Below, in pieces: positions 1-64,000 of a stretch of 64,000 nucleotides of DNA (its first letter is position 1; each line of letters starts with the position of its first letter). The notes beneath the pieces were generated by a model. That model did no database searches, was not told where the DNA came from, and saw nothing but the letters and a program-made list of their open reading frames with translations. Source of the stretch: Octopus sinensis (lineage: Eukaryota); the NCBI RefSeq assembly GCF_006345805.1, contig NC_043013.1:23002001-23066000 (forward strand). Reading direction: 5' to 3'. Made by a program: the position numbers and the translations under genes.

Positions 1-40
1 GAGAAGGGCTGATTGTGCGTGGCTGCGTATGTATATATAA

Positions 41-87
<47 letters not shown>

Positions 88-93
<6 letters not shown>

Positions 94-218
94 GTGACAA
101 TTATTCGGTAGCCAAGATAAAACTCCGAGTTTCGGATGCCGAGGAGGTGGAAATCCACGCCACCATCTCTTTCCACCTCGGAGTTTTATCTTGGTTACCG
201 AATAATTGTCACATAATA
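88..218. repeat. Foldback inverted repeat at the edge of a (TA)n tract; probable Penelope-like terminal fragment
   Basis: Arm 88-129 (tattatgtgacaattattcggtagccaagataaaactccgag) is the reverse complement of 177-218 with one mismatch. A diverged copy of the left part lies at about 30523-30580. Confidence 0.8.
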
Positions 219-290
219 CATTTACAGATAAATTCCTCTATTTACATAATATCGGTCTCTTTCTTTCTTTTGTATCTTACCGTTTTATCA

Positions 291-321
<31 letters not shown>

Positions 322-335
322 ATATATTATATATA

Positions 336-384
<49 letters not shown>

Positions 385-999
385 CTCTCGTATTAAATAT
401 AGAAATACTTTAATAGTATTATACTTTGATACAAAAGAGTACTCAAAATAAATTCAGTATATAATATTCTTATCGAATATATTTAACTAAAGTATATAAC
501 AACATACATTTACATATATATATATATAATATTATATATATAAAATGTATATTGTGTATGTAGTGTATGTGTAAAAGGAGGAGTTTATCTTATCCACTTT
601 TCTGAAAAGGACTCAATACATTTGGAATGTAGAATGTCAATAAAACTAAGTAAAAAGAAATGTACGATGAGTGACGAGGTGTCAGAGCGCCAGGAAAATA
701 GCCAGTTATAAATCATCAGATTTTGATGCAATGTGTGTGCATGTGTGCGCGCGCGAGCGTGTGTGTGTACACTTTTATACCTCAATGAGAATAATTACTG
801 TTGAATTGTAACAACATATGTTTATGACAAACTGCGTAGATACCTTATTTTCTCTGTTTGTATGAAATTGTATTTACGTACACAGATTGCTACACAAGAG
901 GCATTTCGTATATTCATATGCGTTGACAAGACTTTTAAAATTACTTGATTTATTAGATTCAACATAATGCGAAATAAATCATACCTGCACATATCTTAC

Positions 1000-2018
1000 A
1001 AAGGATGAAGATCACCTGTCAAGGGAGATAACTTGAAGACATCATTGCCTCAATTTAAGCCACTGCGACTGTTTTGGATCTGGATTCAAATACTTTAAAG
1101 TTACAAAAGCCTTCAGTATCTGTTTGGTTTTTTTGGTTTTTACACCGAGAGCTTTCCAATATCTCGAGATCCCTGATACGGTCCTTCTACTTAATGCCAT
1201 AGATCCGCCTGAGACACATCTCATGGAACCGTTCCGGTTGTTTAAGGTTGTATCGATATGTGACCCACGTCTCGCAGGCATAGAGAAGAGAAGAGAGCAC
1301 ACATGCCTTGTACACCTTTATCTTTGTCTTTCTGCATATGTCTCGCCGACTCCAGAGGCGCCTTTCTAGCCTTCCGAAATCATCACTTGCTTTCCTAATT
1401 CTGTATGGAATTTTATTATCCAAATTGCTATATATATTAACAGTGCTTCCCAGGTAGACAAACTGATCAGCTACATCAAGTAGTTTACCATACACATAGA
1501 CATTTGATACAGTATACTGCTTACCAGAGGCAGGTTGGTACATGACAACAGTTTTCTTGAGACTGACTGTCAATCCTAAGGCAGTGCAAGCATCAAAGAA
1601 TGCATTCAAAATGTGTTGCATATCAATCTCTATACAAAAAGTCTCTTATGATAGAGGTAAATACCTTTGTTTTTGCAGCAAAGCGCTTGATATTAAATAT
1701 GCTGCCTGAGGTTTGATAATGGATGTAAACACCATATCTGCAGTTTCTGGAGGCAATACAGAAGACCATCGCAAAATATATGGCAAATAGGGTCGGTGCC
1801 AGATTATCCCCCTGTTTCACTCCATTTTGTATTGAGATAGGCTCCGACATTTTTCCTCTAACATTAACTCTACCCTTCATGTCTTCATGAAAAGACCTAA
1901 CCAAAGCAAGGAACTTTTCAGGACACCTAAGTTTCTGGATGACTTTCCACAGTGCATTTCTATTAACGGTATCAAAGGCATTTGTCAGATCGACAAAAAC
2001 CTGATATAAATCCAGACC
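1000..2018 (-). mobile_element. RTE-clade LINE reverse transcriptase fragment, 5'-truncated and frameshifted
   Basis: Minus-strand motifs [52 protein letters not shown] and YKACVLSSLLYACETW; the YADD region is disrupted. Confidence 0.92.
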
Positions 2019-2086
2019 CTATATATGTACATATAGATATATATGTATATATATATACATATATGTGGTGTGTGTACATGTGTGTG

Positions 2087-2146
<60 letters not shown>

Positions 2147-2152
<6 letters not shown>

Positions 2153-2254
2153 AAGGAGCTTCTACAGGACTAGAACTGTTCCATTCAGATGAAATCTTCC
2201 TGAAGATTTCATCTGAATGGAACAGTTCTAGTCCTGTAGAAGCTCCTTCTATAA
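2147..2254. repeat. Perfect 53-bp-arm palindrome with a 2-nt loop between (TA)n tracts
   Basis: 2147-2199 is the exact reverse complement of 2202-2254. Confidence 0.95.
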
Positions 2255-2326
2255 AATAAATTACTTTACTCTGCTTTGTATTGAGTACTTTATTTACTGT
2301 GGTTAACCCCGACTCAACCCGGGACC

Positions 2327-2378
<52 letters not shown>

Positions 2379-2396
2379 AATAATATATAATATATA

Positions 2397-2436
<40 letters not shown>

Positions 2437-2454
2437 ATCATAGATATATTATGA

Positions 2455-2471
2455 GACTAGATAGATAGAAG

Positions 2472-2542
<71 letters not shown>
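2455..2542. repeat. (GATA)n microsatellite. Other large arrays: 7580-7720, 11590-11875, 19899-20010, 40560-40692, 41921-42142
   Basis: Direct reading of the sequence. Confidence 0.95.
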
Positions 2543-3066
2543 TGCTTGTGGGCAGATGTGGTGTGAAAAGGGTCAACACAAGACTCGATGCTTCCGGAAT
2601 CTCTTCAATTTAAAGAGACATTCATCAACCCAAACCTGACGGCCACCAACCTCTCGATTCATTAATGTCGACTCTCAATAAATCATAGTGTGTAGAAAAG
2701 GTTTCCCAGCGAACAATTACTTTAGATTACTAGTGGTGATCACCAAAGAAATTCCATTGACTAACGAGATACAACTCCGAACATAAATTACCATCGCCTG
2801 ACACACACAGACAGACACACGTAAACACAGAGAGACACATCGAATACACTTGAACACTTATGTAATGTGTACATCGTGTTTATCCGTGCGTGTGTGATAG
2901 CGCTGACGCTATTTAAGTGGTTGTGGTAGACTTAAGTGGAGTGATTATTGAAGTGAATGTTTGGCATCTGTCGAATTGGCGAAGGTCTTCCACTAAGAAT
3001 AGCGACAGAAACAAAGATTCGTTTAAAATGGTCGAAGAGTGTCAGGTGTTAATTAGTAACTTACAT

Positions 3067-3268
3067 CGTTTATCTTTTACTTCCTTCCCTTATTAGATCG
3101 CGGCCATGCTGGAATGCCGCCTGGAGGAATTTTTTGCTGAATCAATCGGACCCAGTACTTTTTTAAGTTTGGTAATTATTGTATCGGTCCCTTTTGCTGA
3201 ACCGGTAAGTAACTGGGACGTAAATATACTAATACGGCTCGTCAGGCGGTTGGGGTGAAATAAAAACA

Positions 3269-3303
<35 letters not shown>

Positions 3304-3520
3304 CCATACACAAACACAAACACACACACATATACTTATACATGTATGTATTTATGTATATACGACAGGCTTCCTTCAGTTTCCAGTTGCCAAATCCACT
3401 CACAAGGCTTTGATTGGCCTGAGACTATAGCAAAAGTCACTTTGCCAATGTGCCACGCAGTGGGATTGAACCCAGAACTATTTAGTTGGAAATCAAGCTT
3501 CTTATTACACAGCCACACTT
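3067..3520 (-). mobile_element. SINE family 1 copy (tRNA head, CORE-like box, internal CA/TG microsatellite)
   Basis: Diverged reverse-complement match to 29640-30050. Confidence 0.85.
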
Positions 3521-3982
3521 TCTCCTGGAGACGAAATAAAGTGGAGGAGAAAATTTGTGTGAGTCTTAAACAGCAGTCGCTCTTTAATGATTGATTGACC
3601 ATTATTAGGTAGGAATAAGAATGGATTGAAAGTTACTGTTTTTACACTGAAGGAAATAATTTCAATAATGCACTTTAGGTTTGATTGTGCAGCAACACGG
3701 GTTTAGTTTCAGTCCCACTGCGCGGCACCTTCGGCAAAATTAGTAAAGCTTTGAGAGTGAATTTGGTGAAGACAAATTGTGTGTAAAACTAATGCATAGA
3801 TATATACATACACACACACACCCACATATGTATATGTGAAAGTATGTAATCAGCCGAAATTGCGAAGATGATCCGGTTCTTGACTGATGACTGAGGGCTT
3901 CGAATGTCCCGTCCTGTGGTTCTTGTGTCGTCTTCTAGGTGTTTCACGTTCTTGTCCCAGGTTGTATATATTTTTTACTTTT

Positions 3983-4077
<95 letters not shown>

Positions 4078-4081
<4 letters not shown>

Positions 4082-4278
4082 ATCCAAACATGAAAACACA
4101 AAGAGAAAAACACAACAACGCGAGGACGTGGAACAAGTATAGTGTTATTGGACGCTCAGGAAGGAAAGGAAGAAGGAGGATTAACGTTTCGAGCGGAGCT
4201 CTTCGTCAGAAACAGGAAAAGGAAAGATCCAAGGGAAGATGGAGGAAAAAAAATCGCCAACGATACACACGCGGTCAC

Positions 4279-4280
<2 letters not shown>
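4078..4280 (-). mobile_element. Short TA-embedded element, family A, with a minimal hammerhead motif at 4179-4213
   Basis: Minus strand reads CTGACGA-A-GAGC-TCC-GCTC-GAAAC-GTT. Homologous to 22332-22515 and 58601-58800; (TA)n on both sides. Confidence 0.8.
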
Positions 4281-4317
<37 letters not shown>

Positions 4318-4578
4318 TGAAAGAGTTGGTATGTAAAAGCAAGACAAAATAGAGTGTAAAAACTACAGATGACTTGTGTTATGGTCAAATAATATTTTTA
4401 AATCGTTATTGTAGAAAAATGTTAGAAAATTTGGCGTATAGTAACATTGTTTTGGGGGAAATAACCAGTTTCGTATTTTCTTTCAAATTTCTCAAATTTC
4501 TTTGCTTATATTGTGTCATCTCTTCGCTATATATTTATATATATATATATATATTCTATATATTCCTTCGCTATTATT

Positions 4579-4610
<32 letters not shown>

Positions 4611-4862
4611 TCCTTTGGAATAAAACCATGTTGTCTTCGAAACATATGTCGAGAGTAAAGGAATTTTGTTAACATCTTCGTTCAACTCCATTCATTTATT
4701 TATTCATATATAACACACAAATTTCTGCACATGAACCCGGAGTTTCTACCCTTGGACAGGTCGCTTCAACCGTGTTTCTGACGTGAATTTGCTACCCTGG
4801 TATCGGTTCATCGAATTTTCCATGTTGACGGTAAACATAGGATAATTCATTCACCTATCGAA

Positions 4863-4863
<1 letters not shown>
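4611..4863 (+). mobile_element. TA-embedded element, family C, 5'-truncated; retains the 3' half of a hammerhead (GAAAC-ATAT-GTC, 4639-4650)
   Basis: Shares atcttcgttcaactccatt and tttgctacc..ggtatcggtt with 51860-52262. Confidence 0.65.
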
Positions 4864-4936
<73 letters not shown>

Positions 4937-5052
4937 TTATATATCTTTTGTCTCCAGTTCCTCTTGAGCACTTCTAAGTGCAAAGCTTAACTTTCTGATT
5001 AATCATATTCTTTCTCAAAAAAATTGTGTGTGTTTGTGTGTGTGTGTGTGTC

Positions 5053-5124
<72 letters not shown>

Positions 5125-5300
5125 AATCCATAATTAAAATAAAAACAGGAAAAACCAAAAGGTCAGCTGAACGTACTCAGTGAATATACTAGCTTAACGC
5201 TCGGTGAAATTTTATTTGGAAAGATAGGAATAGAAATGACATTTCGAGCATGACTCTTCGTCGGATAGAAGAAAAAAATTCAGAGAAGTGGAAAAGAAGA
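5125..5300 (-). mobile_element. Degenerate relative of families A/B with a decayed hammerhead at 5234-5268
   Basis: Minus strand reads CCGACGA-A-GAGT-CAT-GCTC-GAAAT-GTC, followed downstream by the ccgagcgtta motif. Confidence 0.55.
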
Positions 5301-5451
5301 AAGAAGCACGTGAAGACGAGGTAAAACAAAGACCAAGTGCTTTAGGTTGACACTCAGGAAATGGGAAAATCTTTCGAAGATTCATTCTTCATCTCGAAGG
5401 AGAAACAAAGCGAAACAAAAAATGAAAGAAAAATTGAAGCGGCTTTTTTTC

Positions 5452-5828
5452 CATTTTGCTGCTTTCAGTCATTGGATTGCGGCCATGCTGGGGCACCGCC
5501 TTGAAAGCTAATTTTAGTTGATCAAATCGACCATAATACTTATCTTTTTGAAATTTGGTACATATTCTATCGGTTCTCTATTGCCGAACCGCAACTTTAT
5601 CGGGACGTAAACGAACCAACACTGGTAGTCAAACGATGGAGAGACAAACACAAATACAAGGACACACACGCACTTACACATTCACACACACACACAAACA
5701 CGACAGGCTTCCACACAGTTTCCATCTACTAAAGTTATTCACAAGACATTACTCGGCTAAGGTGCTTCGCACTGGGATTGAACCCGAAACTACATGGTTG
5801 CAAAACGAGCTTCTTAACCACACGCCAA
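5452..5828 (-). mobile_element. SINE family 1 copy
   Basis: Homology to 29640-30050, with an internal deletion. Confidence 0.8.
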
Positions 5829-5879
5829 TGTCGATGTTGTTTGCTTTTTTAGTTGAAACTTACCTGATATCTAAATATT

Positions 5880-6257
5880 TTTTTGTACTCTAAGCACAAG
5901 GCCCGAAATTTTGTAGAAGGGGCCAGTCGATTAGATCGACCCCAGTACGCAAATGGTATTTAATTTATCGACCCCGAAAGCCAAAGTCGACCTCGGTGGA
6001 ATTTGAAATCAGAACGTAACGGCAGACGAAATACCTATTTCTTTACTATCCACAAGGGGCTAAACACACAGAGAACAGACAAACGGATTAAGTCGATTAT
6101 ATCGACCCTAGTGCGTAACAGGTACTTAATTTATCGACCCCGAAAGGATGAAAGGCAAAGTCGACCTCGGCGGATTTTGAACTCAGAACGTAGCGGCAGA
6201 CGAAATACGGCTACGCATTTCGCCCGGCCTGCTAACGGTTCTGCCATCTCGCCGCCT
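5880..6257 (-). mobile_element. SINE family 2 dimer (tRNA head, Meta/MESC-like central box) with a 16-bp TSD
   Basis: Head ggcggcgagatggcagaaccgttagc with B-box gagttcaaaatcc and central cctttcatcctttcggggtcgataaattaagtacc. TSD ctgatatctaaatatt at 5864-5879 and 6259-6274. Confidence 0.9.
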
Positions 6258-6331
6258 TCTGATATCTAAATATTAGGAAGAGTTGGGGATGGGAGAATCC
6301 GAAAGGCTGCTGCTGCCGCCGGCGCTGCTAC

Positions 6332-6365
<34 letters not shown>

Positions 6366-6484
6366 GCTGCTGCTTAGCCCCATGTCAAGTCAACCTTGGT
6401 TGAGCCGACCTTGATGATAAAACGCTTTTCACCAGCCCTAATCATTCTGCTTTTTCACATAAACTCATTCAGTTCTATCAAATA

Positions 6485-6870
6485 TGCGCAGACGTGGTTG
6501 CGTGGTAAGATGTTTGCTTCCCAACCACATGGATCTGGGTTCAGTCTCACAGCGTAGCACCTTGGCCAAGAATTTTATATTATACTCTTGGGCTGACCAA
6601 AACCTTGTGAGCGGATTTGGTAGACGGAAACTTTATGAAATCCGCCGTATGTGTGTGAGAGTGTCTCCATGTCTGTATTTGCCCCCACCCCCACCTGACA
6701 ACTGAAGCTGGTGTGTTTACGTGCCCGTAACTTAACGGTTCGGCGGAAGGACCCGATATAATAAGTAAAAAAATTAAGTAATAGTGTCGAGTCGTTCGAC
6801 TCAAATTTCTTTCAGGTGGTGCTCCAGCATGGTCGCAGTGTAATGATTGAAACAAGTAAAAAGTAAAAGA
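6485..6870 (+). mobile_element. SINE family 1 copy
   Basis: Homology to 29640-30050. Confidence 0.85.
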
Positions 6871-7578
6871 TAAATGCGTCGTTTCGTTACGCAAGTCTGA
6901 AGGAGATTTGGCTGCTTTTTCTAGCAGATCGATCGATAGCCTAGAAGCTGTTCTGTTCTTTAAAATGTTGAAAAGGTAGAGGGGAGAGAGTGAGGGTGAA
7001 AGGGCAAAAGAAAGAGAAAGAGAAAGAGAGAGAGAGAGAGAGCTATCTGGAGAAGAACAGTAATAAAGAATCCTAAGATGTTTCCAATATCCCATCTGTG
7101 TGTGTTCTTTCTTCAAATTTCCTTCAGGTTTTCCAAACTTTAATCAAACTGCTATCATGCTCCATCGAATTTGCTGGATGGTTATGGGAATTTCTCTGAG
7201 ATTCCAAGTTTAATAAAGTTCTTTTCTTCCTTCGTCGGTGGTGTACAGCTTGTAGATATAAGAAGAACGATTCGAAAAATATTGTTTCCTCGATGGCCAG
7301 GTGTCTAAAAGTATGTATGTATAGATGGATGGATGTATGTATATATGTGTGTATGTATGTATGTTTGTATGTATGTATGTACCTATGTATGTGTGTATGT
7401 ATGTACCTATGTATGTGTGTATGTATGTATGTATGTATGTATGTGTATTATGTATCTGTATGTGGGTATGAATGCAGGTATGTACACATGGATATATGAT
7501 GCATGTATGTGTGCGGGTGTATGTGTGCATGTATATTGCATGTATGCCTATATGTATGTATATACAAACAGACAGACT

Positions 7579-7720
<142 letters not shown>

Positions 7721-8469
7721 ATTATTTGCGGCGGAGGCAGTATTAATATCAAAAAGCAATCTTTATATCCAGCTTAAGGTGGCTGTTCTGTTAGAAACTT
7801 GAAGACTGCGGAATTCGCCTTGAGAGGTCGTCTCATTTAGACTCATGGGGCATAATAAAAGCCCGCGAATTTACGTCGTTAGCAGATGAGAATCGTTTGC
7901 CATGGGCGTCGGGACTGCCAGACCACGTGATTTCGACTTATCACGTCCCTTCAATGAGAGGTGCCCACTAGCCACATGGCGAGTGGTGGTGGTGGGTAGT
8001 GGTGGCGGTGGTGCTGGTGGTGGTGGTGGTGGTCGTCGTCGTCGTCGTTGTGGTCGTCGTGGTGGCTGCGGCGGCGGCGGCGGTAGTGGGGGTGGTGGTG
8101 GTGGGGGGGGGGGGGGAGAAGGTGCTAGAAAAGATGCATTTAAACCTGTCTATCCTCTGATGCTGGTTGGTTTTCTGTGTCTAACGGCGTTTCATCAAAA
8201 TCAGGAATGAACAAAGACTTAGCACAAGGTTTTTATTTTAAAATTAAAAACCCTTTTAACAGCGAACATCACAACATGGCTGGAGCAATATTTTCCGAAA
8301 TTCCTCTTTTTGACGAAGGCCATTTGTCAGAAGCTTCCTCTGGCTTCACAATATTCTATTTTATTAAAAGAAACGTATCTGTTGGATTTGCTGCATAAAT
8401 CAGTCTAATGGAAGATTTAGAGCGATCAAACGGCATAAATAATCGAATAAGGAAGATAAGAATCCCACG

Positions 8470-9140
8470 GGCATGCGACTAAAATGTCTTTCTTCTTTTG
8501 GTCTACAAACTCTTCGAGCAAACGGGAATGCAGCCTCATCTTTCTGGGAGTCACTCAGTCATACTTTTTCTGATACACATACTCAGGTCAAACTAATTGC
8601 TCTGGAAGATTCCAATACTCGTGTTGGTCAACGATTTAAGACTTGGAGTGCATTTGGCTGCCGTGGCAGACATGACAATTGCAATGGATTGCACCTCAAC
8701 ATTGCTCTGTATCTAATTTAAAATTCTGTAACGCTTTTCATGCACAAATCGTGGCATGAAATGACATGGAGGTATCCACACTCAGAGAAAGATCACATGA
8801 TTGATTTTATCCTTCCTTCAAAAGTCTGATACGCCAAATGTCTACAATCTACGTGTTTTATGTTAGTAGAGACGGGTGTGACATTGACCGTAAACTTGCT
8901 CGGGCTGAATTCGAATTTCGGTTTCCTGAGAAAATTCACGTGAATCGTGGAAGTGCACCAAAGCGAATTGATTTTGATATAAACTAACTGAATCAGATTT
9001 TCGGAAATTGTACAAGACAAGCACAATGATATCAGTTTTGATGGAATCTGGAGAAATGTCATGGATAGGGTATATGATTTGGGACATCGCTATCATGGGA
9101 ATAAAAAGTTATTCAAACACTGGTTTGACTCAATGAAATT
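8470..9140 (+). mobile_element. Decayed LINE apurinic-endonuclease region (RTE-like)
   Basis: Fragments LIALEDSNTRVG, NCNGLHL, TWRYPHSEKDHMIDFIL and DIDRKLARAEF resemble APE motifs (GDFNARVG, TWxHP..HxIDY, DSDH); frameshifted. Confidence 0.7.
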
Positions 9141-9146
9141 TATGAT

Positions 9147-10450
9147 TTGTTGTTGAAAAATCAATTACAAATATATGATGGACACAAATTAACTTCTGCT
9201 TTCAGAAGTTCATTTTCATTCCTCCTTGTTCAGATCCAGTTGGAACTCTCCTCAACTGATTCTGCTGTTGCCTTAAGAACCCGGTCCGTCTTTTCCCAGA
9301 AACTGAGAGTCGTTCTTGAGATCGTAGGCATATTTTCTTACAAATCATCTCGCCTCCACTTCTATGGCCAGAACTTTGACTTTGAAGTCAGATTCTCTCT
9401 GTTTTTGTTTTTCTCAATCTTGTAGATACGAGATTTCTCTATTCTTTGATTTTTCGCAGTGAGTTGAGGATTGCTGGATGCGGTTTCCAATCTGGAAGAT
9501 CTGCTGAGTAACCCCAGGAATCCCTTCCCTTCTTATAGATCCTGCTTCCAAAATTCAATTGGTATGTCCCTTCCAGACCACAATGTTTTGCCTCATGACC
9601 TGTAGAACACTGGTGGCGCTTCTGTGGCATCGTTTTCCTTCTCGTAGCACAAATCATAAACCAGATCTATTTAAGCACACACGATTGCGACTTAGGATGG
9701 TGTAATTCATGCGTGGTATTGTTCCCAGAAATGCATCATTCATTGTTTTGTCCAGACAGGACAGTTCACAGGTGCTATAGTTTATTAGTTTATCACGCTA
9801 TAGTTTATTATCACGCTATAGTTTATCACGTATGGCTTACTTTCACAACATGATATACTATAGAAAATGCCATAGTTCGCAATATTGTATGGTTCCCACG
9901 TTGTATAGTTCCTTCCAAATCCAAAGTGATATGGTTCGCAAGATGATATTCTTCGCAACATACTATACTTCACAAATCATAGTTCATTTTAATATAAACA
10001 TGGTATCGTTCACATCTGGTTACACAAGATGCTATTGCACAGACAAGGTATAGTGTTCATGTGGTATAGTCTACCAGAAGGTATACTGTACGAAAGTTCA
10101 CAAGATTATATATTTCTCAAGGGGATACAGGAAGATATATTTCACGAGGTCGTATATATTAACCGTCATATCAAGTACCTGGTATACATGAGTGGTAACA
10201 TTCACACGATCAAATAATTCAGCGATTCCTAATCGGATAAATACCAGGACCAGGTCCCACCTCAACTCTTTAGGAAACAAAACTTGCAACCGTTTTATAA
10301 GTTCATTCTTCGCCGTGGAATTGGTCAAGTTTATTAGTTTTAAACCCTTTTCCCGTCATTAAACATAGCAATTTGCCCGCCTCCTTTTCAGTCCTCATTG
10401 TCCCCCACTTCGGGGGAGGGGGTGCCTGGCCCCCGCCTATGGGGAACACA
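9147..10450 (-). mobile_element. Probable decayed retroelement ORF1/gag-like region with a zinc-knuckle remnant and internal degenerate repeats
   Basis: RHQCSTGHEAKHC resembles CX2CX4HX4C; a repetitive tract lies at 9780-10200. Confidence 0.4.
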
Positions 10451-11009
10451 ATTATAGGTCACTGTTATATAAAGATAGTTCTCAAAATGGTCATATTTCA
10501 GAAGGATGCTGCTGCTACTAATTAAGATAATCTGTCTGCGGCAAGAGAAGAGATAGCAGTTTTGCTGAGATGGAGCTTAAAACGTAGTCAGTTGTATTTG
10601 TTCTGGTGAAGTATTGATGGAACAATTTACCAGGGCGCTGCATAGCCGAATGGTCCAGAAGTTTGCTTCGTACTCACGAGTTCGCGAGTTCGACCCCACT
10701 GCATGGTGTCATAAGCAAATGTCTTGTACCAGTCCAGTGAACCGAGTCAAACCTTAGAAATGAAGTTAGATAAACGGAAAATGTGTTGAAGCCCATCGGA
10801 TGGATACAAAGTTCCACCCTTGACAAACTATATCACACTGATTCTACTGGAAAATCATGTAAAGGGCGCACTTGTCTGTTGAGTACTTAACCACTTTAAT
10901 ATTTATTCAACGAGGAAGTAATTCAATCATCGTCGACACCATCGGAGATCCATTCATGTTACGTTTCACAAAGTGCTATAGCTTGCCAGACGATATAACT
11001 CGCCAGCTG

Positions 11010-11180
11010 CCAAGGAGTGGTTAATTCGATTACATTTATCCCAGTATTCAACTGGTACTTATTTTATCGGCCCCGAAGGTAAAGGTGGCCTGGGTGGTGT
11101 TTGAACTCAGAACTTAAAGACAGACAAAATGCTGCTAAGTATGTTTCCCAGTGTGCTAACCATTCTGCCAGCTCGCCGCC
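11010..11180 (-). mobile_element. SINE family 2 monomer, diverged
   Basis: Head ggcggcgagctggcagaatggttagc; central ggggccgataaaataagtaccag. Confidence 0.8.
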
Positions 11181-11712
11181 TTCTCTTCAATGTTCTATTA
11201 AAGTGACATACTTCATTAGCGTAAGCAGTGGCAGCACAATGAATCTGACGTGTGTTTCTTTGGCTTCTAGTACAGAGTTGAACGTCCCCCGCTGCGTGAA
11301 GCAGAGTCGAATGTTATGGAAGTGGATCACTGTTATAAAACAAAGAAGTGTTACAGAAGGCAGCGACATAAACAACAAGCACCAAATTGCGGTTCTTCGG
11401 TATGTTTTGGGGAATGAAGCAATTTAGAAATCAATATATTGGTTCTGTTAACGAAACACGAAACAGGAGAGACTCGTAGAGAAGCGAAGAAATGGACTAG
11501 AATATCGCAGGTAGGAATCCAAATACAAATTCCACTCCTTGTGGTTAGGTGACCTTCTTTCACTTTCATTGGCGAAAATAAATAGACAGACAGATAGATA
11601 GACAGTTAGATAGACAGATCGATCTATAGACAGATCGATCGATAGATAGATAGATAACCGATAGATAGATGGATAGATAGAGGGAGAGAGAGAGCGAGAT
11701 AACAGATAGATG

Positions 11713-11873
<161 letters not shown>

Positions 11874-11899
11874 CGACAGCTACATAGATAGATAGCTAG

Positions 11900-11959
<60 letters not shown>

Positions 11960-12202
11960 CTAACAGCTAACTAGTTAGCTGGATAGATATTTTTTATTCA
12001 GTTATAAAGGTCTCGAATCTATGGGGAGATACTCTGAGAGTCGATGTTAGGATAGTGGGGCGTTTCCTGAATAGTCGATCTGTCATTCAAGTCATATTGT
12101 TTACAACTGGACACTTGGAAATCGAAACCGCAACGTTTGCACCGTTGACCAGGAGCTTTGCCTTTTACTAGACGACGCAATCTGTACGTATTGCTGATAA
12201 TG

Positions 12203-12401
12203 TTAGTTGTTGCTGCTGCTGTTGTTGCTGTTGATGATGATGATGATGGTGATGATGATGGTGATGGTAGTGGTGGTGGTGGTGATGGTGGTGGTGGTGG
12301 TGGTGGTGGTGGTGATGGTGGTGGTGGTGGTGGGGGTGGTGGTGGTGGTGTGGTGGTGGTGGTGGTGGTGATGATGGTGGTGGTGGTGGTGATGATGATG
12401 G

Positions 12402-12436
<35 letters not shown>

Positions 12437-12449
12437 GTGATGATGATGG

Positions 12450-12490
<41 letters not shown>

Positions 12491-12949
12491 GTGATGGTAG
12501 TGGTGGTGGTGGTGGTGATGTGGTGGTGGTGGTGGTGGTGGTGGTGGTGGTGGTGGTGGTGATGATGGTGGTGGTGGTGATGATGGTGGTGGTGATGGTG
12601 GTGGTGGTGATGGTGGTGGTGGTGGTGGTGGTGGTGATGATGATGATGATGATGATGATGATGGTGATGATGATGGTGATGATGATGATGGTGATGATGA
12701 TGATGATGATGATGATGATGGTGATGGTAGTGGTGGTGGTGGTGGTGATGGTGGTGGTGGTGGTGGTGGTGGTGGTGGTGGTGATGATGATGATGATGAT
12801 GATGATGATGGTGATGATGATGGTGATGATGATGATGGTGATGATGATGATGATGATGATGATGATGGTGATGGTAGTGGTGGTGGTGGTGGTGATGGTG
12901 GTGGTGGTGGTGGTGGTGGTGGTGGTGATGATGATGGTGGTGGTGGTGG

Positions 12950-12981
<32 letters not shown>

Positions 12982-13071
12982 GTGGTGATGATGATGGTGG
13001 TGATGATGATGGTATGATGATGATGATGATGATGTTCATGATGATGATGATGATGATGATGATGTTGGTGG

Positions 13072-13118
<47 letters not shown>

Positions 13119-13595
13119 GTGAACATCATCATCATGGTGGTGGTGGTGGTGGTGGTGGGGTGGATCGCGGTATGGCTAAAGGTGACGGTGGTGCTGCCTG
13201 CCTCTGTCGCTGCTGTTCCTGCTGCTGCTGCTGCTGCTGCAATACGCTGCATCGGTTATCGACTGCTGTCACTGCTGCTTTGCTGCTGCTGCTGCAATGC
13301 TTATCGACTGCTGCCGCTGCCGCTGCTGCTGCTATTGCCGTTGCTGCTGCTGCTATTTTTCTATACTGCTTGTGCAGCTCCTGTTGATATGAACCGCCGT
13401 TGCTGTTGCTGCTGCTGCTGCTTCTACTGCTGCTGATATCGACTCCCACAAAAACCACCACCACCACCACCCTCTTGTAAAACCACTACCACCGCTGTTA
13501 CTCTGCAGGCACAGTCACCAAAACTATAACCTCCATTACTACTACTACTACTACTACTACTGTTGCTGCTTCTGCTGCTGCTGCCACTACTACTT

Positions 13596-13652
<57 letters not shown>

Positions 13653-13655
13653 TAA
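12203..13655. repeat. Compound trinucleotide repeat block (GAT/GGT, then GCT, then ACT)
   Basis: Direct reading; it generates spurious homopolymer ORFs in all frames. Confidence 0.95.
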
Positions 13656-14310
13656 GTACCAATATTACGGCAGCCGTTCTGCGAATCAAAATTCCCGGTG
13701 TGAGTCTATATCGTTCGGGAAAACTAAAACAAAAGGCAATTTTTTGTTTTTGTTTTTGTTAATACTAAAAGAGTAAGTTTCCAGTTAAGAATCGCTTGCC
13801 TTGACTGGACATCGAACTCTCATCCTCACTCGCCGACCGACCGACCGACCGACCGACCGACCGTTCCACCGACCGATCAGGCAATCAGCCAGTCAGCAGC
13901 TAACGCGCCAATCACTCAGTCAAACAAGCCGAGAGATTCCTTCCAAACAGAACGATGGGAACAGTCCGATAAACTGACTTCATCTACCACTTATTATTTA
14001 TTATATATTCTCTCTTTTTTTTTTCCTCCATTTTTTACATAATTATTTCTTTGTTTATTTATTTGCCGGCAGAGGGACAAGTGTGTGCAGAGGTTGTTGT
14101 TTTTTTTATTTATTTTTTACTATTATATATTTACAAAAAAAAAAGAAAGGAATTTTTACTCGGAAAGATTTTTGGTTTAAATAACGGTGAACCTGAAAGG
14201 AGAATTACATTCAACGATATCACCGTCAACACTTAACGGTAACAGCAACAATATAAACACCAAAAGGGACAATAATAATAATAGAAGCAACAACAACAAC
14301 AACAACAACA

Positions 14311-14349
<39 letters not shown>

Positions 14350-14879
14350 GTAACTACTACTACTACGGGTTCTATTACAACTGTTACGAGTACAAAGAAG
14401 GATTTCATCTTTTGGAAATTACTACGGCTGAACACCACCACTGCCACCGCCACCGCCACCACCACCACCACCACCCCCATAATCACCACTGTTATCATCT
14501 ATCGACATTACCGTCATCACCGTCAACATTGACGGTGATAACAATAAGCGATTTGTGGAGAAATTATAAGTTGCTAACATCTTAACCACCTTCAACAACG
14601 ACAACAACAACCACTAAACAACTATCGCAACTTCTCCCTCGCTAGAAACAACAGCGACTACCACCACCATCACCACCACCGCCACCACCACTACTACTAC
14701 TACTAATACTACTACTACTACTACTAGTAGTAGCTCCACTGCAGTCATTAAATAGCGACAAGAACAAGTACCGCCATAACAACAACAAGAACAACAACAA
14801 CAACTATCTACATCACTTGTAACAATCACAATTCCCAGAGAACAACGAGAATAACCTCACCTCCCCTTCCCTGCCCCAG

Positions 14880-15890
14880 CACGTCAACAACAACAACAAC
14901 AACTGCAGCACATTTCAAACCGAAAAAAAGTCCGACAAAACATCACCGTGGATCCAGCATACGAACTATTGGGGGGAGAGGAAGAGGAGGGCAGTGAAAG
15001 AGAAGGGGAGGGATGTGAAGAGAGACAAGAAGAAGAAGAAAAGGAAAAGGTAGATGAAGGGGGAGGGGAAGAGGAGGGGGAGAAAGATCTCAATGTCAGC
15101 GATCATGAGCGAAACGGTTCGGCGATGTCCACACAGCTTGACACGGACACGGGTGTCCTGGCGGCGGCTGAGGGCAACGTAAACGGGAAGGCCGGCAGCG
15201 TTAGTGACGTTGGCGGCGCCGGCGGAAGTCGGACGGCATCTGCAATGTCGACGACGTCGGCCACCAAAGACGACGTTGACAAAGGTGACGAAGTGGGTTC
15301 GATCGCACTCGGCGGCCGAATAGGACAGGATGACGACGTCGACGACGCTGAAGGTAACAACGAAGCGTTTGGCAACAGCAAGAATGACGCCGCCGTTGAC
15401 AATCAACGGTTTAACGACGACGTAAACGTCAAAGTCCAGGACGATGATGACAACGATGACGGAGTCGGCGTCGACGTCCGTAGACGTGAGGAGAGAGGAA
15501 TAATTGGCGGACTGGTAGGCGGGGTAGTCGGAGGGGGTAGCGGTGGGGATTACATGAAGGCCGACAACGTCTATGATGACGACGATGATAAGAATGACGT
15601 TGACGCCAACGTCGGCGCCAACGGTGACGGCGGGTATCATGTGAACGTCGGCGACGTGGACGACGTTGACGACGTGAGGGTATGCGAAGGCGGGCGCATG
15701 GTGTGGGAGGGCGGCCGAATGTCTGTGATTAAGACAGACGATGACCTCAAAGACAGTTTCAGCGGGGACAACAACCCTTACCGGAAGAAGGTGGCACGGG
15801 TGGTGGTGGTCATCTCTGTGGTGATGTTAATTATGAGCATCCTTTTGGTGTGTGTCTCCCTAAACATGTCCAAAAATATAGACGATCTCG
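14880..15890 (+). CDS. Coding exon of an uncharacterised acidic (D/E/G-rich) single-pass membrane protein; start uncertain (acceptor at 14879 or ATG at 15125)
   Basis: About 1 kb GC/CpG-rich stop-free frame with non-microsatellite codons. It ends in RKK plus a hydrophobic helix VARVVVVISVVMLIMSILLVCVSL and then NMSKNIDDL, followed directly by the consensus donor G|GTAAGT at 15890/15891. A pyrimidine tract plus CAG lies at 14861-14879. Confidence 0.8.
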
Positions 15891-16119
15891 GTAAGTGGAC
15901 ACCTCAGCACGAGGACAATTCATCCATTTATTGTTCGTTTCTTTATTTGTGTATTTATTTTAATGCTGTTTATTTGTCTATTTCTTTATTTTAGTATTGT
16001 TGTTCTTGTTGTATTTGAAACACTTTTTCAGTCAACTTATACTTTTGTTTTCATGGAAGTGGCATTATGTACGAGCTTGGTGTGCGTGTGTATAAACAGA
16101 TGAGTATATTGTGTGGTGC

Positions 16120-16159
<40 letters not shown>

Positions 16160-16160
16160 A

Positions 16161-16194
<34 letters not shown>

Positions 16195-16500
16195 TATATA
16201 ACAATGATAAATAAGCGTATATATATATATATATATATTATATATTATATATATATATATATTATATATTATTATATATTATTATATATTATATATTATA
16301 TATTATATATATTATATATATTATATATATTATATATATATTATGTACAAATATAAGTGTGTATGTATATAAGCATATATACTTGTATGTGTATCTGTAT
16401 ATAAATTTTGCGTCTTTTCGCGGGTTAATGTTGTAACTGACGACGACAGGTGTCGTTGACGGCGGTGACGTTGACGACGACGATGACGATGATAATGGTG

Positions 16501-16542
<42 letters not shown>

Positions 16543-16813
16543 CGATGACGACGATGATGATGATGACGATGATGATGATGACGACCCAGTTACGGTTTCT
16601 ACTTTTTTCTTTCCATCTTCTGCTTTATTTTCTCCTCCTCCTCATCATCATCATCATTTTCTTTTTCTCTTCTTTCTCTTTTCTTCTTTGCTTTTCTTCT
16701 TTTTTCTTCTGTCTGTTCGTCTTTTCTCTCTTTGATCTCACATCTTTCAATTATAAGTTCTTTAAGTGGGAGTTTTAACATTGGCATGTGCAACAGCGTG
16801 TGTGCAACAACTT

Positions 16814-16853
<40 letters not shown>

Positions 16854-16875
16854 ATATTATATAGATAGAGAGAGG

Positions 16876-16910
<35 letters not shown>

Positions 16911-17030
16911 AGAACTGGAGAGTTGTGTGGGGGGTGCACGTGGGACTACGTTTTGAAATATTTACTTTTTGCATCTAAGCATGTGAATTATTGAGATATA
17001 TATGTGTATGTCTATGTAGTGTGTTTGTAT

Positions 17031-17073
<43 letters not shown>

Positions 17074-17123
17074 TATGTGTGTGGATGTGTTTACATATAT
17101 GATTCAATTCGATTTTCATTTAG

Positions 17124-17176
17124 TTTCCGTGCAAAGAATTCAAACGAAAACTTGTCGCGCTTGGTATTTCAAAGAC
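17124..17176 (+). CDS. Candidate micro-exon 2 of the membrane protein gene
   Basis: Unique-sequence island between TG repeats, bounded by acceptor ttttcatttag (ends 17123) and donor GTACGT (17177); no stop codon in any frame. Confidence 0.5.
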
Positions 17177-17279
17177 GTACGTGTGTGTGTGGTGTGTGCA
17201 AGTTGCAGTTGTTTGTGCGTGTGTGTTTGTGTGTATGTGTTTGCGCGTGTGTGTTTGTGTGTATGTGTGTGTGTGTGTG

Positions 17280-17313
<34 letters not shown>

Positions 17314-17504
17314 GACTGTGTGTACGTATTACGCGGCGGCAGCTACTTCCTGCGTTGCGACACGAGGTTCACGTGATCTATTTTTCGTCAGGGATCTCTG
17401 TTTATGTTATATAAATAGCTACGTGCAACATACAAACACACACACAGACATGCCTTTTTTATATATTATTATTATTATTACTATTATTATTATTATTATT
17501 GTTA

Positions 17505-17547
<43 letters not shown>

Positions 17548-17743
17548 CATATCATACTCTAACATGTTTATATACAAAGAGCGTAAACACTAACAACGCT
17601 GCGCACAGTGACACGCACAGACATATATACACATACACATGTTTATACAGTCAACACACACACACACACACATATACATACATACATACATGCATACTCA
17701 CACACATATATATACCAATATGTGTTTGTGTGCGTGCACTTAC

Positions 17744-17774
<31 letters not shown>

Positions 17775-17986
17775 TGTATGTATGTATGTATGTATGTGTG
17801 TATGTATGCATGTATGTATGTATGTATGTATACATCCACAGGTTCCTATTGAAATAGAGAAATCTTCCTTAGCGCACGAGAGGCTCTCATATATTTTATA
17901 TAGACACTCCTAACAAACAGTGGTGTGTATGTCTGTATATAATATATATATATATATAGAATATATATCTATATATATATAGATAT

Positions 17987-18025
<39 letters not shown>

Positions 18026-18036
18026 TATATATATAT

Positions 18037-18067
<31 letters not shown>

Positions 18068-18368
18068 GTATGTATGTATGTGTTCCTTGCCTGCATGTGT
18101 AATGTATGGGCGTATGCGCGGACATTATTATGTATGCTGATCCTTCTGCCCCACCAGCACCTTTCCGCCTTCCAGCTCTCTTATCATTAGATGTTGTGTT
18201 TACTGGTTCGTTACTTGCGTATTAATATATTACTTCGAGTATTCGACGATATATATGTACATATTCTATATTTGTACGCTAATGTTTATTATTACTATTG
18301 ATAAATCGCTACAAATATTGTATGAACCAACTGCACGCTCTCTCTCTCTTTCTCTCACTCTCTCCCTC

Positions 18369-18411
<43 letters not shown>

Positions 18412-18769
18412 CTCTCTCTCCACTTCCCCCACCGATCGTCAAACCCTTTATTATATTATATCTTCTTACTTTTAGGTTTGGTTATTTTTAAAATAATTTC
18501 TTACCGAATTTACCTGTATAAACTAACTGAAAAATCAGAAAAGATCAGGATAGTCACAAGTCACCTCTGTCGGTGTTTAATAACAACCATAATACACACA
18601 CATATATATGCGTGTATATATACATATATATGTGTGTGTGTGTGTGTGTGTGTACGTATATGTACATATATACATATTAATACATATATATATGCATGTA
18701 TATGTGTGTATATATGTATAGACATACACCTACATACACCTACATACATAATTACATAGATTAATATAG

Positions 18770-18806
<37 letters not shown>

Positions 18807-18911
18807 GAATATAAATATATATATTATATATATATGTATGTATGTATTTATACATACATAGAAACATATATATACATGTATCTACACGCATGTGTGTTGT
18901 GTTAATATATA

Positions 18912-18951
<40 letters not shown>

Positions 18952-19146
18952 TATCCATACATATATAGAAGCACTTTACGATGGTCTTACCTCATTTTTG
19001 TATGAAAAACACGTGCCCTAATATACCGTGCGCACGTGCCTGTGTTTGTGTGTGTGTGCGTGCGTGAATGCGTGAGTATATTTATAGAGTAGAAGCCGCT
19101 TATTATAATAATCGTGAACAATGTTATCAAACGGTTCTTGTTACAG

Positions 19147-19191
19147 ACATTTTCAAGCAACCCGCTACACGACCAATGCAAACTCGACTGA
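19147..19191 (+). CDS. Candidate terminal coding exon of the membrane protein gene
   Basis: Acceptor ttcttgttacag ends at 19146. With the canonical exon 2 it reads TFSSNPLHDQCKLD*; the frame is uncertain. Confidence 0.35.
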   Translation, partial: TFSSNPLHDQCKLD

Positions 19192-19330
19192 TGTAAAATT
19201 AAAAGTGCGCTCGCAACGAAGTAGGGGGCGTCGTCGTCGGTGAGTGGCGATGGCGGTGAATAGATGCTGCGTCGGGGGCGAGGGCGGAGTTGTGTGTCGG
19301 GTGCTGATGTTCATGTGTTAGTTGGAAGGT

Positions 19331-19430
19331 NNNNNNNNNNNNNNNNNNNNNNNNNNNNNNNNNNNNNNNNNNNNNNNNNNNNNNNNNNNNNNNNNNNNNN
19401 NNNNNNNNNNNNNNNNNNNNNNNNNNNNNN
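19331..19430. other. Assembly gap (100 N)
   Basis: Run of n. Confidence 1.
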
Positions 19431-19853
19431 GGCTGTGTGGTAAGAAGCTTGTTTCCCAACCACATAGTTCCGGGTTCAATCCCACTGCGTGGCATCTTGG
19501 GAAAGTATCTTCCTCTATTGTCTTGGGCCGACCAAAGCCCCTTGTGAGTGGGTTTGTTAGACGGAAACAGAAAACTCCATCGTATATATGTGTGCGTGTG
19601 TGTATTCGTGCGCGCGCGTGTTTGTGTGTTTTTGTGTCTGTGTGTTGTCCCCTACCACCACGTGACAACCGGTGCTGGTTTGTTTACGACCCCGAAACTT
19701 AACGGTTCAGCCAAAAGAGAACAATACAATAAGTACCAGGCTTTCAAAGAAATACGGACAAGAGTTGATTCATTCGACTAAAAGTTCTTCAAGACGTTGC
19801 TCCAGCATAGCCGCAGTCTAATGACTGAAACAAGGAAAAGATAAAAGATAAAA
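19431..19853 (+). mobile_element. SINE family 1 copy, 5' end in the gap
   Basis: Homology to 29640-30050. Confidence 0.9.
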
Positions 19854-19897
19854 AGATCTACAGACAGACAGGCAGGCAGGCGAGGAGACTGACGAAC

Positions 19898-20010
<113 letters not shown>

Positions 20011-20507
20011 AAATAGCTAAAGTGAAGTGTAGATACATGTTCGGGAATATTTATAGGTGTGCGTGAGTGTGAGGGAGATAGAGAGAAACAGAGAGACAGA
20101 CAGACAGAATATATTTATGATCTCTTATTTTTAATCCTCAGAAATCGTCTTGTAAAGAAAGATCTGGTTTCTAGCAAAGACACGGAGCTCCGTCGTAACA
20201 AATTCACGTTTGGAACTTAAGAAAAGCAATGCATATTTCTACTGTTCCACCCTCGCTTATCCAGATAAACCAAATGCAGCGATTATTATCGGTATAAATG
20301 GGAATTTATAATTTGGTTATCGAAGCTGAAGTTTTGAAGCAATTGTCTGTAGGAATTTTTTTCTCTTTGATTCTCGAAGAGATTCACATCAGCCGGACAG
20401 CAATGAGAGTACCTACTTTTCCTTGTCTTTCCCAAACAGTTTGTTATGTTTGCGCCTGATAAGTTTTGATGGAAATGTTACAAATGTATGACGGAAGAGT
20501 TTTCTAT

Positions 20508-20891
20508 ACTCTTTACTCTTACTCTTTTCAGTCGTTTGACTGGAGCACCGCCTTTAGTCGAGCAAATCGACCCCGAGACTTATTCTTTGTAAGCCTAGTA
20601 CTTATTCTATCGGTCTCTTTTGCCGAACCGCTAAGTGACGGGGACGTAAACACACCAGCATCGGTTGTCAAGCAATGTTAGGGGGACAAACACAGACACA
20701 CAAACACGCTCACATACATATATATATACGACAGGCTTCTTTCAGTTTCCGTCTACCAAATCCACTCACAAGGCATTGGTCGGCCCGGGGCTATAGCAGA
20801 AGACACTTGCCCAAGATGCCACGCAGTGGGACTGAACCCGGAACCATGTGGTTGGTTAGCAAGCTACTTACCACACAGCCGCTCCTGCGCC
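20508..20891 (-). mobile_element. SINE family 1 copy, young
   Basis: Near-identical reverse complement of 29640-30050. Confidence 0.92.
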
Positions 20892-20894
20892 TAT

Positions 20895-21720
20895 CTTTCA
20901 TTCTGAGGAAGTCCTTTTGCGGATGACATTGTAGAACGTCGTGGCAGCATTTTATTAACATCTTGGGTGGGGGGCTGCTGGCCACTTGCGTCATGTCTTC
21001 CAGAGAAACGTGACATAATCTACATTTTCGGTTGTATTTAGGGAGTGCAAGGGCTTCTTTGTTTTCTACGTTTATTAGGTATTTTGAAACAAATTTCCTG
21101 TTCTTGGGGTGCAAGTGCATAGCCTTCGAAGTGGGATCAAGCGGTCGCGAGTCAAACAGAGACTGCACCCCATGTCGATATTAATGTCATCTTCAAGGCT
21201 TCGAGAAACGCACCCATAGTTGGGTTTTGGGTTTTGTTTTTTGTCGTGGTTGTTATCTTGTTTTATTGTGTGTTTGTTTTTTTGTTTTCTTTTGCTATGC
21301 TGAGCGTTTCACATCCAGGTCTTCATTAAGGTACGTTAGTCCAGATGTTTTGGGATTGCATGGGAGAGGGTCAGGTGGAGAGTGCTTCCGGGGAACTCAC
21401 TGCTGGTATGTAGGAAGTTGTTCGCTTCGCTTCTTAGTACTGTTTTTATGTATTTATTTCTGCTGTTGTTGTTGTTGTTGTTGTGTTGTTGTTGTTGTTG
21501 TTGTTGAAGAAGTGCTATTTGAGAGAGACCATACGACATTGGGAGGCTGTCTGCAACGATCTCAAGCTTCCACCTCCTTCATCTCTTCTTCGGTAGAGCC
21601 TCTCCATATCACTGTTTCTGCTGAAGTTTCCACTTGTTGTCATATCTTGGAGATTTCAATTTCTATTGAATGGATTTCCTCTGTAAACCAGTCAAATGTC
21701 CCGAATGTTGGTATCTTGGA
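20895..21720 (-). mobile_element. Decayed R4/Dong-like (RLE-type) LINE fragment
   Basis: KCRLCHVSLEDMTQVASS..PKM...CHDVL resembles the CCHC finger plus RHD motif that precedes the restriction-like endonuclease. Confidence 0.6.
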
Positions 21721-21723
21721 AAG

Positions 21724-21868
21724 TAGGTAGGTAGATAGGTAGGTAGGTAGGTAGGTAGGTAGGTAGGTAGGTAGGTAGGTAGGTAGGTAGGTAGGTAGGT
21801 AGGTAGGTAGGTAGGTAGGTAGGTAGGTAGGTAGGTAGGTAGGTAGGTAGGTAGGTAGGTAGGTAGGT
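21724..21868. repeat. (GGTA)n microsatellite
   Basis: Direct reading of the sequence. Confidence 0.95.
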
Positions 21869-22331
21869 ATTGTTTACAGGTATACTCTGACCCCGGTAGT
21901 AGCACCTGTTAGGGTCCCAGCTATGAGTTAAGTTGCATGTGGACCACTGGGAGTGAAGGAGCCCTAGTTCTCATTAGAACTTCTTTCTAGAAGATAAACT
22001 TGTATAAAACAAAAAAAGAAACCTGAAGTGGTGTTGGTTTCTGGTTGTCTCAGCTTCGGTTCAGCTACCGTAAAGTTGGTTCACTGTCTTGCAACACTGA
22101 ATCCACTCAAAACATATCCACACAGAGGAACTTGTTGGACTCTCAAAACATTTGCATGGACATGCTGAGCTTCGGAGGTGATTTTATTAGGCCACCAGTT
22201 GACTTCCACCATGGGTCTGCTCATGCATTTATATTCAAACCTTATACAACCATGCTTCTAAATGTTCCTTCATGCATCAGCACACAAATAAAGTAAACAA
22301 TGTATGTACCTATGTGTGTGATATATATAAA

Positions 22332-22515
22332 GTTAATCCAAACATGAAACCACAAAGAGAAAACACAACAACGTGTTATTGGACGCTCAGAAAAGGAAAG
22401 AAAGGAGGATATAACGTTTCGAGCGGAGCTCTTCATCAGAAACATAGGAAAAGGAAAGATCCAAGGAAGGGGGGACGGAGGGAAAAAATCGCCAACGATA
22501 CACACGCGGTCACAT
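22332..22515 (-). mobile_element. TA-embedded element, family A, with a minimal hammerhead at 22409-22443
   Basis: Minus strand reads CTGATGA-A-GAGC-TCC-GCTC-GAAAC-GTT; close homolog of 4078-4280. Confidence 0.8.
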
Positions 22516-22524
22516 TTTCAATAT

Positions 22525-22951
<427 letters not shown>

Positions 22952-23986
22952 TGTGTGGTGTGTGTGTGGTGTGTGTACGTGTGTGTGTACGTTTGTGTGT
23001 ACGTGTGTGTGTGTGTGTGTGTGTGTATTCACAAAGAACATATTTCTGATTTTACGTGCACAGAAATATAGACAGATAATTATTTACATATGTGTATACA
23101 TACGTGTGTATATTAGCGTATTCATATCTGCATGTGGATGTATTAGAGAGTACATCTCAGCTAAGCACGTGCGCCTGTATTGATCTGTAATTATGTCTCT
23201 ATGTAGATATGCATCGATCCGCAATGTATATACGTACCAATTGTATAATATAAATGTGTGCAGGGGTGCATATTTGCGAGTGTATATGTGGCTGTGTACG
23301 CATCGAACGGCAACTAATGAACTGCGTTCAAAATACGAACACAAATTCGAAATTAGGAAAAATATGAAAATCTATTTTACGATATTTTCTTTTTTATGTC
23401 ATTTTACTTGTCATTTATTTGTTTATTTAATGAAATTGTTGCGGTTGTTGTTACTAAAGAGACACCAACAATAAAAACAATAATAATAAACATCAAACAC
23501 AACCATAGCAATAACAACAACATTTGATCGAAGCAGAAGCAATTTCTCTTTTGATTTTAATGGCATCAACAATGCAACAGAAATTATCACAAAATGGCGA
23601 TTTAGCAATGGATCCAACAAGAAACAGACGTGTGTGTATGTGTAATAAAGTTATCATCGGTGAGTTTGTAAAATGTTAATATTCCTAAACGTGTTAGACT
23701 ACTAAAAACAACCGATTCAAACAGTGTACTCACGACAGACATCTTATTTCTATAGAACAAAACTTCACTTTAGAGTGATTGTTTTAATTAACTGAAGTCT
23801 CTAAACGTGATGTGGTTCATATCTTCTTGAGTATTCAAGAGAATTCTCATTAATACCCATGGTGTTACTGACAATTATTCTATACGAAGAATGCTTCTCA
23901 GTGCAGACACACAGATTTAATCCCATACGTTGAATGGATGTATTAAACCACACTTTAACACACACACATACATACACTTATATATA

Positions 23987-25255
23987 TCAGGTCATACCAT
24001 AAATTCTGTCCGAATTTTGAATAAAGAAAACAACTGAAATTTAATCATCAATGCACTTTCTCTGATTATCTATGACTTCCTTCCATCTTTTTACGAGCTT
24101 TTTAATCCCATCAATGTAAAATTCTTTTAGTTTCAAGGCGAAGAACTCTGAAATGTCAGTTTCGACCTCCTCCTGGCTTGAGAAAATTATGTCCCCCAAA
24201 TGATTCTGTAAACTACGAAACAAATGGTAGTCTGAAGGAACAAGGTCGGGAGAATAAGGTGGATGAGGAATTTTTTCCCAGCCAAGCTCTTCGACCTTCT
24301 GTGATGTGATCTTTGCAGCGTGGGGTCGTGCATTTTCCTGATGAAACATCACTCCTTTTCGATTCACTAAAGCGGGTCTTTTTTTCTTCAAAGTTTGGTT
24401 CAAACGTTCTAATTGCTGACAGTAGACTTGAGCAGTCATTGTTGCATTAGGTGGTAACAATTCAAAGTGAATTACTCTTTTGCAATCCCACCAGATAGAG
24501 CGAGGAGTCTTTTTCCCATGAAGTTCCCTTCTCAGTTGTGGTTGAGCTTTTTCCCATTTACCAAGCCACTGTTTACGACATTTAACATTTCGATAGAAGA
24601 TCCATTTTTCGTCACCAGTCACAAGTCTATCCAAAAAGGGTGAAATGAGTTCGCGAGAATGGAGAGAAGAGCAGATGTCAACTCTGGATTTGTGGTTGTT
24701 TTCAGACAATTCACGGGGCACTCATTTTCCAAGTTTAGGAACCTTTTCATGTTGTTGAAGATGACGATGAACAGTTGTATAGTTTGAAGTAAGCTTTATT
24801 GCCAATTCTTCAACTGATAATGCAGGATTTTCTTCAAGTAATGCCACAAGGAGCTTATCATCAAACTCAACTGGATGTCCTGTTCGATCTTCATCTTCAA
24901 GGCTGAAATCTCCACTTCTGAATTTTGCAAACCATCTTCTGCAAGGTCTTTCATTCAAGCATTCTTTCCCATAAACTGAGTGTATGTTTCGAGTCGCTTC
25001 GACTGCAGAGTTTCCTTTTTTGTACTCATAAAGCATTATATGTGCCTCAAATGCTTTTTGGATACTTCCATGTTAGAAAAGGTTTTAATCAAAGACATTT
25101 TAATCCTATTATTCTGTAAAATAATGTTTAATTAGTTTAAATGTACACAAATGCATAAAAATAATTTTTAATTCCATTAGACATTCTAAAATACTATTAA
25201 ATTTCTTTCAATTTTAAAAAAGGTAAAATCGGACACGACATATGGGATCACCTGA
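23987..25255 (-). mobile_element. Full-length but inactive mariner (DD34D) transposon
   Basis: About 30-bp imperfect TIRs (tcaggtcataccataaattctgtccga and tcggacacgacatatgggatcacctga), each flanked by TA; encloses a transposase pseudogene. Confidence 0.95.
24041..25071 (-). pseudogene. Mariner transposase pseudogene
   Basis: Motifs LVTGDEKW, HQENARPH (catalytic D changed to E) and YSPDLVPSDYHLF. A TGA at 24722-24724 replaces the W of WVPREL, and there is a frameshift near the N-terminus. Confidence 0.95.
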
Positions 25256-25320
25256 TACATCCATATTACGGCTGAATATCACTACATATATAAATGTAGA
25301 CACATAGAGACACATTGATA

Positions 25321-25444
25321 GGCGCAAGCATGTTCGTATGGTAGGACGCTTGCTTCCCAACTATATGGTTCCAGGTTCTGTCCCACTGCGTGTCGACCAA
25401 AGCCTTGTGAGTGGATTTGACAGACGGAAACTGAAAGAAGTCTG

Positions 25445-25486
<42 letters not shown>

Positions 25487-25717
25487 TGTGTGTGTGGTGT
25501 GTGCGTGTGTGTCAGTATTTGTACCCCACTACTGCTTGACAACCAGTGTTGATGGGTCTACGCCTCCGTAACTTAGCGGTTTGGTAAAAGACTCCGATAG
25601 AATAAGTACAAGGCTTTAAAACAGAAGCACTGAGGTCGATTCATTCGACTGAAATTCTTCACGGCAGTGCCCCAGCATGGCCGCGGGTTAATGACTAAAA
25701 CAAGTAACAGATAAAAG
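25321..25717 (+). mobile_element. SINE family 1 copy
   Basis: Homology to 29640-30050, with a deletion across the CORE-like box. Confidence 0.85.
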
Positions 25718-26066
25718 AACAAATTCGATAAATGTATTTACTTATCCAAAATCCAATACTTTCTTAATAAAACTATAAATCCGCATTAATAAAAACTACT
25801 TTGATGTTGTCCTTTACCTTAATATAAATATATTTCTATTACAAGTTATAATAACGCAGACGATAGATGTTTTGTTTTCTGGCGATTTTCTTTCGTTAAC
25901 ATAAACGTATTTGCTAAATTGGATTTTGCGTATTATGAATTCGTCTATTTTGTTGTCACTTAAAATGTGACTTTATGTATTCCGTCGGTCTAATACTAAA
26001 ATAGAACCAGTGCATGTCAGCTAATTATATGATACAGCCGCTGTTGCTAATGACGACAACGACGAC

Positions 26067-26097
<31 letters not shown>

Positions 26098-26847
26098 TTC
26101 CAATTGTTATTTTAAATAGTTATGAAATAAGAGTTAGAGAGAATTATTGAAGTAAGATAATCCGGTGTTGCATTATTTTCGTACAATCTTGTTGCTTCAT
26201 GGAATTACTTAGCTTAGGGCCAGCCAAACTTTCGATAGTGAAAAGCTATTTTTAATTTTATAATCTCTTAATGGCTCCAAACTTTTTCACTGTTTTTATT
26301 AAGATTCGTTCAACTAAAATAATCAGAATTATGTTCTTGGTACTCTACCTTATAAAAGTGTGCCCTGAATCTATTTATAGATAACTGTCAGACGTCAGTG
26401 CTGCATGTTAGGTGCAGAAAATAAAGTTTTCCATCTCAAACAAAAATTAAAAGTTTTAAAAAATCATTCTTGTAAAAATAGTGGTTAATGAAATCAAGAA
26501 ATCTACTCTAATAATCAACAATATTTTGTTTAATCTTTTAAAATTAACTCTGGCTCAATTGTACGCCAATTATTTATTGCATGCATTTATTTGTAAGAAT
26601 AGATTTGTTTTTTTAATATTTACTTAAAAATCAACCACGCTAGTATTTTTAGCTAATATTGCTTAATCAGATCTACCACCTATTTCGATACAATTTGACA
26701 ACGCTTATTGAAGCATTTCTTGTTTTAGATTTGACTGCATTATGCACAAGAATAATACTTCAGCAAGATATGTGAAAGAAAAATATACATTCGATATCAA
26801 TACAATATTTTCGATAATAAGCTATCTATCAAATGAAGCTAAATACC

Positions 26848-27263
26848 TATTTCTTTACTACCCACAAGGGGCTAAACATAAAGGGGACAAACAAGGACAG
26901 ACAAACGGATTAGGTCGATTACAACGACGCGAGTGCGCAACTGGTACGTATTTAATCAACCCCGAAATGATTAAAGGCAAAGTCGACCTCGGCGGAATTT
27001 GAACTCAGAACGGAACGGCAGACGAAATACTTATTTCTTTACTACCCACAAGGGGCTAAACACAGAGAGGACAAACAAGGACAGACAAACGGATTAAGTC
27101 GATTACATCGACCCCAGTGCGTAACTGGTACTTTATTTATTGACCCCGAAAGGATGAAAGGCAAAGTCGACCTCGGCGGAATTTGAACTCAGAACATAAC
27201 GGCAGACGAAATACCGCTAAGCATTTCGCCCGGCGTGCTAACGTTTCTGCCAGCTCGCCGCCT
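26848..27263 (-). mobile_element. SINE family 2 dimer with a 14-bp TSD
   Basis: Two units of about 184 bp plus the tRNA head; TSD tgaagctaaatacc at 26834-26847 and 27268-27281. Confidence 0.92.
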
Positions 27264-27449
27264 TAACTGAAGCTAAATACCAATAATTGAAATCTTAGTG
27301 TCTTCGTTTTAATTCAGTAGCAATGTAACACAATCGATTCAGTTCTACATTTGGCGAATTTAAGTTGAACGTAACTTCTGTTCCTGTATAAATTTCTTCT
27401 ACATCAACTTGTGAAAAATGTCAGTATTGTTTATAGTTGATCAAAATCA

Positions 27450-27782
27450 GGGAAAGGACTCGCCTCGGTCATGAATGACCAAGGGATTGCACCTAGAAAG
27501 TTCCCCTCCAAGGCACAAGTTTGGGCAAGGTTGTTTTTTATGGAAGACCATCCGTCACCCCTGCATACCAGCCTCCCCTCTCCACGCCACCGATGTTGTC
27601 CAAGGGAAAAGCAAAGAGGCCGATGCAGTTTCGCACCAGTGATGTTGCAATTCATTTCTATGAATGAGTGAACTAGAGACACGGGAAATAAAGTGTTTTG
27701 CTCAAGAACACAATACACATCCCTCTTCGGGAATCGAACTCACTACTTCATGATTGTGAACTCGCTACTCTAACCACTGACC
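27450..27782 (-). mobile_element. SINE family 3 (tRNA head plus CORE-like tgtgttcttgagcaaaacact)
   Basis: Minus strand shows A-box remnant tcagtggttagag and B-box gagttcgattccc. Confidence 0.75.
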
Positions 27783-29261
27783 AATTCCTTTCTAGAGTTT
27801 CTATAAAATTTTAATATAAATTTTGAATTTATATAAGTGTTAATTTAATCGAATGTTTCCTTGGTTGCTTTTCAAATTTTAAAATAATGATCGAACATTT
27901 CATCTAGGAAAGCAGTGCCATGGTCTTATTCGTTTATCTACAAAACAGTGCCACGGTCTTATTTTTTGATCTACAAATCAGTGCCATAGTCTTGCGACTC
28001 AAGGCTTAATTATATTACACGATTGTCACATCTGTTTAAAACGTTAAACCTCATGACCAGTTTATGACGTCCGGTTGCCAATGTCTGGCCAAATGTTCAT
28101 TAATCATTCTAACACTTTTCTTTATTTTGTCAACAGTTTTTTGTATGCAGGGACAAATCTCCATGACTAGAATCGATGCTTCTTAGGAAATGTCTGGATA
28201 GACTTCGTCATAAATGAGGTCACAATTGTTTGTACTGTTTTTAACACTCCTTTAATTTTTGCTGACTTTTCGTACAACACTTGTTGATAAATAATATTGT
28301 GCTATCTATATTATTCGAAAATTCGGGATTTTTTTTTTTTTTTTTTTTTTTGCAGTTGCGACGATCGTTCTCAGTTCACCATTTGTAGCGGCTGATACCA
28401 ACTTCTGAAATATTAAACTGTAAAATTTGTCTTCTTTTTAAAATGATTCGTCAAAAACTTTTTCATCAGATTTTCCTTTTAATGGCAGTCTTTTTTTATC
28501 AAATTTTCTTTAACAATGCAATCAATCATCAAAACAGAATTCCAGAACAAATGCACGTTTTATGCTGCTTCGATAATCACTTGATTCGTCCATTTACAAT
28601 AAAAATTATTTGATCATAGAAATATTTTTATGTCAATTTTTAATAATGTCGTCTGGTAGTGATTCAATTTTTCTTATTTTAGTTTTCAGCAATTCACTTA
28701 TTGCATTATTAAGGTCTGCTTGTCTCGTGGTTTTATTTTTATTTTTAAGTTGCAAAGAGCAACTTAGTAACTTCCAGAATACTTTCTTCCTTATTTTACT
28801 ATCTTCGAATATTCTGTTTTGCCGTGTTTTTTCCCCCTTATGTTTTGCAATTACCTGCGATAGCCAAAATGATGCGACAAAATCAGTAAAAAAAGGTAAT
28901 AACCGGAGCTTTGAAAAATAAGTGTTGCTTTTCATAACTTGAAAATAATTTTTTTTTATTTATCACATTTCTGAATTTGTAAAATAAAAAAAAATCTACG
29001 TTATTATGAATATTTTATGAACAGTATTAAACTGCTTTTCCATTTTGTTTTACTTCCATACAAAAATATTTGAGTGGCGAATTAAACAGGGGCATTTCTC
29101 TTTAATCATTTCGAGTAGAAAGTATTATTCGTATTATTTCTTGTAATGCCATTTTTTTTCTTTTTAAGTAGTTGGCAAATTATCGTTAATGGTGTACTCG
29201 GGAAAAAAAGATTGTTGGTGTGAGCATTATGTTTGCAATATGGCGGCGAGCATGAATTATG

Positions 29262-29480
29262 CTTGCAACAAAGGCAGCGAGCGGGTCGAATCGTTAGCAC
29301 GTCGGTCAAAATACTTAGCAGCACTTCTTTCGGCTCTTTACGTTCTGAGTTTAAATGCGACTGAAATCGACTTTCATCCTCTCAAAGTCCATAAATTAGA
29401 TACCAGTTGAATACTGGGGTCAATGTAATCGACTTACCGCAATCCCTAAATTTGCTTGCTTTTACCAATATTTGAAATCA
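29262..29480 (+). mobile_element. SINE family 2 monomer, diverged
   Basis: gaatcgttagcacg, ctgagtttaaat, gactttcatcct and ctggggtcaatgtaatcgact. Confidence 0.7.
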
Positions 29481-29639
29481 TTGTTAACAATATGGATTAC
29501 GAGCATTTAATAGTAAATAATTCAGTTAATATTATTTTCCCGCTTGACAGAAACATGCCTTCACAAAATATTGAAAATATTGAACACGTTGCTAGAAAAT
29601 GTGAAACGGGATCATTTTCATAATTATATTAATCAGTTA

Positions 29640-30050
29640 GGTGCAGGAGTGGCTGTGTGGTAAGTAGCTTGCTAACCAGCCACATGGTTCCGGGTTCAGT
29701 CCTACTGCGTGGCATCTTGGGCAAGTGTCTTCTGCTATAGTCCCGGGCCGACCAATGCCTTGTGAGAGGATTTGGTAGATGGAAACTGAAAGAAGCCTGT
29801 CGTATATATGTATACATATGTATATGTATGTGTGTGTTTGTGTGTCTGTGTTTGTCCCCCTAGCATTGCTTGACAACCGATGCTGGTGTGTTTACATCCC
29901 CGTCACTTAGCAGTTCGGCAAAAGAGACCGATAGAATAAGTACTGGGCTTACAAAGAATAAGTCTCGGGGTCGATTTGCTCGACTAAAGGCGGTGCTCCA
30001 GCATGGCCGCAGTCAAATGACTGAAACAAGTAAAAGAGTAAAATAGAGAG
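29640..30050 (+). mobile_element. SINE family 1 reference copy (tRNA-derived, CORE-like)
   Basis: A-box tggctgtgtggt, B-box gggttcagtcc, CORE-like tcttgggcaagtgtctt, an internal microsatellite and a gtaaaaga-repeat tail; at least 8 copies in the window. Confidence 0.92.
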
Positions 30051-32408
30051 AGTTAAGTTTATTGAAAAAGAAACTATTTAATTGCCATTTGCATTAAATA
30101 TTTCCTAAATTTGCTGATATTTTCAAGGTTTTCGTTATGTTTTTAATAAATAAATATATAAACATATAGAAAAGAATATTTGAGATCCAATAAGGCTCCG
30201 ATTGCTAAACTTCTATTCAATGATTTTATTACATTTTCTATTTCATTATCCCATTGTTTCGGAAAACTCGACTTCAGTAATTATCCTCTCGGATGCCTCC
30301 CGAACATTTTAACAAAAGAAACGTATGAATTGCTAACGATGGAATTGTATAAATATACAAACGCTTTATTACCTTTGTGGTTGGTCATCACAATTTTCTT
30401 GTGAATACGGAAACTTTTCTGAAGGCAAATATTTAGCGGGGTGATGGTGGGGTGGGGGTCAAGGAAAATGGGTTGCTGCAAGTACTGCATTATGTGTGTA
30501 TGCACGTAGGTATGTAATATACTATGTGACGATTAGTAGGTTGCCATAGTAAAACTCAGAGTTTCGGATGTCGGGGCGGAAGTAAGGCATGTGTAAAATT
30601 TGAATGAAATCAGTTGGGTAGTTCTCGAGCTTTAGTGATGCACACATACAGACAGACACACACACATTTTATATGTATAGATATATAATATTGCCCTCTT
30701 ATAACCCCTACCAGTTCAGTCTGCATTCATCCTATACGGTGATTACACTGTTTTTCCCTCAATTTGAAAGCTTTCTGCCCTATCAGTCAGAATAAGTATA
30801 TTTGTAATGAGTTATCAGATAGTACGCTTCCCTTAGATATACTTTATACTACTTCTGAACTAAATAATTCTACATACAACAGTGCCTGTAATATTATATT
30901 TCATAAAACCGCATCCATGATATCCTTACGTTATTTCTTAATTTACTTTGTTAGGAGTACCTCGACCTATCCTTATTATTTATTTACTTATTATTATTTT
31001 GCTTTTTATTTTTATTTTCATTTTTGATTTTTTTATTATTAGTTTTAGTTTTTTGTGTATATCCAGTATGTATCTTATGGCTTCAGCAATGGAAATCATT
31101 TTTTAATCTTATATCTATTTTATCATTCTATAAATCCCTTATTGAAATTTTAGATATATGTCGTTAGTATTTCAAGATTTTTAACGTAATTTTGGTAAAT
31201 ATATTTGTTAAAATGAGATGTCGGTGTTAGTGTCATTTTTGCGTAATTTAGACAATTTATTCGCCTTGTGATTCTATTAACTCTGATGAGAGAAATAAAG
31301 AGTATTGCTATGGTCGGAGTTAGCTCGCTCATAGCAACCTATATCTTTTCGAAACGGCCGTAAGACTTTATACATGTTCCAGACTCCTTATGAATCATTT
31401 TACATCCGCTTTATCATCTTCTTCATTCGGACTTGGCAAGTACATTTACAGACTTACACTTTTTTATATATTTATATTTATGAATTTTTATATGTTTATA
31501 ATTTTTTATGTCTATGAATTTTTTTATATATTTATAAATTTTCGTGTATATGTATGTATTTATAAATTCTTAGACATTTTTAATATATCGTATAGATGAC
31601 TGCATCTGCGTATGCACTTTGTATACCAAGGATAATTTCGTTAATAAGGATTGAATGAATATATATCATCGGCCTTTGAATTTGTTTTCTCCTCTCCTTA
31701 ATTTTATACATATAAAGAGAGAGAGAGTGGGAGGAGATGCGTGTATATATAGGTGCGTATACATATGTGTGTGTACATATATATAGTTCACATGAGCGGC
31801 GGCCAAGAAAAAGAAAAGAATCACGAAATTATCAAAATATGATTTACAAGACTAACAATGGTAATAACAAGGGAGATTTTCTTTTGTTATATGAAACCAC
31901 ATCAAGTGAAGAACGAAAGAAAAGACGAAAAACTATAAAACTGGCAAATCCTTTTTGAAAAACACCACAGACTAATCGCAACATCTACAATAAAACCGTT
32001 CCACATCAAGTTGCAACCAGAACGCAGCGTAATAAATCATTTTACACCTTAAAGAATAATAAAACACAAATACATCAGAGCGATAAAACAAACTGAAAAT
32101 ATATTTTAGTAAAATTTTGAAAATAAAACACTTCAAGTTGTAAAACATCAAAGCGTCGTTCTAAAAGAAAATCTTTTAAAATTATTTTTAGTTGTACACT
32201 AAAAATGAAAAGCTGTTCCTAGTTATTATGTGTATACACACACAAACACACACGAACACACACACATGCACGCATACACACGTACGCACACACATACATG
32301 AGCACACATACACACACATACAAAGATGCGCACACATATATATATATATTGCAGATTTACATATAAATCTGCATGTGTATATATACATATACCCGCACAC
32401 ATACACAT

Positions 32409-32444
<36 letters not shown>

Positions 32445-32778
32445 GTACATGCATACTTATATATATACGTAGATATTCATAAATACATGCATATATACAA
32501 ATATAGACACATATATACATATAAATGAGTTGGAATAAGAACGGTTGGGTTTTAAAAAGTTAAGAAAATTGGTGAAAGAAGACAAAATTGAAAGTAAAGG
32601 CAGAATACGATTGTAGAAAGGAAAGGAAAGTGAACCTTTCTGCGGAGACTGCGCAGATGTGTGTATGTGTGTGTATGTGCGCGCGCGTGTGTGTGCGTGT
32701 GTGTATGTGTGTGTGTGTGTATGTGTGTGGGTAGGCCATCGACCACGCCTACTTTTGAGGCACACCTACCTATCTACC

Positions 32779-32856
<78 letters not shown>

Positions 32857-32873
32857 GTTTGTATGTGTGTATT

Positions 32874-32922
<49 letters not shown>

Positions 32923-33141
32923 GGTAAATAAGAAAATATTTTCTTATTTTCTTATTTGCTCTATAAATCAAGGGTAAACCACTTTTTACCCCACCCCCAC
33001 CCACCCATATATAGCACTCAATTGTAAGATTGCCACGCAATAACCAGCAATTGGGTATTAGTAATTGGGTACACTGCCAGCAGTATATTAGATAGGTACT
33101 ATCCCTTGGTTGACTTCCCAACCTCTAACTCACACAAGAAG

Positions 33142-33185
<44 letters not shown>

Positions 33186-33289
33186 GCATGTATAAATATA
33201 TATATTTCATATATTATATATCTGTGAGTGTGTGTATAAATATGTCTATATGTATGTGTGTGTGTTTGTGCATATGTACGCAAAAGACG

Positions 33290-33940
33290 AATCGATATTT
33301 TACATTAGATCTTCCGCACGAATTCCCTAGCCTCAAATCGACCTATCCCAAAATGATAGCTTAGTAGCATCACCCCATTGGGATACATTCCGTAAAATCC
33401 TAATCATGGACCTTAACAGATTAGGTGACTCCAAACACGCATCTATAAGACTTTCCGCAAACCTACTGAGCAATCAATACACTTCAATAGCCTCTCTTTC
33501 CACCTTCCTAATGCTTTCAGAAACTTTGTCTCAATTGTGAGTCGTAGGGTCTTTAATCTTTCATCCTCTAAGTTTATTCGTGACACTGCTCTTATAGGGC
33601 CGTGAATGTTATTTGGGTTCCTTAAACGTTAAGACCAAGGTGGGTAGAATATTCCTGGCCCTTCTGCACAGACATTTCCCGGTACAGTATCGTTATAATA
33701 AAAACTTTAGCATCCAAACAGTGAATAGAAGCTACTCCCGTGCTTCAAACATTCAACTGTTTTCAACGATTATGAACAAAGGAAGAAAAATGTCCTTTTG
33801 ATGGAGCCTGCAGCATCTCGTGTCTTTTTATGGAACAGAAATTATGTCAATCGAACCACATCAAGTAATGAGATGAAAACGCTTTGTGTCAATATGGCGG
33901 CATAACGCCGATTTATTCGACAATTCTAGAAGCATTTGGC
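33290..33940 (+). mobile_element. Decayed Penelope-like element: RT C-terminus and linker toward GIY-YIG
   Basis: VIW..SLNVKTKVGRIFLALLHRHFPVQYRYNKNFSIQTVNRSYS matches the PLE linker pattern WFNPPYSxNVKTNIGxxFLxLxxKHFP...IFNRNTVKVSYSC (recalled pattern, not a database search). Confidence 0.8.
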
Positions 33941-33945
33941 ATTGT

Positions 33946-34250
33946 TCAATGATACGTCAGGGTAGTGACTCCTGCTTTCCTCCTTCCTAAATATTGCGGG
34001 ACAAGGTTATGGGTAAGATGTAGCCCAATCTTCTGTTTTAAAGATGGCGCATACAGCGCCATATTCCAACCTTCTTCCAATGAAGATGTCAAAGTGTCTG
34101 CCAGGACTATCTCCAACTTCTGCCTGGATGAAACAAGGAAATCCTCCGAGGCTTTAGCAAAACATAGGGATGTTACCTCTCTCCTCTCGCTCGCCTCCAT
34201 AATGGAGTGTGACTGGCTGGCACCCGGACAAAACGCAACCAAGCTTTAGT
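33946..34250 (-). mobile_element. Possible LINE ORF1 5' fragment
   Basis: Non-repetitive ORF ending LVPQYLGRRK, loosely similar to QPPYLGK in the ORF1 at 61.6 kb. Confidence 0.3.
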
Positions 34251-34356
34251 TCTTCAAACAAAACGTTTCATATTTTGTCGCGTAGTTTTTGTTGTTGAAA
34301 AGAACCTATTGCGTAATATAGCATTGTTATTATTATTGTTTTGTCAAAAGTAGTAG

Positions 34357-34397
<41 letters not shown>

Positions 34398-34827
34398 TGC
34401 TAGTTGTGGGGATGTCGTGAGGAAGGTTATGTCGTTGTTGTTGACAACATTTCCGCTCGAAATATTCAAAACTGAATGTAAAATATTAACATTTTCTTTT
34501 TGTTCTTAGTCACCATTAATATTTTGCAGAGCAATTAAAATATTATTCTCTTCTTTTTTTTTCCTGCTTGTGAAGTTTATTTTCTTCCTTTACAGTTTTC
34601 GTTTTTGTAGGCATCGCATGAAATATTCGAAGCCATTTTTGTGTTTTGGTAATGTGAAGGAAAATAAAAACACAAAACCTTTTTGTCATGTCAACCATTG
34701 TAGAAGGAAACACTGAGGTTTAGAGTTCTTTGATTGCAGCTACTTTCAGCAAAATACTATTTCATCAGGTGAAAATCCTCTGCTTTTGAAAGCAACTTGT
34801 AAACAAAGCTTGCTACGCCCAGTAGCT

Positions 34828-34830
34828 AAC

Positions 34831-34889
<59 letters not shown>

Positions 34890-34983
34890 TAATAATAATG
34901 ATAATGATAATGATGATAAAAATATTAATAATAATAATAATGATAATAATAATAATGATAATAATAATAACAACAACAACAAC

Positions 34984-35018
<35 letters not shown>

Positions 35019-35067
35019 CAACAACAACAATAAAAATAATAATAATAATAATAATAAAAATAATAAC

Positions 35068-35105
<38 letters not shown>

Positions 35106-35323
35106 TAATAATAATAATAATAATAACAATAATAATAACGATGATGATAATAATAATAATAATAATTCTTTACTACCCACAAGGGGCTAAACACAGAGGG
35201 GACAAACAAGGACAGACAAAGCGATTAAGTCGATTACATTGACCCCAGTGCGTAACTGGTACTATTTAATCGACCAATAATAATAATAATAATGATAATA
35301 ATAGTAATAGTAATAATAATATA

Positions 35324-35398
<75 letters not shown>

Positions 35399-35679
35399 TA
35401 ATAATAATAATAATCACTGATATTATTAGTGATGAGGATTATTGTTGTGGTCGTTGAAAAAGGTAGTACCAGCAGCACTAATAGTCGAAGCCCTGGGAAC
35501 AGTGAGAAAAATCTTGAGAAGTACATGAAACAAATAGAGGCTGCAATAAGGGTGGAGCACTTGCAGAAAACAGACGGGTAGTCATGATGGCTATATTGGG
35601 CTTCGTATATTTTACCCCAGTGTAACTTTGATGGCATGAACTGCTCTCTCGCTCAATAATAATAATAATGATGATGATG

Positions 35680-35746
<67 letters not shown>

Positions 35747-35750
35747 TAAC
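34828..35750. repeat. (TAA)n arrays with embedded retroelement fragments. A second very long (TAA)n array lies at 43893-44650
   Basis: Direct reading; includes a SINE family 2 tail fragment at 35165-35275. Confidence 0.95.
35440..35575 (+). mobile_element. R4/Dong-like LINE C-terminal fragment within (TAA)n
   Basis: LWSLKKVVPAALIVEALGTV..LEKYMKQI..RVEHLQKT parallels MWNLKTETIPIIVGALG...NIQKI of the 56.5-kb copy. Confidence 0.7.
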
Positions 35751-36541
35751 ATACGTAAACAAAAAAATGTTTGTTTACATATGTAGTTGCATTCCAAAAA
35801 AAAGCTATGATATTTAGCTTTTAGCTTAACGCAATTTGCTGTCGGTGGACAGTTTATCCTAATGGTAGAGTAACCAGCTGCTGTTTGAAGGGTGCAGGTT
35901 CGAATCTAGTGGCTGTCTCCTAGCAACTTCTTCCGTCTATTAAGAGTAAAATATCCAATCTTTCTGCTCTTCTCAAGGTTATACAGCGTTTGACAAAATC
36001 AAGATTATTAAGTATGATTCATGTCTGTCTGGTTGTTATTATTATTGTTTTGTCAAAAGTAGTAGTTGTATAAATTAGCTTCTGAATATTTTAAGATTTC
36101 TAATATAATATATTTCGCAGAAGAGAATACTGTAAGCATTTTTCACTTCTTCGCTACACGGAATTACTTCGATTATATAGAAATGCAGCTTTATTCTCTT
36201 TGTCAGCCCAGTGCCCTTTATGTCTTAACAAGTGTTGACTGAACACTATTTAGGCTACTGGAAAAACGAGAAGCAGCTTTTAACAACACCGGCTGAAGAA
36301 ACAGTCGTCGAAACATCGTGACTCAAAAGATACCCCGAGGTATATATATCCACAGTTTATTTGTATAATCTATTCGAAATTCCCTATTTGCATTTATTTT
36401 ATTCGCACAGTCATAGCCGCCCTGACTTAATTACTTGTTGAGCACTCTTAGTCAATAAATGCCTTTTTAGATGAATTAGAATTTATTAAGTGCGGTTCAT
36501 GTATACATCCGTGTATATTTATATACAGACGTATATATATA

Positions 36542-36609
<68 letters not shown>

Positions 36610-36967
36610 ATCAATATAAGGGTAGCAAAAAAATTCAAGAAAAATTTTCTGCAACCAGCGGTCAAGTGAGAAAGTAGAAATAGTCACATATATATATGTA
36701 TGTATATGTATATATGTATGTATGTATGTTGTATGTATGTATGTATACACATACATACATACATATACATATACACACACACATGTATATACACACCCAC
36801 ACGTAACGAACAGAAAGGCACATCACTAGGAAAGCTGGTTATCCATCCACACGCACATGAAAGGTAAAACAATACATTAATAATCTATCATATATTCACA
36901 CATACGCGCACATACTCACACGTATATACACACACAAGCATACAGTTACATACTCATGCACCTCACG

Positions 36968-37034
<67 letters not shown>

Positions 37035-37987
37035 CACTCAAACAAAAATACTATTCCCAAATGGTTTGAAATCATTTCACACATTCTAATCGATACCTTT
37101 TAACACAATCGATTTCTTATTTTAATTATTTCATTTTTTTTAAATATAATTTCATATTTAATTTTGCTGGTTCTATTGTTATTTTTTAGGTTTTTCTTTT
37201 CGCTTTTTGTAGCTTTACGTTCGTTTCACCACATTGTTAATTCTCCGTTAAAACTTTTCGTCAAATCTGTTTCATTAAAACTACTTCTGAAGTTTCCTCG
37301 ACAAAATTGCTTCTTAAAATTGTCTCATCAAATCTTTGTTTTTCAAAATTGCTTAGTCAATATTGCTTCTCAAAACTACATCATTAATTTGCCTTTAAAA
37401 GTGTCTGGTCGAAACTGTTTTTCAAGATTACCACATCAAAACTACTTCTCAAAATTGCCTCGACAATGTTATTGCTTCTCAAAAATGCCTTCGTTAAAAT
37501 TGCTTTGTCGAACTCGCTAACATCTTTGATGCGTGAACGTCATAAGAGCACTTAAGTCATCCAGTTCATTTATGCTGCAACCGTACTGCTTTAAAGAAAT
37601 GTATGAATGGCACACAATCTCATTTCCTTACCCTCACCTAATGAAGCTGATATATTTTACTACGTGAGATATCGTTTTTACTCTTGTTCAAAAAAATATA
37701 ACATCTGGCATTATATAAGGAAGTCTGTTTAGACTCTAAATTCTATTTAGAGTGGGAGGGGAAGAGAACCAGTTTTTATCAATACCGGATGAACAAACAA
37801 TTGTCGAAACATTATGCAGAAAACATCTACACCCACCCACCCACACCAAAACTAGGAAGTTTTTCTTTTTTTTTTAAACTTGACCAAATTTCCTCGGGGA
37901 AAATAATTAACTGAGAGAACTGTCTAAAAGTCGACAGTATCTCTTTGCTCCAAGACCTAAAGTGGTAGCATGGCATTATTTGTTGTA

Positions 37988-38150
37988 CGTCCCGACACTA
38001 CATTCTGAGTTCAAATTCCGCCGAGGTCGAATTTACCTTTCATTCTTTGGGGGCCGATAAATTAAATACCAGTTACACACTGGGGTCGATGCAATCGACT
38101 AGCCCCTCCCCACAAAATTTCAGACCTTTCGTCTATAGAAGAAAGAATTA
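37988..38150 (+). mobile_element. SINE family 2 monomer, 5'-truncated, alternative tail, with TSD
   Basis: ctgagttcaaattccgccgaggtcga; attatttgttgta occurs on both sides. Confidence 0.85.
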
Positions 38151-38652
38151 TTTGTTGTATGTTCTGAACTATGTTTTGGTTGAGTCTTACCCAACGAAAA
38201 CGTAGGCTGAACTATTCTGATGCACCTCTGCTCCTACACTTACATCCGAGTATTTGAGTTGGGGGAGAAATATAAAGTGATGATCGAGAACATTGAAATG
38301 AATATGGCTCCAAGATAGCGCGTCCACTTGGAATTGTAGAATAGACAAAAGTGGTTACAGCAAGAGTTATGAGATGTGATGTATGACCAGAAGAGATCGG
38401 CATAGATTTATGTGTCCTAATGACCTCCGAAAGCAACGAGTGAACCTCAAAGCTGCATCCAGTTAAGGATGCCAAGATAAAGGGCCTAGTTGTTATACAT
38501 GTGGTAGTAAACTTCATCCAATTCTTATCTGTTGTTGAAGGCATGAGTCTTCTGCTATAGCTTCGAGTTGACCAAGGCATTGTGAGTGGAGTTCAATAAA
38601 TGGAAATTGGAAGGAAGCTCAACGTGTATGTGTATAAATATACACACATGTG

Positions 38653-38683
<31 letters not shown>

Positions 38684-40242
38684 TATGTGTGTGTGTATGT
38701 GTGTTTGTGTTTACATTTAGTATTGTGTCGACTACTTGTCTCCCTTTTTGTTAAAAGGTTCGTTAAACGGTGCGATAAATGGATATTTATGGAGTAAATA
38801 CCGAGCTGAAATGAATATTTTTATTCTTTACATTTGGAAGCTGCACTACTCATCGGTCCATCCTTGGACAGTTTCAGTAAAATACCAGCTTTCTGGAGGG
38901 AGTTTTTTTTTTTTTTAATACGGGGAGAATGTCGTTCTTTTGCTTTTTTTTTTAACGTCTATGAAAAGAGAGTGTTAACACCTCAAACAACCTTTCTACA
39001 CTCCTGATCAAAGAAACATTGTTTACAGTCACCCAAAACCTTTCACCCAAAACCTCTCACCTTTCAAAACCGATTCAAGAAAGGAATATAAAATTAAAGA
39101 ATAAAGAGGAAGAATGGTGACCCTAGTCGTGGGCTGCTACTTTTTTTTATCGATCCCGGAATGATAAAAGGTGGAGTTGACTTCCACGAGGTTTCATCTC
39201 TGGATGCAGAAATCTGGAACAAATATTGCAAGATTTTCTCTCCAACACTCTAATAATTCTGCTAATTCGTCACCGAACTCGATATCTATATAATAATCCG
39301 CTTGTTCGTTCGCGCATTGTTACTTTAGTTAAAGAGGTGGAGGTGGAGCAAAAGTGAGTGAGTGTATGTGTGTGTGTGAGAGAGAGAGAGAAAGAAAGAA
39401 AGAAAGAAAGAAAGAAATATGAGGAATGTGAGTAGGGAAGAAGGAAGTGAGGAAGAAGTATAGAAAGAGATATAAGGCCAAATGCGTCACGTGATTAGTT
39501 AAATGGAAAGGCGAAGACACAGAGAGAAAGACAGCGAGAGAGAAGAGGGAGAGAGAAGTATTAACGACGTGCTGTGGGGTGGGGAGGGAAAGGTAAAGAG
39601 AAAGAGATATGTTTAGGATACAATATTTAGCAGAGGGTAATGTTCTGGTGGTGAGGTTAAAGACAGGCAGATAAAGAGAGATGGGCAAAGGAGGCAGTTA
39701 CATTAAGAGAGAGATAGTGGAAGTGAGAGGTGAAGAGGAAGAGAGAAGTGTTAAAGACATGAAGACAGGAATTATATGGTTAAAAAGCTTGTTGAAGAGG
39801 TAGAGAGAAAGAGAGAAATATAAAGTGCTTAGTAGAGGGAAATTTTAAAATATATTATTGTGACTGGAAGTGAAATACTTAGCAAAATAAAACTAGAAAT
39901 ACAAATCACCCTTTTTCTTAAATAGTTTCTCTTAATCTTTTTCGATCTGTGGAATTTCCACGGATCCCATTATTAATCAATTAATTCTTTTGAGTGGGGT
40001 AGCTTAGCATGACTGCAGTCGAATGGCTGAAGTAAGTGGAAGAGAAAATAATCGAGGGTAGCAGTTTCATAGGCGCAGACGAGGCTTTTTGGTTAAGAAG
40101 CCCGCTTTCGGGTTCAGCCCCGAAGCCACTCGCAGCACTTCGGGCAAGTGTCTTCTACTATAGCTACTAGCCGAATAATAATACCTCGTGAGTGAGTTTG
40201 GTAGACGGAAACTATGTGGTAACTTGTCTTATATATATATAG

Positions 40243-40457
40243 TCGCCATGATAGATCGTTAGCCACTACACACATTTTTTTCTCCCCTTGCTTCTCTCCT
40301 TGTTTTTTTTTTTCTGTGTCCCTTTCTGTCGAAGAGCGTAGGCTCGAAACGTAAAATACTTTTTCTATTCCTGAGCGTTATACTAATACATCTGTTTGTT
40401 TTGTACACCACCTGTCTTCGTCTTTTGTTTGTTTGTTTTTTTTCGTAAACTCTCCCT
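40243..40457 (+). mobile_element. TA-embedded element, family B, with a variant minimal hammerhead at 40322-40356
   Basis: ttt-CTGTCGA-A-GAGC-GTAG-GCTC-GAAAC-GTA-aaa; homologous to 52283-52478 and 58364-58597. Confidence 0.8.
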
Positions 40458-40585
40458 ATATATATGTAGAGAAGGGAGGGAAGGAGGGAGGAAAGGAGAC
40501 GAACGGACAGACAGCCGGACCAGACAGATAGACAGACAGACAGGCAGTCAGGCAGACAGACAGATAGATAGATAGACAAATAGAC

Positions 40586-40693
<108 letters not shown>

Positions 40694-40698
40694 GGACA

Positions 40699-41920
40699 TA
40701 TTTCTTTATTGGCCACACAGGGCTGAACACGGAGGGAACAAAGTACAAAGTAGAGCTTTTCTTTTGGGGAAGGAAAGAGAAAAAAGAGAGGGATAGAATT
40801 TCGATCAAAAGGGATCGTGGAAAGAAAAGAAAAAAAAAGGAAGCCGATCAATAGGGCTCGTGTATCAGAAATGTCATAATGTAAAAGGGGAAACAGATTA
40901 GGTTTATCCGTGGAAATAAAAGCCTACGGAAAAGACCACGTTAACCTCGGGCAATAATGTCATGCAAAAAATACACTACAGTAAGTGACTCTCTTTTTTT
41001 CCTTTGTTTTTCTGGTTCATAGGATTATGTTCAAAGGGTCTCCGTCATTCACACGTGCCATCCTTGCTACATTCACCCATCTTTTTTAGAAACATTCACT
41101 GAACAAAACTTCCCTTTCTACTCTCACCTTCCTCCTCAAGTGATACCTGAAGAAGTTGATGAGAGATTCACCAGAGAGGAAAGTGTTTGTTTCTAATCCT
41201 TTCAGACGCGTCCACCATACACATTCTTTTGCCATAGCCACAAGTACGACGAAAATGGCTCTTATGGCGCGATAGACTCGGCTGATAAACCGACTCGTCC
41301 CACACTCGATAGCAGTCGTTCAACATTGGCCCACAGGTCGAAAATGGTTGGACACTGTACGAGTGCGTGCAGAACGGTTTCGTCGCTCTGACCGCATCTC
41401 GGGCAGGTCGGCTCTGTGTTTCTCGAGCTATGCCTGTAGAGCTTATCCCGAACGGGTGGCGCTTCCCGATAGTACTGCCAGGCCAGGGATCTGTGGAAGT
41501 TGTCCATAGGTCCCAGCCCGAAAGTCGTCTTGAACAGGCGGATCAGGTATTCCTCGTCGACGCCCAGGTTCGCCCCGAGATCGTCGTTGTACCTCCTCTC
41601 CACTAATCCTCTATAGAATGCTTTGGTTGTGTTGCAGTCGCTCAAGGTTGACCCGGTACGGCGTAGTTGCTTGAGAGCAACGCGACACTCGCGGTGACAT
41701 ACGCCCTTCCTCGGCCTCTTTTTGATCCACGACTGCAGCTCGTTCATGGACACGAGGTGCGGGAAAGCGCGCCTCACAAACGGCGACCACACCTGCTCAC
41801 CATCGTCTACGTAGAGTTGGAGATCTCGCAGTCTCAGCGCATGTCTGCGCATCGTCAACCACGGCATGCCCAGCCTTTCTTTTAACGGGTGTTGGCAGCA
41901 AACGGATCGCCTGACCATCG
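40699..41920 (-). mobile_element. Tx1/L1-like LINE 3' end (zinc-binding domain plus 3'UTR) between (GATA)n arrays
   Basis: [20 protein letters not shown]...[22 protein letters not shown] is a zf-RVT-type CCHC motif; the element ends aataaagaaata; GATA arrays flank both sides. Confidence 0.88.
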
Positions 41921-41938
41921 GATAGATAGATAGATAGG

Positions 41939-42010
<72 letters not shown>

Positions 42011-42039
42011 CAGACGGACGGGCAGACGGGCAGACAGAC

Positions 42040-42143
<104 letters not shown>

Positions 42144-42898
42144 GTGTGAGTAACTTTGTGTTTGAATTGTTCGACAAAACCCTTCAAGGCGGTGCTCCTG
42201 CGTGGCCGCAGTCCAATAGCCGTAACAAGTAGAAGACAGAACGTAAATAAACATAAAATGTCCGTCTGGTAGATTATGAAGTTCTGTGCCGTTAAGTTGG
42301 TTGTTCAATAACTTTGACGTTCGGCCATTTTGATATTCTAGCACACACACAGCAAATAGTATTGTATCGGTTCCATAGCAAATAATAGCAGGAATCGTTT
42401 ATCGTTAGTATCCACTAATGTGAAAGAAGATAAGAAGATAAAACATAAGAGAGAAAACTCTGACAGAGATTGGCAAACTAAAGCGTTATCTAAAGAGCCA
42501 TACTCTGTTCGCCATTGCTTTCATTTCGTTGTTAGAATCTATTCTTTCGTCGCTTTTGGCAGGATTTTGCGGTTCCTATTTATTATCCGAATGTTTTGTA
42601 ATTCAGTTTGGATTTGGTCATTGGTTGTTGCTGTTGTTGTTGTTGTTGTTGTTTTTTGTTCGATATTTCTTTGTTTCATGAAGTCCCACTCTACGTTTTT
42701 GGTTCTCAAATATTCTGTGTGTGTATGTGTGTGTGTGTGTGTTTGATATGTGTGTGTATGTGTGAGTATCAGTTTGCGTTTGAATATAACTATACACTTA
42801 AGTACAGAAATTATTCTTTTATACTCATGCATATCTGTATACTTACAGACAACCCATATGTATACATATATTATATATATATACATATATATATATAT

Positions 42899-42953
<55 letters not shown>

Positions 42954-43046
42954 GTGTGTGTTGTATATATATATATATATATATAATATATATATAATAT
43001 ATATATATACATATATATATATAATATATATATATATATATAATAT

Positions 43047-43077
<31 letters not shown>

Positions 43078-43128
43078 TATGTATATATATATACACACAT
43101 ATATATATAATATATATATATATATTAT

Positions 43129-43174
<46 letters not shown>

Positions 43175-43893
43175 TATATAAACATATATATAATTTTAGA
43201 CGCACAGATTTATCTGTATAACTGTACATATATATGTGTGTGCATGTGTGTGTATAACTATGCATATATATATAAATATATATGTATGTTTATATCTATG
43301 AGTCTATATGTGTGTCCTTACACACACACGCACACACACACATACACGCACACACGCACACACACACACATCGTTTTTTAATCATTTTCCAACTATTATT
43401 TTTAATAGCTCTAATATAATAGAAAGCAATATTCTCATTTTCTTGTTCTGTTGCTGCTGCTGTTGTTGTTGTCGTTGTTGTTGCTGTTGTGTTTGGAATT
43501 ATATTTTCTTTATTTCTCTGAGAATCTTTAGTTTTCTCCCTCCTTCTCCCGTTCCCCCGCAGTCTTTGCCTTCATAACCTTACATCTTTTCCTTCTTCTC
43601 TACTTTCGTAACGTATTCTCTTTCCTTTTTTGTTGCTCAATGCTTCGGCGAGGGATGTGGGCCGCCGTCGTCGTCGTCGTCGTCGTGTGTGTCTGTAATA
43701 TAGCGAGCATTATAAATGTAATTTTATCTCTTTTAATCCGGACGTTTTAAAGCGGCTCATCAAACAAATACCAACAGAAAGAAAATTAAAAACAAAAAAA
43801 AACAAAAAAAAACAGCCAAAATACCAGGAATACTATTGCTGTTTACTTTTGATATTTTCAAACGGCTGCCATTATGAATCTATTGGAGATATA

Positions 43894-43943
<50 letters not shown>

Positions 43944-43962
43944 TAATAATTATATTAATATA

Positions 43963-43998
<36 letters not shown>

Positions 43999-44141
43999 TA
44001 ATAATTATATTAATAATAATAATGATAATAATATATTAATAATAATAATAATAATATAATAATAATAAATAATAATGATAAATTATATTAATAATAATAA
44101 TGATAATAATAATAATAATAATAATAATGAATAATAATTAT

Positions 44142-44176
<35 letters not shown>

Positions 44177-44185
44177 TAATAATAT

Positions 44186-44240
<55 letters not shown>

Positions 44241-44421
44241 TAATAATAATAATAATGATAATAATTAATAATAATAATAATATAATAATAATAATAATAA
44301 AATACTAATAATCTAATAATAATGATAATATTATATTATAATAATAATGATAAATTATATTAATAATAATAATAATATAATGTAATAAAAAATAAATTAA
44401 TATAATAATAATATAATAATA

Positions 44422-44452
<31 letters not shown>

Positions 44453-45684
44453 AATAATATTAATAATATAATAATAATAATAATATAATAATAATAATAT
44501 ATAATGATATATATATTAATAATAATAATGATAATAATTATATTATATAATAATAATAAAATATAATAATAATATAATAATAATAATATAATAGTATAAT
44601 AATAATAATATAATAATATAATAATAAATACTAATAATAATAATAATAATGCATTTCTTTTGGGGGGATTTTTTGTGGGGGGGGGAAGAAATGACAATGA
44701 AATTGTATAAGAAAGAGAAGAAAGAAATGAAGGTGTGTAGACGAAGAGAGGGTGAGGGGACGAGAAAAGGGGGTAGCCAGTTTAAGAGGACGGTTAAAGG
44801 AAGTTAAAAACCAAGAAATGGGAAGAAAAAGAAACATGAAAGCAAAGAATGAAAGAAACGGAAACAAGGAATGAAAACGAAAACGAAAATGAAAAAGAGA
44901 GACAAGTTTGTTTGTTTTAATTTAAATATCATAAACAATGAAGAAAAGAGGAAAAGTGGAACCGAAGGAAGGAAGGAAGGAAGGAAGGAAGGAAGGAAGA
45001 AGAAGAAGAAGAAGAAGAAGAAGAAGAAGAAGAAGAAGAAGAAGAAGAAGAAGAAGAAGAAGAAGAAGAAGAAGAAGAAAGTAATGGTGAAGGAATTACT
45101 AGAATTACTAGAATTGTTAGTTGAATGAATGAATGAGTTAAATGAGTAAATCACAAAATGTAAGGAAGAATAAATATATGAATGAATGAAACTTCATGGA
45201 TGAATGAATGAGTTCAATGAATGAGTTGAACTGATTGAAAAAAAAATTACCTGAACGGAGGAAGGAATGAGACGACTGGCTGAATGAGAGTCAATAATGA
45301 AAGAGAGACCAAATGAAAGAGAGGAAATGGAAACAAAGAAGGAGATGAAAGTGAAAGAAAATTAAAGAAATAAACAAACAAACCAGCAAAATGAAGGAAG
45401 AGAAATAAAGAAGAAAAGCATAAAACAGCAAACGAAAATCATGGCGATGGTTTGGTTAATGTTTTAAAGGTTCCACAAAACTGTTCTAAAATGGCGGCAA
45501 AGCAAGCAGTTGTAATATCTTGCAAATATCTTTTTGTGTTTTAGTTTTATATTTTAGATATGTTCCAGTGAGAATAACAAATATCAAAAAAAAAAAAGCT
45601 ACAGCAAAAACGAGGAGAATATTATTGTTGCCAGAATACAAAAGAGTTCCGTTGAGATTTTTGAAATAGAAAAGTACATGCACA

Positions 45685-45756
<72 letters not shown>

Positions 45757-45902
45757 TTATAGATGTATGTATGTAGGTACACACACGCATCTGTGCATAC
45801 ATTCCTATATACACATACGTATAGGTGGCCAGGAGAGAACAAGATACACATATACATATGCATATGTACATATATGTATGTATAAATCTGTATGTGTGTG
45901 TG

Positions 45903-45948
<46 letters not shown>

Positions 45949-48900
45949 GCCTCTATGTGTGTGTGTGTGTTTGTGTGTGTGAGTGTGTGTTTGTGTGAAT
46001 GTGTATGTGTGTGTGAGTGTGTGTGTCTGAATATATATATGTGTGTGTACATGAAGCTTGCAACGTCCAATTCTGATAATTATGGTAAATAGGGGTTTCT
46101 GCGGAATGTGGAAGGCAATCTTGTGATCTGGTGAATGTGAAGTGGAATATCGAGCAGCCGAAGAACACAAGAGCAGTTATCTAATGATACGCGATGAAAG
46201 AGGGGTTGGCGCGGAGAGGAGAGGTGGGAGGGGGTTAATTGTGGTGTTTGGGGGTTGTAGTGGTGGTGGTGGTGGTGGTGGTAGTAGTGGTATTGGTGGT
46301 GGTATGGTGGTGGTGGTGGTGGTGGTGGTGGTGGTTGTAGTGGTGGTGGTATTGGTGGTGGTATTGGTGGTGGTGCTGGTGCTGGTGGTGGTTGTGGTAT
46401 TGGTGGTGGCGCTGATGGTGGTGGTGGCGCTGATGGTGGTGGTGGTGGCAGCGGTGGCGAGGATAATGACGATGGCGGCGGCGGTGATAATGGTAGGCTG
46501 GGGTGATAATTTTTTGCAGTTAAAGTGATAGTGGGAGACATAGTAAAGATTATGATGTAATGTGATAATGGGTGGCTGTAGAGATGATGATGATGATGAT
46601 GACGATGATGATTGGGTAGAAGAGAAGGATGAGGAGGATAGTGATGGTGGTGGTCGCGGGGCAGAGGGGCGTTGGTGGTAAATCGTTGATAAATGTTATA
46701 ACAACCACGTTAATGGTAGCGGATGTGTAGGAAGATGGCGCGATAAATGCGCCGTTATTTTCCAGTTTTACAAACTCAGATCTAGACAAGAGTGAGATCG
46801 CGCCACGGTGCCTGACTCCCTATGTAGCTTATTTAACTTGATTTGTATTTGTCTTATTTAAACCCTTACGATACGAACATATGGATGCAACAATCCCTTA
46901 TTTCCATCTGCCTATCAATCTGGAACTTTCGATCACTCTCCAAGCAAATTTTCTATTCTCGTGTAATTTATTTGTTGCTGTTCTTTCGCCTCAGGTCATT
47001 CCTTATTGAGCAGATCTATGATGAAAATGATCCAGCAGCGACCATCCCCTCATTTTTTATACGTTGGCCACTGTTTCCTTCCTCTTTGAGAAATTTGGTT
47101 GCTATTTCTAGTAGGATGGGTGACCTGTGAAGGATGTTTCGTTTAGTTCCTGTAATAATTTAGTTCCTTCTTGTAGCTCAAAATATTTTAACGTCAATGT
47201 CACTTTTGTATTTCGCACTTTTCAAGTTCCAGGGACTCATCTTCAGAGCTTTAAGTCGTGTTAGTCATTTCAAATAGGAATTTGTGTGGTTCATGACTTT
47301 CCCTTTTAAATAAATGATACGAAAATGGTATAAATTCACCAAGATCCACCAAGACACCTGTCGCAAATAACAAGAAAAAACGCAAGATCAGTTTTCAATT
47401 GTATTTGTGTTGTTTAAACACAAATAATTGAGATTGCTTCTGCCATGCTAGATTTTTTTTTTCAAGTTTATTCAGAGAAGGAAGACCAGCGCCTTTGACT
47501 CTTTTCACGATCTCCCTGACTACTGAGGGGGGGAAATGGATGAAACCACTACCCAGGGGTGTTGCAGTAAAACATCAAGTTAGCCTTAGGTCGGAAATCT
47601 GATCAGAATGCTTGCAACAGAGTGGACAATGCTAAAAATACCCATGAGTCAGAACGATGGTGTTAAACAGGGTGATGTTTTTAATCTATCACCAATGATC
47701 TTCTTCCTACACTCCTTCTTGCGTCCTTTCACGAAGTTTCAGTCCTACCAAATTCTCTCATGAGTCCCGAATTGATTCGAGAAGTCTATGAAAGAAGACT
47801 TTGGCTCAAAATGCTATGAAGTGGGATCGATTTCAAAACCATGCAAGCAGCCTTGCTTGCATCGACTGTATTGCGATAAGTTCTTTAAATCTATCTTTCT
47901 AGGTGTTGTATTAATTATTCCTGTCCCTTAGCTTGTAGATAAGCAATTAAAACAATAGTAAATTTATGCTTACTACATTCCCATGACTCTGGTATTCTTG
48001 ACATATATACCTGGACCTTTTAGTTAGCATCACTGGTTGGCTGGTAATGTTTGAATTCTTTATAGCTTATCGTTCAACGGCCACAATCCTGTCGGTCGTC
48101 GACTTTGCTTCTCAACCTTTGAGAATTGCTTAAAAGGCGTGAAACACTGGAGTTGAATTAATTCGATTGCATCACCTCCCACTGTCATAAAGAACTTTGT
48201 GCTAATGAAATGAAGAAATTATTGGAAATTTTTCTCCTATCTAATTCAATTATATTCAAGTGAACGAATTGACAGAATCCTTGGAGCGTTAGATTCTGGA
48301 ATGCCTTCCAGTATCCATTCCGGTTTTCTACACTCTTCAATTTTAATGCTGTGCCCAAGGCAAATTCGTCTTGCATACTTTCGTATCCGATAAAGTACAA
48401 ATTTACAACTAACATCATTTCTTCTCTTCCTCTTTATTTACTTTTTCAAAGTTCTTATGACTTGTATTGTAAAGGAAACGAAATGTTTAGCACAACGATC
48501 CTGAAATTCAAAGAAGGCATAGAAGTGAGTGAGACATTAGCAGCATAGCAGGACTTGAAACCGCATCACACTCTAATTACCGAGAGCAGGCATCTGGCTC
48601 GAAAGCGCTGACAATAACGGCAATAAATTCAAAAAATAATCGTAATAAATTCACCCACCACCCTCCAGTCTAGAAGATTCTAAAGTGACAATATGCTCTA
48701 CTTCGCGAGACCAGTATTAACAATAATAAAAGATAGATTTGTATTGTACGCTGCTCTGAAAATATCTCGTTTGCTTAATCAAGTTTATCAGAATGTAAGG
48801 ATGTAATTAAGAGCAAACTTCCAATTGATTTTATGTTGAATATGGGAAGGAACTTCAGATTTCCCATCCTTTTCATTCTTGATAACAAAAAATTGTGTCC

Positions 48901-50701
48901 TTCGTTCCATTTTTCCTTCTTTCTATCTTTTTCAAATTACCAACACGACCAAAAACAGCAAAAACTGAAAATGACTGTTTCTAATTTAGGCCCAAGACCA
49001 ACAATTTAGAGGAAGGTGGTTTAGCTGATTCAACTGACCCCAGTACTTGACTGGTATCTTATTTTATCAACCCGGGGGGCATAAAAGGCAATATATACCT
49101 CAGCGTGATTTAAATTCAACAGGTAAAGAGCCGATGTTATTGCTATCGGGGAAAAACATTTGTAAACTGTTGGATATGACTTTCTCCGTACAATGTTCAT
49201 TTAGAGGGTCTTTGGATTGTAAGGTTTCATTTGCTGCTTCGTTTTCGTGTTGTGTTTTTTTTTTCTTGTTTTATGCGATAGTGTATTGTTTCGTTGAGCA
49301 GACATTTAAAAGAGAAAAGATCATCAAAATTTGAAAGTAAGTAAAATATAAAATCTGTAACCTCAGAAGGTGAAGACGGGGGAGATGCCGCTCGGAAAAG
49401 ACGGACGAATATAAACGAATATAAACGAATATAAGACGGACGAATATAACCTCAGAAGGTGAAAACGGGGGGAGATGCCGCTCGGCATTCTTGGCCTCAA
49501 AACTAATGGAAAAGATGCATAGTTTTAAAGACAGAAATGGAAAAGATCTTAAAATGAAACCCGTTCGAAGAGGCTCGAACAATCCCACCGATTCTCTTCC
49601 CTCGATTGATATTTTATCTATCGACCCCTCGAACAGATGGAAGCTGGCGTCCACAGGATTTGAACACAGAACGTTATAAATCTCTGCAACAACAAATACA
49701 AGCACAAAGCTTTCCGTTTTATGGGAGATTTATAAGGTATGTAATTATACTAGTTCAGACTTATTCAGTAAATGGTGAGTACTTAATTTGATCGGCCTCG
49801 GAAAAACCAAAGTTGCCCTTGGTGTGGTTTGAACTCAGATCTTAAAGAGCCGTAAACTAAATACCACAAACGATCCTTCAAGTCAATTACTTCTGCAACA
49901 ATAATAATATTGATTTCCAACATAGCCACCAGGTCAGATATTTCAGTGGTGGGTGCCATATGTATTTGAACTGCATGGATACTCCAAAAGGATGAAAGAC
50001 TACGTTAATCCTTTTGCGAAACAATTGTAACAATGCTTTCAAAACTTCGTTTGAAAAACCAGATATTTTAGTGGCAACGATTGAAACGATTGAAACCGAC
50101 TCGTTACACATCTGGTACTTATCTTATTGACCCTGCAACCGAAAAAGGTTAAGTCAATTCTGGCAGAAGCTGATCAAACAATGAAACTTCAGTCATTCCC
50201 TTATTTCTTTCTATTCTTTTTCCTTTACGATTTCTCTTTCTTTCTTCTTATCAAAATAATATTATTAACAACCCTCCATTTTTTGATTTACTCTCGCTTT
50301 ATTTCTTCTCGTCTTTTATCTTCCACTCATTATTTCTTTATTCTATTAAGATTTTTTTTACAAGAATATTTTTTTGTTTGTTTTTTATTAAGAATTTTTT
50401 TATTTTATTAAGAAATTATTTCTGTTCAGAATTTATTTATCCTCTATAAATCCTCATTTCTTTTCTTCATATAAATCTCTTTATCTTCTCTCTTTTCTCA
50501 ATTTCCTTTTCTAAATCTCTTTTATTTTCTTCCTCTAAACTCCTCTATCATCTTTCTTCAAATCTCGCCCCCATTCTCCTTCTCAAAACGCTTCGTTTTT
50601 TTTCCTTTCTTTCGGTCCCTCTCCTTTCTCTTCCTAAACATCTTTCTCTAAAATTATTTCCTTTCTACAACCCTTTCATTTACCTTTTTCTAAATCCTCT
50701 A

Positions 50702-50782
<81 letters not shown>

Positions 50783-51748
50783 ATTTCTACTTTTCTCAAA
50801 GGTCACTTTCTTTTTCCCAAACCCTTCTTTTTCTTTCTTTAAATACCTTTCTTTCTTTCTCTAAACCCCAATTTTTCTTACAAACCACTTTTCCCTAAAC
50901 CCCTTTTTTCTTTCACTAAACCCCTTTCCTTTAAGCCTTTCTTTTTCTTTCAACACTTCTTCCTTCTTTTCAACTCCTTCTACCTTCATTCTATTGGTTT
51001 CTTGCTTTTTCATCTTCATCAGCAGCAGCACCAGCACCATCATCGCCATCATCATCATTATCATTATCACCATCATCATCATCGTCATCATCAACACCGA
51101 CACCAACAATACCCTCACCCTAACCTTTTGTCTTTTTCTTCCCCCAATCTTCCTTCAACTTCATTCTTCCCCTTTTTCTTTCTTTTCTCATGTTCATCTA
51201 TCTTCATTCATTTCCTTCTTCGTTTTCTTTTTCTTAAGCTCATTCTTTCTCCTTCTTATCTCTCCCCCTCTCGCACACCTTCCCGCCTCCCTCTCCTTCT
51301 CTCTCGCTCTACACCCACCCGCCCCACCCCCAATATTCCATATTTTGTTTCATTCTTTCTGTGTTTTGCTTATTTCGATGTTATATTCTCTTCCTATCTT
51401 TCTTTCATATATCTTTCGCTTTATTCAACTGTGGTCGAATATTTTGTTCAATCGGATTATCCTCTCTGCAGAGTAAAAAAAAAAACAAATATAATCTTAT
51501 TACATATTCCAATTCTTGTTTAGTAGGACAGAAAGACAAACAGACAGACAGATAGACAGACGGACGGACCGACGGACAAACAGACAGACGGGCGGACAGA
51601 CAGATATGCCAAACCTGCACAGAGAAATCATGAACTTGAGTTTGTATTTACGGATTCGTATACACATCTATTACGTTCAAGATATGGGACAGTGTTTCAG
51701 TGTATCAGCCTCTCTCTTATTCGCTATCTCCCTCTTTCATACGTATGT

Positions 51749-51781
<33 letters not shown>

Positions 51782-51812
51782 CATACATATATATACATAT
51801 ATATATATAATA

Positions 51813-51859
<47 letters not shown>

Positions 51860-51864
<5 letters not shown>

Positions 51865-52262
51865 AGTGAATTGAAGAGAAGTTTGGCCATGGGCTCTTAG
51901 GAGCCTCGTTCGATTTGTTTTGCTGCGCCTCTGTTCTGTTTTTGTTTTTGCCAACGGATTTCCTATTTCTTCCTGAAGAGAAAGACACAATATGGTCTCC
52001 TTATTCAATCGGAATTTGGTAAATGTGGCTTTCGAAACACGTGTAGAATGCAATAAAACGATTTCTGTTCAATCTTCGTTCAACTCCATTTCTTCAATTC
52101 ACTAATAATATTAAAATTCATTATCCGCACCAACGCATGGTTGCAACACCATATGGTTGTACCTCCAACCGTGCTGTCTTCTGCTGTGATTTTTGCTACC
52201 AAGGTATCGGTTAAACTTTTGATTAATCTGCAATAAGATTATTCATCTTTCTATTTCACAAA
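51860..52262 (+). mobile_element. TA-embedded element, family C, with an inverted terminal segment
   Basis: tattattagtgaattgaaga (51858-51877) is inverted at 52091-52110; homologous to 4611-4863; contains a full hammerhead. Confidence 0.75.
51964..52055 (+). ncRNA. Type I hammerhead ribozyme with canonical core
   Basis: CUGAAGA at 51973-51979; stem II gaaagacaca/tgtggctttc (9 of 10 pairs); GAAA at 52034-52037; stem III AC-ACGU-GU; cleavage triplet GUA (after 52045); stem I ttc/gaa plus tatt/aata. Confidence 0.8.
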
Positions 52263-52282
52263 ATATATATATATATATATAT

Positions 52283-52478
52283 GCCATGTTGAATCGTTAG
52301 CCCCTACACGCAATTTTTTTCTCTCCTTGTTTCTTTTCTGTGTATCTTTCTGTCGAAGAGCGTAGGCTCGAAACGTAAAAGACTTGTTTTATTTCTATTC
52401 CTGAGCGCCATACTAACACATTATTTGTTTGTACTCCACCTGCCTTCGTCTTTTGTTTATTTTCATAAACCTTCCCGT
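52283..52478 (+). mobile_element. TA-embedded element, family B, with a variant minimal hammerhead at 52345-52382
   Basis: tcttt-CTGTCGA-A-GAGC-GTAG-GCTC-GAAAC-GTA-aaaga, with a perfect 5-bp stem I. Confidence 0.8.
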
Positions 52479-52513
<35 letters not shown>

Positions 52514-52609
52514 TATATATATACATAACAAAGTGGAGTTGTAAGGTACCGCACGAGTGGAATTATATATGAAAGAAGGTTTGAAAATGCAGTTTTAAAA
52601 ACTGTTTAT

Positions 52610-52655
52610 TTACTTGACCGGTTTCACTTTTTTAGAAAAAGATTGTCAAAAGTAA
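52610..52655 (-). ncRNA. Type I hammerhead with U3-A8 core covariation
   Basis: Minus strand reads ttactt-TTGACAA-tctttttctaaaaaagt-GAAAC-CG-GTC-aagtaa: 6-bp stem I, palindromic ACCGGT stem III and a GUC triplet. Confidence 0.65.
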
Positions 52656-52884
52656 CATGTAAAAGCTTGGTTGTGTTAGGTACTGGTTGTCACAAAATAT
52701 TACAATACATGTATACATTCTTTGATAATAATAATAATAATAAGATGTTAAGAACAGTTTACAAGGGAAAATCTTGGGAAAATATAAAAAAGTTTAACAA
52801 GTTCATTAAAATATTGGGCACTAAAGATTACAATATGTATATACATTCTTAAGAAAATGTTAAAGACAGTTTCCAGAAAGAATT

Positions 52885-52960
52885 ATTAAAAAGTTCAGAG
52901 GAATATTCGTATTGTATATATATACAGATACAATAATAATATTCCTCTGAACTTTTTAAT
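52885..52960. repeat. Hairpin with 23-bp perfect arms
   Basis: attaaaaagttcagaggaatatt (52885-52907) and aatattcctctgaactttttaat (52938-52960), plus inner tattgtat/atacaata. Confidence 0.85.
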
Positions 52961-52964
52961 TTAC

Positions 52965-53580
52965 CCATCTCCTCGCCCAGATCAACCACGAACCTCTGAC
53001 AAGATCCTTCTCTTTGCTAAGAGAAGTGTGGAGGATAATCCTCATTGCAAGGCCTCTGACATAGCAGAACGAATTGATATCAGTCCCAGAACAGCTGTCA
53101 GGTATCTCCACAAACTTGGCTACTATGGCAGAGCAGCAACAAGCAAGCCACTTCTTCGACAGAGCCAATATCAAGCGGAGAAAGATTGTGGAGAGGCTAC
53201 TGGCATTTTGGAACACTTTCATATTCTCTGATGAGTCCAGATTTGCTGTATTTCCTGGCAGTGGCTGAGCGTAGGTCTGGAAACTCTGTGATCAAGAATT
53301 TGATGTGAAAAGATTACAGCCAACAATGAAACACGGCAACTATTCTGTGATGGCCTTGGGAGCAGTTTGGAGCAATAGTTGATCAGAGTTGGTGGAGTGT
53401 GAAGGAAACCTAAGCTCAGATAAATATGTGTTCATATTGCAGAAGGGACACCTTTCAATCTTCTCCGGTGGTGAAATGATCAAAGAAGATTCTTTATTTA
53501 TGAAAGATGGGATTCCTTGTCACACGGCTAAAATGATCCGAGATTTGTTGGATGAAAATGGCACTAAAAAACAATTACGC
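52965..53580 (+). pseudogene. Tc1-like transposase remnant
   Basis: LGYYGRAATSKPLL, FIFSDESRF, PTMKHG..SVM, LVECEGNLSSDKY and FMKDGIPCHTAK; stops and frameshifts. Confidence 0.88.
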
Positions 53581-53589
53581 TAAAAAACA

Positions 53590-54473
53590 ATTGTCAGCAT
53601 TTTTGTATCCACTTCTTCACATCTTTGTTTCTCTCGTCAAACCTTTGTCCCCTGTACTGGATCAAACAGGTGAAAGTTGAAGGGTACCAGATCCGATCTA
53701 TTCGGGGAATGTAGAACCACTGACCAGCCCATTGTCATGGTGAATGTGGATCGTTTACAGATTCTTGTTCTGTCTCCCTTTTAATGGTTTCCCTTGTCTT
53801 TTTGAGTGTTGCAATGTGCCGCTCGTTCTTTACGCTACAGCTACGTTCCAAAATATCAAGGAGAATGACGTTCATGCCATCCCAAAGAACAATCATCTAA
53901 GCTTTTGTATGACGATCACAGAGAAGCAATGTGGTACTATTCCATAGAATGAGTCTTCGTTTCCCGATCATAAAAATGCAACCACGAATCAATTCCTGTC
54001 TCCAGATCGGAAAAAAAATAACAAAACACTTGTTTTCATTGCCTTTGAGTAGATGAGAACAAACTGCCCCTATTTATCTCCTTCAAATTGAGAGTCAACA
54101 GCTGAGGTACACACTTTCTGATACCGAAAGTCTTCCACCATTGTAACGAGAGTCCAGTTATGCACTAGACTCACAGATTATGAATCGTATGTCTGCGCAA
54201 ATCGCTTCGTCCACTCGCTGGTGATTCGTGGCAGTGGTCACTGTTGGTGGTCTCCCACTGCTTGGCTTCTGAAGCCTTTTGTGAATATCAGACAGTCTGT
54301 ATCTTTCCTTCGTCAATAATTCAATGATGACGACACGTTGCTTCCGCTTGGAACCCTTTATTTGCCTGCAATGGAGAACAGGAAGAACATGTGAAATTTG
54401 AACGACATACGTCCGTTAATAAAAAAAAACAAAGTGACATTCATTTTCAGCATTACTTTCGGCACAACCCTCG
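53590..54473 (-). mobile_element. Heavily decayed mariner element
   Basis: Terminus (ta)cgagggttgtgccgaaagtaatg; remnants SGRPPTVTT, HDNG and PNRSDLVPFNFHLFDP (compare PYSPDLAPSDFHLFGP). Confidence 0.75.
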
Positions 54474-55216
54474 TAAATGCGAATACGTCTGTACGTAGTA
54501 TTTTAAGCCTGACTGATTGCCCGATAATACTCGATGCGCTATTCAAGCTCGTCCGACTGTTGTACCATCAGAAACATGAAACTTATTGTAGCTCACATTT
54601 AAATCCTCTGCATATCAAATGATATTCATCTCTCACTAAATGGAGAACTTTTTCTATTGATCCCGTCAATGACGGAACAGTACTCTATCTATTCATCTGT
54701 GTGTGTATGTGCGTGCGTGCGTATATGTGTGTGTGCATATATATGTGTGTGTGTATATATATATATATTGTATATTATATATATGTACACACACACAAAT
54801 ATGCCTACATACCTACCTACATATATACATACATACATACATACATACATACATACGTACGTACGTACATACATACATACATACATACATACATACATAC
54901 ATACATACATACATACATGCATGCATGCATACACACATTATAACGGCCATTAAGACAGAGATTTCACGCAGTCATTGCTTTTCCTTCTTCCAACGTGTAC
55001 AAACAGAAAACTGAATGTATTTACATTAGCCCATACTTTCACAGCAAGAGTTTAAAAACAGCAGATACACATCTATGCTATATATTATTATATTGTATGT
55101 CTGTCTTAAGTTGGTTTTAGATTGCCTGATAGAGGCAGTGTTATGCATAAACATGTTAGATATACAGACATTGATACATACATACATATACATACATATA
55201 TATATATATAATATAT

Positions 55217-55280
<64 letters not shown>

Positions 55281-55531
55281 GTATATATAATATATATATA
55301 TATATATAATATATATATATATATACTTATGTATATATGTATATATGCATATACGTATACAAATAGATATAAATACGTATATATATGCATGTGTGTGTAT
55401 GTATAGTTAACGTTTCTACATCAAATAGTATGTTGTGATTTAAGGGAGATTTAGCTACTCTTCTTAGCACGTCTAAGTACCATGAAGAAGTCCCATTGTT
55501 GATTATTACACTTTTTATGCGCATGCAGATG

Positions 55532-55578
<47 letters not shown>

Positions 55579-55869
55579 CTATGTTTGCGTGTGTATCTGT
55601 GTCTATGTGTGTGTTTCGCTGTGTATGTATATGCGTGGATGTTGGATAGAGAGAAAGTGCGAATCACAAAGACAGAGAGAGGATGAGCGAGAGAAAGAAT
55701 GAAAGCGACCAACGGATGCCCGCTACACACACAAAAACACTCTTCTACACACAAGACCAGACACACACACACACACACACACATACGTGTAAGCAATGTG
55801 TTTGCAACTGCAGTGAACAAACGAAATGGAAAGTATCCAACAAATAACGAGGGAAACATTTTGCTTTAT

Positions 55870-56215
55870 TATGGAAACGGGAAGAGCATCGCTTGGCTGC
55901 GACACGAAGGAGCATGGAAAGAGCGATGCTAGGAAGATCCTTGCAAGAGTATGGGGGAAAATGAGGTGATTCGAGAACGAAGCAGATGGAGCAGTGTGAA
56001 TGGCAGAACACCGAATGCGCAAATTCTGCTGAGCCGGACATGTCGTAAGATTCACAGACAACAGGTGGACCCATGCAGTTGCCGAGTGGTATCCAAGAGA
56101 TCAGAAAAGGGCCGCCACTCGCAAGGCCTCCACGGCGATGGGAACGAAATTTAGTAAAACAAAGAACTGGAGGCGCATCGTGACTAGCGGTGGATAACAA
56201 CATCCGATAATCTGG
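55870..56215 (+). mobile_element. RTE-type LINE 3' fragment
   Basis: *AGHVVRFTDNRWTHAVAEWYPRDQKR matches the RTE C-terminal WAGH..R..D.RW....W.P...KR pattern. Confidence 0.8.
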
Positions 56216-56395
56216 TCGACACAGTGATAAACATATGCAGAAAATATTCTTAAATATTTACGTAACAACAAACCTATACTGCATGGATATATACTAACCA
56301 TGTATAAAACTATTTTCTATTCACATACATATGATATATTGAGTAATCACTATTTTGTGCAAAAACACCAAAATATTATTATTATTATTATTATT

Positions 56396-56839
56396 CAGTA
56401 GTTTTATTTTTATAGCGTGCTTTCACTTCACTACCGAGCGCAGCTCTGTGTGCCTTAGGTATGTGCTGTGATTTGTTGTGATGCTCTGATGGTTATTGTA
56501 TGGAAAGTGTTCTGCGTAGGATGTGTACAGTGCCTAGTAGTGCAATTTTCTGTATGTTATATGTGTTTGTAAGTCCTGGTGTTTTTGTTATGTATTTGTC
56601 TGAATATTTTTTTATCATGCCTAATGCACCTACTATGATAGGAATTGTTTCTGTTTTTAGATTCCACATTCTGGTTACCTCTATTTCCAGGTCTTTGTAT
56701 TTTGAGAGTTTCTCCATTTCTTTTAGAGACACGTTGTCATCTGCCGGTATTGATACATCAATTAGAAAGCATTTTTTTTCTTCATGATCTCTGACAACTA
56801 TATCTGGTCTGTTGGCCTTAATTTTTCTATCTGTGTGTC

Positions 56840-56840
<1 letters not shown>
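56396..56840 (-). mobile_element. R4/Dong-clade LINE 3' end (restriction-like endonuclease plus 3'UTR) inserted in (TAA)n
   Basis: Intact frame NRPDIVVRD...LIDVSIP...EKLSKYKDLEIE...PIIVGALG (PD-D motif) with stop at 56493; TAA repeats on both sides. Confidence 0.92.
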
Positions 56841-56885
<45 letters not shown>

Positions 56886-57684
56886 TATTATTTAATGTCA
56901 CATGTTCTTTATGGTCATGCAATTGTGTAAAGCAAAATATTCTGTGTGAATCTATCCAAAATTAAGTAACAGTTCCTGGTTTAAGTCACTGAAAGAGCAT
57001 GGTTGAGAGCCTCCTCAGTCAAGTAACACTACTACACCTCACGCCTATGTTATGGAACCAACCGATCTGTTGCAGAGTGTGTTTAGAAATCAAGGATGCA
57101 TAAAACGAGCCCACAAACATCAGAAATAAGTTGAAGATGACACTAACTTCACACTAATCCTCGGATATCTGAGTAAGACCCCTGTCCCACATATATCTTA
57201 GCCCCTTATCACCATAAAAGGTTGAAAGAGATTGACATTTTTTTTTAAACCAGATCTCTGGACGTTGACGTCATAATTACAATATGGGGGAAATCTAAGT
57301 TTCTTTTGTATTAAGAACGATGATTCCGCAATTATTTCACAGAGTTACGTCAAAAAGTTTCGCCATGTCTAGCTCATTAGGTAATGAATAAAATCAGGTC
57401 AAATACTAAAAGCAAAATGAAAACAAGTCTGTTTTATATGTTATTTGAATTAACTTATTTGAATGTTCACATTTCAAAGTTAGCGTAGATACGAATACAT
57501 ATATTTGCGCGTTTTTCTGATTTAAACATTGCCGCCTCTCAGTCATTATATAAATTTTCGTGTTTATTTGCATTGTAAAGTACGTTTCTAATTGCCGCAA
57601 GACGTCGACCAATTTATTTGAATAGCAAATCATGGCAAACATCAATGTTGTTCTCACTTTTCCTTTTATTTCTTTTTTTTTTTT

Positions 57685-58280
57685 TTGTTTTACTCACTAG
57701 ACTGCGGCCATGCTGGAACACCACCTTGACGAAATTTTAATCGAATAAATCAACCCCTCAACCCCACTATTTATTTTTTAAAAGAGTAGTTCTTATTCTA
57801 TCGGTCTCTATAGCCGAACCGCTAATTTCGGGTATATAAACACACAAACACTGGCTGTCAAACGGTGGTGAGGGACAAACACACACACATACACAAACAC
57901 ACACATATGCACAAACACACACACATACACACACACACAGGTCGCGGTCTCAAAGTGACGAAAATATTTTGGCAAATTAAATTTAAATGCTGAAGTGAAT
58001 CGAACGGTTTTTGTGTGTTTTTAAATGGCTTATAAACACCTTCCACACAGCAATTGGTTTCGTTCCAGCACCACACAATCTCAGGTCAGGTCACTTGCTA
58101 TGCAAGTACATCTCCCTATATATATATATATAATGGGCTTATTTCAGTTTCCATCTACCAAATTCACTCACAATGCTTTGGTCGGCCCGAGGCTATAGCA
58201 GAAGACACTTGCCCAAGGTTCCACACAGTGGGACTGAACCCGGAACCATGTGGTTAGAAAGTAAACTTGTTACCACACCA
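57685..58280 (-). mobile_element. SINE family 1 copy with an approximately 180-bp foreign insert (57939-58117) in its microsatellite
   Basis: Both halves match 29640-30050. Confidence 0.8.
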
Positions 58281-58363
58281 TAGTTCCATGAATAATGTGT
58301 CCGTTGAAAAATATTTGCAAAATCACGCCACAAACATCATACACACATGTATGTATGTATGAT

Positions 58364-58597
58364 TCGCCATGACTGATCGTCGCTAACCACTAAACCTTTT
58401 TTTTTTTATTTTCTCTCCCTGTTTATTTCTATGTTCCTTTCTGCTGAAGAGCGTATGCTCGAAACGTAAAAGACTTTCTCACTTCCCGAGCGTTAAACTA
58501 ATACATCTGTTTGTTGTTTACACACCCGTCTTCGTCTTTTGTTTTGTTTTGATTTTTGTTGTTGTTTTGTTGTTGTCTTTTACTAAATTCCAACTAT
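58364..58597 (+). mobile_element. Family B element with a hammerhead variant at 58437-58472
   Basis: cttt-CTGCTGA-A-GAGC-GTAT-GCTC-GAAAC-GTA-aaag. Confidence 0.8.
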
Positions 58598-58600
58598 GTA

Positions 58601-58800
58601 ATGTGACCGCGTGCGTATCGTTGGCAATTTTCTTTCTCCGTCATCACTTCTTTGGACTTTTTCTATATTTCTGATGAAGAGCTTCGCTCGAAACGTGAAA
58701 TCCTCTTTCTTTTCTTTCCTTTCCTGAGCGTCCAATAACACTGTACTTATTCCACGTCCTCGCGTTGTTGTTTTTCTTGCTTGTTCATGTTTGGTTTGAC
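58601..58800 (+). mobile_element. Family A element with a minimal hammerhead at 58667-58701
   Basis: attt-CTGATGA-A-GAGC-TTC-GCTC-GAAAC-GTG-aaat. Confidence 0.8.
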
Positions 58801-59112
58801 TATGTATATATATATATATATATATATATCCTTGATTATGGTTTCTATAGTGAAAGAGGACGTTTTTTCTTTTTTTTTTTTTTTGTAGAGGATGGGGTCT
58901 CGTTTTATTCTCATGTTTTCTCACAAACCAGTGTCCTAGTTTTTAAATACATTTAGCGTTATGAATTGAATCTGAAAAATTCTGCCATTTCGATATACTT
59001 TAAAGCGTGAAACTATCAGTAGCGCATTGGTGATTGTGTTTATTAAATGATATTTATCTCTCACTGGACGGACTACATTTTTGTTGTTCCTACCTATAAT
59101 GGATCTGTAGAC

Positions 59113-59172
<60 letters not shown>

Positions 59173-59384
59173 TGTCTTATGCGTAGGTGTACATATTTGT
59201 CTATGCGTAAATGTGTGTATTTACTTATTTATTTTTGATCTATAGTCTTTAATTCTTGAATTTTGGGGGCGACTTCTATTAAATTCTTTTTATTACTTGC
59301 TATTTTCGACAAAGTCTTATACGCTTCGCTTTTTCACTCCCATCTACAGTATATTTTCTTCATGTTCATATCTTATATATATTT

Positions 59385-60113
59385 ATTTCTTTATTGCCCA
59401 CAGGGTGCTAAACATAGAGGGGACAGATAAGGACAAACAACGGGATTAAAGCGATAACATCGACCCCAGTGCATAACTGGTATTTATTAGGTTGTCCCAA
59501 AAATTCGTAAACACTTGCTAAAATTGAATTTTTACTCGCCAAGTACTAACAAAAACAACAAAAATTATTCCTCAAAATAAAGACCATTATTTTCCAAGAC
59601 TTTCTACGAACTTTTGGGACAACCTTATATTTAAAGGACGAAAGGCAAAGTCGACCTCGGTGGAATTTGAACTCAGAACGTAGCGGCAGACGAAATACCT
59701 ATTTCTTTACTACCCACAAGGGGCTAAACACAGAAGGAACAAACAAGGACAGACAAACAAATTAAGTCGATTACATCGACCCCAGTGTGTAACTGGTACT
59801 TAATTTACCGACCCCGAAAGGATGAAAGGCTAAGTCGACCTCGGCGGAATTTGAACTCAGAACGTAGCGGCAGACGAAATACCTATTTCTTTATTACACA
59901 CAAGGGGCTAAACACAGAGGGAACAAACAAGGACAGACACAGGTATTAAGTCGATTACATCGACCCCAGTTCGTAGCTGGTACTTAATTTATCGACCCCG
60001 AAAGGATGAAAGGCAAAGTCGACCTCGGTGGAATTTGAACTCAGAACGTAGCGGCAGACGTAATACCGCTAAGCATTTCGCCCGGCAGGCTAACGATTCC
60101 GCCAGCTCGTCTC
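59385..60113 (-). mobile_element. SINE family 2 trimer
   Basis: Units 59385-59699 (interrupted by a MITE), 59700-59883 (184 bp) and 59884-60113 (carries the tRNA head). Confidence 0.92.
59487..59627. mobile_element. Mariner-derived MITE nested in the SINE
   Basis: TIRs ttaggttgtcccaaaaattcgta and tacgaacttttgggacaacctta, each flanked by TA. Confidence 0.88.
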
Positions 60114-60990
60114 CCTATTACGGTGAAGTTCCCCTTGTACCTAACAGTGCATATACGCTTACTAATAAAGTCTATCTTTCTACCAAAATATCTATTCGCC
60201 ATTGTGGTTTTTCGGCATTCGTGACCTGAGAGCTTTGAACGGTCGTTCATATTCCGAATAATAAAAGACTGAATCATCGTCTTTGCACAAACAACAAAGC
60301 TCTACAAGACGCTGTGAGACTCTTTTACGCGTTTGTATTCGTGTTTACAGAAAACGCAGATGAAGTACATTAATCTCCGTTCTGCTCAGTTTTAATATAT
60401 TTTGTCAGCGTGAAACTAATGCTTTATACAACTACTAAAACGCGCGCGCTCGCATGTACACGCGCGCACGCATACACATTCACAAAAATCATGTATATAT
60501 ATATATATATCTTAATTTTATGTCCATGTGTGTTGGCATGCTTGTAATTGTGTGTACGCACATAAATAAAAACATGATAGGTAAGTGTGGAATTGTTGTT
60601 GAAGCGTGTGTATTGCAGAAAATCACGTTATCGATATGTCAGTCGCTTCTCCTCAAAAATTCTTCAGAATTCAACGAGGCGTGAAAAATTATTTCAGTTA
60701 CGGCTGCAGAGATATTCTTCGTTAAAAACCGTGTTCTTTCATTTTGACTAACTCATGCGAATAATTGAAAATTTGAATCTAACAAAGACAAAGTGGGGGG
60801 GGGTCAAAATATTTTCAATTCTATTTCCTCTTTGTTTTCCTAAATGATAATTTTTCTGTTTTAAGTAATGCCATTCACTACGTTTCCAATGATTTAAAAA
60901 GTTCTACTCAAAGAAACACAACTTCTGCATAGCCAATGTTAACCAATCGTAATTTCACAATTCCGAATATGCTACCGGTTTGATCTAGAC

Positions 60991-61196
60991 CAACGCTGCT
61001 CGACCGCGGCTCCCGTGGCCGCATGTGGCCTTTAAGCATTTTTCGGCGGCCCTGACGGTTTTCCCTCCATAGATATAATAAATTTTCTTTAATTGATTTG
61101 TGTTTTACTTTCGGAGGCTGCGCCCCCCCCCCCCTCCTCCTAAAAAACTCCAGGTTTGGGATCTGGCCCGGATATTAAAAAAGCTGGGGCCCACTA
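60991..61196. mobile_element. hAT (Charlie-like) MITE
   Basis: Subterminal ggccgcatgtggcc and aaaaaagctggggcccacta; 8-bp TSD atctagac/atcgagac (NTCTAGAN type). Confidence 0.7.
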
Positions 61197-61554
61197 ATCG
61201 AGACAATTAGAGTTTCCAATATCTTATCCGAATATAAATGAAGGAATGAAGCAACGAAGAGCTTCGACGTAATTGCTCGACTTGCAAGAAAAAGTCGCCG
61301 GATGACCACAATTTACATCACAGCCGCCTTAAAAAGCGTTTACGTTTTGTGAAGGGTGTCCGACACAAAATGGATGACGACACATTTTACGAACTCTGGG
61401 AGAGCGAGGATAAAGCGAACTACACAAGGGATTCCGAAGAAAGTACGGGTGATTATGCGACAGCGGCACGAAGAAGGATGAGGCAGTCAAGAAACTCCAG
61501 TCATTCCTTCGGGAGGGGGGAGACAACGTGAGGCTAACTACCCCAAGGAGGTGA

Positions 61555-62330
61555 TGGAAAGAATTAAGAGAAGAACAATTGTTTATAGGACGCTATCTTT
61601 GAAGACCAGAAAAATAGAGAAAGCGTCAATAGAGGGAATTGAAAAGGCATTATGGGTAAATTATGTATAAACGTTAAGCGCGGAAGAAAGTTTGGAGCGG
61701 TGGAGGCACAGTTTGTGGCTGAGAGCGATGCCAAGATGGACTCGGCGACCACCCTGCAGGCAAGCGGATTAGCTCAGCCACCATACCTCGGCAAAATAAT
61801 GATAAACGGGTTCGACCCGGAAATCGAACCAATGTGGCTAGTGGCGGCGGCGTTCGTCAACATAAAAGAAGAGGTGACACTGTTGGAGTTGGAAGAAAAC
61901 AGAACCCAGAACAGGTGCGGTAGGGGCGTGAGAGCAACAATCCAGGTCACACCAACAGGTATTGATAGCATACCGGAGTTCGTCATCCTTCCAGGTGATA
62001 CAAGAGTGAAAGTCGCTGTTCAGGGCAGAGTAGCAAAGTACTTTGGGTGTGGGGAAAAAGGGACACATAAGAAAAACGTGTCCCCAGGGCCTACAACCTG
62101 AAACACAGAGAGAAAGCCAGACGGAAGCCAGTGTGCAACAGCAGAGAACGGAAGAGGAGGAGAAGCAGGAGGAGGTGATGGTGGAGACAGAGATAGACAT
62201 ACACCGTCAACTTCAACGAATAAGGGGCCGAAGGAGAAGCAGTAGGAGGAGGAGACGGTGGGAGGGGAGAGAGTCACGACGGAAGAAGTAGCACTGTTGA
62301 CGGTGAATGGCGGGGGGGGGGAAGAGAAAA
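61555..62330 (+). mobile_element. LINE ORF1-like remnant with a zinc knuckle (Tx1/L1-like)
   Basis: Frameshifted ORFs KRGRKFGAVEAQF...VKVAVQGRVAKYFGCGEKG/HIRKTCP, followed by a charged tail. Confidence 0.7.
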
Positions 62331-62478
62331 AAGAAAATTATCCGTTCTTCCTCTCCCACAAACAAGAAAAAAGCCAAACATTACAAGACTTTACAAACAA
62401 GAATACACATGAACATTTAACAGAAACAAACGGAAAGAACAAAAAAAAAGAAAAGCAAAAAACACTAAGCATATATAT

Positions 62479-62853
62479 CTTTTCTACTCTTGGGGGAGGG
62501 GGCAGTCGATTAGACCGACCCCAGTACGCAACTGGTACTTAATTTATCGACCCCCTCCCCCGAAAGGATGAAAGGCAAAGTCGGCCTCGGCGGAATTTGA
62601 ACTCAGAACGTAGCGGCAGACGAAATACCTATTTCTACTTCTTTACTACCCACAAGGGGCTAAACACAGAGGAGACAAACAAGGACAGACAAACGGATTA
62701 AGTCGATTACATCGACCCCAGTGTGTAACTGGTACTTAATTTATCGACCCCGAAAGGATGAAAGGCAAAGTCGACCTCGGCGGAATTTGAACTCAGAATG
62801 TAGCGGCAGACGAAATACGGCTACGCATTTCGCCCGGCGTGCTAACGTTTCTG
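62479..62853 (-). mobile_element. SINE family 2 dimer
   Basis: Same internal junction gaaatacc|tatttc at 62629/62630. Confidence 0.9.
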
Positions 62854-62863
62854 CATATATATA

Positions 62864-63209
62864 TTCTTAACACAACGTTGGCTATATAAATAAATGAAGA
62901 GGAGGTTAATGTGTTCACACGATGTACTTCACACCAAGCAAAGTGTCAAAGAAAATCTCTAATAATTTGTTATTTTTTTTTAAATCTTCAATTATGTTGC
63001 CTGAATCGTGGGGCACGGATGACCATCATTTCATCTTTTCATTCATTAATCATACATTTACTCATTCGAGTCCTGTATCATCCCCTCTTTGTTAGTCCCT
63101 TGTGGATAATAATAAAAAATGAGAACGTTTTGGTTGTCTCATGAAATACGTCGTGTGAACACATTAACCTCCGCTTCGTTTATTTATACATCCAACATTG
63201 TGTTAAGGA
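62864..63209. mobile_element. Element bounded by imperfect inverted repeats of about 65 bp (MITE or Penelope-type inverted terminus)
   Basis: 62864-62930 is reverse-complementary to 63142-63209 (ggaggttaatgtgttcacacga and tcgtgtgaacacattaacctcc); TA flanks. Confidence 0.75.
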
Positions 63210-64000
63210 TATAGAAAGGAAACTAGAAAGGAAACCGAAATGTAGTTTCGACTCTATGAGGTATTCGGTTCCTCCTCTAAAGAATTCACCAAAATATATG
63301 AGGAAAGTATAGGAAAATATTCTTTAACGCTTTATGAAAATTTGGTCTTTTTTTCGTATACTGAAGTCAATAATTGTTTAATCATCTTTTAATATTGAGC
63401 CGTGGATCCCAGTAAGGGTCGTTAGTTATTAGCAACACGACGGGCTTCCGTACTGTTTTAAAATATAATATAATGAAATTATTGTATACAGTGCTCAGGT
63501 GCACCACAACTTGTCAGAAAGTGCATATAAAGTACATGGAGTAATGTAAAAATGTCTGAAAAGCGAACAATATATGGGTCAGATACATGCATATTTCACC
63601 CACAAAATATTGGTCAACATTGTGGATTTCATCCCTTCTCAGTATATTTGACTTTAACCGAGATTTCGTATTATACGAGTAAATAAAATTAAGATGACTC
63701 GACTAAGATCCAAACTTGTGTCCTAGCTTTGGTTCGCTGAGTGCTTACCTCTTGCCAGAAACATCACAAAAGCCATTATGCTTGACATAAAAGCCATTAC
63801 ACCCAAAATTATTCGTCGACAAAAACGATATTTTTATGCAGTTGTTTTTAATGTGGATCTTTTTTACTATTTCTGCCATATCAAGAAAATTTTTTCGTCA
63901 TTGTTCGTATTGTTGAAATCAATTGAACTTGAGAAATAAAATGCATTTAGCATCGAATCTGTTCGTGAGATGGTGACATAATTGAGAAAAGGACATGATA

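What the first reader, a model, noticed from the sequence alone, without database searches (positions are those of the whole stretch)
51964..52055. Canonical full-length type I hammerhead with a long stem II and large loop
Seen: an intact core CUGAAGA/GAAA/GUA, a 9-of-10-bp stem II closing a 34-nt loop, palindromic ACACGUGU stem III and a bulged stem I. The relative at 4639 has ACAUAUGU-C, a compensatory change that keeps the palindrome and a cleavable GUC. This is the best candidate in the window for an active ribozyme; predicted cut after 52045.
Basis: partly seen in the sequence, partly recalled or inferred. Interest (0 to 1): 0.75.

Follow-up and report, generated by a model that had tools for sequence, protein, structure and literature searches.

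The report
Long-armed hammerhead in Hydra retrotransposon end
This is a real hammerhead (self-cutting RNA) motif in a 385-base leftover end of a young, abundant Penelope-like jumping gene, a known pairing; its second arm is unusually long, it is predicted to cut only when two copies pair up, and this particular copy is likely one of the weaker ones.

Summary
The motif is present as described (core 51973-79, helix II 51980-52033, palindrome 52037-44, predicted cut after 52045). It is not a stand-alone canonical ribozyme. It lies in the 3' pseudo-LTR of a young Penelope-like retrotransposon with Hydra-clade features. The window holds only a 385-bp end in a TA microsatellite; a longer copy carries a 904-aa RT/GIY-YIG frame, and two loci have hammerheads on both sides of the coding region. 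A loose pattern finds 12,908 long-armed motifs genome-wide (control 38; short-armed 536). Helix II covaries between subfamilies, and its '34-nt loop' holds a conserved hairpin. The palindrome points to dimer cleavage. This copy has a rare 1-nt deletion (6 of 502) and a weakened helix I, and folds worst of 15 copies compared. Copies do not pile up at the cut site, so insertion templates look uncut. The 4639 relative lacks half the core. The family lacks the Hydra linker zinc finger yet still inserts into TA repeats. The scan has reported long-armed Hydra hammerheads several times on other DNA of this genome. Known system, modest variant; cleavage untested.

The parts
51880..52263 (+). 3' end (pseudo-LTR) of a young Penelope-like retrotransposon, main arm of the insertion
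   Evidence: 98-99% identical to dispersed copies, 1,905 first-look candidates, 40 scored; fixed 3' end CTATTTCAC then TA repeat; matches the 3' end of copies with an RT/GIY-YIG frame
51857..51877 (-). 21-bp inverted stub (copy of 52091-52111), the short second arm of a head-to-head insertion
   Evidence: inverted arms of other copies end at the same site
51964..51972 (+). helix I, 5' strand
   Evidence: sequence; constrained fold
51973..51979 (+). core C3-A9 (CUGAAGA)
   Evidence: C3, U4, G5, A6, G8, A9 invariant in 20 of 20 aligned relatives, which were picked by a pattern that fixes them
51980..52033 (+). 54-nt helix II arm: G10.1-C11.1 base, 9/10-bp proximal stem, inner hairpin 52003-52015; one T missing next to 52024 relative to the family
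   Evidence: 7 of 12 pairs with two-sided changes; deletion form 6 vs full form 496 exact matches
52034..52045 (+). G12-A14, palindromic helix III ACACGUGU (52037-44) and A17; predicted cut after 52045
   Evidence: self-duplex -10.3 kcal/mol, monomer hairpin +2.4
52046..52055 (+). helix I, 3' strand; C52051 breaks a pair that the larger sister subfamily keeps
51771..51860 (.). TA microsatellite on the left of the insertion (a TA run follows on the right from 52264)
4611..4860 (+). older relative, truncated inside helix II; keeps GAAA-ACAUAUGU-C but not the CUGANGA half
   Evidence: its surviving part resembles the subfamily of L054/L066 (by eye)

Best explanation
It is a type I hammerhead motif in the end repeat of a Penelope-like retrotransposon with Hydra-clade features, copied here as a 385-bp non-coding fragment into a TA microsatellite, and it is predicted to cut RNA after 52045 only as a pair and only weakly. 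Shown: element context, RT/GIY-YIG frame upstream in long copies, hammerhead-ORF-hammerhead tandems, covarying helices, self-complementary helix III. Inferred: two motifs, in one tandem transcript or in two RNAs, pair their 8-nt palindromes and swap helix I strands to form a double hammerhead that trims part of the element's RNA, perhaps helped by the element's protein. Inferred: reverse transcription mostly uses uncut (or re-joined) RNA, which is why copies span the cut site. This single copy has no partner motif of its own family in the window, has a weakened fold, and likely does nothing at this locus.
For: Element. The repeat lies downstream of the RT-region match, same strand, in 14 of 15 loci, and the 15th is seen in a wider fetch. 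904-aa open frame ending about 575 nt before the motif. Tandems 3,713 nt (L048) and 3,320 nt (L049) apart. Clade: RWL, DKT, CNLC-x-x-E, N, CPH in P0002 against the Hydra description; RW[K/R] in 110 and DK[T/S] in 120 of 120 listed homologues. Structure: 87.4% of cells paired vs 33-50% for slid partners; 46 cells with two-sided changes vs 20 +/- 4 in shuffles. Palindrome centre UA 10, UG 6, CG 4 of 20. Dimer: the double hammerhead equals the best predicted dimer in 3 of 6 copies tested. Literature: dimer-dependent, weak or protein-assisted cleavage in PLE hammerheads. Uncut template: 507 of 555 copies keep the six bases before the cut; 17 junctions at the cut vs about 26 one base further on.
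Against: No cleavage assay. The Hydra linker CxCx5C is absent from P0002. Pfam gave only a sub-threshold GIY-YIG hit (E 0.075) and no RT hit, so the domain calls rest on motifs and on homology. No tree with published Hydra proteins was built. The shuffle control ignores relatedness, and its count of pairs with two-sided change (10 vs 8.4) does not exceed shuffles. The inner hairpin is conserved but shows 0 of 5 pairs with two-sided change. Folding energies ignore Mg2+ and tertiary contacts.
Confidence: 0.8

Rival explanations
1. The family keeps the hammerhead fold as a binding or positioning signal for the element's protein, and cleavage is marginal or lost in the youngest subfamily.
For: The window's subfamily spread to about 500 copies with a broken helix I pair and a poor fold. 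No excess of 5' ends at the cut. In the Anolis element, core mutants did not affect insertion in vitro (PMC11167929, passages).
Against: 12,908 motifs from families of unrelated helix sequence keep the full core spacing, palindrome and NUH triplet. Core and helices persist beside proteins only 30-64% identical to P0002.
Confidence: 0.12
2. It is a monomer-active, near-canonical ribozyme: helix III closes as 2 bp plus a tetraloop, and the long helix II docks on helix I to give fast cleavage, also at this locus.
For: Complete core. Invertebrate retrozyme hammerheads with short helix III cleave well as monomers (PMC7229834, passages). Conserved inner hairpin in helix II.
Against: Monomer helix III costs +2.4 kcal/mol. 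The hammerhead fold is 5-12 kcal/mol above the minimum for this copy. The palindrome is kept across four different centres, which a monomer would not need. Helix I is weak.
Confidence: 0.07
3. Chance arrangement of core letters in AT-rich repeat DNA.
For: No Rfam match; folding z-scores near zero.
Against: 12,908 vs 38; 0 sites in 40 shuffles; covariation; position in a pseudo-LTR as published for PLEs.
Confidence: 0.01

Closest known systems
Hammerheads of Hydra-clade Penelope-like elements, including Hydra-1_Obim of Octopus bimaculoides (Craig et al. 2021, PMC8557442; read: passages, section 11, supplementary Files S1/S2 rows and search excerpts)
   Same: Single ORF with RT then C-terminal GIY-YIG; RW[K/R]-like and DKT motifs; no CCHH; type I hammerhead near the 3' end; TA-repeat insertion; inverted 5' arms and partial tandems.
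   Different: Helix II arm 54-55 nt vs 10-24 nt in the 26 Hydra rows of File S2. Unit about 3.6 kb and ORF 904 aa vs generally under 3 kb. Linker CxCx5C replaced by a Ser/Asn/Gly-rich stretch.
PLE-X1_sMoe hammerhead of Selaginella (same File S2, marked as deviating)
   Same: 9-bp helix II closing a 35-nt loop, 53 nt in all: a published long-armed PLE hammerhead of the same size.
   Different: Plant, endonuclease-less, 28S rRNA-targeted element of another clade; no 8-nt palindromic helix III.
Metazoan PLE hammerheads with small palindromic helix III (Cervera and de la Pena 2014, PMC4209133; read: parts 1-2 of 4)
   Same: In pLTRs, mostly as solo truncated copies, G10.1-C11.1, short helix I, longer helix II, predicted dimers, low activity in vitro.
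   Different: There helix II is 6-8 bp and an extra base usually follows A9. Here the arm is several times longer and no extra base follows A9.
Poseidon element PAc of Anolis (PMC11167929; read: passages)
   Same: Copies span the cut site and end at fixed 3' sites, as expected if uncut RNA is the template.
   Different: Other clade; the PAc ORF starts inside the hammerhead, whereas here the ORF starts after the end of the repeat.
Canonical type I hammerheads of non-LTR retrozymes (PMC7229834, passages; bioRxiv 10.64898/2026.07.22.740005, part 1 of 5)
   Same: Type I topology, palindromic loop III as in axolotl motifs that need dimers.
   Different: Retrozymes are short non-coding tandem repeats with 6-bp/4-bp helices and loop contacts. 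This family is dispersed and belongs to a coding element.

Membership tests
Hammerhead ribozyme, type I | Core C3 U4 G5 A6 N7 G8 A9, G12 A13 A14, A15.1-U16.1, H17 | tested here: met
Hammerhead ribozyme, type I | Three helices, helix I open, supported by covariation | tested here: met
   on 20 relatives; weak in this copy
Hammerhead ribozyme, type I | Self-cleavage after H17 | not testable with these tools
   no assay; no raw RNA reads offered
Canonical type I hammerhead (Schistosoma/retrozyme kind) | 6-bp helix I and 4-bp helix II with a short loop and conserved loop-loop contact; Rfam match | tested here: not met
   54-nt helix II, 3-bp proximal helix I; no Rfam hit; definition
Penelope-like element, EN+ | Single ORF with RT and GIY-YIG endonuclease | tested here: met
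   904-aa frame with FDIASFY, PMG, YRDD and VY-x(10)-YVG-x(7)-R motifs; Pfam GIY-YIG only sub-threshold; 427 homologues at E<=1e-10
Penelope-like element, EN+ | 5'-truncated copies, partial tandems forming pLTRs, inverted 5' arm, hammerhead in pLTR | tested here: met
Hydra clade of PLEs | RWK motif and DKG changed to DKT | tested here: met
   RWL (variant) and DKT in P0002; homologues RW[K/R] 110 of 120, DK[T/S] 120 of 120
Hydra clade of PLEs | No CCHH; CxxC and CxH around conserved E and N of the endonuclease | tested here: met
   CNLC-x-x-E ... N ... CPH
Hydra clade of PLEs | Linker CxCx5C | tested here: not met
   absent in P0002 and in all 39 linker readings from fetched loci (overlapping loci counted twice); present in 103 of 120 homologues. 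Filed as a Hydra-like lineage that lost the motif.
Hydra clade of PLEs | Insertion into (TA)n | tested here: met
   46 of 48 main arms followed by TA repeats
Hydra clade of PLEs | RT groups with published Hydra proteins in a tree | not tested
   published sequences seen only as supplement excerpts; likeness to Hydra-1_Obim judged by eye
Non-LTR retrozyme | Short non-coding tandem repeat with one hammerhead per unit | tested here: not met
   dispersed end of a coding element

The most novel reading that the evidence does not exclude
Octopus Hydra-type retrotransposons have evolved a class of protein-switched double hammerheads. The 50-65-nt helix II, kept by many unrelated families, is a docking arm for the element's own protein. 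The youngest master transcript starts at the 51880 equivalent, so two hammerheads 3.7 kb apart pair in one RNA. The same lineage shows that TA-microsatellite targeting does not need the linker zinc finger proposed to cause it.
Probability: 0.15. Interest if true: 0.62.

Novelty: new variant of a known kind. Interest (0 to 1): 0.3.

Why it matters
Hammerheads in Penelope-like elements are known, but their role is unsettled. This genome offers over ten thousand long-armed motifs that Rfam misses, with natural strong and weak versions in one young family, which is good material for testing dimer cleavage and protein help. The family also separates TA targeting from the linker zinc finger. The single copy in the window is one of hundreds and matters little on its own.

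Tried and rejected
Rfam: no hammerhead family at E<=1 (window) or E<=10 (581 nt). Unconstrained folding does not give the hammerhead and z-scores are near zero. Pfam, PDB: no RT match for P0002; no significant Pfam match for 5 homologues. Pile-up of 5' ends at the cut site: suggested by 6 arms that begin at or within 4 nt of the cut, rejected. 17 of 27 non-A matches at the cut are junctions, against 15 of the 30 examined (of 53) one base downstream, on 3,661 A-preceded matches; junctions hidden by a chance A were not counted. Expression: no RNA holder listed. Contigs of runs guessed to be RNA cover the repeat but cannot show ends, strand or locus; laying runs on the downstream flank 52530-54690 was uninformative. 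Whether the two 1-nt deletions of this copy (near 52024 and 52119) are real or assembly errors could not be settled. Retrozyme reading rejected for this family. Literature searches for a described long helix II or a cephalopod PLE hammerhead found only PMC8557442 as directly relevant; subscription papers are not held, the RNA Biology paper on dimeric PLE hammerheads (recalled) was not available, and most supplements were not read. Sequence look-up in earlier findings gave nothing.

Full report
Observation. A strict scan finds only this site in the window. A relaxed scan finds 3 sites, and none in 40 block shuffles. Rfam does not detect it and unconstrained folding does not produce the hammerhead. 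The relative at 4639 has the stated palindrome but begins inside helix II after a TA repeat and lacks the CUGANGA half.

Context. The motif lies in a repeat with 1,905 first-look candidates in the 2.72-Gb genome; the 40 scored full-length matches are 98-100% identical. The genome is likely an octopus (recalled from size and repeat content; no call names it). Copies share one 3' end and vary at the 5' end, often with an inverted second arm. In 93 arms from 60 loci, 3' ends fall at two sites: about 60-68 nt after the cut for inverted arms (41 arms) and at the end of the repeat for main arms (48 arms), 46 of which run into TA repeats. The window copy is 51880-52263 with a 21-bp inverted stub at 51857-77, inside a TA microsatellite.

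Parent element. Longer copies carry, upstream on the same strand, a frame with RT and GIY-YIG motifs. One copy has it uninterrupted, 904 aa from the first Met, ending about 575 nt before the motif; the unit is about 3.6 kb. Two loci show motif-ORF-motif tandems 3,713 and 3,320 nt apart. The protein has RWL, DKT and CNLC-x-x-E...N...CPH, matching the Hydra clade as described in PMC8557442 section 11, and resembles Hydra-1_Obim by eye. It lacks the clade's CxCx5C linker, which 103 of 120 listed homologues have. Pfam gives only a sub-threshold GIY-YIG hit. I file it as Hydra-like; no tree was built.

The long arm is general here. A pattern with 40-70 nt between the core halves and an ACANNTGT helix III matches 12,908 times (reversed control 38); with 9-39 nt it matches 536 times (control 29). 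Fetched examples fall into several families with unrelated helix sequences, arms of 49-65 nt, and Hydra-like coding remnants 30-64% identical to P0002 beside some of them (L066, L079, L084, L086, L100, L103). In 20 aligned relatives that I chose for diversity within the nearest group, 87.4% of cells pair (slid controls 33-50%), 7 of 12 helix II pairs and 2 of 5 helix I pairs change on both sides, and the palindrome centre is UA, UG or CG. The inner hairpin is conserved without two-sided changes. The 26 Hydra rows of the published table have arms of 10-24 nt, but the same table lists a Selaginella PLE hammerhead with a 53-nt arm, so the design has a precedent outside the clade.

Mechanism. Helix III cannot close beyond 2 bp in one molecule (+2.4 kcal/mol), while two palindromes pair at -10.3. 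A hand-built double hammerhead equals the best predicted dimer in 3 of 6 copies (L044, L058, L067) and lies 3.8 (L099), 6.4 (L002) and 8.4 (window) kcal/mol above it in the others. Published PLE hammerheads cleaved weakly and only as multimers or with helix III extended (PMC4209133), or only with the element's protein (PMC11167929). Dimer cleavage is therefore inferred, not shown.

This copy is weak. It lacks one T in helix II, a form seen in 6 exact matches against 496; public contigs mostly show the T. Its subfamily (555 matches, of about 3,700 with the sister form) has an A-to-C change that breaks a helix I pair. Its hammerhead-fold probability is the lowest of 15 copies at each of three flank lengths. 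These are secondary-structure energies only.

Does cleavage shape the insertions? If cut RNA were copied, insertions would start at 52046. A few do, but junctions at the cut (17 of 27 candidates) are no more frequent than one base later (15 of 30 examined, 53 in all), and 507 of 555 copies keep the six bases before the cut. Templates thus look uncut or re-joined, as reported for the Anolis element. A different boundary stands out. Among loci most like the window copy at the 3' end, 15 of 58 arms start within 18 nt around the 51880 equivalent, against 27 over the next 148 nt; in two unselected samples it is 2 of 11 and 3 of 36.

Verdict. A real hammerhead motif in a known setting, the end repeat of a Penelope-like element. 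The long structured helix II and the lost linker motif make the family a variant worth a bench test. Earlier unchecked notes of the scan describe long-armed Hydra hammerheads on other DNA of this genome; my reading was formed before I saw them. Interest 0.3.

Noticed in passing
window 31283-31356 (+): A second long-armed hammerhead-like motif: CUGAUGA, 61-nt helix II arm, palindrome ACGGCCGU, A17; helix I only 2 bp. A Hydra-like coding remnant lies at 33429-33856 (+); no link shown.
   Followed up: partly
window 52345-52380 (+), 40345 (+), 58460 (+), about 58680 (+), 22421 (-), 4191 (-): Minimal hammerhead-like motifs ending in CGAAACGU-A/U/G with a 4-bp helix II, from at least two other repeat families; those at 52369 and 40345 have an altered core (UCGAAGA).
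   Followed up: no
L169:1530-2088 (G000:C1, near 123,774,000): Both arms of a head-to-head insertion join the same 280-nt GC-rich foreign sequence at the predicted cut site (1 nt of overlap). Could be a cut RNA joined to another RNA, or a template switch; one event only. Rfam gave only hairpin-driven matches below threshold.
   Followed up: partly
P0002 residues about 640-790; L039: The Hydra linker zinc finger is replaced by a Ser/Asn/Gly-rich stretch, yet 46 of 48 main arms end in TA repeats.
   Followed up: partly
window 51880; L116-L145: Shared 5' boundary of many young copies at GTTTGGCC, about 165 nt before the cut; possible RNA start.
   Followed up: partly
L099 (G000:C1:22,010,500-22,014,500): Three tandem long-armed hammerheads 533-535 nt apart plus one inverted copy, from another family; retrozyme-like.
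   Followed up: no
window 50017 (+): CGAAACAAUUGU-A palindrome without an intact CUGANGA upstream; likely a decayed hammerhead.
   Followed up: no
window 26841-27215 and 59633-60067: Two arrays of the same 184-bp unit; recalled as part of a cephalopod SINE, not checked.
   Followed up: no
window 19331-19430: 100 N (assembly gap or withheld stretch).
   Followed up: no
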